In this document: positions 1 through 54,924 of the stretch, one piece after another | Position numbering within the stretch: position 1 is the first letter of the stretch | Layout of the letters: each line of letters begins with the position of its first letter | Assembly: GCA_020718065.1 (NCBI GenBank) | Contig: DYDE01000006.1 | Span: forward strand, 1-54,924 | Length of the DNA: 54,924 bases | From: Marinifilum sp. | GTDB taxonomy: Bacteria > Bacteroidota > Bacteroidia > Bacteroidales > CG2-30-32-10 | Reading direction: 5' to 3' | Program-made: the position numbers and the translations under genes | The notes under the pieces: generated by a model | Database searches by the model: none | What the model was told of the DNA's origin: nothing | The model's input: only the letters and a program-made list of their open reading frames with translations

Positions 1-127
1 TTTCCAGCAATGGGAAATGCTTTGCATTCATGAGCTCTTTATAAAAAAAATAAATTTGCGAATAAAAAGTAAATAAATAATAATTTGCAAAAACAGTACT
101 GCTTATATTCAATAAGTTACAAAACTT

Positions 128-184
128 GTCATTGGCAGCGAATTGAAACAAAGCGAACTTGCCTGTCCGGCAGGCAGGGAATCT
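128..184. repeat. REP-like element: gtcattg...aatct frame with internal cttgcctg-tccgg-caggcagg hairpin
   Basis: Hairpin at 158-178 (7/8 arm match); resembles cctgcctgccggcaggcagg-type intergenic palindromes from recall. Confidence 0.55.
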
Positions 185-355
185 ATAATTCATTTTATAA
201 TTTTATCGGACAACAGTGATTTTTTAACATTTCATTTCAATAAACAGATAAATAAATTTTTTCTAATGTTGCTAATTCAACGATGCTACTTCATTTCATA
301 CATATAACGCTATTGTGTTTTTTTTATTGTATATCTCAGAAAAAATATTTTAACC

Positions 356-521
356 AATGAATTCATCGAGGCTCTGCCTCAGGGTGTGCATCAGCAATTT
401 ATTGTAGTTATTTCTTTGCCACAGATTTCACAAATTATCACAGAACTATCTGCGTGAATCTGTGCAATCTGTGGCTAATATTACCCAGATACCTCGAGGC
501 GCTGCCTCGGGCTTATTCATT
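356..521. repeat. Compound REP-like element: two cgaggc-N2-tgcctc hairpins inside aatgaat...attcatt ends, enclosing a gccacagatt...aatctgtggc palindrome (418-475)
   Basis: Inverted repeats read directly; a minimal copy of the same family occurs at 48781-48818. Confidence 0.7.
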
Positions 522-537
522 TTTATTTTTTTCATTC

Positions 538-570
538 AGACCTTACTGGTTTTTAAAATCTGTCAGGGCT
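538..570. repeat. REP-like palindrome agaccttactggtttttaaaatctgtcagggct
   Basis: Imperfect dyad resembling agacctgacaggttt..aaacctgtcaggtct intergenic repeats of Bacteroidota (recall). Confidence 0.55.
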
Positions 571-739
571 AAAGATAAATCTGCGAAATAGGAGGCAAAC
601 AAATTATCAATCCGATCCTTTTTTGATATTTGAGCATATTCTACTATATAAATCAGCTCTTAGCAGAAAAAATCAATTTATATCAGCATACAGATTTTAA
701 ACCACATGATTTATTAAATAAATAAAAAAGTTTTTTACC

Positions 740-975
740 GGTACGACATGTCGTATTGACCAAATACATGTGTATGGATGTAAAACGGAATTCCGTACCG
801 CATAAATACAACTGTATTTTACCAATACGTAATTACGTACCGACTAAATACTCGTGTACGGACGTAGTACATAATTACGTACTACATAAATACAACTGTA
901 TTTTACCAATACGGACTTCCGTACCGCATAAATACATGTGTATAGACGTAGTACGGAATTCCGTATTGCATAGAA
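740..975. repeat. 42-bp tandem array, ~6 units, two palindromes per unit
   Basis: tacg-N6-cgta type dyads start at 742, 784, 826, 868, 910, 952 (exact 42-bp period); second ataca-N2-tgtat type dyad between them. Confidence 0.9.
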
Positions 976-1323
976 ACAAAAATATTTGTATTGAATGACA
1001 AAAATAGTTCGACTAAAATTATTTGTTTGAATTATTGAAGTGGGAGGGGAGGGGTAGGAGATTTGTTTTGAGGGGGTTGTGATTTGTGATGATATTATAG
1101 ATATAAAATGCTTATTTTCATATTTATACAAAAGAGTTAGACACTTATTTAAGTGCATCAAAATTTTATATAAAATAAAATCAGCATTTTATGATTTGAA
1201 AACAAAAAATAAATACTTTTACAAAAAAAAGTATGATTATTGAAAATAAAAACGAATGACAATAATTATATTTAACTAGTTTTTTTAGAACTAAAACATT
1301 TTATGGTATAAATAAAATATAAC

Positions 1324-2592
1324 ATGCTTAAAAAAAATACAATTATTAGATTTGGATTGGTGTTTTTAGGAATCTTTTTATTTCAAAAAGCCTTTTCTCA
1401 GGAGAACTATTTGTCAGGATATGTAATTAATAAGAAAGGTGATACTTTACATGGGTTCATTGATTATAGAAACTGGGAAAGAAACCCTAATATTATTGAC
1501 TTTAAAGGGGCAATAGATGGTAAATCAATTGCCTATAAACCTATTGACATCATTGAGTTTAGTGTTAAGGATGAAATTTATGTGAGTGGGATTGTAAATA
1601 CAGAGACAAGCAAATTTAAAACCGCAGAATTAAATGATGATCCAACTATACATATTAGAGTTGATACTGCTTTTTTGCAAACCCTTTTCAGTGGAAATAA
1701 ATCACTTTATTATTATAAACCCTTATTTGGAAAAGGAAATTTTTATATAAAGCAAGATACTAACTTCGAATTATTGGTTTATAAAAGGTATATAACAAAT
1801 CAGGAAAGCAAACGTGTAATAATTGAAAATAAAAAATATATAGGACAATTAACTGTTTATTTGAATGATTGCCCTTCCATACAATCAAAACTTATAAACA
1901 CTTCATACAATAAAAAAAGTCTGGAAAAACTTTTTGATAATTATTATGAATGCTCTAAATATGAAATCTTTTTTCAAAAAAAGGCAGAGAAATTAACAAC
2001 GGAGTTTGGTGTATTGGCTGGTGCTTCATTAAGTACATTGGAGTTCAGAGGCAATGCTATACCATATCTTACTGAAATTGATTTTAATCAATCAACAAAC
2101 TTTGCTGGAGGTCTGTTTCTAGATATTGTTCTACCAAGGAATCAGGGAAAATGGTCAATAAATAATGAACTTTTATATTCGTCTTATCTATTCAAAGGCA
2201 AATATGGATATTATGAAAATGAAAATAAATATTTCAATACCAATATTGAAATTGGTTCTTCTCATCTTAAAATAAACAATTTACTTAGATATAAATACCC
2301 TATTGGAAAATTATATATGTTTTTTAATATTGGTATGTCCAATGGTTATGCTATTAGTGAAACAAATTCTAAAATAATAAAAACAAAATTTTATTCAACA
2401 GAAACAATTATAAAAGAAGAAGTACTTAATAATTCTCGAAAACATGAGCAAGGATTGTTAATTGGTGGTGGAGCAAAATATAAAAAATTTTCTTTTGAAA
2501 TAAGATATGAAAGAGGAAATGGGATGTCTCCTTATACTAGATTAAATTCTTTGACCCAAAGGTATTACTGTTTGCTTGGGTATAGATTTTAA
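1324..2592 (+). CDS. Outer-membrane beta-barrel (PorT/OMP_b-brl-like) protein with N-terminal domain
   Basis: Signal peptide; amphipathic beta strands in the C-terminal half; terminal GYRF aromatic motif. Confidence 0.7.
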   Translation: MLKKNTIIRFGLVFLGIFLFQKAFSQENYLSGYVINKKGDTLHGFIDYRNWERNPNIIDFKGAIDGKSIAYKPIDIIEFSVKDEIYVSGIVNTETSKFKTAELNDDPTIHIRVDTAFLQTLFSGNKSLYYYKPLFGKGNFYIKQDTNFELLVYKRYITNQESKRVIIENKKYIGQLTVYLNDCPSIQSKLINTSYNKKSLEKLFDNYYECSKYEIFFQKKAEKLTTEFGVLAGASLSTLEFRGNAIPYLTEIDFNQSTNFAGGLFLDIVLPRNQGKWSINNELLYSSYLFKGKYGYYENENKYFNTNIEIGSSHLKINNLLRYKYPIGKLYMFFNIGMSNGYAISETNSKIIKTKFYSTETIIKEEVLNNSRKHEQGLLIGGGAKYKKFSFEIRYERGNGMSPYTRLNSLTQRYYCLLGYRF

Positions 2593-2673
2593 GTGTTATT
2601 ATAAAATACAAAAACTAAAAATTATAATCAGAACACAAATAAATATCCAACATTAATAATTAAAAACTTTAAA

Positions 2674-4152
2674 ATGAAAAAAACTATCAGTTTAATTTTA
2701 GCATTATTTACTCTTATTTGTTTTACCAGAGCTCAGTTACAACCAGAAAATAAGATAAAGCTCAAGAAAGATATCAAACATGTTTCAACTTTTTATCAGC
2801 AAAAAGATGATGACAGCGAATTACTGCCATTTCATTTAAAAGAAAAAGAATACCTTAACACCGAGTCTTTTATATGGAAGTTTGATACAATTTATTCATA
2901 CGACACCATGAATATATTATTTGAAAGATATTTGCAAACATTTGATAATGATGGTAAACTTATCACACAATTAATTGAAAAATGGCAAACCAATACCTGG
3001 GTGAATTTTACGAGATATAATTATATTTATAATACAAATGGTAAAGTGGTAAGCAAATTATTTGAAGTATGGGAAAACAATGTCTGGGTAAATTCTTCCA
3101 GATATGCCTATACATATGATGCTAACAATTATCGTTTAATAGATTTATTAGAACACTGGGAAACCAATGTGTGGGTTAATTTTAGTAGAAATACTTTTAC
3201 AAATGATGCCAATGGAAATGTATTGAATTATATATCTGAACGATGGGAAAACAATATATGGGTTAACATAATGAAAATCACTTCAACCTATGATTCAAAC
3301 GGAAACCTTTTAACAGATTTAATTGAAGATTGGGAAAACAATACTTGGGTGAATTCTCAGAGAGGCACATATACTTATGATGCCAATGGGAATGAACTTA
3401 TGGATATTTGGGAAGAATGGCAAACAAATTTATGGGTAAATACATATAAATATACATTTACATTTGATTCAAACAATAATGAACTAACTTCATTATATGA
3501 AGAATGGCAGGTCAATTTATGGGTGAATAAAATGAGAGGCACTTTAACATATGATTCAAACGGAAATAAATTAACTTCATTATCTGAAGAATGGCTAAAC
3601 AATAACTGGGTAAATATTTCTAAAATGGATTATACCTATGATGTAAACGATAATCTTTTAACTGAATTAAGAGAAGAATGGCAAACCAATATATGGGCAA
3701 ATATTTCTAAAAAGTCTTTTACATACGATATAAATGGAAACTCTATAAGCGGGAAAAATGAAAAATGGCAAAGCAACAATTGGATTCCAGATAACAAGAG
3801 GATAAATCTTTATTCTCAAAAAAACAGAATTTTTGGCATTTATAGCAGTCCATATCGTTATACAGCAAGTTTTAAATCTTTTGAAACAGGTATAACACCC
3901 TCTAATATCATTAGTAATTTTGTTGTTTTTCCCAATCCAACAAGTAAATATATTATGATAAAATGCAATTCTTTTAATAGGAATAAGGAAAGTGCTCTCT
4001 TCATATACAATATGCAGGGGCAATTAGTTAAAAAGCAATCATTTCTGCTTGAAACTGAGGTTTTAGACGTTAGTGATCTTGTAAAAGGTATTTACCTTTT
4101 AAAGATTATTAAAAGCGGAAATATTGAAGTTACTAAATTTTTGAAAGAATAG
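2674..4152 (+). CDS. T9SS type-A cargo protein with ~10 x 29-aa Trp-rich repeats
   Basis: Signal peptide; repeats YTYDxNGN...EEWQTNxWVN; C-terminal FPNPT...IYNMQGQLV...KGIYLLKI...KFLKE sorting domain. Confidence 0.85.
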   Translation: MKKTISLILALFTLICFTRAQLQPENKIKLKKDIKHVSTFYQQKDDDSELLPFHLKEKEYLNTESFIWKFDTIYSYDTMNILFERYLQTFDNDGKLITQLIEKWQTNTWVNFTRYNYIYNTNGKVVSKLFEVWENNVWVNSSRYAYTYDANNYRLIDLLEHWETNVWVNFSRNTFTNDANGNVLNYISERWENNIWVNIMKITSTYDSNGNLLTDLIEDWENNTWVNSQRGTYTYDANGNELMDIWEEWQTNLWVNTYKYTFTFDSNNNELTSLYEEWQVNLWVNKMRGTLTYDSNGNKLTSLSEEWLNNNWVNISKMDYTYDVNDNLLTELREEWQTNIWANISKKSFTYDINGNSISGKNEKWQSNNWIPDNKRINLYSQKNRIFGIYSSPYRYTASFKSFETGITPSNIISNFVVFPNPTSKYIMIKCNSFNRNKESALFIYNMQGQLVKKQSFLLETEVLDVSDLVKGIYLLKIIKSGNIEVTKFLKE

Positions 4153-4237
4153 TATAACCTTACTGAATTAAATAATGATAAAGCTATTGCTTATATTAAT
4201 TTATATTGAATGGTTTATTTTTATTTAATTCATTTTG

Positions 4238-4245
4238 TATATTTG
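4238..4245 (+). promoter_or_regulatory. Bacteroidota -7 promoter element TAnnTTTG
   Basis: tatatttg ~85 bp upstream of the ORF at 4328. Confidence 0.45.
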
Positions 4246-4327
4246 TTTTAAAGTTGAATTAAATAAATAGCTTTAAGAATAAGAATGATAACCTAATATT
4301 TATCATCATAAATTAAAATCCAACAAT

Positions 4328-5029
4328 ATGAAAAAAACAACATTAACAATAGTAATGTTTTCCATTTTTATTTCAATTTCGTTTTCACAAAAGTGGAACA
4401 CAATGATTGATCTTGGTGATATGGCTATTAAAACAACCCATTCCCATAATGAAATGATAAACTCAGTGAACAATTCAACTGTAGAAGGTAGTATGTTTCT
4501 TTACGATGATTTTCGCCCAGGCAATTTGATTATAAAAGGAGATACGCTGATCGAAGGAATTAAATTTCGTTATAACATTTATTCAAAACAGATGGAAATG
4601 GTTGTCAATAATGACACTTTGGCGCTTATTCGACCTGAAAAAGTAAAAAATATATATTTCGATCGCAAATCATTTATCTATACTGCTTATGAGGAGAAAA
4701 ATAAAATAGAATTGGACTATTTTCAGGTACTATCTGAGGGTAAATCCAACTTATTATTGCATTACAAAGTTATTTTTATCCCAAAGAACCCACCAGCAAC
4801 TCCTTATAGTACAGGCAATCCAAATGATCAATTAGAACAATCAAAAAATTATTTTTACCAGAAAGGTGATAAACCTGCTATTCTTTTAAGTAAAAAGTCA
4901 AAAAACATTTTAGAATCATTATCAGATAAAAAAACAGAAGTTGACAAATATATAAAGGAAAAAGATCTAAAAGCTACTAATGAGAAAGACATGGTAGAAA
5001 TATTTCAATATTATAATTCTTTAAAATAG
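4328..5029 (+). CDS. Secreted hypothetical protein (Bacteroidota GS-FLYDDF..G / RYNIY family)
   Basis: 233-aa ORF with signal peptide. Confidence 0.7.
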   Translation: MKKTTLTIVMFSIFISISFSQKWNTMIDLGDMAIKTTHSHNEMINSVNNSTVEGSMFLYDDFRPGNLIIKGDTLIEGIKFRYNIYSKQMEMVVNNDTLALIRPEKVKNIYFDRKSFIYTAYEEKNKIELDYFQVLSEGKSNLLLHYKVIFIPKNPPATPYSTGNPNDQLEQSKNYFYQKGDKPAILLSKKSKNILESLSDKKTEVDKYIKEKDLKATNEKDMVEIFQYYNSLK

Positions 5030-5244
5030 CATTAAATTAGTATTTAAAATTTTTTTAGAAATTTTTTAATTGATTGTAAATTATAGATATAACAAATATT
5101 AGTGTTTTGTAATAAAACATTAAGTTGGTTATATCTATAGGTTTAGAATATAAGAATAAGTTTACTTTACCACTATTTTATAAATAGCAATTATTGCTAT
5201 TAAAATTATATGAAATTTTTTTAAATCTTTGCATTACCTTATAA

Positions 5245-5277
5245 AAAAAGAGGCTGTTTTTAAAACAACCTCTTTTT
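5245..5277. terminator. Bidirectional intrinsic terminator
   Basis: aaaaagaggctgtttt-t-aaaacaacctcttttt hairpin between convergent genes. Confidence 0.8.
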
Positions 5278-5298
5278 GATTAAATGGAATGATAAATA

Positions 5299-6837
5299 TT
5301 AATTACCACCATCCCACCATACTTTTGTAATTAAATCATCTCCACCCATACGAGATTTAGCCGCACTCCAACTATTAGCATTTAGTGTTTGCTCTTGGAT
5401 TGGATATGACATTCTTTTAGGTAAATCTGAACCACTACTTACCAAAGGAGTGAATGTAATTTCAGTAAGATCTGGTTTAATATAAGTTATTTCACTAGGA
5501 CGAACCAATGTTTTAGGATAGCCGGTTCTACGGTATTCTATCCATGGTTGATGAGCCTGAAAAAACAAAGCAATATATTTCTGTGTGGCAACATTTTCTG
5601 CATTAGCAGCAGGTAATGAAGTCAGATAAGCAGTAATATCAGCTGACGAGATGTTGTAATATGTCATTGAAGCAGTTACGCCATTAATATAATGTGTTTG
5701 ATCCCATCCATTAACCTCAGATAAAATAAACTCTACTTCGGCATAATCCATAAAAATACAACTATAATTTATTGAACGGAATAATGATCCGGGATAAGAT
5801 ACATTTCTTTTACCAATTGCACGAGTATCTGCATCTCCCATTCCATATGGCATACCAGTCCAAACAGTATCATTACTTAAGGTTGGAGATGCATAGATAT
5901 ATAATCTAGGATCTTCAATGCCAAAAAATGGATTACTATTATTTCTTCCAGTTGTTGGTATTGGATTTAGACCTTTAAGTAGATCAATAAATTGTTTCGT
6001 TACAGCAAAATCTGTACGATTGCTTACATAATATGCTCTATACCAAGGTGCTTGATTAGGATCTCCATCAAGGTATGTAAATCTAGCATTATCTAAATTA
6101 CTAGTAAAAACGCCAGCAGTAATAGCTTCATTAATATATGTCATATAATTAGAATTAACTTTTAACATTCTTAAAGCAACTCTTAATTTTAAAGAATTTG
6201 CAAACTTTTTCCAATTTGCTGCATCTCCATTATAAATTATGTCCCCTTGAGTAAATGCAGGAACTGTATCTATAATTTGGTTTGATGCTTCTGTTAATTC
6301 TTTAATTAGATCAGTATAGATATCTTTTTGATTATCATACTTTGGGGTAGGTTTATTAATTGGATCAAAAGCTTCTGTATAAGGAATATCACCATAAATA
6401 TCAGTTAAGTTTTGAAAAACCCATGCTTTCAAAATTCTTGCAGCTGCAATCTGATTATTATTATTTCCATATTTTGAATTAATAGCCTTTGTTTTTGGAT
6501 CTGTATTTAACCTAATAACTTCATTTAAATCAGTCATAATGTTGTATATATTAATCCAATAAGAATTATTAATATTTTCTCTGAAAGCATATCTGTCTTC
6601 AGAAGTATAATTGTTTTGAGAAATTTGCTGATCTAGCAAATATCCAAAACGACCACCCCACCATTCATCTCTCATATTATCCATAAGTTGTTTTTGTGCA
6701 TTTGTCATCAATGAATATGCTGGGACGTCAACTGGGCTGTTAGGATTTATATTGGTGTCCTCAAAATCTTTCGTACAGCCTACTACAATAAATGATATTA
6801 TTGCAAATAGAATTAATATTTTATTTAATGTTTTCAT
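5299..6837 (-). CDS. susD: SusD/RagB family nutrient-binding lipoprotein
   Basis: Lipobox VVGC-TKDF; LTDIYGDIPY, WKKFANSLKLR and WIEYRRTGYP motifs; directly downstream of SusC. Confidence 0.93.
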   Translation of the reverse strand: MKTLNKILILFAIISFIVVGCTKDFEDTNINPNSPVDVPAYSLMTNAQKQLMDNMRDEWWGGRFGYLLDQQISQNNYTSEDRYAFRENINNSYWINIYNIMTDLNEVIRLNTDPKTKAINSKYGNNNNQIAAARILKAWVFQNLTDIYGDIPYTEAFDPINKPTPKYDNQKDIYTDLIKELTEASNQIIDTVPAFTQGDIIYNGDAANWKKFANSLKLRVALRMLKVNSNYMTYINEAITAGVFTSNLDNARFTYLDGDPNQAPWYRAYYVSNRTDFAVTKQFIDLLKGLNPIPTTGRNNSNPFFGIEDPRLYIYASPTLSNDTVWTGMPYGMGDADTRAIGKRNVSYPGSLFRSINYSCIFMDYAEVEFILSEVNGWDQTHYINGVTASMTYYNISSADITAYLTSLPAANAENVATQKYIALFFQAHQPWIEYRRTGYPKTLVRPSEITYIKPDLTEITFTPLVSSGSDLPKRMSYPIQEQTLNANSWSAAKSRMGGDDLITKVWWDGGN

Positions 6838-6859
6838 ATTTTATAGTATTTTTTAATTA

Positions 6860-9800
6860 TTAAAAATCGAAACTTAAATTAAAACCAAATGTACGAAGAC
6901 TAGGTAATGCACCACCTTCTAATCCTTGAATATTGCCAGAACTTGTAGTATTTTCTGGATCGATGTGTGGGCAATCTTTACCCCAAATAGCTAGGTTACG
7001 ACCAAATGCCGATACTTTAAGGTTTTTAATTTTTATTTTATCCGAAATTTTAGCTGGTAAAGTATATCCAATACGAACTTCACGTAATTTTATATAATCT
7101 GTATTGAAAATATTTTGGGAGATAGGTCCATCATAGAAATCATGACAATATTGTTGGCCTTCAATATAAGTTGTATTAGTAACTGGAACATCAGATGGAT
7201 TTCCGTTTGCATCTGTATAATGCCATACCCCGTTTACATAGGTGCCGTATACTCCTTCATTTTTAACACCACCACCATTTGCAACTTCTTCTCTTATATT
7301 TATACCTTTATCATTGGTAGCAGCTGATTCTTCAAGGATTCCACTATACATACCCCACATATTAGTAGTTGAAAACAATTGCCCACCTTTTTGATAATCT
7401 ATCAAGAAGCCAAAATCAATATTTTTATACTTAAAATTATTGCTTATCCCCATATTGTATTTTGGCATAATATTTCCTATTACTTTAACCTCTGATACCA
7501 AATATCTACCAGTAGCAGGATTTATTAATTTATTTCCATTATTATCATAAACAAAATCTGTTCCCATAATTGCACCATAGGGTTCTCCTACTTTAGCATT
7601 AACTGAGACTTTGAAAGGGGCATTCGCTAATTGATATGCTTCAATTCCGGGAGCTAAAGAAACTACTTCATTTCTGTTTCTTGAGAAATTATAAAAAATA
7701 TCCCATTGAAAATTGGTTTTTTTAATAGGAACTAAATTAATCATAAATTCAATACCTTTATTATTTAATTCTCCAGCATTTACATATTTAAATGTGTAAC
7801 CAGTAGCTCCTGAAATAGGAATTGGTATAATTAAATCACGAGTGGTTTTTGTATAATAAGTAAAGTCAATTCCTGCTCTATTATTCAAGAATTTTAATTC
7901 TGTTCCTGTTTCAATTGAAGTAATTTCTTCAGGTTTTAATTCTGGATTATTTAGAGTTGCAGGTCTTGTATATCTGATTTCTGATCCAAAATTACTAAAA
8001 GCAGTATAAGGAGTAATTAAATTATATGGATCGGTATCGTTTCCAACTTGTGCCCAACCAGCTCTAACTTTACCAAAAGATAAAATTTTATTATCTTTTA
8101 AAGCATTTAATTCTGTAAAAACAAAACTTAACTGAACAGAAGGATATAAATAAGAGTTGTTTTCTTTAGGTAAAGTGGATGACCAGTCATTACGCATAGT
8201 TAGATCAAGGTATAATAAACTATAATAGCTTAATGAAGCACTTCCATATAAACTATTTACTTTTTTATTAAACGTTTGATCAAATGATATTGCTGTTGAA
8301 CCAGAGTTTCTTAAATTATAGTAATCTCTGATTTGTAAACCTCCAGAAGTGATACCTTCATTATAATGCGTTGTTCTATCCATTCTATTTCCCCCAAAAG
8401 TTGCACCTAAACGAAAAGCATCAGATAAATTTTTATCTATCTGAAATAAAATTTCTTTATCAACTTCCCAATAATCTCTAATAGTTTCTGCATATAATGA
8501 TAATGCTTGAGAACCAACAGCTACTCTTTCTTGAATCCTTAATTCATAATACTGTGAATTTAATTTACCTGTAACTTTTAACCAATCAAGGATATCCCAA
8601 GTTAATCCTACACTTCCTACATAATTATCTTTATCATCATTCTGATAATTTTTATTACGAGTCCAGTATGGATTGTCAGAATAATTAGGTGTTGGATCAT
8701 CCCAAGATACTCTATTCCATACTCTTTGTGTTCCATCTGGATTTTCATAATTTTCCAATTTGCTCATATCTAATTGACGTTGACCCCACTGGTTAAATTT
8801 TTGCATAACATTATTATCATCATATCCAGTGGAAGGTCTACCTAAAGCTTTAGTATTAGTATATGTTATAACACCAAAAGTATTTATTTTTTTACCAAGC
8901 TTTGTATTTCCACTTAAATTAATAGTATTACGTTTTAATGTAGAGTTTGGCATATAACCTTTGGAATTAGTATTGGTATAAGATAGTCTGAAAGCGGATA
9001 TATCTGAACCACCAACTAATTCAAAGTTATTATTATAAGTAACCCCTGTTTCAAAAAAAGATTTTACATCATTATCACTTTTTGTCCAAGGAACAGTTTG
9101 TAAAGGCGTATTAGGTTTGCCTGCAGCTTCCCAATCAAAAATACTCCATGCAGGTAAATATTGTATGTTTGGATCATATTTTGGTCCAAAACTTTCATCG
9201 GTAGCATAATCAATAACATTATATTCTACTCCATTTATAGTTACTTGATCAAATCCATTGTTTCCTGCTAAAATAGAACCTCCTCCATATGAATTTTGGT
9301 AATTTGGTAAAACAGAGACTTGTTCTAAGCTAATACCACTATTAATTTTAACTCCAATTCCTGGTTTTCCTTTTCCTATTATACCTTTTTTTGTAGTTAT
9401 AATAATTACTCCATTTGCAGCTCGTGATCCGTAAAGAGCAGCTGCATTTGGACCTTTTAGGACAGAAACAGAAGCAATATCATCAGGATTTATATCTGAT
9501 GCCATATTGCCAAAATCATAACCACCTGCTCCTCTAGCTGTATTATTAGTATTAATGTTTCCGTCAACAATTTGTGTGTTGTAATCACTATTGTCAATAG
9601 GTACACCATCAATAACAAATAAAGGTTGATTGTTTCCAGTAACAGAATTAATCCCTCTTAAAGTAATTCTACTTGAACCACCCATCGAACCGGTATTTCC
9701 AATTATCTGAACACCAGCAATCTTGCCAGATAAAGAATTAATAACATTGTTTTCTCTACTTTGTACAAGATCGTCTCCTTTCAAATCTTGAACAGAGTAT

Positions 9801-10159
9801 CCCAATGATTTTTTTTCTCTGGAAATACCTAAAGCTGTAACTACAACTTCAGAAAGTTTGGCTATGTCTTCAGTCATAGCTAAGTCAAAAGTAGATTTTC
9901 CTTTAACATCTACTTCTTCTTTTGTCATCCCTACAAAAGAGAAGACAATAATGGCGTCCTCAGGTACACTGAGCTTGTAAACACCATTCACATCGGTAAC
10001 TGTTCCTTTGGTAGTACCTTTAATTACTACCGAAACGCCGGGTATTGGAGTACCATCCGTGTAGGAGGTTACCTTCCCCGTAACTACTTTTTCCTGGGCA
10101 AACAGCTGTATGCTAGCCGCCACAAGGAAAACAAAAAGGGTAAGCAGAATCTTTTTCAT
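6860..10159 (-). CDS. susC: SusC/RagA TonB-dependent outer-membrane transporter
   Basis: N-terminal carboxypeptidase-like domain, EVVVTALG, plug motif LKGPNAAALYGSRAANGVIIITTKKG, C-terminal Phe. Confidence 0.96.
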   Translation of the reverse strand: MKKILLTLFVFLVAASIQLFAQEKVVTGKVTSYTDGTPIPGVSVVIKGTTKGTVTDVNGVYKLSVPEDAIIVFSFVGMTKEEVDVKGKSTFDLAMTEDIAKLSEVVVTALGISREKKSLGYSVQDLKGDDLVQSRENNVINSLSGKIAGVQIIGNTGSMGGSSRITLRGINSVTGNNQPLFVIDGVPIDNSDYNTQIVDGNINTNNTARGAGGYDFGNMASDINPDDIASVSVLKGPNAAALYGSRAANGVIIITTKKGIIGKGKPGIGVKINSGISLEQVSVLPNYQNSYGGGSILAGNNGFDQVTINGVEYNVIDYATDESFGPKYDPNIQYLPAWSIFDWEAAGKPNTPLQTVPWTKSDNDVKSFFETGVTYNNNFELVGGSDISAFRLSYTNTNSKGYMPNSTLKRNTINLSGNTKLGKKINTFGVITYTNTKALGRPSTGYDDNNVMQKFNQWGQRQLDMSKLENYENPDGTQRVWNRVSWDDPTPNYSDNPYWTRNKNYQNDDKDNYVGSVGLTWDILDWLKVTGKLNSQYYELRIQERVAVGSQALSLYAETIRDYWEVDKEILFQIDKNLSDAFRLGATFGGNRMDRTTHYNEGITSGGLQIRDYYNLRNSGSTAISFDQTFNKKVNSLYGSASLSYYSLLYLDLTMRNDWSSTLPKENNSYLYPSVQLSFVFTELNALKDNKILSFGKVRAGWAQVGNDTDPYNLITPYTAFSNFGSEIRYTRPATLNNPELKPEEITSIETGTELKFLNNRAGIDFTYYTKTTRDLIIPIPISGATGYTFKYVNAGELNNKGIEFMINLVPIKKTNFQWDIFYNFSRNRNEVVSLAPGIEAYQLANAPFKVSVNAKVGEPYGAIMGTDFVYDNNGNKLINPATGRYLVSEVKVIGNIMPKYNMGISNNFKYKNIDFGFLIDYQKGGQLFSTTNMWGMYSGILEESAATNDKGINIREEVANGGGVKNEGVYGTYVNGVWHYTDANGNPSDVPVTNTTYIEGQQYCHDFYDGPISQNIFNTDYIKLREVRIGYTLPAKISDKIKIKNLKVSAFGRNLAIWGKDCPHIDPENTTSSGNIQGLEGGALPSLRTFGFNLSFDF

Positions 10160-10452
10160 GTTTCTTGTGTTAAATTAATAATAAATTTTAGTAGATTTAA
10201 TGAATAGCATTAAATCATTGTAAATTTATAAATATTTATTTATCATTTCCAAGTAAAACAATTAAAAAAATTAAAATATTTTTTTCTTTTCTTTTCAAAA
10301 GCCTGAAAAACAACATGTAAATAGATGTTTTTTTTTAAGGTAAAAATACCTGCCTTTGTTTGATTTTTATTTTTGCTAAATGGAAAGATTATTAATAAAA
10401 TTCATAATAGATTGTTTTACAGCAATTGAATAAGATATTGTAAAATATTTAC

Positions 10453-10492
10453 TACTTTGTATTGCAAGGTACTGAAATTTGTTTTATATTTG
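10453..10492 (+). promoter_or_regulatory. Putative PadR operator (tactttg-tattg-caaggta dyad) and -7 element tatatttg
   Basis: Near-perfect dyad 10453-10471 upstream of TAnnTTTG at 10485-10492. Confidence 0.55.
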
Positions 10493-10514
10493 CAATGTCA
10501 AAATAAAATTAAAA

Positions 10515-10841
10515 ATGAATTTAGAAAATACAAAAGCACAAATGCGAAAAGGGGTACTTGAGTTTTGTATTCTTTCTATTTTGTCTGAAGATGAGGCATA
10601 TGTGTCGGACTTGATCAATAAAATGAAAGATGCAAAACTAATAGTGGTGGAAGGTACCTTGTATCCCTTACTAAATAGATTGAAAAACGAAGGTGTATTA
10701 GAATACCGTTGGGAAGAATCTAAATCGGGTCCACCCCGGAAATATTATAAAATTACCCCAGAGGGTAAAGCAATGCTGGATGAATTAAAACAAAGCTGGC
10801 AAGAATTAATAACCTCTGTTAATTCAATACTATCTATATAA
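10515..10841 (+). CDS. PadR family transcriptional regulator
   Basis: QMRKGVLE..EGTLYPLLNRL..GPPRKYY motifs; ATG at 10515 preferred over TTG at 10479. Confidence 0.92.
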   Translation: MNLENTKAQMRKGVLEFCILSILSEDEAYVSDLINKMKDAKLIVVEGTLYPLLNRLKNEGVLEYRWEESKSGPPRKYYKITPEGKAMLDELKQSWQELITSVNSILSI

Positions 10842-10879
10842 TAAGAAATAAAATACTAAATAAATAAAAACAAATACAA

Positions 10880-12484
10880 ATGAAAAAAACAGTAACAGTA
10901 AATATTAGCGGAATAATATTTCATATAGACGAAGATGCTTATGACAAACTATTGGATTATATTGAAGAAATCCGGAGCTATTTAACTTCCACCGAGGGAA
11001 AAGACGAAATAATTGCCGATGTGGAAGCTCGGGTTGCTGAAATGTTACAACAAAAAGTTTCGGAAACCAAGCAAGTTATAAATATTGAAGATGTTGATAG
11101 TATTATTTTATTAATGGGCGAGCCATCTCAGTTTGGATCGGAACCAGACACAACTAACAGCAGAAAAAGAGAGAGAAGCTATTCAGCTAAACGCTTTTAT
11201 CGCGACCCGGATAACAAGGTAATAGGAGGAGTATGCTCTGGAATAGCAAATTATTTTAATATAGACCCATTGTGGGTTAGGATAGTTTTTGCAGTAGCAT
11301 TATTTGTATTTGGGTCAGGCGTGTTGTTGTATTTGTTTTTATGGTTAATTACACCAGAAGCCAGAACTACTGCCGAAAAACTGGAAATGCGTGGAGAAGC
11401 AGTCAATATATATAATATAGAAAGATCTGTAAAAGAAGAATTGACTCAATTGAAAAAGAGATTTAAAGGTTTTAAAAAAAAAGATAAAAGTTATTCAGTA
11501 AGAGAAAAATCCAATAATCAGGCTGAAAGTATTATAGAAAAAATAGTACATATATTTTTAACGATATTAAAAATATTTGTTAGGGTTTTTGTAATTGTTT
11601 TAGGAATAGTGCTGATATTCATTGGTATCTTTCTTTTGATCGGCTTTTTGGGGTCAATTATAAAGGGAGGAGAGGTTGTTTCATTTACAAATATTGGAGT
11701 TGCCAATTTTTCCTTTTCATCATTTTTACAACTCATTATAGATTCGCCAACCCAGATAACAATGGTAACATTGGGTCTGCTGCTTTTAGTGGGAATACCA
11801 TTATTAATGATTATATACAATGGTGTAAAAATGATATTTGGTTTTAAAACAAAAATCAGGGTTATTGGAATATCAGCATTTTCATTATGGATTGCTGGTT
11901 TGATTCTTTGCGTTTTTGTTTTTATAAAGGTGATAAGCGGTTTTTCAACAAAAATAGTTGTACCTCAAAAGTATAACATAACACATTCTGTAAAAACCCC
12001 ACTTTATATAGATATTAAAACAAATGATTCAATTGAAAGCTATATAGAATACAATCAAGAGTATTTTAACAATAACTGGTATCTTGCAAAACATGATTCA
12101 CGGAATTCAGGTTTTGGTATTCCATGGATAACCATTACAACAAGCGAAACCGATAGTATAAAATTGATAATATTTTCAGAAGCCAGGGGACATAATCAAA
12201 AAGAAGCCACCATCAATGCAAAGAATATAAAATATAATTATACACAAACAGATACTACACTGGTATTAGATCCGTTTTTTACAGTTGAAAATTATGATAA
12301 ATGGCGTATGCAGCGAGTAAGGGTTTTATTGAAAATACCGGAAGGTGAAAAAGTAGTAATTAGTAAAAAATTGTATTATTATAACAATAGTATTGAAGAT
12401 GATATGTTCGGTAAAAGGTTGGTAATGCACAATGGCGATTTTGTTGAAGAACAAAAAAAGGAAGGGCATGATTCAATAAAATAA
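10880..12484 (+). CDS. PspC-domain membrane protein
   Basis: MKKTVTVNISG..FHIDEDAY N-terminus; RDPDNKVIGGVCSGIANYF PspC motif; TM helices; follows PadR. Confidence 0.9.
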   Translation: MKKTVTVNISGIIFHIDEDAYDKLLDYIEEIRSYLTSTEGKDEIIADVEARVAEMLQQKVSETKQVINIEDVDSIILLMGEPSQFGSEPDTTNSRKRERSYSAKRFYRDPDNKVIGGVCSGIANYFNIDPLWVRIVFAVALFVFGSGVLLYLFLWLITPEARTTAEKLEMRGEAVNIYNIERSVKEELTQLKKRFKGFKKKDKSYSVREKSNNQAESIIEKIVHIFLTILKIFVRVFVIVLGIVLIFIGIFLLIGFLGSIIKGGEVVSFTNIGVANFSFSSFLQLIIDSPTQITMVTLGLLLLVGIPLLMIIYNGVKMIFGFKTKIRVIGISAFSLWIAGLILCVFVFIKVISGFSTKIVVPQKYNITHSVKTPLYIDIKTNDSIESYIEYNQEYFNNNWYLAKHDSRNSGFGIPWITITTSETDSIKLIIFSEARGHNQKEATINAKNIKYNYTQTDTTLVLDPFFTVENYDKWRMQRVRVLLKIPEGEKVVISKKLYYYNNSIEDDMFGKRLVMHNGDFVEEQKKEGHDSIK

Positions 12485-12499
12485 AGAAGTGTGTAATTT

Positions 12500-12538
12500 A
12501 AAAAGAAAAGGAGCAATGTTTTTGCTCCTTTTCTTTTT
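12500..12538. terminator. Bidirectional intrinsic terminator
   Basis: aaaaagaaaaggagcaa-tgttt-ttgctccttttcttttt. Confidence 0.88.
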
Positions 12539-12543
12539 TTAAA

Positions 12544-12921
12544 TTAATGAAGTTCTATGAGTAATTGATTTTTAACAACCTTCTCATCCTTGTTAACAAA
12601 AACTTGTTTTACTTTGCCATCAAAGGGTGAAAGGATTTCGTTTTTCATTTTCATTGCTTCTAAAACAAGCAGTTTATCACCCATTTTTACAAGATCATTT
12701 TTTTTAATAAAAATCTCTTCAATATTACCAGGCATAAAAGCCAGTAGTTTTTTGGGGTCTTTAGGTTTGTATGCTTTCCTGTTAATGTATTTTGGAGAAA
12801 GAGTAGTTCTGTATTCTGTATTGTCAATTACAAAAATAGTTTCTCCTTCAAATAACACAGGCTCTTGATTATGTTGTGTTTTAGATTTAACTTCTTTTTT
12901 TTCTACTTTCTTTTTTCTCAT
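12544..12921 (-). CDS. Biotin carboxyl carrier protein
   Basis: EAMKM biotinylation motif. Confidence 0.92.
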   Translation of the reverse strand: MRKKKVEKKEVKSKTQHNQEPVLFEGETIFVIDNTEYRTTLSPKYINRKAYKPKDPKKLLAFMPGNIEEIFIKKNDLVKMGDKLLVLEAMKMKNEILSPFDGKVKQVFVNKDEKVVKNQLLIELH

Positions 12922-13004
12922 TGTATTGAATTTATTAATAATAGAAATAAATAACGCATCCTCTTAGTAAGATTACTTTTGGGAATTATAAAATGAAAAA
13001 TATA

Positions 13005-14552
13005 TCAAAATGGAGGAATTCCATGTTTTTTATGAGGAATCATCACACTTTTATGTGTAGAAATTTCCAGAGCATGAATTAAGAAATGTCTTGTTTCTTC
13101 AGGAGCTATTACAGCATCCACATAACCATTAGCAGCAGCAACATAAGGATTAGCAAATTTTTCTTTGTATTCTGCAACTTTTTGTTTGCGCATTTCTTCA
13201 GGATTTTCTGCATTTTTTATTTCATTTCTGAAAATAATGTTGGCAGCACCCTCAGGTCCCATAACAGCAATTTCAGCAGTTGGCCATGCAAAAACAAAAT
13301 CGGCTCTTAAGTGTCGCGAACACATTGCAATATATCCACCACCATAAGCTTTGCGAAGAATAATGGTAATTTTAGGAACTGATGCTTCTGAATAAGCATA
13401 AAGAACCTTTGCACCATGTCTGATAACGCCTGCATGTTCCTGATCAACACCAGGTAAATAACCGGGTAAATCAACAAGTGTTACTAATGGAATATTAAAA
13501 GCATCGCAATAACGAATAAATCGAGCAGCTTTGTCTGAAGAGTCAACATCAAGTACACCGGCAAGAACAAGCGGTTGATTAGCAACAAACCCAATAGTTT
13601 CACCATTTAATCTACCAAAACCAATAACAATATTGGGAGCAAAAAGTTCCTGAATTTCAAAAAAGTCAGAATCATCACTAATAGATCTGATGATATTTCT
13701 AACATCATAAGGTTGTTTGGGATCGGTAGGGAATAATTTGTTGATACTATATATTTTAGATTTAGGTGGTTTAGTAGGAAAAGCTTCTGCTTTTTTTGAA
13801 TTGTTCCATGGAATGTATGAAACAAGTTTTTTAATTTGTTCAAAACACTCTAATTCGCTTAAAGCATAGAAATGAGCATTTCCTGTGATTTCGGAATGAA
13901 CTCTGGCACCACCCAGCTCTTCCATAGAAATTTCTTCACCCAGCACTGATTTAATAACTTCAGGTCCAGTAATGAACATTTTAGAGATGTTTTCAACAAC
14001 AAACACAAAGTCTGTTAATGCAGGTGAATAAACAGCTCCGCCAGCGCAAGGACCTAAAATAACAGATATTTGAGGTATTACACCTGATGATTGAGTATTC
14101 CTAAAGAATATTTCTCCATAACCAGCAAGAGAATTAACACCTTCCTGAATACGAGCACCGCCGGAATCATTAATTCCGATTAGTGGAATTTGCAGTTTCA
14201 TTGCATGATCCATAATTTTTGTTATTTTACGTGCATGCATAAGTCCTAATGAACCTCCTGCAACGGTAAAATCCTGAGCGAAAATACAAACAGGATGCCC
14301 ACTTATTGAGCCAGTACCAGTAACAACACCATCACCAGGAAGGTGCTTTTTATCCATATCAAAGTCTTTGCCTGTATGTTCTACAAAAAGATCGTATTCA
14401 TGAAATGAATCCTGATCTACTAATGCTATAATTCTTTCACGTGCAGTCATTTTACCCATAGCAACCTGCTTTTCAATGGCTTTTACACCTCCTCCAAGCA
14501 AAGCTTCCTGCATTCTTTTCTTTAATTCGTTGGTTTTTTGTTTTAATGACAT
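13005..14552 (-). CDS. Acyl-CoA carboxyltransferase beta subunit (PccB/MmdA family)
   Basis: DSGGARIQEG, GPCAGGAVYSPALTDF, RKAYGG and KKHGIPPF motifs. Confidence 0.95.
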   Translation of the reverse strand: MSLKQKTNELKKRMQEALLGGGVKAIEKQVAMGKMTARERIIALVDQDSFHEYDLFVEHTGKDFDMDKKHLPGDGVVTGTGSISGHPVCIFAQDFTVAGGSLGLMHARKITKIMDHAMKLQIPLIGINDSGGARIQEGVNSLAGYGEIFFRNTQSSGVIPQISVILGPCAGGAVYSPALTDFVFVVENISKMFITGPEVIKSVLGEEISMEELGGARVHSEITGNAHFYALSELECFEQIKKLVSYIPWNNSKKAEAFPTKPPKSKIYSINKLFPTDPKQPYDVRNIIRSISDDSDFFEIQELFAPNIVIGFGRLNGETIGFVANQPLVLAGVLDVDSSDKAARFIRYCDAFNIPLVTLVDLPGYLPGVDQEHAGVIRHGAKVLYAYSEASVPKITIILRKAYGGGYIAMCSRHLRADFVFAWPTAEIAVMGPEGAANIIFRNEIKNAENPEEMRKQKVAEYKEKFANPYVAAANGYVDAVIAPEETRHFLIHALEISTHKSVMIPHKKHGIPPF

Positions 14553-14767
14553 ACTTTAATAATTTGGTTATTAATTAATTACAATTTTAGTTTGTGAAAT
14601 TTTTTGCCACAAAAAGCACAAAGTAAATCAAAAATTTTGGAAAAACTATAAAAAATATCAATATTCGTTTTAATAATAAATATTTTAATGTTTTGTTACT
14701 ATAAATAAGGAATATTTAAAATAAAAAAATTAATTTTGACTGATATTTAGGAATTTAAAATAGTCTG

Positions 14768-15700
14768 GTGAAAGGAATAGTAATAAAATCAACAGGAAAC
14801 ATGTATTTTGTTATAGATGTAGATAACAAACAGCATGTTTGTAAATTAAAAGGAAATTTTAAAATAAAAGGCATAAAAAGTACCAATCCAATTGCAGTTG
14901 GCGATAAAGTTGAATTTGAATATTTATCAGATCAGAAAATAGGATTAATAAATAAGATCGAAGACAGGAATAATTATATTATTCGTAAAGCAACAAAACT
15001 TTCAAAACAATCTCATATAATTGCTGCGAATATTGATCAGCTTGTAATCGTAGTTACTCTTGCAAATCCCAGAACGTCCACAGGTTTTATTGATCGTTTT
15101 TTGGTAACCGCAGAGGCATACCATATTCCAAGTGTTATTATCATAAATAAAATAGACTTAAATACTCCTGCTGTCGAAAAAAAGATTAATGACATAATTG
15201 ATATATATGAACCACTGGGGTATAAGTGTTATAAGGCTTCTGCAATTATTGGTGTTGGAATTAAAGAAATAATAAAATTGCTTAAAAACAGGGTTACTTT
15301 ATTTGCAGGTCATTCAGGAGTTGGAAAATCAACACTTTTAAATGCTATTTGTCCTTCGTTGAACCTGAAAACAAAGGAAATTTCTTCATTTCATGCAAAG
15401 GGAGTTCATACTACAACTTTTGCTGAAATGTTTTTATTAGATAATATAGGTTTTATAATTGATACCCCAGGAATTAAAGAATTCGGAATTGTAGATTTTA
15501 ACTCAAATGACTTATCACAAAGGTTTCCTGAAATGCGGGAATTAATGCAAAATTGCCAGTTTAATAATTGTTCTCACACCCATGAGCCAAAATGTGCTGT
15601 AAAGACTGCTTTGGATAACGGCAAAATAAATACATCAAGATATACCAACTATTTAAATATGCTTAACAATGTTGAAACAGAAGAAGAAGAGTGGGAATAG
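14768..15700 (+). CDS. rsgA: Ribosome small subunit-dependent GTPase A
   Basis: NKID, GHSGVGKST, HTTT, DTPG and CQFNNCSHTHEPKC motifs. Confidence 0.96.
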   Translation: MKGIVIKSTGNMYFVIDVDNKQHVCKLKGNFKIKGIKSTNPIAVGDKVEFEYLSDQKIGLINKIEDRNNYIIRKATKLSKQSHIIAANIDQLVIVVTLANPRTSTGFIDRFLVTAEAYHIPSVIIINKIDLNTPAVEKKINDIIDIYEPLGYKCYKASAIIGVGIKEIIKLLKNRVTLFAGHSGVGKSTLLNAICPSLNLKTKEISSFHAKGVHTTTFAEMFLLDNIGFIIDTPGIKEFGIVDFNSNDLSQRFPEMRELMQNCQFNNCSHTHEPKCAVKTALDNGKINTSRYTNYLNMLNNVETEEEEWE

Positions 15701-15703
15701 ATA

Positions 15704-15914
15704 TTATACTGCAAACGGGATAAATTTGAACATAATTGGTATATGGAATAAATGTATAAAGGAGTAAAGGTATAAAGGAGTAGAGGTATAAAGGAGTATA
15801 TGTATAAAGGAGTAGAGGTATAAAGGAGTGAAGGTATAAAGTTATAGGGTCAATCTTATACCTTTATACCCTATACCTTTAAATTACTTAATTTTATTCC
15901 TGCGCAAAGTATAA
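15704..15914. repeat. 8/16-bp tandem repeat element with inverted arm and weak terminal inverted repeats (MITE-like)
   Basis: gtataaaggagtagag-type unit x5.5 (15754-15841); inverted tatacctt-type x3 (~15857-15880); ttatact...agtataa ends. Confidence 0.7.
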
Positions 15915-15952
15915 TTTGCAATTTTTATGTTTTATATAATTTTATAAATAAT

Positions 15953-16408
15953 ATGAGAGTGGTTATTCAGCGGGTATCTAGGGCTAATGTTTCTGTTGAA
16001 AACAATATTAATGCTGAAATTAATAATGGATTATTGATTTTGCTTGGTATAGAAGAGGCAGATAATGTAGAAGATGCAGATTGGCTGTCGAAAAAAATTG
16101 TACAACTAAGAATATTTAATGATAACAATAAAATAATGAATCTCTCTATTCAGGATATAAGAGGTGAAATTATAGTTGTGAGCCAGTTTACATTGCATGC
16201 GATGACTAAAAAGGGAAATAGACCATCTTATATTCGTGCAGCAAAACCAAATGAAGCTGAGGCATTATATAAATATTTTGTTTGTCAAATAGAAAAAGAT
16301 TTAGGAAAGAAAGTGCAAACCGGAGTATTTGGTGCAGATATGAAAATTGAATTGATTAATGATGGACCGGTAACTATAATAATAGACACAAAGAATAAAG
16401 ATATTTAA
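15953..16408 (+). CDS. dtd: D-aminoacyl-tRNA deacylase
   Basis: MRVVIQRV, SQFTL, KGNRPS and NDGPVT motifs. Confidence 0.97.
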   Translation: MRVVIQRVSRANVSVENNINAEINNGLLILLGIEEADNVEDADWLSKKIVQLRIFNDNNKIMNLSIQDIRGEIIVVSQFTLHAMTKKGNRPSYIRAAKPNEAEALYKYFVCQIEKDLGKKVQTGVFGADMKIELINDGPVTIIIDTKNKDI

Positions 16409-16516
16409 AAAGTTCATAAAATGATTAAAGTACTTAGTGTGAGCTAATATTACATTTAAAGAAATTCTCTACCATAATTATTTCATAAGGTTAAGTATGT
16501 GTTAAAAAGAATATAT

Positions 16517-16849
16517 ATGACAATAGAAGATGCTCAAAAAATAGTGGATAATTGGATTAAACAAAATGGGATAAGATATTTTAATGAGTTAACAAATATG
16601 GCAATATTAACAGAGGAAGTAGGAGAAGTAGCCAGAATAATTTCAAGAAAATATGGGGAGCAATCGTTTAAAGCTTCGGATACTGTTAAAAATCTTGGAG
16701 ATGAATTAGCTGATGTTTTATTTGTACTGATATGTATAGCAAATCAAACAGGTATTGATTTAACAGAAGCATTTAACAAGAATATAGAAAAGAAAACCAA
16801 GAGAGATATATTGAGACATAAAGAAAACAAGAAATTAAACAATTCTTAA
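16517..16849 (+). CDS. MazG-like nucleotide pyrophosphohydrolase (YpjD-like)
   Basis: LTEEVGEVAR...DELADVLFVL; ATG at 16517 preferred. Confidence 0.92.
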   Translation: MTIEDAQKIVDNWIKQNGIRYFNELTNMAILTEEVGEVARIISRKYGEQSFKASDTVKNLGDELADVLFVLICIANQTGIDLTEAFNKNIEKKTKRDILRHKENKKLNNS

Positions 16850-17763
16850 TCAGATATTGAATAGGTTTTACCTTCTTCTGCAAGGAGCGTATTATCAAAT
16901 ACGGTTTTAGTTTCTAGTAGTAATGGTTCCAAATCGTTGTATCTGGCAGAAAAATGTCCTATTATTAATTGTTTTGCATTCGCTTTCAGAGCAATTGTTG
17001 CAGCATCAATTGTTGTTGAATGGAATTTTTCTTTTGCTGCGGATGCCATATCTTGCATAAAAGTAGCTTCATGATATAGCAAGTCAACATTTTCTATGTA
17101 TTGAACAATTGATTCATCGTAAATTGTATCTGCACAATAAGCAAAGGAAATAGGGGAGGGGTTTGTAAATGTAATTTGCTCATTTTTCAATATTCTTCCA
17201 TCTTCAGTTACAAAATCTTCCCCTTTTTTAATTTGCTTAATAGCTTCAATTGATATTTGTTCATCAATTATTACATCTTTATTAATGTTTTTATCTTTTT
17301 TACCTGAAACAAATAAAAATCCACAAGTTGGAATTCGGTGTTTAAGTGGAAAACTATACACATCCGCATTTTTGCCTGAATAAATTAAATCAAGATTTTC
17401 GTAATTTAAAAAATGATAAGAAAGCTCATAGTTTAAATGTATATCAGAAGCTTTAATTTGGAGATCAATAATTTCCTTGAGTAATGGAGAAGAGTAAATA
17501 TTAAGCGTATTGTTTCTTCCCAAAATACTCATTGTAGATAATAAACCAATCAATCCAAGGTAATGATCCCCGTGGAGGTGACTAATAAAAATATGATTGA
17601 TTTTTTGTAATTTAATTTTATTGCGTCTGAGCTGAATTTGTGTAGCTTCTCCGCAATCTATAAGATAAAGACTATCATTAATATTTAACAATTGAGAACT
17701 GGGATGCCTTTCAGAAGTTGGGGTAGCAGAACTACAACCGAGAATAGTAAGATGGAATTTCAT
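16846..17763 (-). CDS. rnz: Ribonuclease Z
   Basis: SHLHGDH MBL motif, HEATF, HST, GHFSARY. Confidence 0.95.
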   Translation of the reverse strand: MKFHLTILGCSSATPTSERHPSSQLLNINDSLYLIDCGEATQIQLRRNKIKLQKINHIFISHLHGDHYLGLIGLLSTMSILGRNNTLNIYSSPLLKEIIDLQIKASDIHLNYELSYHFLNYENLDLIYSGKNADVYSFPLKHRIPTCGFLFVSGKKDKNINKDVIIDEQISIEAIKQIKKGEDFVTEDGRILKNEQITFTNPSPISFAYCADTIYDESIVQYIENVDLLYHEATFMQDMASAAKEKFHSTTIDAATIALKANAKQLIIGHFSARYNDLEPLLLETKTVFDNTLLAEEGKTYSISD

Positions 17764-17804
17764 TTTTTAATAAGTAAAAGAATATGTGGAGGAAAATAAA
17801 AGTC

Positions 17805-18677
17805 TTATTTTTTTATTACTTCAAACATTCTTTTTCCAATATCAGCAGGAGAATCTACTACAAAAACGCCACAATCTCTTAATATTTGTTTTTTAGCTTC
17901 AGCAGTATCGTTTTTTCCACCTATTATAGCTCCTGCGTGTCCCATTGTTCTGCCTTTTGGAGCAGTTGCCCCAGCTATAAAACTAACAACTGGTTTTTTA
18001 CTATTTTCCTTAATCCAATAAGCTGCATCAGCTTCCATATCACCGCCAATTTCTCCAATCATAACAATTCCCTCAGTAGCTGGGTCGTTCATAAATAATT
18101 GCACTGCATCTTTAATTGATGTTCCAATAATAGGATCTCCGCCAATACCTATTCCTGTGGATTGCCCAAGACCAATCTTTGTAATTTGATCAACTGCCTC
18201 GTAAGCCAAAGTGCCAGATCTGGAAACAATTCCTATTGTTCCTGGTTTATGAATGAAACCAGGCATAATTCCAACTTTTGCTTCTCCAGGAGTTATAATT
18301 CCGGGGCAATTTGGACCAATTAATCTACAATCTTTTGAAGATAGGTAATTTTTTACAATCACCATATCTTTTGTAGGAATTCCTTCTGTAATACATACAA
18401 TAAGTTTTATTCCTGCATCTGCAGATTCCATAATTGCATCTGCAGCATAAGCAGGAGGAACAAATATTAAGGAAACATTAGCCTTTGTTTTTTCAACTGC
18501 ATCAGTAACAGTATTAAAAACAGGGCGATCAAGATGCATAGTTCCCCCTTTGCCAGGAGTAACACCACCCACAACATTGGTGCCATATTCAATCATTTGT
18601 GAAGCATGAAAAGTTCCTTCAACACCTGTAAAACCTTGAATTATAATGCGAGATTGTTTGTTTACAAGAATACTCAT
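17805..18677 (-). CDS. sucD: Succinyl-CoA ligase alpha subunit
   Basis: QGFTG, IGPNCPG, SRSGTL and MGHAGAI motifs. Confidence 0.97.
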
Positions 18678-18746
18678 AATTTAAAATTATTTTCAAAGGT
18701 AAATTTTTATAATAATATATTAAAGTTAAATTTAGCTTATTAACAA

Positions 18747-18776
18747 AAAACCCTTTCAAATAAATGAAAGGGTTTT
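18747..18776 (-). terminator. Intrinsic terminator after secDF
   Basis: aaaaccctttca-aataaa-tgaaagggtttt with a T-run on the minus strand. Confidence 0.85.
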
Positions 18777-18793
18777 CAATAGAATATAAGAAT

Positions 18794-21700
18794 TTATTTT
18801 TTCTTCATAGGTAATGCAGCTTCTTTTTTTGCTTTTCTGCGTTCTTTCCACATAAGTAAATCGTAAGCAATTGGAGAAGCATTTAATACAGATGAATAAG
18901 TACCAACTGCAATACCAATAAGTAATGCAAATGTAAATCCTCTGATAACTTCACCACCAAATATAAACATTACAAGTAAAACCATAAATGTAATACCTGA
19001 AGTATTTAAAGTACGTCCTAATGTACTATTAATTGCCTCATTCATATTTGTTTTAAGATCTCTTTTTGGGTATAAAATGGTATATTCACGAATTCTGTCA
19101 AAGATAATAACCGAGTCCATAATAGAATAACCAATAATAGTAAGAATAGCTGCTATAAAATGTTGGTCAACATCCAGACTAAATGGTAGTATGCCATAGA
19201 ATAGTGAAAACACTGTAATTGTAATAAAAGTATCGTGGAATAGAGAAATTACACCACCAAGACCCCATTGCCATTTTTTAAATCGTATTGCAATATATAT
19301 AAAAATAATTAAAAGAGCAAACAATACAGCAAAATAGGAATTAACTAATAAACTGTATGCAATGGTAGGTTCAATTTTTTGAGAACTTAATTTACCTAAA
19401 GTTTTAGTTTCTGAATGTCCAAGAAAATCGTTTAATGAAATATTATTTGTATATAATGGTTTAAGTCCCTCGTATAATTTGGAATCTACAATAGAATCCG
19501 CAGCATTTGATTTATCTTTAATCATGAAAGATGTGGTAATCTTCACTTGATTACTAGGTCCAAATGTTTTTACTTCAGGCTCTGTACCATATACTTTTCC
19601 CAAAGCAATTCTAATATCATCAGTTCGAACTTCTTTGTCAAATCTTACAATATAAGATCTTCCTCCAAGAAAGTCAATACCATAACTTACTCCTCTGGTT
19701 GATAAAGAAACCATCCCAATTACAACAACAGATAATGAAATAACGTAATAAAATTTTCTAACCCCAATAAAATCTATATTGATTTTGGTAAGAAAACTTT
19801 TTGTCATTTTGTTCCATACGTTTATTTCTATATTTTTATCCATCATCCAGATAAAAATTAAACGGGTAATAAATATAGCACAGAACATTGAACTCAAGAT
19901 ACCAATGATTAATGTGGTAGCAAAGCCTTGTATAGGGCCAGAACCAAATATATAAAGCACAATTGCAGTTAATAAAGTAGTAACATTACTGTCAATAATA
20001 GAAGACATCGCATGTCGGTACCCATCATTGATAGCAAGTCTCATCCCTTTCCCTATTCTTATTTCCTCTCGAATTCGTTCATAGATAATTACGTTTTTAT
20101 CGACATCCATACCAAGAGTAAGAACAATACCAGCAATACCAGGTAAAGTTAGAACAGCTCCTAATGAAGCTAAGATTCCAAAAACAAAGAACATATTAAC
20201 AAATAGAGCGATGTTTGCAACCATTCCTGCTCTGTTATAATAAAAAATCATATATACCATAGTAAGTATAAAAGCTATGATAAATGACCACAAACCAGCA
20301 TTAATCGCTTCTTTTCCAAGAGTTGGTCCAACAACTTCTTCCTGTACAATACGGGCAGTTGCAGGAAGTTTTCCTGATTTAAGAACATTTGCTAAATCTT
20401 TTGCTTCTTCTAATGTAAATCCACCTGTAATTTGTGAAGATCCATTAGGAATTTCACTTTGAACTGTAGGATGAGAATATACAAAATTGTCAAGTACAAT
20501 TGCAATACTGCGTTTGTCTTGGCTTGCTATTGAAGTCATATCTTTCCATATACGAGCTCCTTCATTGTTCATTCTCATGGAAATCTCATTACCACCGTTT
20601 TGTCCAAAATCTTGGCGCGCATCGGTTACAACTTCACCAGTTAATTTTGGTTGGTTGCTGTTTTTAGGAAAACGCAATGCAACTAAACTAAGTGTAGTTA
20701 CACCTTCTCCTTCTGGTTTTATAGACCAAGCTAATTTTAAATCTCTTGGAAGTAATGATTTTACATAGCTTTCGTTTAACATTTTATTAACGATACTTGT
20801 ATCTCTAACTTCGCATTGACCTAAAACTGGGCCTCTCATTGGAATAACATTGCCTGCCTGATCTTTTGTTATAGAAGGTTTCAGGTAAAAGAATAATGGA
20901 TGATCTTTTACTGAATTTTCATTATTTTTTGTTAAGGAAGTAGAGTCTGTTTTGTTTGAAGCTTTGTCTATAAGTGAATTTGTTTTTGTAGTGTCGGTCT
21001 TCGTCTTAGTAATTGTGTCTTTAGAAATATTTATAGTATCTTTTTTTAAGGTATCAGTAACAAAAAAACGATCTTTAAGAACTTTATCAACTTGTACCAT
21101 ATAAGTGTACATTTCATGAAATTCATAAGTTTCCCAAAATTCGAGTTTAGCACTACCTTGCAATAGTTTACGAACACGTTCTGGCTCTTTTATACCTGGT
21201 AATTCAACAAGTATTCTGCCGGCAGTAGAAAGTTTTTGAATGTTTGGTTGAGTAACCCCAAAACGATCGATACGGGTTTTAAGAATGTTGTATGTTCTGT
21301 CAATTGCATCGTTTGATTCATCAGAAATCATCTTTAGAATCTCTTCATTATTAGGTTTACGATTTAAACTTTTTTCAAGTTCAGCAACTTTATTTTTCAT
21401 ACTGAATCCAAATATTGCCATTAATTGAGCATTTGGATCAACTTCTTTGAAAGACTCACCGAAAAGTGTTACAAAATCTTTGGTGCTGTTTTTTTGTTTT
21501 TCAATAGCCAGCGTCATCGCTTTATTAAATGTAACGTCTTTGCTATTACCCGATAAAGCTCTTATGATTTCAGGAACAGAGACTTCCAGAGTAACATTCA
21601 TACCACCTTTTAAGTCAAGACCTAAGTTTATTTCTCTTTGTTTACAATCTTTATAAGTGTATTTTCTTACCAAGATATTAAAAACAACCTCATTTTGCAT

Positions 21701-21931
21701 TGAGTCTATGTAGAATCTTTCTTTAGCCTTAGAAATAGAGTCGAAAAGAAATTGTTCTTTTGCCGGATTTCCATTAGATAAATTTTTAGCTAACAGTTTT
21801 ACCTCTTCGCTGTTGGCGTATTTTTTGGCATTGTTTTCAACTCTTGATGTAAATAAGCTGAATGATAGCTGATACAAACAGACCAGTGCAAATACAATAG
21901 CAAAAAATTTAATAGCACCTTTACTTTGCAT
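18794..21931 (-). CDS. secDF: Protein translocase subunit SecDF (fused)
   Basis: LGLDLKGG, RIDRFGVTQP, VIIYERIREE, GIDFLGG, IIFDRIRE. Confidence 0.97.
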   Translation of the reverse strand: MQSKGAIKFFAIVFALVCLYQLSFSLFTSRVENNAKKYANSEEVKLLAKNLSNGNPAKEQFLFDSISKAKERFYIDSMQNEVVFNILVRKYTYKDCKQREINLGLDLKGGMNVTLEVSVPEIIRALSGNSKDVTFNKAMTLAIEKQKNSTKDFVTLFGESFKEVDPNAQLMAIFGFSMKNKVAELEKSLNRKPNNEEILKMISDESNDAIDRTYNILKTRIDRFGVTQPNIQKLSTAGRILVELPGIKEPERVRKLLQGSAKLEFWETYEFHEMYTYMVQVDKVLKDRFFVTDTLKKDTINISKDTITKTKTDTTKTNSLIDKASNKTDSTSLTKNNENSVKDHPLFFYLKPSITKDQAGNVIPMRGPVLGQCEVRDTSIVNKMLNESYVKSLLPRDLKLAWSIKPEGEGVTTLSLVALRFPKNSNQPKLTGEVVTDARQDFGQNGGNEISMRMNNEGARIWKDMTSIASQDKRSIAIVLDNFVYSHPTVQSEIPNGSSQITGGFTLEEAKDLANVLKSGKLPATARIVQEEVVGPTLGKEAINAGLWSFIIAFILTMVYMIFYYNRAGMVANIALFVNMFFVFGILASLGAVLTLPGIAGIVLTLGMDVDKNVIIYERIREEIRIGKGMRLAINDGYRHAMSSIIDSNVTTLLTAIVLYIFGSGPIQGFATTLIIGILSSMFCAIFITRLIFIWMMDKNIEINVWNKMTKSFLTKINIDFIGVRKFYYVISLSVVVIGMVSLSTRGVSYGIDFLGGRSYIVRFDKEVRTDDIRIALGKVYGTEPEVKTFGPSNQVKITTSFMIKDKSNAADSIVDSKLYEGLKPLYTNNISLNDFLGHSETKTLGKLSSQKIEPTIAYSLLVNSYFAVLFALLIIFIYIAIRFKKWQWGLGGVISLFHDTFITITVFSLFYGILPFSLDVDQHFIAAILTIIGYSIMDSVIIFDRIREYTILYPKRDLKTNMNEAINSTLGRTLNTSGITFMVLLVMFIFGGEVIRGFTFALLIGIAVGTYSSVLNASPIAYDLLMWKERRKAKKEAALPMKKK

Positions 21932-21972
21932 ATCTTTTTTATTTTATTAAATTATTTTTAAATTTGAGGGTG

Positions 21973-21980
21973 CAAATATA
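21973..21980 (-). promoter_or_regulatory. -7 promoter element of secDF
   Basis: tatatttg on the minus strand ~45 bp upstream of the start. Confidence 0.55.
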
Positions 21981-22143
21981 GAATAACAAATGTTAATAAA
22001 CAATTTTATCGGTTTTAAAAAGAAAAAAAAATATTATAAATACTTGAACCTATTGTAAATGTTAATAAATCAGGTATAATAATATATTTTCTTAATATAG
22101 ATGAAAAATACATTTTTAAATTTAATTTTTTAAAAAAAACAAA

Positions 22144-22409
22144 ATGGATAAAGTAATAATTCAAAAACTGACCAATGAAAAAATAAAAGAAATGAAAATG
22201 AATGGCCAATATGGGAAAAAGAAGTCTCAAAGTTTGATTGGGAATATTCCACTGATGAGGAATGCTTTATTATAGAAGGGGAAGTTAATGTAGAAACACT
22301 TGAAGGTATTTATAATATAAAAGCTGGTGATTTTGTAACATTTAAAAGTGGTTTAAAATGTATTTGGGAAATTAAAAATAAAATAAGGAAGCATTATAAT
22401 TCTAAATAA
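22144..22409 (+). pseudogene. Frameshifted small cupin (cupin_3/DUF861-like), missing from the ORF track
   Basis: Frame 0 gives MDKVIIQKLTNEKIKEMK; the -1 frame gives NEWPIWEKEVSKFDWEYSTDEECFIIEGEV..IKAGDFVTFKSGLKCIWEI..KHYNSK*; shift lies near 22175-22200. Confidence 0.8.
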
Positions 22410-23122
22410 TTTGCTTTTTTATTGTTTAAATAAAATAATATGATCGCAGAGAAATGACATATTCCTCCTATTGAGAATAATACCCAATTGAAATATTGTG
22501 GAACATATTGACAAGCTTTTATTAAAACATTTTTACTTTCGGAAGTTTTGAATAAATCTGCAAAAGAAAAAAATTGCATCATAAAATGCAAGTAATCCTC
22601 TGTATAAGCACTAATTGTAATTAAAGAACCAATTATGAGCAATAGCCATTGTATTGCATTTATTTTTGCTTTTCCATATTTTTCGACAAAGTAAATAATA
22701 AAGAATGCAAGTGTTATCATAGTAAAAGAGTTAATGACTGGTGCAATCACAGGTCCAACCCATGTAAAGGGAATTAGAAAAAGTATATCCCATGTGAATA
22801 ATGAAAGCGGCCAGTCAATTAAAAATTTCAGAAAAATATAATAAAATATATCCCACACTGCAAAAGAGTAAATAAAAAAAGCAAATTTTTCTAAAGTAGT
22901 TCTTCCCACAAGAATTGCAATAGTAATTAGCATAATAATAGTAGCAAATTCTCTTAAAATTTCTGTTAAAGCTATGGTGTTACTTATTAATTTCATCGGA
23001 AAATCAAAACCACCCGGATAGTATAATTCTCTCAGGTAAACAACAACAGCACTTTCTAGAAAGGCCATAGCGATACTAAAAATACTAACAATTAGTATTG
23101 TCCTATAAATTTTTTTATGCAC
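22394..23122 (-). CDS. Uncharacterised multi-pass membrane protein
   Basis: ~6-7 TM segments; conserved-looking AFLESAVVVYLR, EILREFAT and WDILFLIP..WVGPVIAP. Confidence 0.8.
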   Translation of the reverse strand: MHKKIYRTILIVSIFSIAMAFLESAVVVYLRELYYPGGFDFPMKLISNTIALTEILREFATIIMLITIAILVGRTTLEKFAFFIYSFAVWDIFYYIFLKFLIDWPLSLFTWDILFLIPFTWVGPVIAPVINSFTMITLAFFIIYFVEKYGKAKINAIQWLLLIIGSLITISAYTEDYLHFMMQFFSFADLFKTSESKNVLIKACQYVPQYFNWVLFSIGGICHFSAIILFYLNNKKANYLEL

Positions 23123-23179
23123 AATAAGAGGAGTTATTTAATAATACAGGATATAATTAAGCTTTTAAATAAACAAACT

Positions 23180-24022
23180 TTAAACTTCTTTAACAATTTC
23201 GCCTAATTCTTCGAGTTTTTGAGCTGTTTTTCTTTTTACATATCTATCATCAACTGATTTCAGGATGTCGTATAGAATTTTTTTATCTTCAATTCGTTTA
23301 ATTGCATTTTTTCTGACTTCAATATCTTCTTCATTTTTTACGATAGTTGCTAATATATTTTGGTCTTCAATTTTAGCAACAGCTTCTTTTCTTACATAGT
23401 AATCAGGGTCGTTGAAAGCAATAGATTTAATTGTTTCTTGATTTGTTAATAGATGAACAGCTATTCCGCGAACGAAATAATCAGTATCGTTTTTTGCAAT
23501 GTTTTCAAGTGTTGGTTGATCAGTTATTTTTTTTAATGCATCTGCACGTAAATAAAAGTCAGGTGAGTTTTTTGCTAATTCAATCAAAAGGTTTTGATCG
23601 GTTATGGCATTAACAGCTAAAGACTTAATGTCTTTATCCTGAGCCGTTTTGGCTACATTGAATAAGCAATCCTGATTTGTAATTCTTTGTATCGCTTCTT
23701 TGCATAAATAAAAATCTTCATTATTATTCATAGCAATAGCGCATAAAGCATCAGGTGCTGAAACTTTTTTTATTGCCGCCATTTTAACATAGTAATCTTT
23801 ATCGTGTTGAGCGATATTTGTAAGAACTTCTTGATTTGATATTTTTTCGACAGCAGTTTGTCTTACATAATAATCTTTGTCATTTTGGGCAATTGTGATT
23901 AATGTATTTTCATCTTCAATTAATCTAATAGCATCAGCTCTGCTAAAATAATCGGTTGAAGTAAGGGCGATATTAATTAGTTCTTGTTGGTTAAGAGAAC
24001 TAAGGTTTTTGGTCGCAATCAT
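23180..24022 (-). CDS. HEAT-like alpha-solenoid repeat protein
   Basis: ~10 x 26-aa repeats of type DYYVRxxAVxKIxDQxxLxxIAxND. Confidence 0.8.
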   Translation of the reverse strand: MIATKNLSSLNQQELINIALTSTDYFSRADAIRLIEDENTLITIAQNDKDYYVRQTAVEKISNQEVLTNIAQHDKDYYVKMAAIKKVSAPDALCAIAMNNNEDFYLCKEAIQRITNQDCLFNVAKTAQDKDIKSLAVNAITDQNLLIELAKNSPDFYLRADALKKITDQPTLENIAKNDTDYFVRGIAVHLLTNQETIKSIAFNDPDYYVRKEAVAKIEDQNILATIVKNEEDIEVRKNAIKRIEDKKILYDILKSVDDRYVKRKTAQKLEELGEIVKEV

Positions 24023-24066
24023 TATTTTTTTTATTTAAATTGTGAATATTGGTTTAATTAATTTGG

Positions 24067-24963
24067 TTAGGCAATTGTTGTGTAATTTTCAGGATTTATG
24101 CACATAACAGGAATCTTATTGGGGTTAAAAATAATTTTCTCTATGGCTGAAACTTTCATAAATCCGGGAACAAATTTATTTGATTCATTAATAATTAATA
24201 AAAGATCGGCATTTATATCACCTGCATAGGTTATTACTTCTCCAACAAATTCATTTTTATTGCAAGCAATCGTTTTTTCAGTATAATTGATTTCTTTTTT
24301 GTCAAATAATTCTTTTATTAAAGTTACATTTTTAAGAATTTGTTGACGATATTTTGTTTGTGTGTTTAAAGATACAAGGTGTACAGTTGAATTAAAATGT
24401 TTGGCTAGTCTTGCTGCCCATTTAACTTTTTGTATGGAGTTAGCTGTAATATCAATTGGGGCTACAATATTTTCATATCCTTTACCAAATGGTCGTTTTT
24501 GAACTACAATAACAGGAACAGGCGAATTACTTATTACTTTGAGAATATAACTTCCAATAATATGCTGCATCCCTTTTTTCCCATGTGTTCCAATTATTAT
24601 AAAACTTGCACCTGTCTCTTTTGCAGCATCTCCAATTGTATTGTATATATCATTGTTTTCTCTTATAATATAATCAATATCAACATTGTATTGTATTTTC
24701 TTATCTAATGTGATTTCAGTTATTTTTTTATTGATGGCTTCTTCTAAAAATGTTTCATCTTTTAAATAAGATTTATTAATATCTTTATTAATAAGGTGTA
24801 ATAAACAAATTTTATAATCAGACCACTTTGCTGTTCCTATAGCATGTTGAACTGCAAAATCGGCTACTTCTGAAAAATCAAAAGGAACTAAAACCAAATT
24901 ATTATTATCCATTACTCTGTTTATTTTAATTTCTCCCATCTGCATTAGTTTTGGTTTGTTCAT
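24067..24963 (-). CDS. Tandem-domain universal stress protein
   Basis: LVPFDFS, IGTHG, VISNSPVPVIVV and a second Usp-like domain; true start may be the internal Met (MDNNN). Confidence 0.88.
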   Translation of the reverse strand: MNKPKLMQMGEIKINRVMDNNNLVLVPFDFSEVADFAVQHAIGTAKWSDYKICLLHLINKDINKSYLKDETFLEEAINKKITEITLDKKIQYNVDIDYIIRENNDIYNTIGDAAKETGASFIIIGTHGKKGMQHIIGSYILKVISNSPVPVIVVQKRPFGKGYENIVAPIDITANSIQKVKWAARLAKHFNSTVHLVSLNTQTKYRQQILKNVTLIKELFDKKEINYTEKTIACNKNEFVGEVITYAGDINADLLLIINESNKFVPGFMKVSAIEKIIFNPNKIPVMCINPENYTTIA

Positions 24964-25156
24964 TCGTTTTCAAAATTAACATAACAAACCTACATATTTT
25001 TTTTTATAAATACAACTACTTATTTTTTATTTTAGTAAACTAATAATAATTCATTGATAAACTACTCATTTAATCTAATGTTTTCAGCTAATTTTAAAAT
25101 AAAAATATGTACATTCATTTAATTTATAATTTTGTGTTTCATTAAAGTATATAAAA

Positions 25157-26428
25157 TTGGTAAGGAATATTAAAGAACATGATGCTTATGCAGTATTGCG
25201 TTTGAAAGATTTTAGATTGTTTATTTTGGGTCGTTTTTTTCTAACGATTGCAATACAAATGCAATCTGTTATTGTTGGCTGGCAAATATATGAACAAACA
25301 CATGATGCATTATCTTTAGGATTAATCGGATTGGCTGAAGCAATCCCTTTTTTATGTGTTGCCTTATTTGCTGGTCATGTGGCTGATGTGGTAAATCGTA
25401 AAAAAATTATTATTGCCACTGTTGTGTTTTATTTTTTTGGAGCAGTAGCTTTATTTTTGCTTAGTTATAAGTTTACTTCAGTTTTTCAACATTTAGGTAG
25501 TTTGCCAATATATGGAGTGGTTTTTTTAACAGGAATAGCCAGAGGGTTTCATTACCCGGCTCAGGCAGCATTTATGGCTCAAATTGTCCCAAGAAAACTA
25601 TATGCCAATTCATCCACGTGGAATAGTACAATATGGCATATTGCTGCTATTTCCGGACCAGCATTGGGAGGTTTGTTTTATGGTTTTTTTGGTATTGATA
25701 TTGCTTATTTTACTGTTGTTTGTTTTGTTATCTTAAGCTTTATCTTATTTGCAGTTGTTAAAAATATAGATCTACCAGCTAAGGAAGAAAATGAATCTTT
25801 GTTTCGTAGTTTAACATCAGGTGTTATATTTGTTTTTAAAAATCAAATTATTTTAGGAGCGATGACATTGGATATGTTTGCTGTTTTATTTGGTGGTGCT
25901 GTTGCTCTTTTACCAATATTTGCAGGAGAAGTTTTGAAAGTAGGTCCGGAAGGACTTGGCTTTCTTAGGGCTGCTCCTGCTGCTGGCGCTGTTCTGATGG
26001 CATTAATTCTTGCATTTAAGCCACCTTTGAAACATGCAGGTTATAATTTATTAATAGGGGTATGTGGTTTTGGAATAAGTATTATTATTTTTGCCATTTC
26101 TTCTAATTTTTATTTATCATTATTTTTGTTAGCATTAAGTGGAATGTTCGATAATATAAGTGTTATATTAAGAAATACAATTATGCAATTGTTTACTCCC
26201 GATAATATGAGGGGAAGGGTTGCTTCGGTCAACAGCATTTTTATTGGGTCTTCTAACGAAATTGGTTCTTTTGAATCAGGGCTTGCTGCTAAACTATTAG
26301 GACTGATACCTTCTGTTATTTTTGGTGGAAGTATGACTGTGTTAATAGCTTTATCCACATTTAAGTTTGCACCTAACCTGAGGAAATTAAATTTACAAGC
26401 TTATATTAAAGAAAGGGAAGGGAAATAA
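25157..26428 (+). CDS. MFS transporter (MFS_3 / EntS-like)
   Basis: ~12 TM; GHVADVVNRKK and TPDNMRGRV..SNEIGSFESG motifs. Confidence 0.92.
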   Translation: MVRNIKEHDAYAVLRLKDFRLFILGRFFLTIAIQMQSVIVGWQIYEQTHDALSLGLIGLAEAIPFLCVALFAGHVADVVNRKKIIIATVVFYFFGAVALFLLSYKFTSVFQHLGSLPIYGVVFLTGIARGFHYPAQAAFMAQIVPRKLYANSSTWNSTIWHIAAISGPALGGLFYGFFGIDIAYFTVVCFVILSFILFAVVKNIDLPAKEENESLFRSLTSGVIFVFKNQIILGAMTLDMFAVLFGGAVALLPIFAGEVLKVGPEGLGFLRAAPAAGAVLMALILAFKPPLKHAGYNLLIGVCGFGISIIIFAISSNFYLSLFLLALSGMFDNISVILRNTIMQLFTPDNMRGRVASVNSIFIGSSNEIGSFESGLAAKLLGLIPSVIFGGSMTVLIALSTFKFAPNLRKLNLQAYIKEREGK

Positions 26429-26495
26429 TTATACAATAACAATTAACATGTTTTCTTTTTGATTAAATTTTTGTAATTGTTTATTGGTAATGTAA

Positions 26496-27209
26496 TTAGA
26501 AATTTGGTTTTAAAGAATATTTATTATAAAAATCTTCAATACATTTAGTAGCTTCATCAGCAGTATCAACACACACAATAAGATCAAGGTCCTCTGGGCT
26601 AACATTTTTTTCTTCTAATAGAGCGCTTTTAATCCATTCGAGCAGTCCGCTCCAGTAGCTTTTTTGCATAAGAACAATAGGGAAACGAGCAATTTTCTCA
26701 GTTTGTATGAGGGTAAGTGCTTCAAATAATTCATCTAATGTGCCAAAACCGCCTGGTAAAACTATAAAGCCTTGAGAATATTTCATAAACATTACTTTGC
26801 GAACAAAGAAATAATCAAAAGCCAATAGTTTGTCTGAATCAATAAAAGGATTAGAGCTTTGTTCAAATGGAAGTTTTATATTTAGACCCACAGAACGACC
26901 ATTTGCATAATGTGCTCCTTTATTGGCTGCTTCCATTATACCAGGTCCTCCACCGGTAATTATTCCAAAACCTGCTTTGGTTAGTTTATAAGCTACTTCT
27001 TCTGCCAGTTTGTAATAAGGATGTTGAGTTTTTGTTCTTGCAGATCCAAAAATTGTCACACAAGGACCTATAATAGCCATTTTTTCAAAACCTTCTACAA
27101 ACTCTGCCATTATCTTGAATATCTGCCACGAATCTGAAGTCTTTATCTCATGCCATTCCTTTGGGGTTAATGCTTCTCTTATTTTATCTTCATCATTAAA
27201 ACTTCTCAT
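26496..27209 (-). CDS. LOG / TIGR00730 family Rossmann-fold protein
   Basis: TGGGPGIMEA, FFVRKVMF and PGGFGTLDE motifs. Confidence 0.95.
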   Translation of the reverse strand: MRSFNDEDKIREALTPKEWHEIKTSDSWQIFKIMAEFVEGFEKMAIIGPCVTIFGSARTKTQHPYYKLAEEVAYKLTKAGFGIITGGGPGIMEAANKGAHYANGRSVGLNIKLPFEQSSNPFIDSDKLLAFDYFFVRKVMFMKYSQGFIVLPGGFGTLDELFEALTLIQTEKIARFPIVLMQKSYWSGLLEWIKSALLEEKNVSPEDLDLIVCVDTADEATKCIEDFYNKYSLKPNF

Positions 27210-27480
27210 ATATCCTTTATATTTTATTAACTCATTCTTTTAAAAATTATGTAAAAATAAAGAATATTTAGTTTGTAGTAAATTTTTTAATCAAATAATT
27301 CATTTCATAAAAACTATGAAATACTTATCTTTCTATTGTTAGAAACAATATCGCAGCTTATGGCTGTTATAATTAAAAATAGAGCTTATCGAAAATCAAT
27401 TGCATTTATAGATAATACAGGTAAAAAATAGAATACAGAAACTTCACCAAAATAAATTTTCAGTTTTACTTTTGATGATT

Positions 27481-28962
27481 TTATTTTCGTAAACCATAAA
27501 CAGTGCGATAATGATAGCCGTAAATTGAATATTCAATTGCATCTGCCAATAAACCTGGACGCATAAAAAGTGTCCATATGATAAATTTCCAATAATCGCC
27601 TCTTCCTTTGTTGATTACTCCAATTATAAAAATTGATTTAATTAATGCTTTAATTTTAGCAAGATTTAACTTAAATGGAGTTGTATTGTTGGGTATATAA
27701 TTTAGAAATAATTTTCGTATCCTTTTATAGTAAGGTTTTGTTGTATATATTTCACTGATAATTCTCTTATATCCTTCAATTAATTCATTATAGTTCATTC
27801 GCGGTACAAAATTCATTGATAAATCTGTATTGCTGCCAGTAACTTCTGTAGTCAATCTGTCTTCGGCTTCCAGGCGATCATAAAGCTTTGTGTTTTTGGG
27901 AGCATTTAGCAAACCAACCATGGCTGAAACAATTCCACTTTGCTGAATAAAATCGATTTGTCGTTGAAAAACAGAAGAAGAATCACTGTCGAAACCTATG
28001 ATAAATCCACCTGAAACTTGCATGCCTGCATTTTGTATTTTTTTAATGTTTTGTAAAAGGTCACGGTTTTTATTTTGTAATTTATTACACTCCTGAAGTG
28101 AATTTTCTTCAGGTGTTTCTATTCCTATAAATACAGACATAAATCCAGTATCTGCCATTAGTTTCATAAGTTCATTGTCATCAGAAAGGTTTATTGTTGC
28201 TTCTGTATTGAATGTAAAAGGATATTTGTGAATCTGCATCCATTCTTTCATTGCAGGAAGTAATTCGTATTTGATAAAATTTTTATTTCCTATAAAATTA
28301 TCATCTACTACAAAAATATTACCTCTCCATTTAAGCTCGTATAATTTGTCTAATTCATTAAGAATTTGTTTTGTAGTTTTCATTCTCACCTTATGTCCTA
28401 ACAGGGATGTTATTTCGCAGAATTCGCAGGAAAAAGGACAGCCACGCGAAACCTGAATATTCATAAATGCATATTTAGATCTGGCTAATAATTGAAAATC
28501 AGGAACTGGTGTAGATGTAATTTCTGGGAATTCTGTTGTCTTATATATTCTTTTGGGATGTCCCTCTTTTAAATCATTAAGAAAAAGAGGTAATGTTAAT
28601 TCAGCTTCATTCAGTATAAGATGATCAATTTTAGGATAGCTATCATATTCTTGAGTAAACAAAGGTCCACCAGCAACCATTTTTACACCCAATTTTGAAC
28701 ATTCATTTATTATAGTATTTACTGATTCCTTCTGGATATGCATAGCGCTGATAAATACATAATCAGCCCAAAGAATATCTTTTGTTTTCAATGGCGCAAC
28801 ATTCATATCAACAAGCTTTTTTTCCCACTCTGTGGGTAGCATGGCAGAAACAGTAATTAATCCAAGAGGAGGAACTGCAGCTTTTTTAGAAATAAAACGT
28901 AATGCATGTTTGAAATTCCAGAACGAGTCAGGATAAATAGGATATACCAGTAAGATTTTCAT
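27481..28962 (-). CDS. B12-binding radical SAM protein (DUF4070, HpnP-like class B)
   Basis: PPLGLITV B12-binding N-terminus; SRGCPFSCEFC (CxxxCxxC); VDDNFIGN. Confidence 0.9.
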   Translation of the reverse strand: MKILLVYPIYPDSFWNFKHALRFISKKAAVPPLGLITVSAMLPTEWEKKLVDMNVAPLKTKDILWADYVFISAMHIQKESVNTIINECSKLGVKMVAGGPLFTQEYDSYPKIDHLILNEAELTLPLFLNDLKEGHPKRIYKTTEFPEITSTPVPDFQLLARSKYAFMNIQVSRGCPFSCEFCEITSLLGHKVRMKTTKQILNELDKLYELKWRGNIFVVDDNFIGNKNFIKYELLPAMKEWMQIHKYPFTFNTEATINLSDDNELMKLMADTGFMSVFIGIETPEENSLQECNKLQNKNRDLLQNIKKIQNAGMQVSGGFIIGFDSDSSSVFQRQIDFIQQSGIVSAMVGLLNAPKNTKLYDRLEAEDRLTTEVTGSNTDLSMNFVPRMNYNELIEGYKRIISEIYTTKPYYKRIRKLFLNYIPNNTTPFKLNLAKIKALIKSIFIIGVINKGRGDYWKFIIWTLFMRPGLLADAIEYSIYGYHYRTVYGLRK

Positions 28963-29055
28963 AAAAGTAATAGAATTTTCTTTTTGTTATTTATTAATCT
29001 GCTATTTGTTTCTATTTGAAAATTAAACAATAAGCACATTTTATAGTTTATTTAA

Positions 29056-29108
29056 TTAACAATACTATTTCCCTGATTTAATTTCTATAAGGAAAATAGT
29101 ATTGTTGA
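29056..29108. promoter_or_regulatory. Long inverted repeat in the 5' leader of the radical SAM gene
   Basis: aacaatactattt (29058-29070) / aaatagtattgtt (29094-29106), perfect 13-bp arms. Confidence 0.55.
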
Positions 29109-29129
29109 ATTTTTAAATAACCCATGAGG

Positions 29130-29191
29130 TAAAGTTACAAAAGCATGCAAGTAAAAGTGTTATATAATTCTTGGAAAAAATTACAAAATTC
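29130..29191 (-). promoter_or_regulatory. Putative AraC tandem direct-repeat site plus -7-like element
   Basis: Minus strand gaattttgtaa / gaattatataa at a 21-bp period, followed by taacttta (29130-29137). Confidence 0.5.
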
Positions 29192-29750
29192 ACACATTTT
29201 CAAGAGTACTGCGTCTTTTGTTTTTTAATTGTTTGAAAAAGCTGGGGGTTAAGCCGGTAACTTTTTTGAATTGACTGGATAAATGCGCAACGCTACTGTA
29301 ATTGAGTTTATATGATATTTCTGTAAGATTAAGTTCGTCATATATAAGCATTTCTTTAACCTTTTCAATTTTATGTAGTATTATGTAATGTTCAATATTG
29401 ATACCGGTTACTTCTGAAAAAAGATTAGAAAGATAAGTATAATCATGATTTAGTTTTTCACTTATATAATCGGACTTTTTTATTTTAGGTAGTTCATCAG
29501 AATAATGTATCATTTCTATAATAACATTTTTAATTCTCTCAATTAAAATTGCTTTTTTGTCATCCATCAGTTCTAATCCTGCTTTTAATAAAGCAATCTT
29601 CAATTTTTCTCTTTGTTCGGCCGATATGTCCTCTCTTATTTCCACTTCGCCCAAGTTTACAAAAACAAAATGTAGCCCAAGTTTGTTTAACTCCGATTTC
29701 ACCAGCATTTTGCAGCGATTTGAAACCATATATTTGATGAATAGCTTCAA
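29190..29750 (-). CDS. AraC family transcriptional regulator
   Basis: YLSNLFSEVTG...LNYSSVAHLSSQFKKVTGLTPS double HTH; TTG start. Confidence 0.92.
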   Translation of the reverse strand: MKLFIKYMVSNRCKMLVKSELNKLGLHFVFVNLGEVEIREDISAEQREKLKIALLKAGLELMDDKKAILIERIKNVIIEMIHYSDELPKIKKSDYISEKLNHDYTYLSNLFSEVTGINIEHYIILHKIEKVKEMLIYDELNLTEISYKLNYSSVAHLSSQFKKVTGLTPSFFKQLKNKRRSTLENV

Positions 29751-29985
29751 TAAATTTTGTGTTTATGGTTAGGTACTTAAAAATGAAATCACTAACAAAC
29801 ATAAATAAAATTAGGAAAAAATACAAAGAAAAATTGTAGAAAATCAGAATTAATTCTCTATACTTAAATGAATAAAATACTTTAAAAAAAGAATATATGC
29901 TTGAAAAATCTAATTAAAGTAATCCTAAATAGTATAATTTTAAAAAATGCTTTATATGTTGGTTTTATCTAAATTGTTTGTTTTT

Positions 29986-30786
29986 TTATTTTCCTAAAGC
30001 ACCTTTTCTAAGCATCTGATAATTTATTGTAATGAATAATGCGATATACAAAACACAGACTGTAATGTTAAGTAATGAAAAATCATATGCAACATTTTTT
30101 CCCAATAATTTTCCAAGTGGATTAGGAACCAATTTATCGATGAGGTTCATAGGAAAGAAGCGGGTGATATAATCTGGTAATTTAAATGATATGAGATTTT
30201 CAATGACAATGGTATATAAAAACAACATACCAATAACAAAACCTGATCTTTTGAGCCATGAGCTTAAAAAATAGGCAAAGTTTAAATAAAGCAATAAAGA
30301 AAAGAAATAGGAAAAAATAATACCCGAACCTTCAAAAATGTTAGTATCTCCATAATAGTTTCCAAGAATGAGCGTTAATGTTATAAGAAGTATAACTCCA
30401 ATCAAACTTAAAATCAATATTATAAGTTCTTTTGCCCATATTATTTCCCATTTACTCATTCCATCTATTATGTTTTGTCTTATTGTTCTATAGCTATACT
30501 CATTGGTAACAATTATAACTACAATTAAAGCAAGCAATAGTTTGAACCAGCTTGCTAGATAAGCCATGTTTAACCAAATATCGGGAAAATTGGAAACAGA
30601 GTATCCTTGTAAAATTAAATTTCCCATGGATGATTGTTTACTCCCATTCCCAATACGTACTGATCCGATAATGTTTTCAAATCCAAATGCAATGGGAGCC
30701 AAAAGGATTATATATAACCCTAATAATATCCAAAATGTTTTGCTGTAAATTATCTTATGTAATTCTATTTTAAGTAATCTGATCAT
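29986..30786 (-). CDS. ABC transporter permease
   Basis: ~6 TM; NEYSYRTIRQNIIDG motif; adjacent to ATPase. Confidence 0.88.
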   Translation of the reverse strand: MIRLLKIELHKIIYSKTFWILLGLYIILLAPIAFGFENIIGSVRIGNGSKQSSMGNLILQGYSVSNFPDIWLNMAYLASWFKLLLALIVVIIVTNEYSYRTIRQNIIDGMSKWEIIWAKELIILILSLIGVILLITLTLILGNYYGDTNIFEGSGIIFSYFFSLLLYLNFAYFLSSWLKRSGFVIGMLFLYTIVIENLISFKLPDYITRFFPMNLIDKLVPNPLGKLLGKNVAYDFSLLNITVCVLYIALFITINYQMLRKGALGK

Positions 30787-30788
30787 AA

Positions 30789-31676
30789 TTAATTGGTTAT
30801 TTCTAAAAATTGCATTTCTAAATTTTTCTTTCTGCTGGCAAGATGTGTTAAAGCTATTCCTTTACTGAAAAAATATTTATTAATTTCTCCATTTGATATT
30901 TTCTTAGAAAGTTTAACTATATATTTATCTAACTCTAATTTTACATCCACTACCATAGCAAATTCTTTTATTGCAATATGTAGTTCTTCCATATTGTCTG
31001 CTTTTAGTTCAAGTAAATATGTTTCACCAAGAATTTCATCAACCTTCCCTTGTACCAATAAAGCACCTTTTTTTATGATGGCTACATGAGAACATACTTT
31101 CTCAACTTCATCAAGCATGTGACTGGCAAGAATAATGGTGATACCTTGTTTGGCAACTTTAAGAATTATATTTCTTATTTCTGCTATTCCTTGTGGATCC
31201 AATCCATTGGTGGGTTCATCTAAAACCAAAACTTCCGGATTGCCCAGTAGAGCTGCAGCAATTGATAACCTTTGCTTCATTCCCAATGAAAATGTTTTGA
31301 ACTTATCTTTTCTTCTGTCAAAAAGATCAACAATTTTCAAAACCCTCTCAATATCTGAATAGGGTGCTTCTTTAATTTCAGCTGAAATCATCAGATTTCT
31401 TTCTGCTGACAGGTATCCATAAAAGTTTGGGGTTTCCACTATCGCTCCAATCTTCTTTCTTGAGAGATTAGTGGGTGCTTGTCCAAACCATTCATAAGTG
31501 CCTTTGTTTTGTGGAATGATATCCAGTATAATTCCCAAGGTTGTGGTCTTACCACTTCCATTTGGTCCAAGTAATCCAAATACAGAACCTTTTTCAATCT
31601 CTAAAGATACCTCTTTGAGTACTTGTAAAGACCCATATTTTTTTGTTAAGTTGTAAGTGTTTAACACTTTTGTCAT
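30789..31676 (-). CDS. ABC transporter ATP-binding protein (BcrA-like)
   Basis: GPNGSGKTT, FSLGMKQR and LDEPTNGLDP motifs. Confidence 0.95.
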   Translation of the reverse strand: MTKVLNTYNLTKKYGSLQVLKEVSLEIEKGSVFGLLGPNGSGKTTTLGIILDIIPQNKGTYEWFGQAPTNLSRKKIGAIVETPNFYGYLSAERNLMISAEIKEAPYSDIERVLKIVDLFDRRKDKFKTFSLGMKQRLSIAAALLGNPEVLVLDEPTNGLDPQGIAEIRNIILKVAKQGITIILASHMLDEVEKVCSHVAIIKKGALLVQGKVDEILGETYLLELKADNMEELHIAIKEFAMVVDVKLELDKYIVKLSKKISNGEINKYFFSKGIALTHLASRKKNLEMQFLEITN

Positions 31677-31914
31677 TTTTATATCTATATTAAAGGTGTT
31701 TTTTCAAATTATTTTAATAATAAATTATAATTGCAATTGAGACGCATTTTTCTTAATAAAAATTACAATAATAACACAAATTCTTTATAAAATTTGGATA
31801 TCTAACCAAAGAATATTTCATATTGCATAGTTATTAAATTATAGTAAGATTTTGCTGAGAACGAATCCTTTGATTTATCTTCATAATTATAAATTCTGTA
31901 AAGTTGAAAAATTA

Positions 31915-32793
31915 CTAATATATTAACTTAATCCATTTGTTAATTATATCATTTGCTAATTTAACAGTAGATTTGCCATGCGAGCCTTTTTCTATCAATA
32001 TATATTGTTTGTTTTCATTCCCCCATTCTTTAAATATCATATCACATCCTCTTTTGTCAACAATATTGTCCATCATTCCATAAATAAGCAGCAATGGATA
32101 TTTTGCATTCTTCCCATAATCGATCATCGTATTCATTAATTTTCTCGATTGAGTCATATAATACATGCTGAAATATTTTACTAATAATTGGTCATTCAAT
32201 CTTGATGCTGATTCTTTCTTATCATCTTCGTTTTCAATAGAAGTTGGATCACCAGCCATATTAACTATAGGTTTATGTTTTTCAAATATAAAATACCATA
32301 TGTATTTTAAGTACTGACCAAAGCTAGGTGTCATTCCTTTTGCTTTTTTCATAATATAAGTAGGATTGACCAAAATGGCACCACCAACATTTACTATCTT
32401 GTCTGCAATTGCTAATAAAACTGCAGTTGACATACTATGTCCATAAAGAATAATTTTGTTTTGTTTAGAATGGTAGTCTTTGTCTTTTGTTATTATTTCG
32501 ATGTAGTCGTTTATGAAATCTGAAAACTTTGATATATCTCCTCGCTTCCCATCTGAATAACCTGTTCCACGAGGATGTATTACTACAACTCTGTTCTCTT
32601 TATTGCTAAGTTGTTCTATAATATCTTTCTCACTATTATGATTTATGCCCGTTATCCCTGATATGATAAAAATTGTTGTTTTGTAATTCTCTACAGGTAT
32701 ATATTCATAAACAAACAATTGGCTTCCATCTTTTACCTTAAAAAAATAACCATCAAAATCTGAAGGAGGTATGGGTTTGTTTAAATTTTTCAT
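31915..32793 (-). CDS. Alpha/beta hydrolase (lysophospholipase/Hydrolase_4-like)
   Basis: RGTGYSDGKRG, GHSMS nucleophile elbow, GMMDNIV, late His. Confidence 0.82.
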   Translation of the reverse strand: MKNLNKPIPPSDFDGYFFKVKDGSQLFVYEYIPVENYKTTIFIISGITGINHNSEKDIIEQLSNKENRVVVIHPRGTGYSDGKRGDISKFSDFINDYIEIITKDKDYHSKQNKIILYGHSMSTAVLLAIADKIVNVGGAILVNPTYIMKKAKGMTPSFGQYLKYIWYFIFEKHKPIVNMAGDPTSIENEDDKKESASRLNDQLLVKYFSMYYMTQSRKLMNTMIDYGKNAKYPLLLIYGMMDNIVDKRGCDMIFKEWGNENKQYILIEKGSHGKSTVKLANDIINKWIKLIY

Positions 32794-32996
32794 ATAAATA
32801 CTTCACTTGAGTTTGATAGAATATCTCGCTCAGTTTTTACATATAGCAATAATTCGTAAAAATAATTCTTTTCTATTTAAGTACAAATTATTAACGATTT
32901 TTAATTTTTAAAAAGCAAGCATTTGATTAAACAAATTGTGGGTTGATTTCCTGTCGAAAAAAAATTAACAATATTCCTTTAAAGCAGTGAACCATA

Positions 32997-33833
32997 TTAT
33001 TTAATAGAATCGCTTATAGGTTTCCAATTTTTAAAAATCATTTCAAAACCCGAACAGATACTTTTAAAACCTAAAGTATTGTGTGTTTCGTTTTTAAAGT
33101 GTATATAATCCCATTCGAATCCTTTCGGTGCGTTTTTTTCCAGCTCATTTATAAAAGGGAAAATTCCCATATCTTTTTCATTTGATATAGAAATGAAAAG
33201 CGACTTTTTAATATCCTTATTGTTTTTAAAAAAATCAGGTAATCTCTTAACATAAGATTGGTCGTCATACCACATACTTGGATCGATGCAAATGAATGAA
33301 TTGAATAATTTAGGACGGTTTATCAATGTATAGATGGCAAATAATCCTCCAGCGGAATGCCCAATAAGGCATCTATAAGGCTCTGTTGGATAAATTGAAT
33401 CGATATAATGTGTTAATTCTGAATCAATAAAATTAAGGAATTTGTCTGCTCCTCCTCCTGTTGGATATTCTTCTGATTTGGTTGGTAAAAAATCCCTTTC
33501 CCTGTCTTTATTTACAATTCCAACAACAATCATTTTAGGCATTATTTTAGACACAAATGAATAAAAGTTCACAATTCCATAAGTTGCTATTAGATTGTTA
33601 CCCGGATCTAAAACATAAACAACCGGATATTTTTCATTTGGATTATCTCTATAGTTATATGGAGGAATTACAACAATTATTTCCTTTTCATTTAATATTT
33701 TTGATTCAAAGGATACTTTATCTCCAATTACAAAATCTTTGATCTGCTGGGCTTGGCAAACACTAAATGTTATAAAGAATATAAAAATTAAACCAAATTC
33801 TATAAGAGCTTTGTTCTTTAATTTCATAATCAT
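32997..33833 (-). CDS. Secreted putative esterase (IroE-like alpha/beta hydrolase)
   Basis: YPVVYVLD, RERDFLP, GHSAGG and ETH motifs. Confidence 0.88.
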   Translation of the reverse strand: MIMKLKNKALIEFGLIFIFFITFSVCQAQQIKDFVIGDKVSFESKILNEKEIIVVIPPYNYRDNPNEKYPVVYVLDPGNNLIATYGIVNFYSFVSKIMPKMIVVGIVNKDRERDFLPTKSEEYPTGGGADKFLNFIDSELTHYIDSIYPTEPYRCLIGHSAGGLFAIYTLINRPKLFNSFICIDPSMWYDDQSYVKRLPDFFKNNKDIKKSLFISISNEKDMGIFPFINELEKNAPKGFEWDYIHFKNETHNTLGFKSICSGFEMIFKNWKPISDSIK

Positions 33834-34034
33834 TTTGTTTTTAATTAGCTTGATTTTTTAAGCTATGACGAAATGAAATATTGAAAAGTTACAGAATGTT
33901 GAATGTATATTTGCTAAAAACAATTTTTAGTTTACAAATAATATCTATTTGTAAAGTAGTTTAAATGAGCTTATTTAAATATTGTAAAATATAACTCATC
34001 GATTCAATGAAGAAGAAGCAAATAGATTCGTTTT

Positions 34035-35129
34035 TTATTCTTTTGAACGAATGTTATACTTAACTTCATTGTTTTTACCCATAAAATTTCCATAAACCTC
34101 AGCTGATTTTTCTATACATTTTAATTCAGATTTGCTGTGTTTTCGAAAGAAATCTATATCAATTATAACGTTATCTTTTTTTATTGTCCTTTTCCATATG
34201 CCTGTAACTTGTCCGTTTACAACTATTATAGGTCTGAAAATGCCATTGTCTGAAACTGCTTTTTTTTGTAAGGATGGATGTATGCTAGCGCTTCTGTTCT
34301 TATAACTGATTAAAAATTCATCAAAAGCAGGTAATAAATAAATTGAATTAATATTTGTTATTGAAACATTAAATGAATCAGGCATCCAATAAACCAGGGA
34401 ATCTATTGTTTCAGATCTCAGATCAGACTTGATGTTTTCCAGACCAAATCGTGCTTCTTTCACTGATAAGCCTGACCACCAAATAAAATCCTGTAATGTT
34501 GCAGGGCAACGACTATTAAAATATTTCTTTGCTAGTATTGAAACTGCTTCTTCTCTGTTTAAAATATTTTTTTGTTTAACTCTTTTTTCAAATAGAGCAT
34601 ATGTTTGTTTATTACCTTGCAGACCTCCACTACAAATTATTTTATCCAATTCGGCACAAAGCAATATGTGCGATGCTCTGTTTTCATCGGTCCGGATCTT
34701 AGCTTTTGTCAATTCAGCTATCAATACTTCACGAGTTAATTGTTTTTCATTTTCTAATGCTTTCTCAATTACATCATTACTTTTGTTAATCACAGTTGCT
34801 GTTAATTCCAGCTGATTGTTTCTTGATCTTATTAGTGATTTAATTTGAGGTGCTGCTAGTTCTATTATCCAGTAAATATCTTCAGCAGAAACAAAGTGCC
34901 AGGTTGGTCTTAATAAATGTGTTCGTAATATTTCACCTTTATTAATTGCTGTATCTATTTGTGTATTTGTGGAGTCATCCAATCGGACACCAATGGCCCA
35001 TTTTGCCATTGAAAAATCTTGTGCCTGCATAGCACACATCCATTCAACTATATCTTTTGCTTTTTTATTTTTTTTGTTATCTATTAGCTGGCTTTTAAGC
35101 CTTTTATTCGCTATATCAGTTAAATTCAT
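34035..35129 (-). CDS. Winged-helix HTH_42 protein (AlkZ/YcaQ-like DNA glycosylase family)
   Basis: MQAQD motif, RTHLLRPTWHFV, DFIWWSGL, LLPAFDEFLISY. Confidence 0.85.
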   Translation of the reverse strand: MNLTDIANKRLKSQLIDNKKNKKAKDIVEWMCAMQAQDFSMAKWAIGVRLDDSTNTQIDTAINKGEILRTHLLRPTWHFVSAEDIYWIIELAAPQIKSLIRSRNNQLELTATVINKSNDVIEKALENEKQLTREVLIAELTKAKIRTDENRASHILLCAELDKIICSGGLQGNKQTYALFEKRVKQKNILNREEAVSILAKKYFNSRCPATLQDFIWWSGLSVKEARFGLENIKSDLRSETIDSLVYWMPDSFNVSITNINSIYLLPAFDEFLISYKNRSASIHPSLQKKAVSDNGIFRPIIVVNGQVTGIWKRTIKKDNVIIDIDFFRKHSKSELKCIEKSAEVYGNFMGKNNEVKYNIRSKE

Positions 35130-35516
35130 TTTGATTTGTTATTCAGCTTTGTTTTAAAATAAATTAATAATTTCTTTATTATTTAGAAGTACAAACCAAA
35201 GTTCCATTATGTTTTCGATTTTTGCAAGAAAAACTTTATTTTTTATGGTTTGCTAAAGCTTTTTATTGTTTATAATGATATGTGAAATCAATAATGTTCC
35301 AAGCAGCATTATTTATGCCGTTTAGTGAGACGATTGTTATTTAAAATAAATGTTGTTTAATAGAATTTAATACAATATGATATAAATACTGTGAAAAATA
35401 AGCATAATCACTTAATTGTTTTTTTTATCATTAATGTATTTTTGTATATATAGGTGAGTTCCATTTTTACCCAAATGCAAAAGAGAATTTAATATGTTTT
35501 TTATAATTTAAGGTTT

Positions 35517-38500
35517 TTGTCAATATATGTACAAATGTTTAAACTATCAAATATAACTACCAGTCAGATTGCAAAAAGACGTTTACGGTTTTTATGTTTG
35601 TTATTTCTATTTTCACTGATCAACATTAATTATTCAAAAGCACAAAATGCAGAAAGCTATAATTTCAATGCAAGTTTAGGTGTTTTCAATGCATTAGGTG
35701 GAACGACAATGTCCTTGAGCGGTGGAAATGCAGATGAAGGATGGTTTAATGGTATTGCTATAGGATTTACTTTTAATTATTGTAATGTCAATTATACACA
35801 TATTCATTGTTCAACAAATGGATGGATGACATTTGGAACAAGTTCAACGAACAATGTTTTATCAAATGCATCTTCAGCAAATAACATTAGTTCGGGAGGA
35901 ACAAGACCTTTAATTGCTCCTTTATGGGATGATTTAAATTTGCAGGCAAATACAAACTTGTCTTATACTTTATCAGGGACTTCTCCAAACAGAGTTTTTA
36001 CTGTAGAATGGTTAAATGTAAAATGGAGTGGGTCTGCAACTGGAAATACTATTTCTTTTCAGGTAAAATTATATGAAACTTCAAATAAAATTGAATTTAT
36101 TTATAGACCCGAATCAGGTGTTGTAGCTTTTGCTTCTGCGTCTGTTGGATTAAGTGATATTGCAACCGGTTCAGGTAATTTCATTTCTATAGATGGAACA
36201 GGATTAGATCCAAACAAAAGTTCTACAACAGAGACTACCAATATAAACATTAAACCTACTTCAGGTCAAAAATATATTTTTACTCCACCACAACCTATTC
36301 CATCATGTATATTATTTTCTGAAGATTTCGAAGGATTGTCAATTGGAAATCTTCAAACAACAGGAACATTGTGGAGAATGTATGAAATAACATCTTCTGT
36401 AAATAACTGGTATATAGGTGATAATTCATCTGCAATTACAGGTACAAAAAGTCTCACAATTAGTAACTATACTTATAACAAAACAGATGATGCTGATAAA
36501 GTTGCTTATTATGCTACCAAAATTAATGCGCTTAATTTTTATAATCTGAAAATCAATTTTAAATGGAAGTGTTTAGGAGAAACAAATACTGATTATGGGC
36601 TGTTAGTGTGGTCTATTGATGGAGTAAATTGGCAATCTGTAACATCTACAAAATATACAGGGCAATCAACAACCCAAACCATTGAAAATCTTGATTTATC
36701 TGTTTGTGATAACAAGGAGTTTTTTATTGGATATAGATGGATAAATAACTCTAGCGGAGGTACTAATCCTCCTTTTACAGTTGACGATATTCTTATTGAT
36801 GGCACCCCCTATTTACAATATTCATTTTCATTTCGTCAAGATGTTTTTACACCAATTTCCGAAGGCATCATAGTTACACTTGATGGTAACGGTGGCTCTG
36901 CAGTATCATTGCCATTTACTTTTAATTATGCCAATACAAATTACACTACTATTCGAGTATCAAAAAATGGTTGGATTAAAATGGGTATTATTGACCCAAG
37001 TAATGCTTATGATAACAATCTGGGTAATTTAAGCTATACATCTTTCTTAGCCCCACTTTGGGATACGCTTTGTTTCGATGCTTTTTCTTCTATAATATAC
37101 ACTACCATTGGTACAACTCCTAATAATGTTTTTTGTGTGGAATGGAGAAATATATTGTGGGGTAATGCAAGACAGAATTTTCAAGTTAAACTATCTGAAA
37201 CAACAGGAGTAATAGAATTTATTTATGGGCAGATGATGGAGCCGACAAATGCAACAGCAACCATTGGTATTAATGATGGAACATATTGTGGTAGTCGTTT
37301 CATTAGTGTTACACCAAAATCTACACCTTCTATTTCGTTAGATAATTCTAACAATTTCATTAGTACAAATACATATCTAACCAATGGATTGGTTTATGTA
37401 TTTAATCCTCAGGCAATGCAAAACTATAGTACATGGCAGGCAGCAAATATCGTTGTCGGACAACCCAATTTCACTACAAATAATTCTACTGCAAGTCAGA
37501 CAATAGCTTCAGGAGCAAATAGTTCTTCTGTAAGTTCAAAAGGGATTTTAGCAGTTGGTTCATATTATTCTAATAGGGTGCTATTATGGAATTCAATTCC
37601 AACATCCAATGGAATGGCAGCTAATGTGGTTGTGGGACAAACTAATTTTACCTCCACAACAACTGGAACAACAAATTCAAAGCTAAATCATCCCTACAAT
37701 GTTGCATTTAGTCCGGATGGTAATAAACTTTTAATTGCAGATGCAGGTAACAACCGCATTTTAATTTGGAATACTATTCCCACAACAAATGGAGTTCCGG
37801 CTGATGTTGTTATTGGACAAACTAATTTTACATCTTCCAGCTCTGGATATTCTTCCACAAAACTAAATACTCCCACAGGAATACTCGTTTTGCCAAATGG
37901 TAAGCTGATAATAACAGATAAAAACAATAATAGGGTATTAATATATAATTCTATTCCTACTAGTAATGGTGTAGCAGCCGATTTAGTTATTGGTCAGAAT
38001 GATTTTACAACCAACTCTTCAGGATCAACAGCAAATAAATTTGATAATCCATGGGATGCTGCTTTCACATCTGAAGGGAAATTGCTTATTTCAGATAATG
38101 GAAATTCTTCGAATGGAAATCACAGAATTTTAATTTTTAATGTAGTTCCATCTGTAAATGGAGTTTCAGCAGACTTTGTAATCGGGAATACTGTTTTTGG
38201 TCAAAAACCTTCAACAACTACAAGAACGGGATTTGACCAGCCTTGTGTAACTGTATCATGTGAAGGAAAAGTTGCTATTGCTGATTACGGAAACAGCAGA
38301 ATTATGGTTTATAATCGGGTGCCAACTTCTAACGGAGCTCCTGCAGATGTTGTTCTTGGTCAACCTGACTTTACTACAAAAGTTAGTTTCAACGATGGTT
38401 CAAATAACTCAGGCAGTCCATCTGACAAGAACATGTATTTCCCATATAGTATTTGCTTTGACATCAATGGAAGGTTGATGGTAAATGGAACAAATCCCGG

Positions 38501-40718
38501 AGGAAGTGGTATGCACAGGGTAATGATTTATGGTACTACTCCTACAAATATATCTGATTTAGGAATAACTTTAACTTCTAATGCCACTGGGACAATGTGT
38601 ATAGGTTCGTTTGTAACATTTACAGTTAATGTTACGAATAGTGGTCCAGACGATGCTGATCACGTGGTTGTTAATGCTGCATTGCCCGTTGGATTTAATA
38701 TGATTAGTTCATATACTACAATTGGTAGTTATAATTCTCTGAGTGGTTATTGGTCTATACCTGCTATTCCTAATGGTTCTGTTGTTACATTGACTTTTGT
38801 CGGCCAAATTACATCTATTCTTGCCGGAAACTCAAATGTTACTGCATATGCCAATATTCTTGCTTCTATGCAGAATGATAATAATTTCAACAACAATGGT
38901 GATAATGAAATACTTGGTGTTGGCAGTAACAATTCTCCAACAATAACACCTATTGCTGATGTTAGTATTTCTCGCAACTCAAATACAGGTCCCATTGCTT
39001 TTACAATAAGTGATGTTGAAACTCCACCGGCAAGCCTTACTTTAATTGGCACTTCAAGTAATACTTCGATTGTCCAAAATGAAAATATTGTTTTTGGAGG
39101 ATCGGGAGCAAATCGAACTGTAACAGTAACTCCAACTGTTGATCAAATTGGTATAGTAGATATAATTATAACAGTTAGTGATGGTACATGTACTAAACAG
39201 GATACTTTTAAAATTTCTTGTGGAAATATTTGGAAAGGTACAATAAATACAGATTGGCATGCATCAGGTAACTGGACTTTTGATGTGCCAACACTTACTA
39301 TAGAGGCAATAATACCTACTCATCCAATCGGACCAAATTTTCCTGTTATTACTAGCAACGAAAGCTGTCTTGATTTAGAAATACAAACAAATTCTTATGT
39401 TACTATTAATGGTGATAAAACACTGACCATATATGGATATTTATACAACAATGGAACTTTTAATATAACTTTTGGTACAGTAATTTTTAATGGAAGTATT
39501 TCTCAAAACATTAATTCTGGTACATGTAGCTTTTATAATGTTGAATTCAATAATACTACTGTTGGCAGTAATGATATTGTACTTTTAAGCAATATGACAA
39601 TAACGAATCAGGCAACTTTAAGAAATGGTATAGTTAATACTGGTGTATATACCATGATTTTTAATGGAGATAATGCAACAGTTAATATAACACCTTCTCC
39701 AAGCAACAATAGTCATATAAATGGGAAAGTAAGAAAAATCGGAACAACAGCATTTGAATTCCCAATTGGTAAAGGAGGTTTTTGGGCTCCTGCTTCGATT
39801 GCTGTCAGCATATTATCCAATACTATTGACGCAGAATATTTCAATTCAGCATGTGATAATAATTCAGCTCCATTTATGAATGGGTTGGATCATGTTAGTT
39901 ATGTTGAAAAATGGGAAATTACAAGAGTAGAAGGTAATAGTTATCCTGCAATTGTTTTGTTTTGGAAAGATGGAAACAGAAGCGGGATTAATGATCTTTC
40001 AAATTTAAAGGTTGCTCATTGGAATAGTGCAACTTTAAAATGGGATGATATGGGAGGCGTTGGAATTGGAACTATATCATCTGGTTCTATAACATCATCT
40101 GATGCCTTTACAAGTTATAGTCCTATATCTTTTGGAACTAAAACAAATTCGAATCCATTACCTATTGAATTACTTTCATATAATTTATTTTGTGACAAGG
40201 TTAATATTGTAATTGAATGGAGTACAGCTAGTGAAACCAACAATGATTTTTTTACAATTGAAAGTTCACCCGATGGGATTAATTTTACTCCAATAAATAT
40301 AATTAAAGGTGCAGGAAATAGCAATACCATCTTGAATTATTCTTTTATAGATAAACAACCTTATAGCGAAACTGTTTTTTATCGTCTGAAGCAAACCGAT
40401 TATGATGGAAAATATAAATATTTTGAAGTCAAATCAATAGATTGTAATGGATCTTCTCAAGTTGAAACAATTTTAAATATTCATCCTAATCCCATTACAA
40501 ACATTGTCTTTTTTGAAATCAGTAATTTGACTGAGAATAATATTAATATTCAGCTTACAGACATGTTGGGAAATATAATAGAAACAAAAGTTCAAAAAAA
40601 CATTTCGGAAAATCATGTAACAATTTATTTTAATATGTCGAAATATAGGGTAGGAGTTTATTATTTTAAATTAACATCAGGCAATTATAGTAAAACAGGA
40701 AAGATTATCAAAATCTAA
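35517..40718 (+). CDS. Large T9SS type-A cargo: two APLWD beta domains, NHL beta-propeller, DUF11, Ig/cadherin-like domain, PLPIELL module, CTD
   Basis: Repeated ADVVIGQTNFT/NNRVLI motifs; VTNSGPDDA (DUF11); FYRLKQTDYDG; IHPNP..GVYYFKL CTD; exact start uncertain. Confidence 0.85.
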   Translation: MSIYVQMFKLSNITTSQIAKRRLRFLCLLFLFSLININYSKAQNAESYNFNASLGVFNALGGTTMSLSGGNADEGWFNGIAIGFTFNYCNVNYTHIHCSTNGWMTFGTSSTNNVLSNASSANNISSGGTRPLIAPLWDDLNLQANTNLSYTLSGTSPNRVFTVEWLNVKWSGSATGNTISFQVKLYETSNKIEFIYRPESGVVAFASASVGLSDIATGSGNFISIDGTGLDPNKSSTTETTNINIKPTSGQKYIFTPPQPIPSCILFSEDFEGLSIGNLQTTGTLWRMYEITSSVNNWYIGDNSSAITGTKSLTISNYTYNKTDDADKVAYYATKINALNFYNLKINFKWKCLGETNTDYGLLVWSIDGVNWQSVTSTKYTGQSTTQTIENLDLSVCDNKEFFIGYRWINNSSGGTNPPFTVDDILIDGTPYLQYSFSFRQDVFTPISEGIIVTLDGNGGSAVSLPFTFNYANTNYTTIRVSKNGWIKMGIIDPSNAYDNNLGNLSYTSFLAPLWDTLCFDAFSSIIYTTIGTTPNNVFCVEWRNILWGNARQNFQVKLSETTGVIEFIYGQMMEPTNATATIGINDGTYCGSRFISVTPKSTPSISLDNSNNFISTNTYLTNGLVYVFNPQAMQNYSTWQAANIVVGQPNFTTNNSTASQTIASGANSSSVSSKGILAVGSYYSNRVLLWNSIPTSNGMAANVVVGQTNFTSTTTGTTNSKLNHPYNVAFSPDGNKLLIADAGNNRILIWNTIPTTNGVPADVVIGQTNFTSSSSGYSSTKLNTPTGILVLPNGKLIITDKNNNRVLIYNSIPTSNGVAADLVIGQNDFTTNSSGSTANKFDNPWDAAFTSEGKLLISDNGNSSNGNHRILIFNVVPSVNGVSADFVIGNTVFGQKPSTTTRTGFDQPCVTVSCEGKVAIADYGNSRIMVYNRVPTSNGAPADVVLGQPDFTTKVSFNDGSNNSGSPSDKNMYFPYSICFDINGRLMVNGTNPGGSGMHRVMIYGTTPTNISDLGITLTSNATGTMCIGSFVTFTVNVTNSGPDDADHVVVNAALPVGFNMISSYTTIGSYNSLSGYWSIPAIPNGSVVTLTFVGQITSILAGNSNVTAYANILASMQNDNNFNNNGDNEILGVGSNNSPTITPIADVSISRNSNTGPIAFTISDVETPPASLTLIGTSSNTSIVQNENIVFGGSGANRTVTVTPTVDQIGIVDIIITVSDGTCTKQDTFKISCGNIWKGTINTDWHASGNWTFDVPTLTIEAIIPTHPIGPNFPVITSNESCLDLEIQTNSYVTINGDKTLTIYGYLYNNGTFNITFGTVIFNGSISQNINSGTCSFYNVEFNNTTVGSNDIVLLSNMTITNQATLRNGIVNTGVYTMIFNGDNATVNITPSPSNNSHINGKVRKIGTTAFEFPIGKGGFWAPASIAVSILSNTIDAEYFNSACDNNSAPFMNGLDHVSYVEKWEITRVEGNSYPAIVLFWKDGNRSGINDLSNLKVAHWNSATLKWDDMGGVGIGTISSGSITSSDAFTSYSPISFGTKTNSNPLPIELLSYNLFCDKVNIVIEWSTASETNNDFFTIESSPDGINFTPINIIKGAGNSNTILNYSFIDKQPYSETVFYRLKQTDYDGKYKYFEVKSIDCNGSSQVETILNIHPNPITNIVFFEISNLTENNINIQLTDMLGNIIETKVQKNISENHVTIYFNMSKYRVGVYYFKLTSGNYSKTGKIIKI

Positions 40719-40915
40719 ATTTCTTTAAAATATTAACAAACTATATTTTTTTTAAAAATTTGTTTTAACAAATGAGACGACCCGAAGTTTAACTAAATTT
40801 CAATTCATGCATGTAACCTTTATTTTTTTTATGGTCTGCTAAAGCTTTTTTTATCGTGCTTATTGATTTACAAAAGCAACAATTTATAAACAACGATACT
40901 ATGAGGTGAAGGAAT

Positions 40916-41521
40916 TTAATTTTTTTTCCAATACCTAAACCCTAAGCGCAAAACGGGAGATAAGTCAATATTTGGAATTTTGTATTGCTGATTGTCAAAA
41001 TATAAGCTGTTATCTTTTCTCAAATAAATATGAAATCCAGGCTGAATATAAAAATATTGACCTATAAAAAATTGGTAACTAATACCCCCGCCAACATCAG
41101 TGCTATGTATGTCCTTTTTTATACCTGTCGTTTTTTGTTCAATTTCGAATGTATGTAATTCAAAATAAGTATAAGTTTCGAGGTTTTTCCATACATTATA
41201 ACCCAAAAAGAAACCTGGTGAAGTTTTGTAATACCTTTTGAAATCTGATGATGCGTTTTTTATACCAGCAGGCTCTGCATCATATTTTCCTCCGTTGATA
41301 ACACTTATTCTAAACCTGAATTTTTCGTAGCGATAACAAGCTGCAAAGTGAAAACCTCCAGTTATAAACATAGGAACCAGACTTTCAATTTCTAATGCTT
41401 GTTTAACATCATAAGTCCGTGGATACGGTTTCCAAAATGATGCTTTCGTTGAGTCGTTTTGTGCCAATGCACTATAGGTGCTTACAAAAATGATGATGAT
41501 AATTAATTTTAACATTTTCAT
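40916..41521 (-). CDS. Secreted/outer-membrane beta-barrel-like hypothetical protein
   Basis: Signal peptide; alternating aromatic beta strands; C-terminal LRLGFRYW. Confidence 0.65.
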   Translation of the reverse strand: MKMLKLIIIIIFVSTYSALAQNDSTKASFWKPYPRTYDVKQALEIESLVPMFITGGFHFAACYRYEKFRFRISVINGGKYDAEPAGIKNASSDFKRYYKTSPGFFLGYNVWKNLETYTYFELHTFEIEQKTTGIKKDIHSTDVGGGISYQFFIGQYFYIQPGFHIYLRKDNSLYFDNQQYKIPNIDLSPVLRLGFRYWKKN

Positions 41522-41609
41522 GTTTTCTGAACTTTATAATTATTTGCAAAATTCAGAATAAGAAAACACAAAATACTCCACATTTGTTACCAAATTACAA
41601 AACCATATT

Positions 41610-42179
41610 TTATCCTTTGCGGATACGGCTTAATGACTTTGGTGCTATTCCCATGTAATTGGCTATATGATAAAGCGGTATTTTTTGAAATATTTCAGGA
41701 TATTCGTGCAGCATTTTTTGGTATCGTTCGTTGGCTGTTAGTGTTTGCAGATCTATACTTTGTTGAGCAATTTTTACAAAAGCTTTTTCTGTGAGAATGC
41801 GCCCTAGCTTTTCAAGTTTGGGTATCTTGTTATAACAATCATTAAGGTTGTTTTCAGAAATAACTATTAATTCGGTATTTTCAATTGCTTTGATATTAAT
41901 AAACGAGGGAGTGCTATTTAATCGGCTTCTGTTATCAGTGATCCAATCACCTGTAAAAGCAAAATCGGTGGTTGTTTCTTTTCCTGTTTCCTGTAGTTTG
42001 TGGTATATCAAAGCACCATTAATCACCAAAGCAACAGCAGTACAAATTTGTCCTTCTCTTAAAAAGTAATCGTTTTTTCTGAGTGTTTTAAATTCAACAT
42101 AATTCAACAAATGTTTCCATTCATTATCATTAAGTGAAACAATGGAATTGATGGAGTTTTTTATAATATCAAATTGCAT
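41610..42179 (-). CDS. Crp/Fnr family transcriptional regulator
   Basis: cNMP-binding region; IANYMGIAPKSLSRIRK HTH. Confidence 0.92.
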   Translation of the reverse strand: MQFDIIKNSINSIVSLNDNEWKHLLNYVEFKTLRKNDYFLREGQICTAVALVINGALIYHKLQETGKETTTDFAFTGDWITDNRSRLNSTPSFINIKAIENTELIVISENNLNDCYNKIPKLEKLGRILTEKAFVKIAQQSIDLQTLTANERYQKMLHEYPEIFQKIPLYHIANYMGIAPKSLSRIRKG

Positions 42180-42507
42180 GGTATTTAATGAATAGTAGTT
42201 GTGGATATTGAAATTGTTATATAATTAAACAACAATTTGAAAATTTACATCATTTAGGCTTAAATAAAAACTGTTTCGATTTATAAGCTTTAATACCTTT
42301 ATTGTTTCATTCATATCTTGCTATTTGTTCGTAAAAATACAATTTTATTATACCATTTTTTCTAAAACATGTAGGTAAGACATCAATGTTCTTTCTTCTA
42401 GTTTATCATTTAATTGGTTTAAATATTGCTTTCCAAACCTATTGTAGCTTTTTATATAATGCGAAGTCTTTTCTCACAATGCTTTCAAACAAGCTTTATC
42501 ATAGGGT

Positions 42508-43401
42508 TTAATTACAATTGGTTTCACATTTAGAATTTACTATACCAAATTCAACCTGGATGGTAGCATGCTCGATTTTAAAACGTTTGTGCAACTGACG
42601 CTGAATGTTGGTAATAAATGTAACATTGGTTTGAACCTGGGTTGTTAAATGAACGGTAAGAGCTGCTTCTGTGGTGCTTAATGCCCAAATATGAAGGTCG
42701 TGGATACCAGACACTTCGGGTAAGCTCTCGAGATAATCATTAACGGATTTGATGTTGATATTTTCGGGAACAGCATCGAGCGCAAGATTAATAGAATCAA
42801 TCAATAAGTGGTATGAACTATAAAGAATAACTCCTATGATAACAAAAGAAACGAGGGAATCAAGCCATAAGATACCAGTAAATAACATAATTATACCAGC
42901 AACCACTACACCCAAAGACACCAAGGCATCTGCTATAAAATGAACAAAAGCACTCCGGATATTTAAATCATGTTTTTTACCTTTAAGAAACAACCAGGCA
43001 GTAAATCCATTCACAAGAATACCGATTGCAGCAATTGTTATTACGCTATTTGAATTAATATCAATCGGTTTGCCGAGTCTTTGGATTGTTTCAAAAACAA
43101 TAAATGCAACAGCAGCCAAAAGTAATATTGTATTCAGTAAAGCAATGAGAATGGTTGAGCGACGAAAACCATAAGTGAATTTTAAAGTAGGTTTGCGTTG
43201 CGACAGAATAACTGCAATCCATGAAAACACCAAAGCCAAAACATCACTGAGATTATGCCCTGCATCGGCAATCAAAGCCATAGAGTTTGAGTAGTACCCA
43301 TATAATACTTCAACAATCACAAAAATGATATTAATGGAAATACCTATTCTAAAGGCATTTCCCAAATTAACATCAGTTTTATGCAAATGATCGTGTACCA
43401 T
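42508..43401 (-). CDS. Cation diffusion facilitator (CzcD/ZitB-like)
   Basis: ADAGHNLSD, HFIADAL, HDLHIWALS and HATIQVE motifs. Confidence 0.95.
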   Translation of the reverse strand: MVHDHLHKTDVNLGNAFRIGISINIIFVIVEVLYGYYSNSMALIADAGHNLSDVLALVFSWIAVILSQRKPTLKFTYGFRRSTILIALLNTILLLAAVAFIVFETIQRLGKPIDINSNSVITIAAIGILVNGFTAWLFLKGKKHDLNIRSAFVHFIADALVSLGVVVAGIIMLFTGILWLDSLVSFVIIGVILYSSYHLLIDSINLALDAVPENINIKSVNDYLESLPEVSGIHDLHIWALSTTEAALTVHLTTQVQTNVTFITNIQRQLHKRFKIEHATIQVEFGIVNSKCETNCN

Positions 43402-43616
43402 AATTTCAACTTAATTAAACAAAGGTAGGTATCTTTTTGTTTTGTTAAAATATTCTTTATAATCATCGCTATTTTGCTATCCAATGTGATCAATCTGGCT
43501 ATGTGCCTGAAATTGCATCGTTTTTATAAAAACAAAAGCTGTGTAGCGGCAATCTGTTTTAGAACAGTGAATTATTTCTAATATTGCTGTTTACTACGAA
43601 TTATTTTTATTCTGAT

Positions 43617-44324
43617 TTATTGTTCATACTTTTTTGATAAAATCATTCCAGTTTTGCCGGAAATAATATAATGAGGACCACCACCAACCATATTAGGATT
43701 AGTTAAATTATAATCAACATACCATTTTTTATCTTTCAATTCTGCTTTAATATTATAAATTGACAAGTCTCTATATACTAACAATGCATCTTTTTGTGCA
43801 ATTTCTATAGCTGCTTTCTTATCAATCAATGCCAGGGAATTATTTTTATCGTTTTTAATTTTAATGACAATTTTACACCAATCATCTTTTCTCAATCTAA
43901 TACTTTCTTCTGTTTCTAATTCTGAATAATATGCTGATATTTCGCAACGTTTATTTTTATTAGAAACAAAATAAGTAGGAATGTTTTTTTTGTTATCTTT
44001 TTGTATTAGTATGATACGATTGTCAGTTTCATATTCAACAAATGCAATAGTCACATTCTCTAATAATAATTGCATTGATAAAGTTGTTGTATCTGCCATT
44101 ATTCCGGCTTTATATAGCTTTACTTGTTCTCCGTTCTTTAAAATATAGTCTTTTACAATATTGAAATTTTCTTTTGTCAGGCAATCGTTTTCATTATTCA
44201 GACTTTGAGAAATTAAATGATTTTTAGTCTGATAATTGCATTGACTAAAAATCATTGATAAAACCAGTATTATAAATGTTTTCATAAAATATTTGTGTTT
44301 AAGTTTTTTTGAGGAGTGCTTCAT
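43617..44324 (-). CDS. Hypothetical lipoprotein-like protein
   Basis: Hydrophobic N-terminus with Cys; C-terminal AAIEIA...GGGPHYIISGKTG..YEQ module. Confidence 0.6.
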   Translation of the reverse strand: MKHSSKKLKHKYFMKTFIILVLSMIFSQCNYQTKNHLISQSLNNENDCLTKENFNIVKDYILKNGEQVKLYKAGIMADTTTLSMQLLLENVTIAFVEYETDNRIILIQKDNKKNIPTYFVSNKNKRCEISAYYSELETEESIRLRKDDWCKIVIKIKNDKNNSLALIDKKAAIEIAQKDALLVYRDLSIYNIKAELKDKKWYVDYNLTNPNMVGGGPHYIISGKTGMILSKKYEQ

Positions 44325-44484
44325 ATTAAAATATAAGTTTAGTTTATCTCAATTTTTATAGCAGCAGTTTGTATCAATTCTTAGTAACTGCTTTGCGGGC
44401 TTCGTCAATGTCATCCGATACGTATTTTCTACAGTGCTCTGCCACTTCAAGTTGCTCTTTCAAAGGTTATTCACACAGGTATTG

Positions 44485-45588
44485 TTAGTGGTAGTGTTCT
44501 TTTGTTAAACCTTTTAAGTAGTCCATAAATTCATTACTCAACTGAAAAAGATTTTCCTCTTTAGCTGCTTTATTGTATAGACTATAAAATTCATATGGAT
44601 TATAGAAAGTTTTAAGCATTTCATTTTTATAACCTGCTTTTACAATATGGTTTGCCATGAAAAACCCAATAGGATGTCCATTAAATCTTACGATTTCTAA
44701 AATTTTATCTACCATTTCCTTTTCAGATATCTCTTCTTTAGCGTATTTTAAAATCACATTATGAAATCTTTCTAAATCTGCTTGAGCCTGATTATATAAA
44801 TTCACCCATATTTCAACCATTTCGGGTAATTCTCCAACTTCATCAAAATACTTCTCGTAACCTTCAGATTTATCAATCAGGTCTGCAATTCCTTCATTCT
44901 GAATTAAATCAATACAATGGTTTAAATCACTTTTGTAATTGAAATCATGATTTTCAAAATTTTCTCTATAATTATGAAAAAATTCATGGGCAAGAAAATT
45001 TATTCGTTGTTCTTCCGTTTTTTTATAAATTAAATTAAAGTCAACATATATTGCATCTTCATTATTCTTGCCATCAGCAATAAGGAAAAGAAAATAAAGG
45101 GGCTTAAATTTGGTAGTCGAATCTATTGTGATCCCAAGAAAAGAACTTAATCTTTGTTTTGTTTTTACGACTAAAGCATTAAAATCATAATTTTCTCTGA
45201 ATGATTTGATTGGTTCATAATTATTATTTATGTCAATATAATTTGTCAGGAGAAGCTTTTTGTTCATCAACATAGGATTTTTATTCATTTCTTCTTTTGT
45301 AATACTTAAAATGCTATCTTTTTCGGCTATTCTCCCATTACCAAAAACAATATTAATAGAATTCTTAATAATGTTTATCACAGTTTTGTCTTTTCTTTTT
45401 GCATATGTCTTGTAACAACTCGAACTGTCAAAATCTTTCCATTGCGCTGCAGAAATTTCATTTCCTTTTTTTAAAGTTGAAGTTACTTTAAAGAATTCAT
45501 CGACCGATGTTAAATCAACTGTTTGTGCAATTGAAATGTTAATACTTGAAAATAGTATTAATAAGCCTATTGAAATTTTTATTTTCAC
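44485..45588 (-). CDS. Secreted putative Zn-dependent protease (DUF5700-like)
   Basis: AHEFFH plus downstream NEGIAD gluzincin-like motif; signal peptide. Confidence 0.75.
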   Translation of the reverse strand: MKIKISIGLLILFSSINISIAQTVDLTSVDEFFKVTSTLKKGNEISAAQWKDFDSSSCYKTYAKRKDKTVINIIKNSINIVFGNGRIAEKDSILSITKEEMNKNPMLMNKKLLLTNYIDINNNYEPIKSFRENYDFNALVVKTKQRLSSFLGITIDSTTKFKPLYFLFLIADGKNNEDAIYVDFNLIYKKTEEQRINFLAHEFFHNYRENFENHDFNYKSDLNHCIDLIQNEGIADLIDKSEGYEKYFDEVGELPEMVEIWVNLYNQAQADLERFHNVILKYAKEEISEKEMVDKILEIVRFNGHPIGFFMANHIVKAGYKNEMLKTFYNPYEFYSLYNKAAKEENLFQLSNEFMDYLKGLTKEHYH

Positions 45589-45994
45589 TATTATCTTATA
45601 TTAGAAGACCATTTTTTTTAAGTAAAAGTAGATATGTTACAGCTAGTAATAACATTATCAAAAGCAATCAAAGCCAACCTAATTTGGCTGACTAACCTTA
45701 CTTTTAATAAATATTGTTTTCCCCACAAATTCCTCCATTTTCAAATTTCAATCAAATTTCAACTAAATTTCCACAAAAAACAAAAAAAACCGTTTGTTTT
45801 TTCTCTAAAATCATTTAAAATGCCCTCATCTAAACAAAGAGTTTTGTTTTTTATAAAAACCAAGCATTCATTAAGCAATTAATTTAAAGCATATTGCATC
45901 ACATATTCAAATAAAACTATTGCATCCTGAAAATAAAAAAGCTAAAATTTGAATCTTTTAACAAACTGTAAAGAAATTGAACGTCAATGTTTAG

Positions 45995-46620
45995 TCTGGT
46001 ATTTTTCCCAGAAAACATTTTGGCGTAAGAATTTGTTCTGGCATTTTGCCAGGAAGAATATTGACGTAAGAATTTGTTCTGGCGTTTCGCCAGGAAGAAT
46101 ATTGACGTACGAATTTGTTCTGGCATTTTGCCAGGAAGAATATTGACGTAAGAATTTGTTCTGGCGTTTCGCCAGGAAGAATATTGACGTACGAATTTGT
46201 TCTGGCATTTTGCCAGGAAGAATATTGACGTAAGAATTTGTTCTGGCATTTTGCCAGGAAGAATATTGACGTAAGAATTTGTTCCAGTGTTTCGCTGTGA
46301 AGAATTTTGACGTAGGATTTTATTCCAGCGTTTCGCTGTGAAGAATTTTGACGTAGGATTTTGTTCCAGCATTTCGCTGTGAAGAATATTGACGTAAGAT
46401 TTTGTTCCAGCATTTCGCTGTGAAGAATTTTGATGTAGGATTTTATTCCAGCGTTTCGCTGTGAAGAATATTGACGTAGGAATTTGTTCCAGCGTTTCAC
46501 TGTGAAGAATATTGATGCAAGAATTTGTTCCAGCGTTTCGCCGGGAAGAATTTTGGCGTGAGAATTTGTTCCGGCTTTTCGCCGGGAAACATTTTGGCGT
46601 AGAAATTTGTTCCGGCGTTT
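45995..46620. repeat. 41-bp tandem array, ~15 units, hairpin plus second dyad per unit
   Basis: Units begin 46036, 46077, 46118 ... 46569, 46610; consensus ttctggc(a/g)ttt(t/c)gccaggaagaatattgacgtaagaatttg. Confidence 0.95.
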
Positions 46621-46970
46621 TAAAAATAATTAATTCAGGTGCTTTAGTGAATAAGAAAATACTGCTAAGTTATATTTTAAGCAAAAAAATCAATTATTTT
46701 TCCTGAAAACTTCCTGATTCAATCGGTGAAATTGATCTTTTTTCAGTAGAAATGTTTCTTTTGTCCGTTATCTTCGATATTTTATTATTGTATGTTATGA
46801 TCGGTCATTTTTTATGAATGGAAGATTTCTTTTGTTTTTCAATTATTTATATTTCAAATTTGTTGAATTTGATTTTTTTTCATAAATCTCTTTATGCTAG
46901 AACATTTATTGATTGCTAAGAAATGCTTGCCTTACTATAAACGATAAATACTAAATAAAAATCAAACTAT

Positions 46971-48764
46971 ATGAAACGATTATGTTTATTACTAACTATT
47001 TGCCTTCCTCTTGTACTATGCGGACAAAATTCCGAAACTGTAATTGAAATTCAAGGTCGTATTTTAAACAAAGAAACAAAGGTACCTGTTTGTTATGCAA
47101 ATGTGTTCAACAAACATTCGCTAAAAGGAACCATTAGCAATACAGATGGGTATTTTAAAATTTCTTTGTTAAGCCCTAAAGATTCAATAGTAATTTCTTG
47201 TATTGGCTACGAAAAGCAGTTTATTGCCTATTCTAAAAAAGAAGACTTTTATAATATTTTACTTAATGAAAGTGTTCAGCTTTTACAGGAAGTTACTATC
47301 AGGGCTACTGATAATTCATACTTGTATGAATTGATTAGAGATTGTATCAGCAAATCAACAAATAAACTAACAAAGGCAAAGGTGTTTTATGAGTTGAAAA
47401 CATTTACCGATAATAAACAAATAGAAATGCTAGAAACATTTTACAATGCAGAGATAAATGGTTATAATCTGACTGCATTGGAAATGAAAGCTGGCAGATA
47501 TGCATTACAGGTATATCAAAACAGATTGTTTACATCGCAGAATACCTCAAGATCAATTTCTTTGCAAAATATCACAGACGAAAATCAGTTTTTTCCCATT
47601 AGTCCTTTTGAGTATAAAAAAAAGAAAATGAAAAAATACTTTATCTTGGAACTAGAGAAAAAATATAAAGATGATAACGCTGATTCAATATACGTGATCA
47701 ATTATTATCCAAGAAAGATGTCAGGAGCTTTTTTTACAGGCAAAATATGGATAAATCCTATAAAAAAACACATATTTAAAATAACCTTTAATTGCGAAAA
47801 CTGTAAAATATATCCTTTCCTGCCCTTATATGCAACAGATAGTTTTACTCAGGTCGATCTTTCTATCACTAAATCATTTAAAGAATTAAATGAAGAAATG
47901 GTATTTAACCACATCGATTTTAATTATAAAATTGCATATAAAAGCATTCGAACAAAGAAAGCAGGATATGCTGAAGATTCTGAGCTAAACTATAATATTA
48001 CTACCAACGCAGTATTGTATGCCTATGATTTTAAAAATCAATTTATACTGCCACATTTTGTGTTTGAAGATTATAGTACGCGCGATTACCTCAGAATTAA
48101 TGCAATGCCCTACAACGATTTTTTTTGGGAGAAAAATGATGAACTAAAGCTTCACGATGAGAATAATAGCAATAAGCAATACTTTAATGATAATAATTCA
48201 ATCAGTAATAAATCTATTTATTTAAGAAATTCTCCATTAACGGGTAAAAATTCAATTTTTGAAACCCTTTTTACTTATTGGTCTAAAAAAAGGATAGCGA
48301 TAAGAGATGTAATTGCAGATACGCTTAAAAGAAAATTTGAATTATATAGCGATGGAACAATTAATGAGAATTATTACAACCTGAGCGTTAAAATATTTAT
48401 GGATGTAAATTCTTACGCCGACTCTACTCAAATAATTACTGCTGCTGTTTTCGATCCTTACGAAACATACTATCATTTTCCGATTGATGATGTTGCTAAT
48501 TGCTTTATAAATATTTATTTCGATTTATATGAAATTGAAAGACGCAAATTTGAGAAGGAAATTTCTTCACCCGGCATAAGCAAAGCTGAAATACAAAAAA
48601 AATATAACGAAATGTCATTGCAGATTTCAAATCAAAAAAACAAATATTTAAATGAAGTGGAGAGGGGGAATAAAAAATCTGAAATGCTGAAATGGAATAA
48701 ATATGTGTTTGAGAATTTGGGGATTGATAATTTTGAATTGTTTAATCTGTACGGAAATAAGTGA
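46971..48764 (+). CDS. Carboxypeptidase-like regulatory domain (CarbopepD_reg_2) secreted protein
   Basis: GTISNTDGYF..ISCIGYE..LQEVTI N-terminal domain; signal peptide. Confidence 0.8.
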   Translation: MKRLCLLLTICLPLVLCGQNSETVIEIQGRILNKETKVPVCYANVFNKHSLKGTISNTDGYFKISLLSPKDSIVISCIGYEKQFIAYSKKEDFYNILLNESVQLLQEVTIRATDNSYLYELIRDCISKSTNKLTKAKVFYELKTFTDNKQIEMLETFYNAEINGYNLTALEMKAGRYALQVYQNRLFTSQNTSRSISLQNITDENQFFPISPFEYKKKKMKKYFILELEKKYKDDNADSIYVINYYPRKMSGAFFTGKIWINPIKKHIFKITFNCENCKIYPFLPLYATDSFTQVDLSITKSFKELNEEMVFNHIDFNYKIAYKSIRTKKAGYAEDSELNYNITTNAVLYAYDFKNQFILPHFVFEDYSTRDYLRINAMPYNDFFWEKNDELKLHDENNSNKQYFNDNNSISNKSIYLRNSPLTGKNSIFETLFTYWSKKRIAIRDVIADTLKRKFELYSDGTINENYYNLSVKIFMDVNSYADSTQIITAAVFDPYETYYHFPIDDVANCFINIYFDLYEIERRKFEKEISSPGISKAEIQKKYNEMSLQISNQKNKYLNEVERGNKKSEMLKWNKYVFENLGIDNFELFNLYGNK

Positions 48765-48780
48765 TGCATTTGTTTTAATC

Positions 48781-48818
48781 AATGAATTCCTCTAGGCTCT
48801 GCCTCGGGGTTATTCATT
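48781..48818. repeat. REP-like palindrome between convergent genes
   Basis: aatgaattcctctaggctctgcctcggggttattcatt; same family as 356-521. Confidence 0.75.
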
Positions 48819-48857
48819 CTTTAATATAAAATTAACCCTTATTGGTTATAACACGTG

Positions 48858-49511
48858 TTATGCTGCGTTAATTTTTTTCAATATCTTTTTTGCTCTATCT
48901 TGAGTGCTTTTCTTTCTGCTATCAAGGTATATTTCTGCATTTTTCTTTACAATCTTAATTGAATCCGAATCCAATTTGTCTATAATGCTATAAAATCCTT
49001 CTAAAATCCAATCTATCTCGTTTTCAGTTGCTGTTTTTAAAGAATCATCTAGGATTAAAATCACAGTATTTGCAACTTTATCTGATGTAGCACCAATCCG
49101 TCCAAGATACAAATGAACTGCTCCAGAGAGACATACTCCGGCATTTTCAGTCAGATATTGTTTAGCAATATTTATGATAGACGCTGATTCTTTAGGATTC
49201 AATTTAGCACAATATCCAAACACCTGCATTAGCATCCATCTTGTCTGAGGTTCATTTACACTTAATGCAGGTTTTAATTTACTTAGATTGTTTGCTATCA
49301 GCTCAGGTTTTTTCTCTGCCACCTTTTCAATAATCTTTGCTGCTCCGGCTCTAATTCCTTTCGAATCTGTATTTTTTAAATCAAATACAACATATTTCAT
49401 TGCGCTCTCAAGAATCGACAAATCTCCTTTTAAAACTTTGTCAGCTAAATCCTTTCCAAGAGCAGAAGAAACAGTTCCTTTGTTCGATTTTAATAGTTCA
49501 AGTATATCCAT
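48858..49511 (-). CDS. HEAT/ARM-like hypothetical protein
   Basis: Helical; IRAGAAKIIEKVAEKKPE and EPQTRW motifs. Confidence 0.7.
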   Translation of the reverse strand: MDILELLKSNKGTVSSALGKDLADKVLKGDLSILESAMKYVVFDLKNTDSKGIRAGAAKIIEKVAEKKPELIANNLSKLKPALSVNEPQTRWMLMQVFGYCAKLNPKESASIINIAKQYLTENAGVCLSGAVHLYLGRIGATSDKVANTVILILDDSLKTATENEIDWILEGFYSIIDKLDSDSIKIVKKNAEIYLDSRKKSTQDRAKKILKKINAA

Positions 49512-49652
49512 AATTTTTTTATATCTTTAGTAATAGTTAAGTAGCTTAATTCAGCATAGCATCAGTTTGCCAACCTCCGATAGATAAATCTATACTTCAA
49601 AACAATAAAAACAAAGCAACACTAACAAAGCAGTCAAGCATATTAATTGTAG

Positions 49653-50639
49653 TTATTTGATTAACTCATATTTTTCATTTCCGCTCGCAATTATTTTGTT
49701 GTTTGGTGTTTTAATTAATTTTTGAATTTCATTTATTTCAGAATCTACTTTTTTTAAGTTTTTTTCTAAAATAGGACCGTTAAGATCTATGCAATACAAA
49801 CTGTTATCAATTAAAATATATAAAAGATTATCAATTAGGCATATATCTTTAAACTTTTTTATTTTGCTTTTTTGACTCTTCACATTATTTCCACCTTTGT
49901 CGAAATCTCTATGAGTAGATAAATATCCATTTGATTTGCCTTCAATGATAATATGATCTGATGATCCGTACATACCTGTAGTAGTCGAAAATAAAACAAG
50001 CCAATTATCATTTACATCACCCTTTATAATATGTTCATAAGTTCCATTGTTTTTTAATTCTTTTGTTTTTGTATGTTTTGGGTTTGAAGGATTAGATATA
50101 TCATATTCAAGTAAGTACTTTGGAAAAACAAGATTGTCAACCAGTATGAGTTTGTTGTTTAATAATAATATATCATCAATTGCTTTTCCATAACTAATTT
50201 CAATTGGTAACTTCACTTTATTTAATTCAAAATCTTTTTTATCAAGATCAATATAGGTGAAAATCTCTCCTGACTCATTATTAAATCTTTCTGACTTACC
50301 TCCAAGATAAATGACCTTATTTTTTGAATTCAAACTGGTTGGTTTAAAATCACCAACAATCTGCTTAACAAGATTCCCTTTAATATCATAGATAGATATT
50401 TTGGAATCAATTGTACATATAAACTCATCATTTACGATAATACTTTTGGAATCATTCGAAATAGGAACGCTCCCAATTTCTATTACCTGGTTATTTTCAA
50501 TCTTGCAAATAAGACTTTTCTTGTTTTGCGGAATGATGAACATTGTATTTAGATTTGTATTTACAATTTGACAACTATTACAAGCTACAATTAAAAAGCT
50601 GAATAATACATTTAATAGAAGTAGAGAAGATTTTTTCAT
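49653..50639 (-). CDS. Hypothetical lipoprotein (beta-rich)
   Basis: Lipobox-like LIVAC; LLEYDISNPSNP (LVIVD-like). Confidence 0.65.
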   Translation of the reverse strand: MKKSSLLLLNVLFSFLIVACNSCQIVNTNLNTMFIIPQNKKSLICKIENNQVIEIGSVPISNDSKSIIVNDEFICTIDSKISIYDIKGNLVKQIVGDFKPTSLNSKNKVIYLGGKSERFNNESGEIFTYIDLDKKDFELNKVKLPIEISYGKAIDDILLLNNKLILVDNLVFPKYLLEYDISNPSNPKHTKTKELKNNGTYEHIIKGDVNDNWLVLFSTTTGMYGSSDHIIIEGKSNGYLSTHRDFDKGGNNVKSQKSKIKKFKDICLIDNLLYILIDNSLYCIDLNGPILEKNLKKVDSEINEIQKLIKTPNNKIIASGNEKYELIK

Positions 50640-51151
50640 TTTTCTTTGAGTTAAGATTTTTTTAATTTATTGCTATCGTTTTGGCGTTGGATAAAGTTGG
50701 CGATTTCGAAGCACATAACTGTCTGTTGGTGATGAATTTGATACGAAGTAAGAACTTACACTTTCTATAAAAGTTTATAGATTAATACTAAAACCCTGAT
50801 ACAAATTTACATTTTTATTTTAAACCTAAAATAACATTACATTTGTTGCCATAGGACGAAGCTTAAATGAGTTATGCTGGAGAGTAACTCATCAGGAATA
50901 AATCCTCCGACGATGGAATAAATTCATTTTTAAGGATTGGCTTGTGTTAGGCTTTTTTTCTTTATACTCTCTGCAATTATATTAACTATCATTCTTTTTC
51001 TTTAATAATTTTCACTATATACTTTCTATAACAATTGTTTTTAGTTTATAAATACGAAAGCTGACTGTTACTGCTACTGTTTTAAAAGCAAAATGCTTTA
51101 CAAATAATAATAAAACAATTGTTTACCTTAACGTTATACAAAAAATGGTAT

Positions 51152-51251
51152 TTTTGGAGTTTCACCAGAAAGAATATTGATGTAAGAATTTGTTCTGGCA
51201 TTTCGCCAGAAAGAATATTGACGTAAGAATTTGTTCTGGTGTTTCGCCAGA
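51152..51251. repeat. Satellite of the 41-bp repeat (2.5 units)
   Basis: Units at 51152, 51193, 51234; same orientation and sequence as the 45995-46620 array. Confidence 0.9.
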
Positions 51252-51292
51252 TTAATTTTTTATGATAAAATTTGAAAAGAATACAAGTTTTT

Positions 51293-53401
51293 TTATTTAA
51301 TTTCAGGAATCAACTCTTTCTTTATAATTGGTTCCTGAGGAACAGGTGTGTAATTTATTTTGGTTCCATCCCACCACATCGGTTGTGCTGCGTTTTTTGT
51401 ATCACTTTCGTTAAACATAAAATTATTTAAATTCTTGTCGAATTTCGTATCCATTATTTCAACTGGATTGTTTGGATTTTCGTATCCTTTTCGGGTTGCA
51501 ACAGCTATCCAGGTAAAAACAACATTTGATTTTCCGTCATTATTTTCAGCTACCGAAAATCCATCTCCCTTGATTTCCTCTATATAAATACTGTTTGACT
51601 TTCCTATTGGAGTAACGGTAACAATAATAGGATCCTTATCAGAAATCATGCTTTGGTAATTGGGGTCGAATTTGATCTCTGCTTTCCCATTTACCAATTG
51701 TCCTTTTCCTTTCATATATACATCCACCGTCATGGATGTGGCAACATAGGTAGCAAAACGTTGTTCGCTTCCATTATTGTTTAATTGAGTAATCACCTCA
51801 TTGGTATAAGATTTTCCATCAACATACAAGCTCATTCTATCACCTTTGATGATAGATCCATAAACCTGACCTCTGAACCATGAGCCCATCAGGGAACCAA
51901 CACCTGCAACACCAATACCTGCAGACGTATTTGATTTTCCACCTCCATTTGCATAGGCTGTTGACCCGTAAACACCGTATTTAATGCCAGCACTCGATTT
52001 ATATCCCAATGTTCCCCAATACACTCCATTTACATCACCTCCAAAAACACCGCCACACCGAGTATAATCGTCATAATTAAAGCCACCAACAGCAAAGGAA
52101 TAAACATCGCCATACAAGTTAATTCCAGAAATGGCATTATTAACAGAAGTCGAAGAATAATTCGATCCGTTGTTTTGGCTATCTCTGTCTCTAAAACTCA
52201 TAATGGTAGCTTGTCCGGTCCCAACTGAAGTTAATTGTTTGCGATAAACAAACAATTGAGATCTGGTAAATATTCCGTAATTTATACTTATGCCGGTTCC
52301 GTTGTCCTGAATCAGAGAATTTCCAAGAACAGATCCACCAGTTGTCCATTTTACCATATAATTTGCAGTTCCTGTTCCGGTCACACCAGTAGGAGTTTGC
52401 CAAGAAGCCAATCCACTTGCGTCAGAAGTTAAAATTTTACCATTTCCGGGGGTACCCCCGGTTATTTTTAGCTGACCATTTACTTCTAATTTTGCACCGG
52501 GAGTTGAAGTACCAATTCCCACATTAGCACCATTATCAAAAATAGTAGAAGTTACCAAAGCAGTTCCATTCCATTTGGATATATAGTTTGCTGTATTTGC
52601 TCCAACTTTAGGGTCCAATTCAGTAAAAGAAGTAAGATATCCGGCAAGTGCATGGTTTCCCCAACCATAGGCTGTATTCCAGTTGTTGATATTTGAAGCT
52701 GTTATTCCATTGGCCACGTGTGAAGTAGTCATAGCATCTGTTATACCATAACCTGAAACAGTGGTAGGTTTGTTGGTAAGGTTATTAAAGTGGAGTTGAG
52801 AATTTCCGCCCGTTTGCATATTTGTTTTGGTATAATAATTTGTTGAAACAGTGCTCCAAACAGGATCAGTTTCTGTATAGGATGTTAAATATCCCTCACT
52901 AGCATGATTACCCCAACCATAAGCTGTATTCCAATTGGCAATATTTAAAGCTGGCAGGTTGCTTAAATTATTATAATCTGCGGTTTCGGCTGTTTTTGCA
53001 TTCAGCGAATAAGGTACCGATAGCAATTGATTTGTTCCTGTGATGGTATAATTGGTTCCTCCAGTTGGGTCGGTTTCTGTTTTAATAAAATAGGGACCGT
53101 TTACCCAATTAATTGTAGAAAATCCTGCACCTCCGCCAATTTCAATACCTACCAAACCATTGGCATTGGTTGTTGGGGTTTGGGTTTCGGAATAGACTTC
53201 TGTTCCTGTAGCAGAACCTTGCAGTATGCTAATCTTCATCCCTACACTATGTGAAACAACCAAAGCATTGCTACTATTGCGTATTACTGCCTGGTAGCTC
53301 ATTTTTTGCGGACTTTGCGCCTGGGTAGGTGAAAGGTAAAAGGCAAAAGGTAAAAGTAATATAGCAAGGATCAATCTCAATTGGGTCGTTTTTTTTATCA
53401 T
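51293..53401 (-). CDS. Secreted fibre-like protein: QSPQKMSYQAVIRN..LLSVPY N-module, NWNTAYGWGNHA/ETDP repeats, NVGIGTSTP, Gly-rich beta region, tail-fibre-like C-domain
   Basis: ORF track 51293-53440; Met at 53401 gives a clean signal peptide; motifs typical of Bacteroidota tail-fibre-like proteins. Confidence 0.78.
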   Translation of the reverse strand: MIKKTTQLRLILAILLLPFAFYLSPTQAQSPQKMSYQAVIRNSSNALVVSHSVGMKISILQGSATGTEVYSETQTPTTNANGLVGIEIGGGAGFSTINWVNGPYFIKTETDPTGGTNYTITGTNQLLSVPYSLNAKTAETADYNNLSNLPALNIANWNTAYGWGNHASEGYLTSYTETDPVWSTVSTNYYTKTNMQTGGNSQLHFNNLTNKPTTVSGYGITDAMTTSHVANGITASNINNWNTAYGWGNHALAGYLTSFTELDPKVGANTANYISKWNGTALVTSTIFDNGANVGIGTSTPGAKLEVNGQLKITGGTPGNGKILTSDASGLASWQTPTGVTGTGTANYMVKWTTGGSVLGNSLIQDNGTGISINYGIFTRSQLFVYRKQLTSVGTGQATIMSFRDRDSQNNGSNYSSTSVNNAISGINLYGDVYSFAVGGFNYDDYTRCGGVFGGDVNGVYWGTLGYKSSAGIKYGVYGSTAYANGGGKSNTSAGIGVAGVGSLMGSWFRGQVYGSIIKGDRMSLYVDGKSYTNEVITQLNNNGSEQRFATYVATSMTVDVYMKGKGQLVNGKAEIKFDPNYQSMISDKDPIIVTVTPIGKSNSIYIEEIKGDGFSVAENNDGKSNVVFTWIAVATRKGYENPNNPVEIMDTKFDKNLNNFMFNESDTKNAAQPMWWDGTKINYTPVPQEPIIKKELIPEIK
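52998..53387. repeat. 390-bp exact direct repeat, copy 1 (copy 2 = 54535-54924)
   Basis: Base-by-base identity at offset 1537. Confidence 0.95.
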
Positions 53402-53463
53402 ATTTATTAATTTTATTTTGTTTACATTAATTTTATACATAATTATTACTCATAAATTAACAT

Positions 53464-53494
53464 TTTTTAATGAGTTAGAAAACTCCACTAAAAA
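53464..53494. other. Hairpin immediately 3' of the putative VR/IMH
   Basis: ttttta-at-gagtt-agaa-aactc-c-ac-taaaaa (plus strand). Confidence 0.55.
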
Positions 53495-53495
53495 G

Positions 53496-53625
53496 TTAAA
53501 AAGCCCGAACAGCACGCACACGGAAAGTGGTGGCCTTAAGGTAGAGGCTCTGGCCGCCAGAGCCGAAGTTCCATACCCACGCGTCGTTGTCATTGTATTC
53601 GCTGGAACTCCAATAGTAGACATTA
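53496..53625 (-). other. Putative DGR variable region (VR) with GC-rich 3' IMH-like end
   Basis: YYWSSSEY..AW..NF..G....K....VRAVRAF; 67 of 120 nt are G/C and 19 of 40 codons end in C, in an AT-rich gene. Confidence 0.75.
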
Positions 53626-54924
53626 GCAAAACCACCAACCGCAACTTTTTGAGCATATAATAAATTTAGTTCATATTTTGAAGGCAAGTACCAATCGCCA
53701 TAAGTCACGCCACCAACAGTTACTGAATAATCGGCACAAACTTTTGCTGCAAAATTGCCAGGTTGGTTATCTGCCATTTGGGTAGCTATTATTATAGCTG
53801 TATTCATTGCACCTGCATACAATCCGTCTCCGGTTGTACCTGTATATCTATTCCTGGTATTGTACCATTGTATACCTCCACTTTGGTCAGTTGTAGCTGC
53901 TATTAATCCGTGTTGCCCTGTGGCATCTAACCAAAATATAATACCACCTTGGTAGTTTTGACCAATAGTAAGAGTTGTTGCTCCTGTTACATTTACCACA
54001 TAAGGGCTTGCAGTTGTTCCACTTCCTGTTATATTTATATTAGTTCCGGAATTTATTTTGGTCTCGGAGCCATCAGTAGTTGGTTTATTGCTTAAGTCGT
54101 TGTAGTTGCCACTGGTTGCAATGGTTGCAAATGTTGGTTTTTCTGTTACATCAGTCCATGATGGAACCCAAGATATTGGGCGATATAAACCTGCATGATT
54201 ACCCCAGCCATAAGTGGTATTCCAATTGGTAATATTTGTTGCGCTTATTCCATTAGCAGGATGAGCTGTAAAGATAGGGTCTGTTTCTGTAAAACTTGTT
54301 AAATATCCAGCAGCAGCATGATTTCCCCAACTATAAGCAGTGTTCCAGTTAGAAATATTTGTAGCACTAATTCCGTTAGCAGGCGATGCTTCAAAGAGGG
54401 GATCAGTTTCTGTATAACTAGTCAAGTATCCTGCTGAAGCATGATTACCCCATCCATATGCTGTATTCCAATTGGCAATATTTAAGGTGGGCAGGTTGGT
54501 TAAATTATTATAATCTGCGGTTTCAGCAGTTTTGGCATTCAGCGAATAAGGTACCGATAGCAATTGATTTGTTCCTGTGATGGTATAATTGGTTCCTCCA
54601 GTTGGGTCGGTTTCTGTTTTAATAAAATAGGGACCGTTTACCCAATTAATTGTAGAAAATCCTGCACCTCCGCCAATTTCAATACCTACCAAACCATTGG
54701 CATTGGTTGTTGGGGTTTGGGTTTCGGAATAGACTTCTGTTCCTGTAGCAGAACCTTGCAGTATGCTAATCTTCATCCCTACACTATGTGAAACAACCAA
54801 AGCATTGCTACTATTGCGTATTACTGCCTGGTAGCTCATTTTTTGCGGACTTTGCGCCTGGGTAGGTGAAAGGTAAAAGGCAAAAGGTAAAAGTAATATA
54901 GCAAGGATCAATCTCAATTGGGTC
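53496..54924 (-). CDS. Secreted fibre-like protein with C-terminal DUF1566/Lcl (CLec-fold) domain; likely DGR target; 5' end cut by the window edge
   Basis: Same N-module as the neighbour; IGQNYQGGIIF..GQHGLIAA; DWYLPSKYELNLLY; YWSSSE; VRAVRAF. Confidence 0.85.
   Translation of the reverse strand, partial: TQLRLILAILLLPFAFYLSPTQAQSPQKMSYQAVIRNSSNALVVSHSVGMKISILQGSATGTEVYSETQTPTTNANGLVGIEIGGGAGFSTINWVNGPYFIKTETDPTGGTNYTITGTNQLLSVPYSLNAKTAETADYNNLTNLPTLNIANWNTAYGWGNHASAGYLTSYTETDPLFEASPANGISATNISNWNTAYSWGNHAAAGYLTSFTETDPIFTAHPANGISATNITNWNTTYGWGNHAGLYRPISWVPSWTDVTEKPTFATIATSGNYNDLSNKPTTDGSETKINSGTNINITGSGTTASPYVVNVTGATTLTIGQNYQGGIIFWLDATGQHGLIAATTDQSGGIQWYNTRNRYTGTTGDGLYAGAMNTAIIIATQMADNQPGNFAAKVCADYSVTVGGVTYGDWYLPSKYELNLLYAQKVAVGGFANVYYWSSSEYNDNDAWVWNFGSGGQSLYLKATTFRVRAVRAF
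54535..54924. repeat. 390-bp exact direct repeat, copy 2
   Basis: Identical to 52998-53387; runs off the window end. Confidence 0.95.

Follow-up and report, generated by a model that had tools for sequence, protein, structure and literature searches.

The window considered here comprises positions 1-54,924 of contig DYDE01000006.1 of the Marinifilum sp. assembly GCA_020718065.1 and stems from an AT-rich uncultured groundwater Bacteroidales bacterium, whose genome is 90% complete and fragmented into 206 contigs (C-numbers below denote other contigs of the same assembly). It contains a tandem array of 41-bp units between two genes, a minus-strand gene for a putative DUF5700 zinc peptidase (44485-45588; Pfam PF18958, E 2.6e-45), which is transcribed away from the array, and a plus-strand gene for a protein of 597 aa that carries a CarboxypepD_reg-like domain at its N-terminus (46971-48764; Pfam PF13715, E 3.8e-14), which begins 350 bp past the array. 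An initial sequence-only reading had reported the absence of adjacent cas, RAYT and par genes, and the identity of these neighbours agrees with that. A CRISPR array was considered and rejected, as the units lack spacers and the neighbours are the DUF5700 and CarboxypepD_reg-domain genes rather than cas genes.

The reality of the 41-bp array is confirmed. TRF delimits it to 46020-46620 with a period of 41, 14.7 copies, 89% matches, 0% indels and a score of 698, and cutting in register from 45990 gives 15 head-to-tail units and a final partial one with 0 indels, 0 spacers and every successive spacing equal to 41, so that the original count of about 15 exact-period units without spacers stands. 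Unit 1 (45990-46030, plus strand) is degenerate with 26/41 matches to the template and resembles the half-unit ..TTCCCAGA[G/A]AAC ATTTTGGCGTAAGA with which the array starts after the leader at leader/array junctions elsewhere in the genome. It is followed by 14 full units (46031-46604, plus strand), supported by TRF, register cutting and pair counts, and, according to blastn and alignment of the downstream flanks, by the last partial unit (columns 1-18) with about 25 nt of proximal tail (46605-46647, plus strand), a sequence that recurs at the arrays of C90, C102, C8 and C196; beyond 46647, where the blastn alignment with C90 ends, the full element is no longer recognisable. Columns 6-13 of each unit can pair with columns 17-24 to form a hairpin over a 3-nt loop. 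In units 2-7 this stem reads CTGGC(A/G)-TTT-(T/C)GCCAG, the variable base following the series A,G,A,G,A,A, and units 2-5 are two copies of an 82-bp dimer; units 8-13 carry CCAG(C/T)(G/A)..C(G/A)CTGT, as a block CCAGCG-TTT-CGCTGT, a variant found in this window block and nowhere else in the genome; unit 14 has CCAGCG..CGCCGG and unit 15 CCGGCT..CGCCGG. The block-wise succession of stem types is as first described, apart from the degenerate unit 1 and from units 8-13, whose stem consists of five pairs and not six because C faces T in the outer pair 8-22.

Two minus-strand open reading frames, one of 169 aa spanning the array (45991-46500) and one of 151 aa overlapping it (45917-46372), each pass through the unit in its three frames in turn, since a period of 41 is not divisible by 3. 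Open reading frames resembling them exist only across sister arrays, and for the 169-aa frame a protein search, covering 92-296 residues only, found no homologue at E<=0.001, in line with their early classification as by-products of a non-coding unit.

A genome-wide search for the unit, as had been suggested from the sequence, was performed with an nhmmer profile and revealed seven loci, on C90 (16 units), C102 (15), C196 (9), C8 (2) and C167 (1) and two in the window, and a probable eighth where contig C124 opens with the last partial unit and tail. The second window locus is a plus-strand mini-array of 2.2 units with a period of 41 (51153-51250 by nhmmer; TRF, 51160-51251), which has no leader or tail and, in a terminal-repeat scan, no terminal repeat nearby. 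With a copy number of 1 to 16 across the seven loci, the 61 units are arranged head to tail in a single orientation, all 54 within-array spacings are exactly 41 and no indel occurs. The arrays are polar, 5' units possessing the stem CTGGGAAATTCCCAG and 3' units the stem CTGGCGTTTCGCCAG. All-against-all blastp of open reading frames within 5 kb of the seven loci found no common gene family, the matches being by-product frames and weak ones among a few secreted-looking proteins, and the orientation of the array versus the flanking genes varies among the loci. Arrays of this family break contigs, as seen at C124.

Pairwise blastn of the 3-kb flanks of the array loci uncovered a common leader of up to ~380 bp (C90, C8) and a common tail of ~210 bp, of which the C196 copy has kept only the outermost 48 bp (leader) and 32 bp (tail), directly bracketing the array. 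The outermost bases are inverted repeats of 13-15 bp, on the left GAGGTTGTTTAAA(A)T and on the right its complement. Such GAGGTTGTTTAAA.. / ..TTTAAACAACCTC ends delimit the array element on C196 and, with some mismatches, that on C90; on C8 the left terminal repeat is present and the right one degenerate. Four short MITEs (193-341 bp) have these terminal repeats at their ends, as does a 915-bp IS (C132:18561-19475), whose single open reading frame combines DUF4096 (PF13340, 4.3e-21) with DDE_Tnp_1 (PF01609, 7.1e-21) and accordingly is an IS4/IS5-type transposase. Identical 3-bp flanks, TTA or TAA, surround 5/8 complete elements (the IS, C196, C8 and the MITEs on C80 and C109), while the flanks of the remaining 3/8 (C90, C57, C84) differ by one base; the C90 array element has GAA/TAA, so matching 3-bp flanks are present in only two array-bearing elements, C196 and C8. 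Size, GAG.. ends and 3-bp TNA duplication presumably place the IS in the IS1031 group of the IS5 family, and two other genera of the host's taxonomic family harbour the same IS with 92-95% protein identity, the same ends and TNA-type flanks. The array elements, 497 bp long on C196 and 1218 bp on C90, contain only frame-shifting by-product open reading frames and no transposase. Beyond roughly its first 28 positions the tail shows homology to the short MITEs of the genome, and the array element therefore looks composite, with the apparent order of left end and leader, array, 28 nt and a short MITE with decayed left end. Derivation of the unit block from the terminal repeat was also considered, and the 7/13 bases in common by eye were not regarded as evidence.

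Outside this genome, the 41-bp unit was found in 0/40 relatives (one of the same genus at 75% completeness, 11 of the same family and 28 of the same order). A degenerate 22-nt pattern had one match in genome contigs, one in metagenome contigs and none in viral contigs; the two matches are single copies of near-identical sequence, apparently inside a gene, and were taken as chance. Diverged pieces in two sediment metagenomes indicate that relatives of the element exist at other sites. A search for the window locus in five relatives gave no match to the DUF5700 neighbour and domain-level matches only to the CarboxypepD_reg neighbour; the flanking genes thus have no orthologous locus in these five relatives that could serve as an empty site. 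This narrow occurrence of the unit matches the host range described for the BrickBuilt and PgRS elements of Porphyromonas, as far as set out in PMC4596501.

The array is probably the minisatellite core of a lineage-restricted, non-autonomous IS5-family MITE of the MITEPgRS/BrickBuilt kind, a reading supported by the seven loci, their unrelated neighbours, the leader and tail, IS-type ends, 3-bp flanks and narrow range. As a family, the elements combine what defines a MITE, namely terminal repeats matching those of an IS, a target duplication and small size without a transposase, with a spacer-free internal repeat of variable number, several intergenic copies and a narrow host range; the window copy itself displays neither the IS-matching terminal repeats nor the target duplication. 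A full element consists of the left terminal repeat GAGGTTGTTTAAA.. and a leader of up to ~380 bp, followed by 2-16 head-to-tail 41-bp units, with GGGAAATTCCC-type stems 5' and GGCGTTTCGCC-type stems 3', then a proximal tail of ~28 nt and a segment of ~190 bp homologous to the short MITEs, which ends in the right terminal repeat. The transposase of the C132 IS presumably moved such elements into unrelated intergenic sites. We commit to the view that the array is structure-prone, selfish DNA, which affects the two flanking genes at most incidentally. The sequence-only reading had correctly recognised a non-coding array with a paired stem and without adjacent cas, RAYT or par genes; a dispersed IS5-family MITE was not among the interpretations it considered.

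The window copy would be a remnant of this element. Profiles of leader and tail have no match in the window at E<=1, and around the window array terminal-repeat-like matches occur at chance rate and no target duplication is recognisable. Since leader, terminal repeat and target duplication are not seen there, the MITE origin of the window copy rests on family resemblance, and the same resemblance would underlie a MITE origin of the 2.2-unit copy at 51153. Descent from the insertion of a full element is suggested by three features that the copy has kept, a canonical half-unit at the start, the partial unit at the end and the ~25 nt of proximal tail (to 46647). The copy probably represents an old or truncated insertion, in which leader, distal tail and terminal repeats would since have been lost or decayed, while the array kept duplicating unit-wise in place, giving rise to the 82-bp dimers and the six-unit window-specific block.

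Membership in a MITE family leaves the pairing of the stem and the conservation of the sequence between the stems unexplained. Pairing was assessed on 57 units genome-wide, 52 of them distinct, with four edge units dropped (W_1, W2_1, W2_3, C90_16). Standard pairs occupy 90.9% of 416 cells, as opposed to 81.0 +/- 1.0 in column shuffles and 37.0-57.7% in a slid control with the 3' partner moved by 1-3 columns. Two-sided changes are observed in 4/8 pairs (9-21, 10-20, 12-18 and 13-17) and in 53 cells, compared with 24.1 +/- 3.2 cells in shuffles (0/500), and shuffling within arrays yields 190.7 +/- 5.6 Watson-Crick cells against the 238/285 observed (0/5000). RNAalifold predicts the five inner pairs on the units. 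In a tree-aware null, for which a FastTree tree of the units was built, parsimony changes were counted per column and the same number was re-placed on random branches, and which is crude as the tree derives from only 41 columns, stem columns included, the observed 359/456 Watson-Crick cells compare with 267.5 +/- 27.3 (0/2000) and the observed 55 two-sided cells with 18.6 +/- 10.5 (8/2000). The initial proposal that stem pairing is maintained through compensatory changes has thus held up, and a loss of covariation on modelling of the duplication history, which had been named as speaking against it, did not occur in this crude null.

The covariation signal rests on few events, which bears on the view that the array is a neutral satellite, with a hairpin that was an accident of the founder unit and compensation as a by-product of a few block duplications. 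Pair 10-20 has its A-T state in a single window block only, the swap at 12-18 belongs to one multi-base switch between stem types (columns 12, 14, 15 and 18), adjacent-column haplotype blocks rank above most stem pairs in mutual information, and the number of pairs with any two-sided change, four, is no higher than in the column-shuffle or the tree-aware null. These observations would all suit a neutral satellite, but paired and two-sided cells exceed the column, within-array, slid and tree-aware controls, and, although 9-21 and 13-17 are the only recurrent two-sided pairs, the C-G state of 9-21 is present in five arrays and in both stem types and columns 9 and 21 are mutual best partners, so that among the explanations weighed here neutrality appears the least credible. 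It is shown statistically that the pairing of the 5-8-bp stem was kept through two-sided changes and that the folded hairpin mattered. The cause may be selection, preferential duplication of well-folding units or hairpin-templated correction; hairpin-templated mutation is a known route to compensatory change in quasi-palindromes without selection.

Much more conserved than the stem is the 19-nt block between the stems (columns 31-8, TTGRCGTARGAWTTTGTTC), which is nearly invariant. A second imperfect dyad half a unit away from the hairpin, centred on ACGT, had been pointed out from the sequence and does exist, but largely follows from periodicity: its centre at column 35.5 equals the hairpin centre (column 15) plus 20.5, as is expected with a half-period offset because the unit is a whole-unit quasi-palindrome in a periodic array. 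Its outer pairs are the hairpin arms of adjacent units, and among its inner pairs mismatches are fixed (G/A at 33-38, A/G at 25-5') and two-sided changes absent. Near-invariance of columns 31-8 while the stem sequence drifts, together with the strict 41-bp phase without indel in 61 units at seven loci and the strong preference of the arrays of this genome for periods of 21, 42 and 63 bp, suggestive of a physical ruler, could reflect a protein bound to the 19-nt block and/or the 15-bp dyad every 41 bp, that is, about every four helical turns, after the model of iteron, centromere-like or nucleoid-organising arrays. Such phased binding is very improbable in our judgement, as a sequence-specific dimer would not tolerate arms as diverse as CTGGGA, CTGGCG and CCAGCG, a candidate binder is adjacent at none of the loci with their unrelated neighbours, the second dyad has the features just described, and unit-wise duplication free of any function also yields exact phase.

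With respect to the nature of the folding molecule, the stem mismatches on the plus strand amount to 24 A-C/C-A cells versus 15 G-T/T-G cells and show no strand bias in the sense expected for RNA, which is why RNA is not favoured over DNA. These data bear on the possibility that a MITE served merely as the vehicle for what was exapted as a repeat-RNA gene, a transcribed multi-hairpin RNA from the plus strand or an ssDNA module, with the stem selected as RNA structure, the 19-nt block serving in every unit for docking or processing, in the manner of a sponge RNA or small-RNA precursor, and solo arrays kept because they are of use; such a gene might be connected to the preference of the genome for periods of ~21, 42 and 63 bp. 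Maintained stem pairing would be in accordance with it, as would the variation outside the stem, which is A<->G opposite an invariant T and keeps G-U pairs on the plus strand, though this pattern is equally describable as the conserved block of columns 31-8. The plus strand is also predicted to fold much better as RNA than the minus strand (164 nt; -64.3 versus -41.7 kcal/mol, z -6.8 versus -5.4), but the G+T-rich strand folds better from composition alone. Contigs of an aquifer metatranscriptome from another study show 0 differences to the window-specific units at 46234-46559, yet such contigs demonstrate neither transcription, strand nor ends, as DNA can occur in RNA libraries. BrickBuilt, for comparison, is transcribed and carries promoters according to PMC4596501. 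Further points against an RNA are the prevalence of A-C over G-T mismatches in the stem, which is the opposite of an RNA signature, and the varying orientation relative to neighbouring genes. A permissive search of 45500-47000 against Rfam 15 returned six matches, all far under threshold, the best one, to a plant miRNA model, reaching 28 bits where the gathering score is 180, and a described RNA family was therefore rejected. Between 45113 and 47076 there is no exact TAnnTTTG, which we take as the promoter consensus, and 0 terminator-like sites; sigma-70-type matches inside the units are weak (9/12). Taken together, we consider a functional RNA unlikely.

Two further observations come from the comparison with contigs of other studies. 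In run X2, an RNA library, no contig lies on 45000-45956 or 46653-47600, and the uncovered stretch carries no evidential weight. In run X1, the joint 46173>46225 contains 10 foreign letters, most likely from a sister array.

REP/BIME elements are short, species-specific intergenic palindromic units, clustered, whose hairpin matters as DNA; within clusters REPs alternate in orientation, and they are associated with a Y1 transposase gene that the same REP flanks. In the present genome Y1_Tnp matches are found on eight contigs, and at least three of the genes are intact (C66, C166, C189). On either side of the genes on C189 and C166 lie head-to-tail hairpin arrays with periods of 66 and 51 bp, respectively, and RAYT-type systems that use tandem hairpin arrays may consequently exist in this organism. 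The 41-bp hairpin with its upstream GTAA/GTAG could then be a substrate which a Y1 enzyme nicks and copies as ssDNA, the IS5 ends being incidental, and a stem kept without strand bias is what a DNA hairpin would show. Yet none of the contigs with a Y1 match holds a 41-bp locus, the unit profile is without match on C66, C166 and C189, the units are all direct instead of alternating as in BIMEs, the Y1 genes occur with other repeats, and the arrays are enclosed directly by IS5-type ends and their 3-bp duplications. REP/BIME with RAYT was rejected as a classification on these grounds, and mobilisation by a Y1 enzyme appears even less probable than phased binding. None of the functions first suggested, a processed ncRNA, a REP/BIME-like nuclease substrate or a phased protein-binding array, was borne out, given the lack of an Rfam match, the association of Y1 genes with other repeats and the absence of strand bias, and the non-autonomous IS5-family MITE is retained as the preferred reading.

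Elements with a comparable architecture are known from other bacteria. The BOX elements of Streptococcus pneumoniae are modular, dispersed and intergenic, thought to be mobilised in trans and predicted to adopt a stable fold, with a tandem middle module of ~45 nt and variable number between two different end modules. A tandem middle module between ends is what they have in common with the element described here, while phylum and sequence differ.

Closest in architecture is MITEPgRS (MITE464) of P. gingivalis, as described by Naito et al. (2008; PMC2575886), a non-autonomous Bacteroidales element that shares its terminal repeats with an IS5-family IS resident in the genome and in which tandem Repeat C is placed between IS5-type ends in a variable number of head-to-tail copies, up to 14 there versus up to 16 here. 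About 10-20 copies, some of them partial, and limitation to one species group are likewise comparable in that description, and the length of Repeat C is given as 41 nt (Klein et al. 2015; PMC4596501); the likeness is judged by architecture and this stated repeat length. The terminal repeats differ, GAGACTGTTGCA there (Table 2 in PMC4596501) versus GAGGTTGTTTAAA here, as do the flanks, which are repetitive in MITEPgRS (Repeats A and B) as opposed to a unique leader and a tail derived from short MITEs, and the hosts, P. gingivalis versus an AT-rich uncultured groundwater bacterium. The Porphyromonas-like genome richest in the MITEPgRS terminal repeat (112 matches) had no 41-nt array in nine regions examined, which contained 175-bp elements and 118-bp repeats.

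BrickBuilt, also of P. gingivalis, combines a 23-nt minisatellite without spacers with a leader, a tail and short IS5-like inverted ends (PMC4596501). According to the same description it is always intergenic, narrow in host range and without Rfam match, its repeats are predicted as stem-loops, and copies possess both, one or neither flank, the repeat-only ones being similar to the window copy. On the other hand, its unit has 23 nt as opposed to 41 nt here, its target duplications are irregular in contrast to the regular 3-bp TTA/TAA flanks of the present elements, and promoter activity and transcripts were demonstrated for BrickBuilt (PMC4596501), whereas the element here is known from sequence. 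Covariation of the repeat stem was found here and is not among the BrickBuilt features reported in the parts of that source drawn on.

A literature search for bacterial MITEs with an internal minisatellite found none besides the Porphyromonas elements MITEPgRS and BrickBuilt. The family thus extends a small class to an uncultured groundwater Bacteroidales lineage, and provides parent IS, 3-bp target duplication and several stages of decay together in one genome. It also offers a clean case of a minisatellite stem that stays paired through two-sided changes, which bears on the use of covariation as evidence of function in repeats. For annotation, the family accounts for spurious open reading frames and contig breaks, and one array family with a known vehicle can be set apart from the many arrays with periods of 21, 42 or 63 bp.

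Whole-genome TRF identified 152 arrays (>=3 copies, period >=10), the periods of which pile up at 21 (41 arrays), 42 (15), 63 (19) and 84 (5), with the 41/82/123 family and four 43-bp arrays just off this 21-bp series. The ruler of 21, 42 and 63 bp is a separate matter from the 41-bp MITE family. That hairpins are general in ~42-bp arrays was considered and rejected, as 5/21 have a perfect stem of >=6 pairs versus 11% of shuffles. Placement of the other arrays inside the same MITE was likewise rejected, since 23/152 have a terminal-repeat-like match within 700 bp compared with ~17 expected; an exception is the array at C108:4864-5170.

The tandem arrays of the genome holding the window (Marinifilum sp. 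assembly GCA_020718065.1) are built from unrelated repeat units, which nevertheless follow a strong ~21 bp ruler. Among the 152 arrays that a genome-wide count with TRF retained at a threshold of at least three copies and a period of at least 10, 41 have a period of 21 bp, while its multiples recur as 42 (n = 15), 63 (n = 19) and 84 (n = 5), 105 (n = 2) and 126 bp (n = 1); further periods are 43 bp (n = 4) and 14 bp (n = 13). The ruler is accounted for neither by the IS5-type MITE, the proposed vehicle of the arrays of the 41-bp hairpin unit, nor by hairpins.

Within the window, the intergenic stretch at 762-979 holds 5.2 copies of a repeat with a period of 42/84 bp. This array has no relation to the 41-bp unit and is composed of two palindromes, one of GTACGGAATTCCGTAC-type and the other of ATACATGTGTAT-type. 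At 15745-15881, the 16-bp unit GGAGTAAAGGTATAAA is present six times in a row, after which come about three 8-bp copies in inverted orientation (TTATACCT). The repeat at 54193-54483 (123-bp period, 2.4 copies, 77% matches) is probably a repeated protein module, likewise unrelated to the 41-bp unit. Distant from both 41-bp arrays of the window, a stretch of 27 nt (35285-35311) matches positions 258-284 of the leader, the non-repetitive segment 5' of the 41-bp array in the contig C90 element, with 92.6% identity (blastn, E = 6.8e-4).

A single intact copy of a 915-bp IS5-family insertion sequence, with a transposase of 254 aa, is located on contig C132 (18561-19475). Two further genera of the family carry copies with the same ends and a protein identity of 92-95%, a pattern suggestive of either a recent exchange or strong conservation. 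On contig C108 (4864-5170), an array different from the 41-bp one, with a period of 63 bp and 3.5 copies, lies no more than 90 bp beyond a left terminal repeat of this IS type; the locus may be a second minisatellite-bearing MITE.

Contigs C189 (9015-10053) and C166 (14073-14929) each encode one intact Y1_Tnp (IS200/RAYT-type) gene. Hairpin-bearing units, arranged head to tail, form arrays on either side of each gene, with periods of 66 bp (unit GCCCTGAAAGGGC) and 51 bp (unit GCCTCTACGAGGC) respectively. In their arrangement, these loci look like RAYT genes with REP-type arrays in tandem, not inverted.

In G341, a genome of 2.3 Mb from the same order, identified through the terminal repeat of the Porphyromonas gingivalis element MITEPgRS, which carries tandem 41-nt repeats, the 12-nt MITEPgRS/ISPg4-type terminal repeat occurs in 112 exact copies. 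These are mostly paired at 163 bp spacing, forming 175-bp MITEs, and some pairs enclose a 118-bp duplication; one examined region holds short arrays of 23-bp and 21-bp.

Follow-up and report, generated by a model that had tools for sequence, protein, structure and literature searches.

The fibre genes A and B and their identical tract

At the end of the window, by which we mean the whole stretch of 54,924 nt analysed here, two fibre genes lie in tandem on the minus strand and are named A and B hereafter. Their features are given below.

51293-53440, minus strand: fibre gene A, an ORF of 715 aa; with the likely start at ATG 53401-53399 the protein has ~702 aa
53496-54924 and beyond, minus strand: fibre gene B, truncated where the window stops; ~480 aa at full length
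52998-53387, minus strand: copy 1 of the repeat tract (to 53395 once the sequence past the gap is counted)
54535-54924, minus strand: copy 2 of the repeat tract, in B
53006-53320, minus strand: N-domain of A, a beta-sandwich of seven strands (residues 41-145)
54543-54857, minus strand: N-domain of B, the same domain as in A
52649-52936, minus strand: stalk of A, with 2 NWNTAYGWGNHA motifs
54192-54473, minus strand: stalk of B, in which NWNT.Y.WGNHA occurs 3 times at a period of 41 aa (123 nt)
51296-52303, minus strand: tip of A, residues 380-715, with 81 homologues
53505-53894, minus strand: tip of B, an Lcl_C / DUF1566 C-type-lectin-like head
53496-53615, minus strand: variable region of the DGR type in the 3' end of B, closing in the conserved GTGCGTGCTGTTCGGGC...TAA

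From its likely start, which was chosen by comparison with B and P0002, gene A begins MIKKTTQLRL and encodes in order a signal peptide, the N-domain, two stalk repeats, a Gly-rich region and a tailspike-like end. The contig (C127) continues past the window to 62,955 nt, and the window end is followed by 118 N and then by 37 nt that repeat the 37 nt preceding the gap. Here, at the edge of the repeat, the scaffold was joined, and the start codon of B lies beyond the gap at contig position ~55093, the protein beginning MNKKTTQLRL; a first-pass annotation had attributed the stop inside the repeat to further copies, which is not what is found there. Scans for sigma-70 promoters and terminators gave no excess over shuffles.

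The same annotation had described tandem genes sharing 390 bp with zero mismatches, from the signal peptide through ...LLSVPYSLNA, and in fact the two copies of this tract agree at 390/390 positions at an offset of 1537 nt in the window, and over 398 nt across the scaffold gap. Beyond the tract A and B differ by 22 mismatches and 1 gap within ~140 nt of alignment (95.5% identity overall across 538 nt), and the flanks are ~84% identical. Since the remaining paralogues are merely 73-79% identical to the tract in DNA (75-87% in protein across 125 residues of the module), the identity between A and B is far above chance; for comparison, the proteins P0002 and P0004 from a related organism are 92% identical in this module, not 100%. 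With an exact tract inside such flanks and among such paralogues, gene conversion through the constant module, as had been proposed, is the best reading of these alignments, namely a recent event between the tandem copies, and we infer conversion rather than a very recent duplication. Read in this way, the locus would be a clean case of concerted evolution limited to the constant module.

The perfect identity could otherwise be an assembly artefact, similar but distinct N-modules having been collapsed and their consensus placed twice in the scaffold. The genome assembly, with 206 contigs and 90% completeness, leaves room for this, and the N-gap with its 37-nt overlapping ends sits exactly on the repeat edge. 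However, an independent Logan assembly carries the tract as a single unbroken 398-nt contig at 52998-53395, at a depth of 12.2 against 8.62 and 6.67 in the flanks, which suits two near-identical copies; there are contig breaks at either edge of the tract and no second variant at >=85% identity. Moreover the graph, with two ways in, two ways out and the B-specific 53366-54564 between them, resolves linearly only as the tandem order, while copies diverged like the flanks (~16%) would be uncollapsible at k=31; a single Logan joint at 53520/53595 belongs to the C92 paralogue. In a single base, 53103 A>G, the Logan contig departs from the window; the comparison is made on contigs of two runs, which drop rare variants, so that evidence from contigs and not raw reads stops short of proving exact identity. 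We regard the artefact as improbable and keep to gene conversion. As for the copy count and read depth of 52998-53387, which the annotation had named as a check, the genome holds 6 copies of the module, and the tract depth, at the level of contigs, is ~1.4-1.8 times that of the flanks.

Stalks, tips and the likeness to phage fibres

Downstream of the tract the first-pass annotation also holds: NWNTAYGWGNHA is counted twice in A and three times in B, where the 123-nt period was found by TRF, and the stalks then run into unrelated tips. Both stalks match the tail-fibre family PHROG 9729 (E 5.8e-24 in A and 9.4e-36 in B). Gene A matches no Pfam family, its search of the PDB by sequence gave nothing below E 0.24, and the search of the Atlas with its tip gave unnamed clusters only. 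In the AF2 model of this tip, a Gly-rich part of low confidence is followed by a confident beta-rich domain, and residues 573-648 (51497-51724) match C-terminal domains of phage tailspikes and tail fibres. For example, the tailspike of cyanophage Pam1 aligns over 70 residues (Z 10.4, rmsd 1.6 A; Foldseek E 6.4e-4), and C-terminal domains of pyocin fibres and depolymerases are matched as well. Because just 10 of the 81 homologues of this tip have the N-module of A and B, the same tip also sits on other N-terminal modules.

The likeness of the family to phage tail fibres and tailspikes lies in the PHROG 9729 stalk, in the Pam1-like C-terminal domain of tip A and, in the paralogue C60, in Peptidase_S74, the intramolecular chaperone of such phage proteins. 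On these grounds, A and B could be taken for prophage or tailocin tail-fibre genes rather than cellular fibres, with the common module joining a phage baseplate, the more so as three phage-tail-collar genes stand behind the C29 paralogue. Yet every copy has a cleavable Sec signal peptide, and the family occupies 6 dispersed chromosomal loci in this genome, while related genomes carry as many as 28 copies each; phage fibres differ from this family of multi-copy cellular loci, in which no baseplate-attachment domain is seen. The neighbours scanned with Pfam are T9SS cargo, a four-helix-bundle protein, a CarboxypepD_reg protein or proteins with no match, and no phage structural gene or phage family occurs among the five of them (two upstream and three downstream, outside contig 56158-60406). 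Considering as well that the N-module matches a model of cellular fibres from Bdellovibrio, we find the phage origin highly improbable and go on with the reading of cellular fibres.

The tip of B belongs to Pfam Lcl_C PF07603 (40.3 bits against a cut-off of 34.9, E 4.5e-10) and matches PDB 8Q4E, the Lcl-CTD, at E 1.2e-15. The latter is the trimeric lectin-like head of the Legionella collagen-like adhesin Lcl, itself a trimer whose N-terminal part anchors it to the surface and is followed by a stalk and then by the DUF1566 head (PMC11162425). The head of B matches this design, while Lcl has an amphipathic helix as its anchor and a collagen stalk, in contrast with the candidate beta-sandwich anchor and the tail-fibre repeats of B. 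Moreover, with an NCBIfam equivalog score of 69.7 against a cut-off of 500, B is no orthologue of Lcl. By analogy with this trimeric Lcl-CTD, and with S74 and collagen in relatives, the fibres are probably trimeric.

The 3' end of B has the marks of a target of diversity-generating retroelements (DGRs). The fraction of A in the variable region is 0.20 versus 0.33 in the remaining gene, and when the last ~115 nt of the tip are compared with the metagenomic template L212, mismatches fall on 25/46 A versus 4/70 non-A positions (Fisher p 3.7e-9); against the template of a same-family genome (G002) they fall on 25/46 A versus 10/71 non-A positions, both templates coming from other organisms. Judged by this adenine-specific pattern, the variable region of tip B is a true DGR-type one, and the part of the first-pass annotation that saw DGR mutagenesis in one tip stands to this extent. 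The part implying ongoing mutagenesis finds no support, with no template or DGR reverse transcriptase in the assembly. In fact a DGR reverse transcriptase was found neither by the PF00078 profile nor by tblastn with a DGR RT, and BLAST of the last 205 nt (E<=10) together with a 17-mer scan (<=3 mismatches) of its own genome gave paralogues only; a bAvd-type Avd was not found in the genome either. As the assembly is 90% complete, the absence of template, Avd and RT is not proven. Two candidates were rejected. The sole PF00078 match (C138) is frameshifted and, by our own motif reading, group-II-intron-like; the paralogue C92 shares the same last 25 nt, yet it differs at synonymous non-A sites and is taken as a second gene of the variable-region type instead of a template.

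Among the target domains reported for DGRs (PMC11661182) are DUF1566 and Fib_succ_major, which are both found as tips in the present fibre family. B resembles such DUF1566/CLec targets in its 3' variable region within DUF1566 and in the adenine-specific template differences, and departs from other DGR targets in that its variable region is an orphan here, no template, bAvd-type Avd or DGR RT having been found. At one locus elsewhere (L092) a full cassette is present, consisting of the mini-protein described below, an N-module fibre with a variable region, Avd, template and RT. The 17-mer scan of the genome collection gave mostly high-GC chance matches, and the loci read were those with GC <0.5 (16 matches); neither the N-module nor the mini-protein occurs in the available sequence of 11 metagenome loci, many of which are on short contigs.

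The constant module, its family and the Bdellovibrio fibres

Instead of two static copies, which would have told against a diversified family, the genome has 6 copies of the N-module carrying ~5 different tips: Lcl_C in B and C72, S74 in C60, and no Pfam family in A, C96 and C29. The first-pass annotation had proposed that fibres of one family keep the N-module constant and swap their tips, and such a family is indeed found and is very large, with >7,800 proteins matched in the database and as many as 28 copies in a single related genome. Across this wider family the tips fall into at least 8 families, and those of homologues include S74, collagen, Lcl_C, Fib_succ_major, Collar and TLD. The locus combines modular tip exchange and DGR hypermutation on one scaffold.

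The N-domain follows the AQ|SPQ cleavage site. In its AF2 model, seven strands lie within residues 7-99, and block pLDDT is 88-98 for residues 1-100. Its fold is a generic Ig-like sandwich: fold searches gave only generic Ig-like matches (best Z 7.4, TM <=0.45) and no specific PDB relative. By profile, in turn, all 56/56 aligned N-modules match the NCBIfam model NF053851 Bdello_MAT_N (E<=0.01; best 3.7e-12), with 31.7 bits for A, 33 for B and 19.5-30.3 for the copies of its own genome, every score shown (~20-34) being below the curated cut-off of 60 bits, so that A and B fall short of MAT membership by that cut-off. The copies of this genome all match positions ~3-76 of the model (6/6), and 4/6 match again, weakly, at ~122-151.

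MAT stands for the mosaic adhesive trimer fibres that Caulton et al. 2024 (PMC10769870) presented as the prey-recognition kit of a single predator, Bdellovibrio bacteriovorus. Their design places a beta-rich domain of ~130 aa right behind the signal peptide and includes classes with and without S74; a swapping of tips has been proposed for them, and the binding partner of the conserved base was raised in the same paper as an open question. A and B share with them the signal peptide followed by a conserved beta-rich N-domain, which in our case comes from the AF2 model, as well as the tail-fibre-like stalk and the variable tip; the Bacteroidota family as a whole shares many paralogues per genome with diverse C-terminal tips, S74 and non-S74 classes, and a C-type-lectin-like tip class. 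The differences are that the host phylum is Bacteroidota, with no sign of predation found in this analysis; that A and B are shorter (480-715 aa versus ~1,000); that the NF053851 scores shown are around half the curated cut-off or less; and that the Bacteroidota family has a conserved upstream T9SS-sorted mini-protein, DGR-written tips and an identical conversion tract.

From these scores and this shared build we read the Bacteroidota family as distant counterparts of the MAT fibres and no new kind, the two probably being of common descent, which indicates for A and B a distant relation to MAT rather than membership as curated. The constant domain, once suspected to be an undescribed module, would accordingly be a sub-threshold relative of the MAT N-domain, and the MAT-related design would be very common in environmental Bacteroidota. 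Fibres of other bacteria are given in Supplementary Tables 3 and 4 of PMC10769870, and the Bacteroidota family may already be included there.

A T9SS-sorted mini-protein as candidate dock

As had been noted from the start, A and B are without lipobox or T9SS CTD: their signal peptides have no cysteine, and neither protein matches PF18962 Por_Secre_tail at E<=0.01. A point against the surface-fibre reading is that it does not account for the passage of fibres without a sorting domain through the outer membrane. A conserved candidate for the kind of partner that the first-pass annotation had suggested looking for beside homologues of the N-module is a T9SS-sorted mini-protein of ~160 residues directly upstream of fibre loci, on the same strand with short gaps, the CTD of which scores 53.6 bits against PF18962 (cut-off 27). 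The full-length copies in the genome are upstream of fibre loci in 4/4 cases, and the family occurs nowhere else in the genome. Among relatives it stands directly upstream in 10/11 and 21/40 loci, and its presence or absence agrees with that of the N-module in 27/30 relatives. In the other 19/40 loci the position directly upstream lacks the mini-protein; at least 4 of those loci follow another fibre and 2 are cut by a contig end. The divergence of the partner follows that of the N-module with rho 0.68 for its N-part and 0.65 for its sorting domain, and as the N-part is no stronger than the sorting domain, this co-divergence tells of linkage only.

A complex prediction of the mini-protein with the N-domain scored 0.38 (runs 0.38/0.40/0.34) and the best of three controls 0.00. 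The mark used was passed by 58 of the 80 solved complexes and by 2 of the 110 mismatched pairs on which the scale was gauged; passes at <=0.60 comprise 7 of those 80 complexes and both passing mismatches, and the tool rates such a pass as wrong more often than right unless the pair is likely beforehand. The runs have >=64% of contacts in common, with a partner pLDDT of 46-47, and lend docking weak support. The mini-protein is thereby a candidate for the surface dock of the base domain. More specifically, its N-part of ~60 residues might be the dock for the MAT-like base and possibly the T9SS vehicle of the fibre, a proposal that we hold as rather doubtful in this precise form.

The fibre reading may also be right with the mini-protein as a T9SS cargo of its own that is only co-transcribed, perhaps a small adhesin or an expression regulator. 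The weak score with its low partner pLDDT and the loci with no mini-protein directly upstream fit that view, and Bdellovibrio has MAT fibres but is not known to have a T9SS. However, the confinement of the family to fibre loci, its tracking of the N-module among relatives and the three controls at 0.00 speak against it. We see in the independent cargo a serious possibility, if short of an even chance; an N-domain then anchored elsewhere, for instance to lipopolysaccharide or an outer-membrane protein, is given the same standing.

Taking together the anatomy, family size, tip diversity, DGR signature and genomic linkage observed directly above, we consider it fairly probable that A and B belong to a Bacteroidota family, very large in size, whose products are secreted surface fibres, probably trimeric, that resemble phage tail fibres and have a MAT-like build, with a conversion tract and docking; the trimer state, surface display and docking are the inferred steps. 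Each protein would then comprise a Sec signal peptide, a base formed by a beta-sandwich of ~105 residues, a conserved LLSVPY linker, a tail-fibre stalk and an exchangeable adhesive tip, which in A would end as a tailspike-like beta-sandwich and in B would have its last ~39 codons written by a diversity-generating retroelement. The mini-protein would be fixed on the surface by T9SS and the base domain would dock to it, and conversion over the 398-nt tract would keep the base module uniform. In the more precise and rather doubtful form given above, with the N-part as dock and possibly as T9SS vehicle, Bacteroidota would have a two-part display with one dock for an array of fibres. Variation would then be layered, with tips shuffled among base modules, conversion keeping the dock-binding module uniform, and DGRs rewriting the lectin tips. 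If true, this form would name, in one phylum, the hitherto unknown partner of the MAT N-domain class and would be a first case of T9SS hitch-hiking secretion; the literature covered, in which the piggyback papers were judged by titles and abstracts, has nothing on MAT-like fibres of Bacteroidota that come with a T9SS mini-protein, or on T9SS hitch-hiking.

The small linked T9SS substrate is directly testable as the missing dock. In the 31 partner-bearing loci of relatives no gene intervenes between mini-protein and fibre; in the present genome a 23S_rRNA_IVP four-helix-bundle gene lies between them in 3/4 of the partner-bearing loci.

Two tandem fibre genes and their identical module

The assembly amounts to 4.08 Mb in 206 contigs and is 90% complete, and the window covers 1-54,924 of the 62,955-nt contig C127. 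Two fibre genes, A and B, are arranged head to tail on the same strand, having a common N-terminal base module (N-module) and different tips:

51293-53440, minus strand: gene A, a 715-aa ORF whose most likely start is the ATG at 53401-53399
53496-54924, continuing past the window end, minus strand: gene B, an ORF

The segments 52998-53387 and 54535-54924, set 1537 nt apart, match at 390 of 390 positions, which confirms the identity claimed by the first-pass annotation for these genes, and the stalks that follow carry a 41-residue repeat in two copies in A and three in B. In the likely ORF the tract begins at codon three and reaches ...LLSVPYSLNA, and counting the sequence beyond an N gap its true exact length is about 398 nt; outside it, the alignment of A and B has 22 mismatches and one gap over ~140 nt in all. 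The same annotation supposed that the window ends where it does because of further copies, and this part has to be given up. In fact 118 N stand immediately past the window end on contig C127, the 37 nt after the gap repeat the 37 nt preceding it, and then the start codon of B follows (MNKKTTQLRL...). The assembly broke at the repeat edge, yet the contig continues and there are no extra copies there.

As for the origin of the tract, DNA identity to A is only 73-79% in the remaining four paralogues, though protein identity is 75-87% (in a 125-residue window of the module), so that synonymous sites of the fibre family are well diverged and 398 identical bases require a recent event. Moreover in a related organism the orthologue of A (P0002) and a second protein (P0004), both reported from a contig of equal length, have a module identity of 92% only, and the homogenisation of the A/B module is therefore recent and local. 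The tract was also checked in independent Logan contigs, in the run containing 96% of the words of the stretch. A single 398-nt contig of depth 12.2 lies over 52998-53395, the neighbouring contigs end ~30 nt within the tract, and no second tract variant at 85% identity or more is found among the Logan contigs of that run; this is how a repeat present in two exact copies looks once a de Bruijn graph has merged them. The Logan contig differs from the window in one base, 53103 A>G, and hence the identity is vouched for at no fewer than 397 of 398 positions, not at 398 of 398. We regard an assembly artefact as improbable, and the identical tract probably arose by gene conversion. Of the two neighbouring contigs, the B-specific piece (53366-54564, depth 6.67) is covered less deeply than the A-specific piece (51857-53027, depth 8.62), which could be noise, or a sign that recombination between the direct repeats has removed B from part of the population.

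Base domain, stalks and exchanged tips

Both A and B have a signal peptide without cysteine, cleaved at AQ|SPQ, and a T9SS sorting domain was found in neither. The ~105 residues after the signal peptide are confidently predicted as a seven-strand beta-sandwich (block pLDDT 88-98, model residues 1-100), for which the PDB offers generic Ig-like neighbours only (best Z 7.4, best TM 0.45). This constant domain had been proposed to be undescribed, a view now corrected, since NF053851, the NCBIfam model (Bdello_MAT_N) for the N-domain of the mosaic adhesive trimer (MAT) fibres of Bdellovibrio bacteriovorus, matches A with 31.7 bits and B with 33 bits, below its cut-off of 60. The model matches all six N-module copies in the genome and, at E<=0.01 (best E 3.7e-12), 56 of 56 aligned family members, taken from 31 genomes and one public genome record (L092).

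The MAT paper describes 21 paralogues, each with a ~130-aa beta-rich domain right behind the signal peptide, and divides them into an S74 and a non-S74 class; their tips are varied and include a C-type lectin. Tip swapping is proposed there, and by its account no homologue of the N-domain exists in the PDB and the domain's partner on the cell surface is unknown (PMC10769870). The present Bacteroidota family fits this design point by point, being alike in its phage tail-fibre stalks, S74 paralogue, lectin-like tip and diversity of tips. The stalks match the phage tail-fibre family PHROG 9729 (B: E 9.4e-36; A: E 5.8e-24), and the paralogue on contig C60 ends in a C-terminal Peptidase_S74. Tip B is Lcl_C/DUF1566 (Pfam); among solved structures it matches the head of Legionella Lcl, which is trimeric and lectin-like (8Q4E, E 1.2e-15). 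For tip A no Pfam family was found; its confident C-terminal domain resembles the beta-sandwich at the C-terminus of the tailspike from cyanophage Pam1 (Z 10.4, rmsd 1.6 A over 70 residues), with weaker matches to the ends of pyocin fibres and depolymerases. The fibres are thus of a kind already known. In our literature search, which did not extend to the MAT supplementary tables of other bacteria's fibres, no study of this Bacteroidota family turned up, and none on the T9SS mini-protein treated below or on DGR-written MAT-like fibres.

The N-module heads six genes in the genome, two on C127 and the others on C96, C29, C72 and C60, and is present in 23 of 30 related genomes with at most 28 matches per genome. 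A protein search with it gave at least 7,827 matches among 8,000 candidates scored, whose tips include S74, Lcl_C, Fib_succ_major, Collar, collagen and TLD. Of the 81 homologues of tip A only 10 carry this N-module, while most of the others begin with another conserved N-terminal module. The same tip on different N-terminal modules indicates that tips move between base modules over evolutionary time, and the swapping of tips suggested by the first-pass annotation is borne out in this sense. The second module, with a consensus of about GVAIN..PD.SAMLDV.S..KG.L.PRM, is seen at 7719-9503 of contig C167 and in most tip-A homologues (P0122-P0190); it heads many fibre-like proteins sharing tip A and may be an alternative base module. 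Besides, three tandem genes of ~208 aa follow the fibre gene on contig C29 (4786-6807; L020:787-2808); the one scanned, 6181-6807, has a Phage Tail Collar domain (PF07484, E 2e-25), and the other two are similar to it by eye.

DGR signature of tip B

The last ~120 nt of B, 53496-53615, are GC-rich and poor in A, with an A fraction of 0.20 against 0.33 in the rest of the gene, and close with a 17-mer whose sole other occurrence in the genome is in a gene on contig C92; the same 17-mer terminates many DUF1566 genes across phyla. DUF1566 and Fib_succ_major are among the published target domains of diversity-generating retroelements (DGRs) (PMC11661182). A complete DGR, with variable region, bAvd-type Avd, AAC-rich template and RT, is found at two loci: L197, in a genome of the same family as the present one, and L092, in a Bacteroidota genome record, where the target is an N-module fibre with the mini-protein ahead of it.

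Table. Differences between gene B and two DGR templates, both from other organisms
B against the L212 template (metagenome): changed A 25/46, changed non-A 4/70, Fisher p 3.7e-9
B against the G002 template (same family): changed A 25/46, changed non-A 10/71, Fisher p 7.8e-6

The variable region of L212 itself differs from its own template at 17/46 A and 1/70 non-A positions. From the adenine bias in B we conclude that its tip was written by a DGR. Neither a template repeat for B nor a DGR RT was found in this 90%-complete assembly. Among the 30 relatives scanned, DGR-type RTs occur in four with strong scores (E 1.8e-91 or better), and none was found in this genome or its genus-mate. The missing 10% of the genome or an unbinned mobile element may hold the retroelement, which may also have been lost. 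Of the proposed DGR mutagenesis of one tip, the adenine signature stands and the machinery is missing from the assembly; the initial interpretation holds largely, apart from this, the window end and the undescribed domain.

The 267-aa product of the C92 gene (4314-5117; L024:1315-2118) has an Lcl_C domain and is likely a lipoprotein, its signal peptide containing a cysteine. The gene lacks the N-module, shares its last 25 nt with B, and has a second DGR-type variable region (changed A 21/46, non-A 8/71, G002 template). The only reverse transcriptase of the assembly, at 19072-20320 of contig C138 (L009/L010), is split over a pair of overlapping frames and has the look of a group II intron RT/maturase with a frameshift.

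Candidate partner protein and a dispersed repeat

Upstream of B and outside the window, two small genes lie on the same strand:

contig C127 55516-56004, same strand: T9SS-sorted mini-protein, 162 aa, PF18962 53.6 bits vs 27
contig C127 55114-55458 (L023:4115-4459), same strand: 23S_rRNA_IVP four-helix-bundle protein (PF05635, not bAvd type), 114 aa

Judged by its ~60-residue N-part, the mini-protein belongs to a family of which the genome has exactly four full-length members, each of them upstream of a fibre locus (C127, C29, C72, C60). In relatives the mini-protein immediately precedes the fibre gene at 10 of 11 loci and, among further loci, at 21 of 40; of the other 19, two are cut by a contig end, at least four follow another fibre gene of an array, and three follow a different T9SS-sorted ORF. 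Presence and absence of mini-protein and N-module agree in 27 of 30 relatives (both in 21, neither in 6), which speaks for linkage rather than statistics, as related genomes are not independent. The 23S_rRNA_IVP gene lies between mini-protein and fibre in three of the four partner-bearing loci here (also C29 8522-8887 and C72 27775-28170); at the 31 loci of relatives that have the partner, mini-protein and fibre gene abut with no gene between.

Complex prediction for the N-module and the N-part of the mini-protein scored 0.38 (runs 0.38, 0.40, 0.34; at least 64% of contacts in common, partner pLDDT 46-47), while the best of three controls scored 0.00. Of 80 solved complexes 58 pass the mark used, as do 2 of 110 mismatched pairs; passes at 0.60 or under comprise only 7 of the 80 complexes and both mismatches. 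The tool itself rates a pass at such a score as likelier to be wrong than right, except where the pairing was already probable. Because the score is weak, we infer rather than report as a finding, and only tentatively, that the fibre base domain might dock to this candidate T9SS-anchored protein.

Finally, a 41-nt tandem repeat is observed in the window at 46020-46620 (14.7 copies, 89% match) and, just downstream of gene A, at 51160-51251 (2.2 copies). In the run used for the Logan contigs the depth over 51076-51213 is ~91 against ~8 in the flanks, which marks the 41-nt unit as a repeat dispersed in many copies; the long ORFs at 45917-46500 merely translate the array.

What the first reader, a model, noticed from the sequence alone, without database searches (positions are those of the whole stretch)
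53464..53700. Orphan DGR target: hypervariable-looking CLec tip on a secreted fibre protein
Seen: the last 40 sense codons before TTT TAA (GTC TAC TAT TGG AGT TCC AGC GAA TAC AAT GAC AAC GAC GCG TGG GTA TGG AAC TTC GGC TCT GGC GGC CAG AGC CTC TAC CTT AAG GCC ACC ACT TTC CGT GTG CGT GCT GTT CGG GCT) are 56% GC with 19/40 NNC codons, unlike the A/T-ending codons upstream. The gene ends in gtgcgtgctgttcgggctttttaa, followed at once by a hairpin. Known: DGR VRs lie at the C-terminus of CLec-fold (DUF1566/FGE-like) domains, arise by A-to-N mutagenesis of AAC/AAT-rich templates, and are followed by an IMH and a DNA hairpin. Inference: this VR has been diversified from a template like ...TAT TGG AGT TCC .. 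GAA AAC AAT AAC AAC AAC GCG TGG .. .. AAC TTC AAC AAT GGC AAC CAG AAC AAC AAC AAT AAG AAC AAC .. AAC .. GTG CGT GCT GTT CGG GCT. No TR, RT or avd is visible here, so the target would be served from beyond the window edge or in trans.
Basis: partly seen in the sequence, partly recalled or inferred. Interest (0 to 1): 0.85.

Follow-up and report, generated by a model that had tools for sequence, protein, structure and literature searches.

The report
Orphan DGR variable region, machinery missing
The tip of this secreted fibre protein was rewritten by a diversity-generating retroelement, but this genome assembly holds no copy of the rewriting machinery, so the tip is probably a frozen relic.

Summary
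The last ~40 codons of the minus-strand gene ending at 53496 have GC3 0.66, against 0.27 for the rest of the gene, in a 30.7% GC genome. Only 1 of 33,043 genome windows of 123 nt reaches 55% GC.

It is a genuine DGR variable region (VR). A same-family genome (G002) carries complete target-avd-TR-RT cassettes. Against one of its template repeats (TR), our VR differs at 30 of 54 template adenines but at only 7 of 83 other bases (p 1.7e-9). At the template's 19 AAC/AAT codons, bases 1-2 changed in 23 of 38 cases and base 3 in 1 of 19. The domain is Lcl_C/DUF1566 with a C-type-lectin (CLec) fold.

The assembly (90% complete, no contig under ~5 kb) has no TR, no DGR-type RT and no Avd. A second VR on contig C92 sits beside a frameshifted, truncated avd stub. 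The same-genus genome G001 shows a similar truncation.

Best reading: a remote DGR target whose machinery was lost (about 0.55). The main rival is a cassette on an unbinned short contig (about 0.35). This is a new member of a known kind and of modest interest.

The parts
53496..54924 (-). Target gene. It encodes a fibre-like protein with a signal peptide: an N-terminal module, three NWNTAYGWGNH-type repeats, and a C-terminal Lcl_C domain. The gene runs off the window. Its start, ATG MNKKTTQLRL..., lies at C127:55093, beyond a 118-N scaffold gap (54925-55042) whose two flanks are duplicates of each other.
   Evidence: ORF list; gene start and gap; NF053851 Bdello_MAT_N at E 4.8e-8, below its cut-off, and adhesin_Lcl
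53499..53933 (-). C-terminal Lcl_C / DUF1566 domain with a C-type-lectin-like fold. This is the scaffold that carries the VR.
   Evidence: Pfam PF07603 at E 4.5e-10, above its cut-off. PDB sequence match to 8q4e at E 1.2e-15. AlphaFold2 model with pLDDT 93.4. Foldseek top hit is the Lcl C-terminal domain 8q4e at E 6.4e-9, followed by 4eps, snake C-type lectins and Bd2740.
53504..53644 (-). Variable region: the stretch homologous to the template repeats of this DGR lineage.
   Evidence: blastn of TRs from loci L051, L055, L059, L060 and L066 aligns to 53640/53644-53495. A sites changed 30 of 54 and non-A sites 7 of 83 against TR L051, p 1.7e-9; 27 of 50 and 7 of 87 against L060.
53520..53621 (-). 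The mutagenised codons, from GTC to CGT. At the template's AAC/AAT codons, bases 1-2 are scrambled and base 3 is kept.
   Evidence: Against TR L051: 19 AAY codons, positions 1-2 changed 23 of 38, position 3 changed 1 of 19. GC3 0.66.
53495..53519 (-). VR-type 3' end, IMH-like: GTGCGTGCTGTTCGGGCTTTTTAAC, including the stop codon. It is identical to the ends of cassette-adjacent VRs in G002 and to the VR on own contig C92. TRs end differently, in ...CGGGGTTTTAAAC.
53457..53499 (-). AT-rich imperfect hairpin directly after the stop. It is weak and is not the lineage's conserved ACCGCGAAGCGGT hairpin.
   Evidence: strand folding: dG -6.4, z -1.7, 9 of 200 shuffles fold as well; comparison of VR downstream regions
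51293..53440 (-). Tandem downstream fibre gene (715 aa). It shares 525 nt of N-terminal coding sequence with the target at 96% identity but has a different C-terminal part without Lcl_C. It is context, not a DGR target.

Best explanation
Window 53504-53644 (minus strand) is a true DGR variable region.

How it was made. A reverse transcriptase copied a template-repeat RNA into cDNA and misread adenines. That cDNA replaced the 3' end of this gene, up to the conserved GC-rich end GTGCGTGCTGTTCGGGC. Roughly 19 template AAY codons, which line the ligand-binding face of a C-type-lectin-fold (Lcl_C/DUF1566) tip, were rewritten. The tip belongs to a secreted fibre or adhesin-like protein. The gene is a remote target: it has no cassette beside it, like its syntenic orthologue in G002.

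What is shown (about 0.95): the VR was DGR-written, from a TR of a cellular, mostly Bacteroidota DGR lineage.

What is inferred (about 0.55): in this organism the machinery is gone, and the tip is now a frozen product of past diversification that evolves only by ordinary mutation. The assembly has no TR, RT or Avd. The one cassette trace in the genome, beside a second VR on contig C92, is a frameshifted and truncated avd with TR and RT deleted.
For: 1. A-specific mismatches against real TRs.
- Against TR L051, identical in sequence to the TR on G002 contig C483: A sites changed 30 of 54, non-A sites 7 of 83, Fisher p 1.7e-9.
- Against L060: 27 of 50 and 7 of 87, p 4e-9.
- Cognate VR/TR pairs in G002 give 18 of 50 with 2 of 87, and 23 of 54 with 2 of 83.

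2. Codon-position test. At 19 template AAY codons, positions 1-2 changed 23 of 38 and position 3 changed 1 of 19. This is the opposite of ordinary divergence.

3. Composition. VR GC3 is 0.66 against 0.27 for the rest of the gene. Only 1 of 33,043 genome windows reaches GC 0.55.

4. The VR-type 3' end is identical to that of active VRs and differs from the TR end.

5. A same-family genome, G002, holds complete target-avd-TR-RT cassettes. Its Avd scores as PF22296 and NF033474, and its RT as RVT_1. In 17 open frames from cassette-bearing loci (16 distinct proteins) the RT lies next to the TR.

6. CLec fold.

7. No machinery in the own assembly.
- The PF00078 search finds only a split group II intron RT with a GIIM domain on C138.
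- tblastn with Brt and with the G002 RT finds nothing else.
- A profile built from 16 lineage RTs finds only that intron fragment, at 25.6 bits.
- TR blastn hits only the VRs.
- No bAvd scores above its cut-off.

8. Decay is seen directly.
- On C92, homology to the G002 cassette ends 164 nt past the VR end. The avd stub reads 19 codons in frame, then shifts frame and stops.
- In same-genus G001, avd is cut after about 60 codons and followed by a transposase-like ORF, with no RT.

9. RT-less VR-type ends recur. I checked 13 genomes that hold such an end motif. Four have a lineage RT: G002, G100, G258, and a fragment with a stop in G053. Nine do not. Among the nine is G012 (96% complete), whose VR shows A 19 of 50 and non-A 3 of 86.
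Against: Against the 'lost/frozen' part:
- The assembly is a 90%-complete bin with no contig under 4,981 bases, while the G002 cassettes lie on contigs of 3.5-5.3 kb. A cassette on a short contig would simply not be in the bin.
- The VR has the highest GC3 of the five Lcl_C paralogues, and its 25-nt end is intact. It was therefore written recently, or is still being written.
- The 7 non-A mismatches to the best TRs are no more than the differences between TRs (9 of 137 between the two G002 TRs). They do not prove drift after homing.
- No read-level data could be had. Only assembled contigs of public runs were available, and these cannot show variants.

Against the 'DGR-written' part:
- The cognate TR was not found.
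- A sites coincide with the naturally variable positions of the fold, so the Fisher test alone would overstate the case. The third-base test answers this objection.
Confidence: 0.55

Rival explanations
1. Live remote target. The organism still has a working DGR cassette (avd-TR-RT, probably with its own adjacent target) that is missing from this bin. It would lie on a contig under 5 kb or in the unassembled 10%, and it diversifies this VR in trans through the intact 3' end.
For: - The bin has no contig under 4,981 bases and is 90% complete.
- Cassettes of the relative G002 sit on contigs of 3.5-5.3 kb.
- The VR end is letter-perfect relative to active VRs.
- GC3 of 0.66 is the highest among the paralogues.
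- Remote targets served in trans are documented for non-phage DGRs (Wu et al. 2018, PMC5758913, passages read).
- A preprint notes that binning loses such elements (PMC11601372, passage read).
Against: - No TR, RT or Avd was found by five different searches of the assembly.
- The one cassette that can be seen, on C92, is broken, and so is the one in the same-genus genome.
- The lineage's conserved hairpin is absent downstream of this VR.
- The VR carries at least 2-3 non-A differences from every TR seen (GAG>GAA, CAG>TGG, GGC>GGT).
Confidence: 0.35
2. Not DGR-made. The GC-rich, NNC-rich tail is only the conserved sequence of an Lcl_C paralogue family, kept by gene conversion between paralogues or brought in by horizontal transfer from a GC-richer donor. 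The similarity to TRs reflects common ancestry of TRs and Lcl_C genes.
For: - Five Lcl_C paralogues exist in the genome.
- The 25-nt end is shared with the C92 paralogue, as gene conversion could produce.
- No cognate TR was found.
Against: - Third codon bases match the templates (18 of 19) while bases 1-2 are scrambled (23 of 38). Neither conversion nor transfer explains this.
- The anomaly is confined to the TR-homologous ~140 nt.
- The paralogues C72, C173 and C167 lack the anomaly, with GC3 of 0.32, 0.20 and 0.15.
- The C92 copy is physically followed by an avd remnant.
Confidence: 0.04

Closest known systems
DGR cassettes of same-family genome G002 (loci L024 and L025: target-avd-TR-RT)
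   Same: - The same VR scaffold sequence and the same 3' end, GTGCG(T/C)GCTGTTCGGGCTTTTTAA.
- The same Lcl_C target domain ending ...VRAVRAF.
- Their TRs explain our VR by A-only changes, apart from 7-10 other bases.
- G002 contig C119 holds a syntenic remote-target orthologue: the same upstream 162-aa T9SS-sorted gene, and 72% identity in the tip domain.
   Different: - G002 has the RT (three or more copies), Avd and TRs. G000 has none.
- Cassette-adjacent VRs in G002 carry the ACCGCGAAGCGGT hairpin, which ours lacks.
Legionella pneumophila DGR / LdtA (DUF1566, 'category d', CLec2 VRs of Wu et al. 2018)
   Same: The VR lies at the C-terminus of a DUF1566/Lcl_C-type domain of a surface-exposed protein (passages of PMC5758913 read). 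The Lcl C-terminal domain is our best structural match.
   Different: LdtA is a lipoprotein next to its own cassette. Ours is a fibre-like protein with a type-I-looking signal peptide (my reading), it is remote from any cassette, and the genome assembly has no RT.
Treponema denticola DGR with remote targets
   Same: One cassette serves several non-adjacent targets through a shared VR end. Seven non-adjacent targets are reported in PMC5758913 (passage read).
   Different: In Treponema the RT and TR are present in the genome. That its targets use the FGE-sulfatase type of CLec domain is recalled, not read.
[quoted passage not shown]
   Same: These are Bacteroidota systems in which adhesin tips are diversified and cassettes move horizontally (passages read). 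The second Foldseek hit, 4eps, is a Bacteroides fimbrial protein.
   Different: The target architecture differs (pilins versus a fibre with Lcl_C). There the cassette travels together with its target.
Bordetella phage BPP-1 mtd-avd-TR-brt
   Same: The mechanism, and the gene order target-avd-TR-RT (annotated record).
   Different: BPP-1 is phage-borne with an Mtd-type CLec target. The TR-type end of our lineage was found in 0 of about 2.9 million viral contigs.

Membership tests
DGR variable region (target of mutagenic retrohoming) | VR at the 3' end of a gene, inside a CLec-fold (here Lcl_C/DUF1566) domain | tested here: met
   Pfam PF07603 above its cut-off; AlphaFold2 model with Foldseek hit to the Lcl C-terminal domain at E 6.4e-9, plus C-type lectins; PDB sequence match
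DGR variable region (target of mutagenic retrohoming) | Differences from a template repeat confined to template adenines | tested here: met
   Tested against heterologous TRs only. A sites 30 of 54 against non-A 7 of 83 (L051); 27 of 50 against 7 of 87 (L060). AAY codons: positions 1-2 changed 23 of 38, position 3 changed 1 of 19. The 7 non-A mismatches mean none of these is the cognate TR.
DGR variable region (target of mutagenic retrohoming) | A cognate TR in the same genome | tested here: not met
   blastn with word size 7, using the VR and five TRs as queries against all 206 contigs, finds only VRs and paralogues. The search for the TR-type end motif gives no true hit.
DGR variable region (target of mutagenic retrohoming) | A DGR-type reverse transcriptase in the same genome | tested here: not met
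   PF00078 finds only a split group II intron RT. tblastn with Brt and with the G002 RT, a whole-genome protein search and a 16-RT profile find nothing else. The assembly is 90% complete and has no contig under about 5 kb.
DGR variable region (target of mutagenic retrohoming) | Avd accessory protein | tested here: not met
   No PF22296 match above its cut-off in the genome. There is only a frameshifted stub on C92. The upstream four-helix-bundle gene scores as PF05635/TIGR02436 and gives no NF033474 or PF22296 hit.
DGR variable region (target of mutagenic retrohoming) | Conserved VR 3' end (IMH) that differs slightly from the TR 3' end (IMH*) | tested here: met
   The VR ends ...CGGGCTTTTTAAC, as do active VRs. 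TRs end ...CGGGGTTTTAAAC.
DGR variable region (target of mutagenic retrohoming) | Hairpin downstream of the VR as in the lineage's cassette-adjacent VRs | tested here: not met
   There is only an AT-rich hairpin with z -1.7. The ACCGCGAAGCGGT element seen after the VRs of L010, L023, L024 and L025 is absent.
DGR variable region (target of mutagenic retrohoming) | Ongoing diversification (population polymorphism at A-derived sites) | not testable with these tools
   Only assembled contigs of public runs were served. The one contig that spans the VR, in the likely source run, is identical to the window. No orthologue above 84% identity was found in metagenome contigs.
Avd (for the four-helix-bundle gene just upstream, C127:55114-55458) | Match to the Avd models (NF033474 / PF22296) | tested here: not met
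   It scores as PF05635 at E 6.7e-32 and TIGR02436, with no Avd model hit. It is one of 14 PF05635 matches in the genome.
Bdellovibrio mosaic adhesive trimer (MAT) fibre | N-terminal MAT domain above the curated cut-off | tested here: inconclusive
   NF053851 at E 4.8e-8 and 33 bits, against a cut-off of 60. The tandem paralogue scores 31.7 bits. The Bd2740 C-terminal domain is a weak fold hit at E 0.1.

The most novel reading that the evidence does not exclude
RT-less VRs with intact ends may be standing 'landing pads'. The TR 3' end of this lineage is letter-identical (19 nt) in 16 genome contigs whose record titles span Bacteroidota, Proteobacteria, Atribacteria and Chloroflexota; 13 of them hold an extractable TR-like repeat, one lies too near its contig end to extract, and two carry the 19-mer alone. 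Nine of the 13 genomes I checked that hold a VR-type end motif lack the RT. An incoming mobile cassette of the same lineage could therefore re-diversify resident chromosomal adhesin genes such as this one. Evolvability would then be gained and lost as a transferable module, while the targets stay behind.
Probability: 0.2. Interest if true: 0.55.

Novelty: new member of a known kind. Interest (0 to 1): 0.3.

Why it matters
DGR surveys start from the reverse transcriptase, so targets that have outlived or been separated from their cassette go uncounted. Here a VR can be recognised with confidence from sequence alone. The signs are its composition, the scrambling of codon bases 1-2 with base 3 kept, and its conserved end. 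A broken cassette elsewhere in the same genome shows one way such orphans arise.

If orphans are as common as in the small sample here (9 of 13 genomes holding a VR-type end motif lack the RT), past DGR activity has shaped more surface adhesins than RT-based counts suggest.

For this organism, the finding marks the fibre tip at 53520-53621 as the ligand-binding face.

Tried and rejected
- Reads. The look-up of sequencing runs gave only assembled contigs. When laid, one contig of the likely source run X1 covers 53366-54489 with 0 differences. The 'joints' at 53520>53595 are paralogues that share the VR end. In X2 an exact 151-nt contig stops at 53623, the 5' edge of the VR, and nothing covers the VR. 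That is a gap in cover, not evidence of variation. No conclusion on activity is drawn.
- Metagenome orthologues. The search for related loci kept 80 loci. The best were 79-84% identical, so no near-identical strain was available for a VR comparison. Seven VR/TR-like ends were found among them.
- G282, a 3-contig genome without the RT, as proof of true orphans. Its four VR-like ends fit the TRs poorly, with 18-44 non-A mismatches of 85-86, so it is not used as support.
- The upstream four-helix-bundle gene as the missing avd. Rejected.
- The C138 RT as the DGR RT. Rejected: it has a group II intron maturase domain and is split across two frames.
- Phage origin of the lineage. The TR-type end occurs in 0 viral contigs.
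- Literature. Searches for 'orphan' + 'variable region' + DGR (5 papers held all three terms and I opened none of them, judging the four listed from the search listing alone), DGR + DUF1566 and DGR + 'template repeat' + 'remnant' were run. I then read passages of PMC5758913, PMC8144416 and PMC11601372. None of these showed a description of RT-less VR relics. Supplementary tables, such as Table S1 of PMC5758913, were closed and may list this lineage.
- My first regex was too strict and found one locus. It was replaced by the search.
- VR_G002_C119 has an extra codon, so its ungapped counts are invalid and are not used.
Full report
WHAT IS THERE. The finding lies at the 3' end of a minus-strand gene, 53496-54924 in the window. 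The window is bases 1-54924 of a 62,955-base contig, C127, of a 206-contig, 4.08-Mb, 90%-complete assembly. The gene runs into a 118-N scaffold gap at 54925-55042 whose two flanks repeat each other. Its start, MNKKTTQLRLILAILLLPFAFYLSPTQAQ..., lies at C127:55093. The product has a signal peptide and an N-terminal module that weakly matches the Bdellovibrio mosaic-adhesive-trimer N-domain (33 bits, cut-off 60). It also has three NWNTAYGWGNH-type repeats and a C-terminal Lcl_C/DUF1566 domain (PF07603, E 4.5e-10). A model of the last 145 residues (pLDDT 93.4) matches the Legionella Lcl C-terminal domain best (8q4e, E 6.4e-9). The next matches are a Bacteroides fimbrial protein and many C-type lectins (sequence match).

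THE OBSERVATION. The last 41 codons have GC 0.54, GC3 0.66 and NNC 0.46. The other 433 codons have 0.40, 0.27 and 0.17, and the genome has 30.7% GC. Only 1 of 33,043 non-overlapping 123-nt genome windows reaches 55% GC. The hairpin after the stop exists but is AT-rich and weak (dG -6.4, z -1.7, 9 of 200 shuffles fold as well).

IS IT A DGR VARIABLE REGION? No TR-like copy exists in the genome. A word-7 blastn of the region finds only four Lcl_C paralogues, on C72, C92, C173 and C167. One of them, on C92, shares the last 25-27 nt exactly.

A search of 60 relatives with the tip domain gave short extra matches, covering only residues ~96-145, next to full-length ones in genome G002 of the same family. 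Reading those contigs showed textbook cassettes of target, avd, TR and RT. The Avd scores as PF22296/NF033474 and the RT as RVT_1.

The G002 TRs align without gaps to our VR. A sites changed 30 of 54 and non-A sites 7 of 83 against one TR (Fisher p 1.7e-9). Against the other the figures are 27 of 50 and 10 of 87. True VR/TR pairs in G002 give 2 of 87 and 2 of 83 at non-A sites.

Template adenines sit in the codons that the fold lets vary, so I added a test that ordinary divergence cannot pass. At the 19 AAC/AAT codons of TR L051, bases 1-2 changed in 23 of 38 cases and the synonymous third base in 1 of 19.

A scan of species-representative genomes for the TR-type end (GCTGTTCGGGGTTTTAAAC) found 16 contigs. 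Of the 16, 13 gave an extractable TR-like repeat, three of them offset from the ungapped alignment by a small insertion or deletion, so their counts are not meaningful. One match (L058) lay too close to its contig end to extract, although an RT open frame lies beside it. Two (L062, L063) held the 19-mer with no TR-like sequence. Record titles are mostly Bacteroidota, with some Proteobacteria, Atribacteria and Chloroflexota MAGs. The best fits to our VR are L051 and L060, each with 7 non-A mismatches. An RT lies beside the TR in these loci: 17 open frames, 16 distinct, matched the G002 RT at E of 6e-65 or better.

I put the DGR origin of this stretch at about 0.95.

WHERE IS THE MACHINERY? It is not in the assembly.
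- PF00078 finds only a group II intron RT on C138, split over two frames and carrying a GIIM domain.
- tblastn with BPP-1 Brt and with the G002 RT finds nothing more.
- A profile of 16 lineage RTs finds only that intron fragment, at 25.6 bits.
- Five TRs used as blastn queries hit only the VRs.
- No bAvd match reaches its cut-off.
- The gene just upstream of the target (C127:55114-55458) is a four-helix-bundle protein. It scores as PF05635/TIGR02436, is one of 14 PF05635 matches in the genome, and is not Avd.
- The rest of the contig holds ordinary chromosomal genes.

A CASSETTE CAUGHT DECAYING. The VR on C92 ends a 267-aa Lcl_C gene. It is followed by the lineage's spacer and by the first ~35 codons of avd. 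Nineteen codons are in frame, then the frame shifts and a stop follows. Homology to the G002 cassette ends 164 nt past the VR end, and an unrelated gene follows. TR and RT are gone.

In the only other species of the genus (G001, 75% complete) a VR with the exact end and the lineage hairpin is followed by a ~90-nt insert. After that comes an avd cut off after ~60 codons and a transposase-like ORF. No RT was found there.

The five Lcl_C tips of the genome form a series in GC3: 0.66 (C127), 0.56 (C92), 0.32, 0.20 and 0.15. This is what written-then-abandoned VRs drifting toward the AT-rich genome would look like, although the last three may never have been targets.

HOW COMMON ARE ORPHANS? In the family, 5 of 13 genomes hold the 16-mer end with at most 1 mismatch, and only G002 has lineage RTs. 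G012 has hits at only 26-28% identity. In 301 genomes of the order, 26 hold the 18-mer VR-type end with at most 1 mismatch, while a reversed control pattern gave 9 hits. I checked 10 of the 25 non-own genomes for the RT. G100, G258 and G053 (a fragment with a stop) have it, and seven do not. Together with G000, G001 and G002, that makes 4 of 13 with the RT and 9 of 13 without. G012 (96% complete, VR on a 380-kb contig) has A sites 19 of 50 and non-A 3 of 86 changed. These are kin and mostly MAGs, so the proportion is only indicative.

WHY THE 'LOST' READING IS NOT SAFE. The bin has no contig shorter than 4,981 bases, and the G002 cassettes sit on contigs of 3.5-5.3 kb. A cassette could therefore exist and simply be missing from the bin. 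The VR end is intact, and the VR is the most template-like in its third codon bases. The 7 non-A mismatches equal the TR-to-TR differences (9 of 137). Only three of them (GGC>GGT, GAG>GAA and CAG>TGG) are unmatched by any TR I saw. Public runs gave only contigs, and no near-identical strain was found. My odds are: relic 0.55, live target of an unassembled cassette 0.35, other 0.1.

MECHANISM.
- Shown: the A-specific rewriting, the CLec scaffold, the conserved end, and the absence of machinery from the assembly.
- Inferred from the established DGR model (BPP-1 record; Wu et al. 2018, passages read): RT and Avd copy TR RNA with adenine misincorporation, and the cDNA replaces the VR up to the conserved end. 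A remote target can be served in trans.
- Recalled only: that a downstream hairpin aids homing in BPP-1.

The syntenic orthologue in G002 (C119) has the same upstream 162-aa T9SS-sorted gene and no adjacent cassette. This shows that the gene is of the remote-target kind.

COMPARISON AND NOVELTY. This is a CLec2/DUF1566 ('category d') VR in the terms of Wu et al. 2018, so it is a new member of a known kind. The somewhat new point is the state it is in: an RT-less genome assembly with two freshly written-looking VRs and a visibly decayed cassette. I found no description of such relics in three literature searches or in the passages I read. Supplements were closed. The TR-type end was absent from about 2.9 million viral contigs, which fits a cellular DGR lineage. 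Interest is modest: a specialist would not be surprised, but the case is clean.

Noticed in passing
window 51293-53440 and 53496-54924 (both minus strand): Two tandem fibre genes share 525 nt of N-terminal coding sequence at 96% identity but carry different C-terminal parts. This is a mosaic same-stalk, different-tip arrangement. Both N-termini weakly match the Bdellovibrio MAT fibre N-domain. The repeat probably caused the scaffold gap with duplicated flanks right at the window end (C127:54925-55042).
   Followed up: partly
outside the window: C127:55114-55458 and 55516-56004; paralogous locus C72:26304-28689: The gene order of a 162-aa T9SS-sorted protein, a four-helix-bundle protein (PF05635) and a fibre with an Lcl_C tip occurs twice in the genome. 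The two four-helix-bundle proteins look unlike each other by eye; I ran no comparison. The syntenic G002:C119 locus has no such gene. Why an Avd-superfamily gene sits directly upstream of these fibre genes is unexplained.
   Followed up: partly
own genome, contig C138:19447-20410 (locus L001): This is the only reverse transcriptase of the assembly. It is a group II intron RT/maturase (RVT_1 plus GIIM) split over two overlapping frames, so it is probably frameshifted. The best-scoring PF05635 gene of the genome lies about 4 kb away, at C138:15237-15551.
   Followed up: partly
own genome, contig C92:4140-4460: A second DGR VR closes a 267-aa lipoprotein-like Lcl_C gene, with a frameshifted avd stub directly downstream. 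Its TR type is closer to L059, L060 and L066 than to L051, so the two VRs of this genome may stem from different templates.
   Followed up: yes
loci L051-L066 (genome contigs): The last 19 nt of the TR, and most of the TR itself, are nearly identical in MAGs titled Bacteroidetes, Flavobacteriales, Bacteroidales, Ferruginibacter, Atribacteria, Proteobacteria, Methylococcaceae and Chloroflexota. This suggests recent horizontal spread of one DGR lineage, or mis-binning.
   Followed up: no
locus L048 (G001:C123), about 10,560-10,650: A ~90-nt insert with internal inverted symmetry (GCGAAAGGCGAGAGCAATGCC...GCATTGCCAAGCCGAGC) lies between the VR hairpin and the truncated avd. It may be a miniature mobile element.
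   Followed up: no
own genome, 14 places: There are fourteen matches to the 23S-rRNA-IVP four-helix-bundle family in a 4-Mb genome, twelve of them above the cut-off. That is an unusually large family of unknown role.
   Followed up: no
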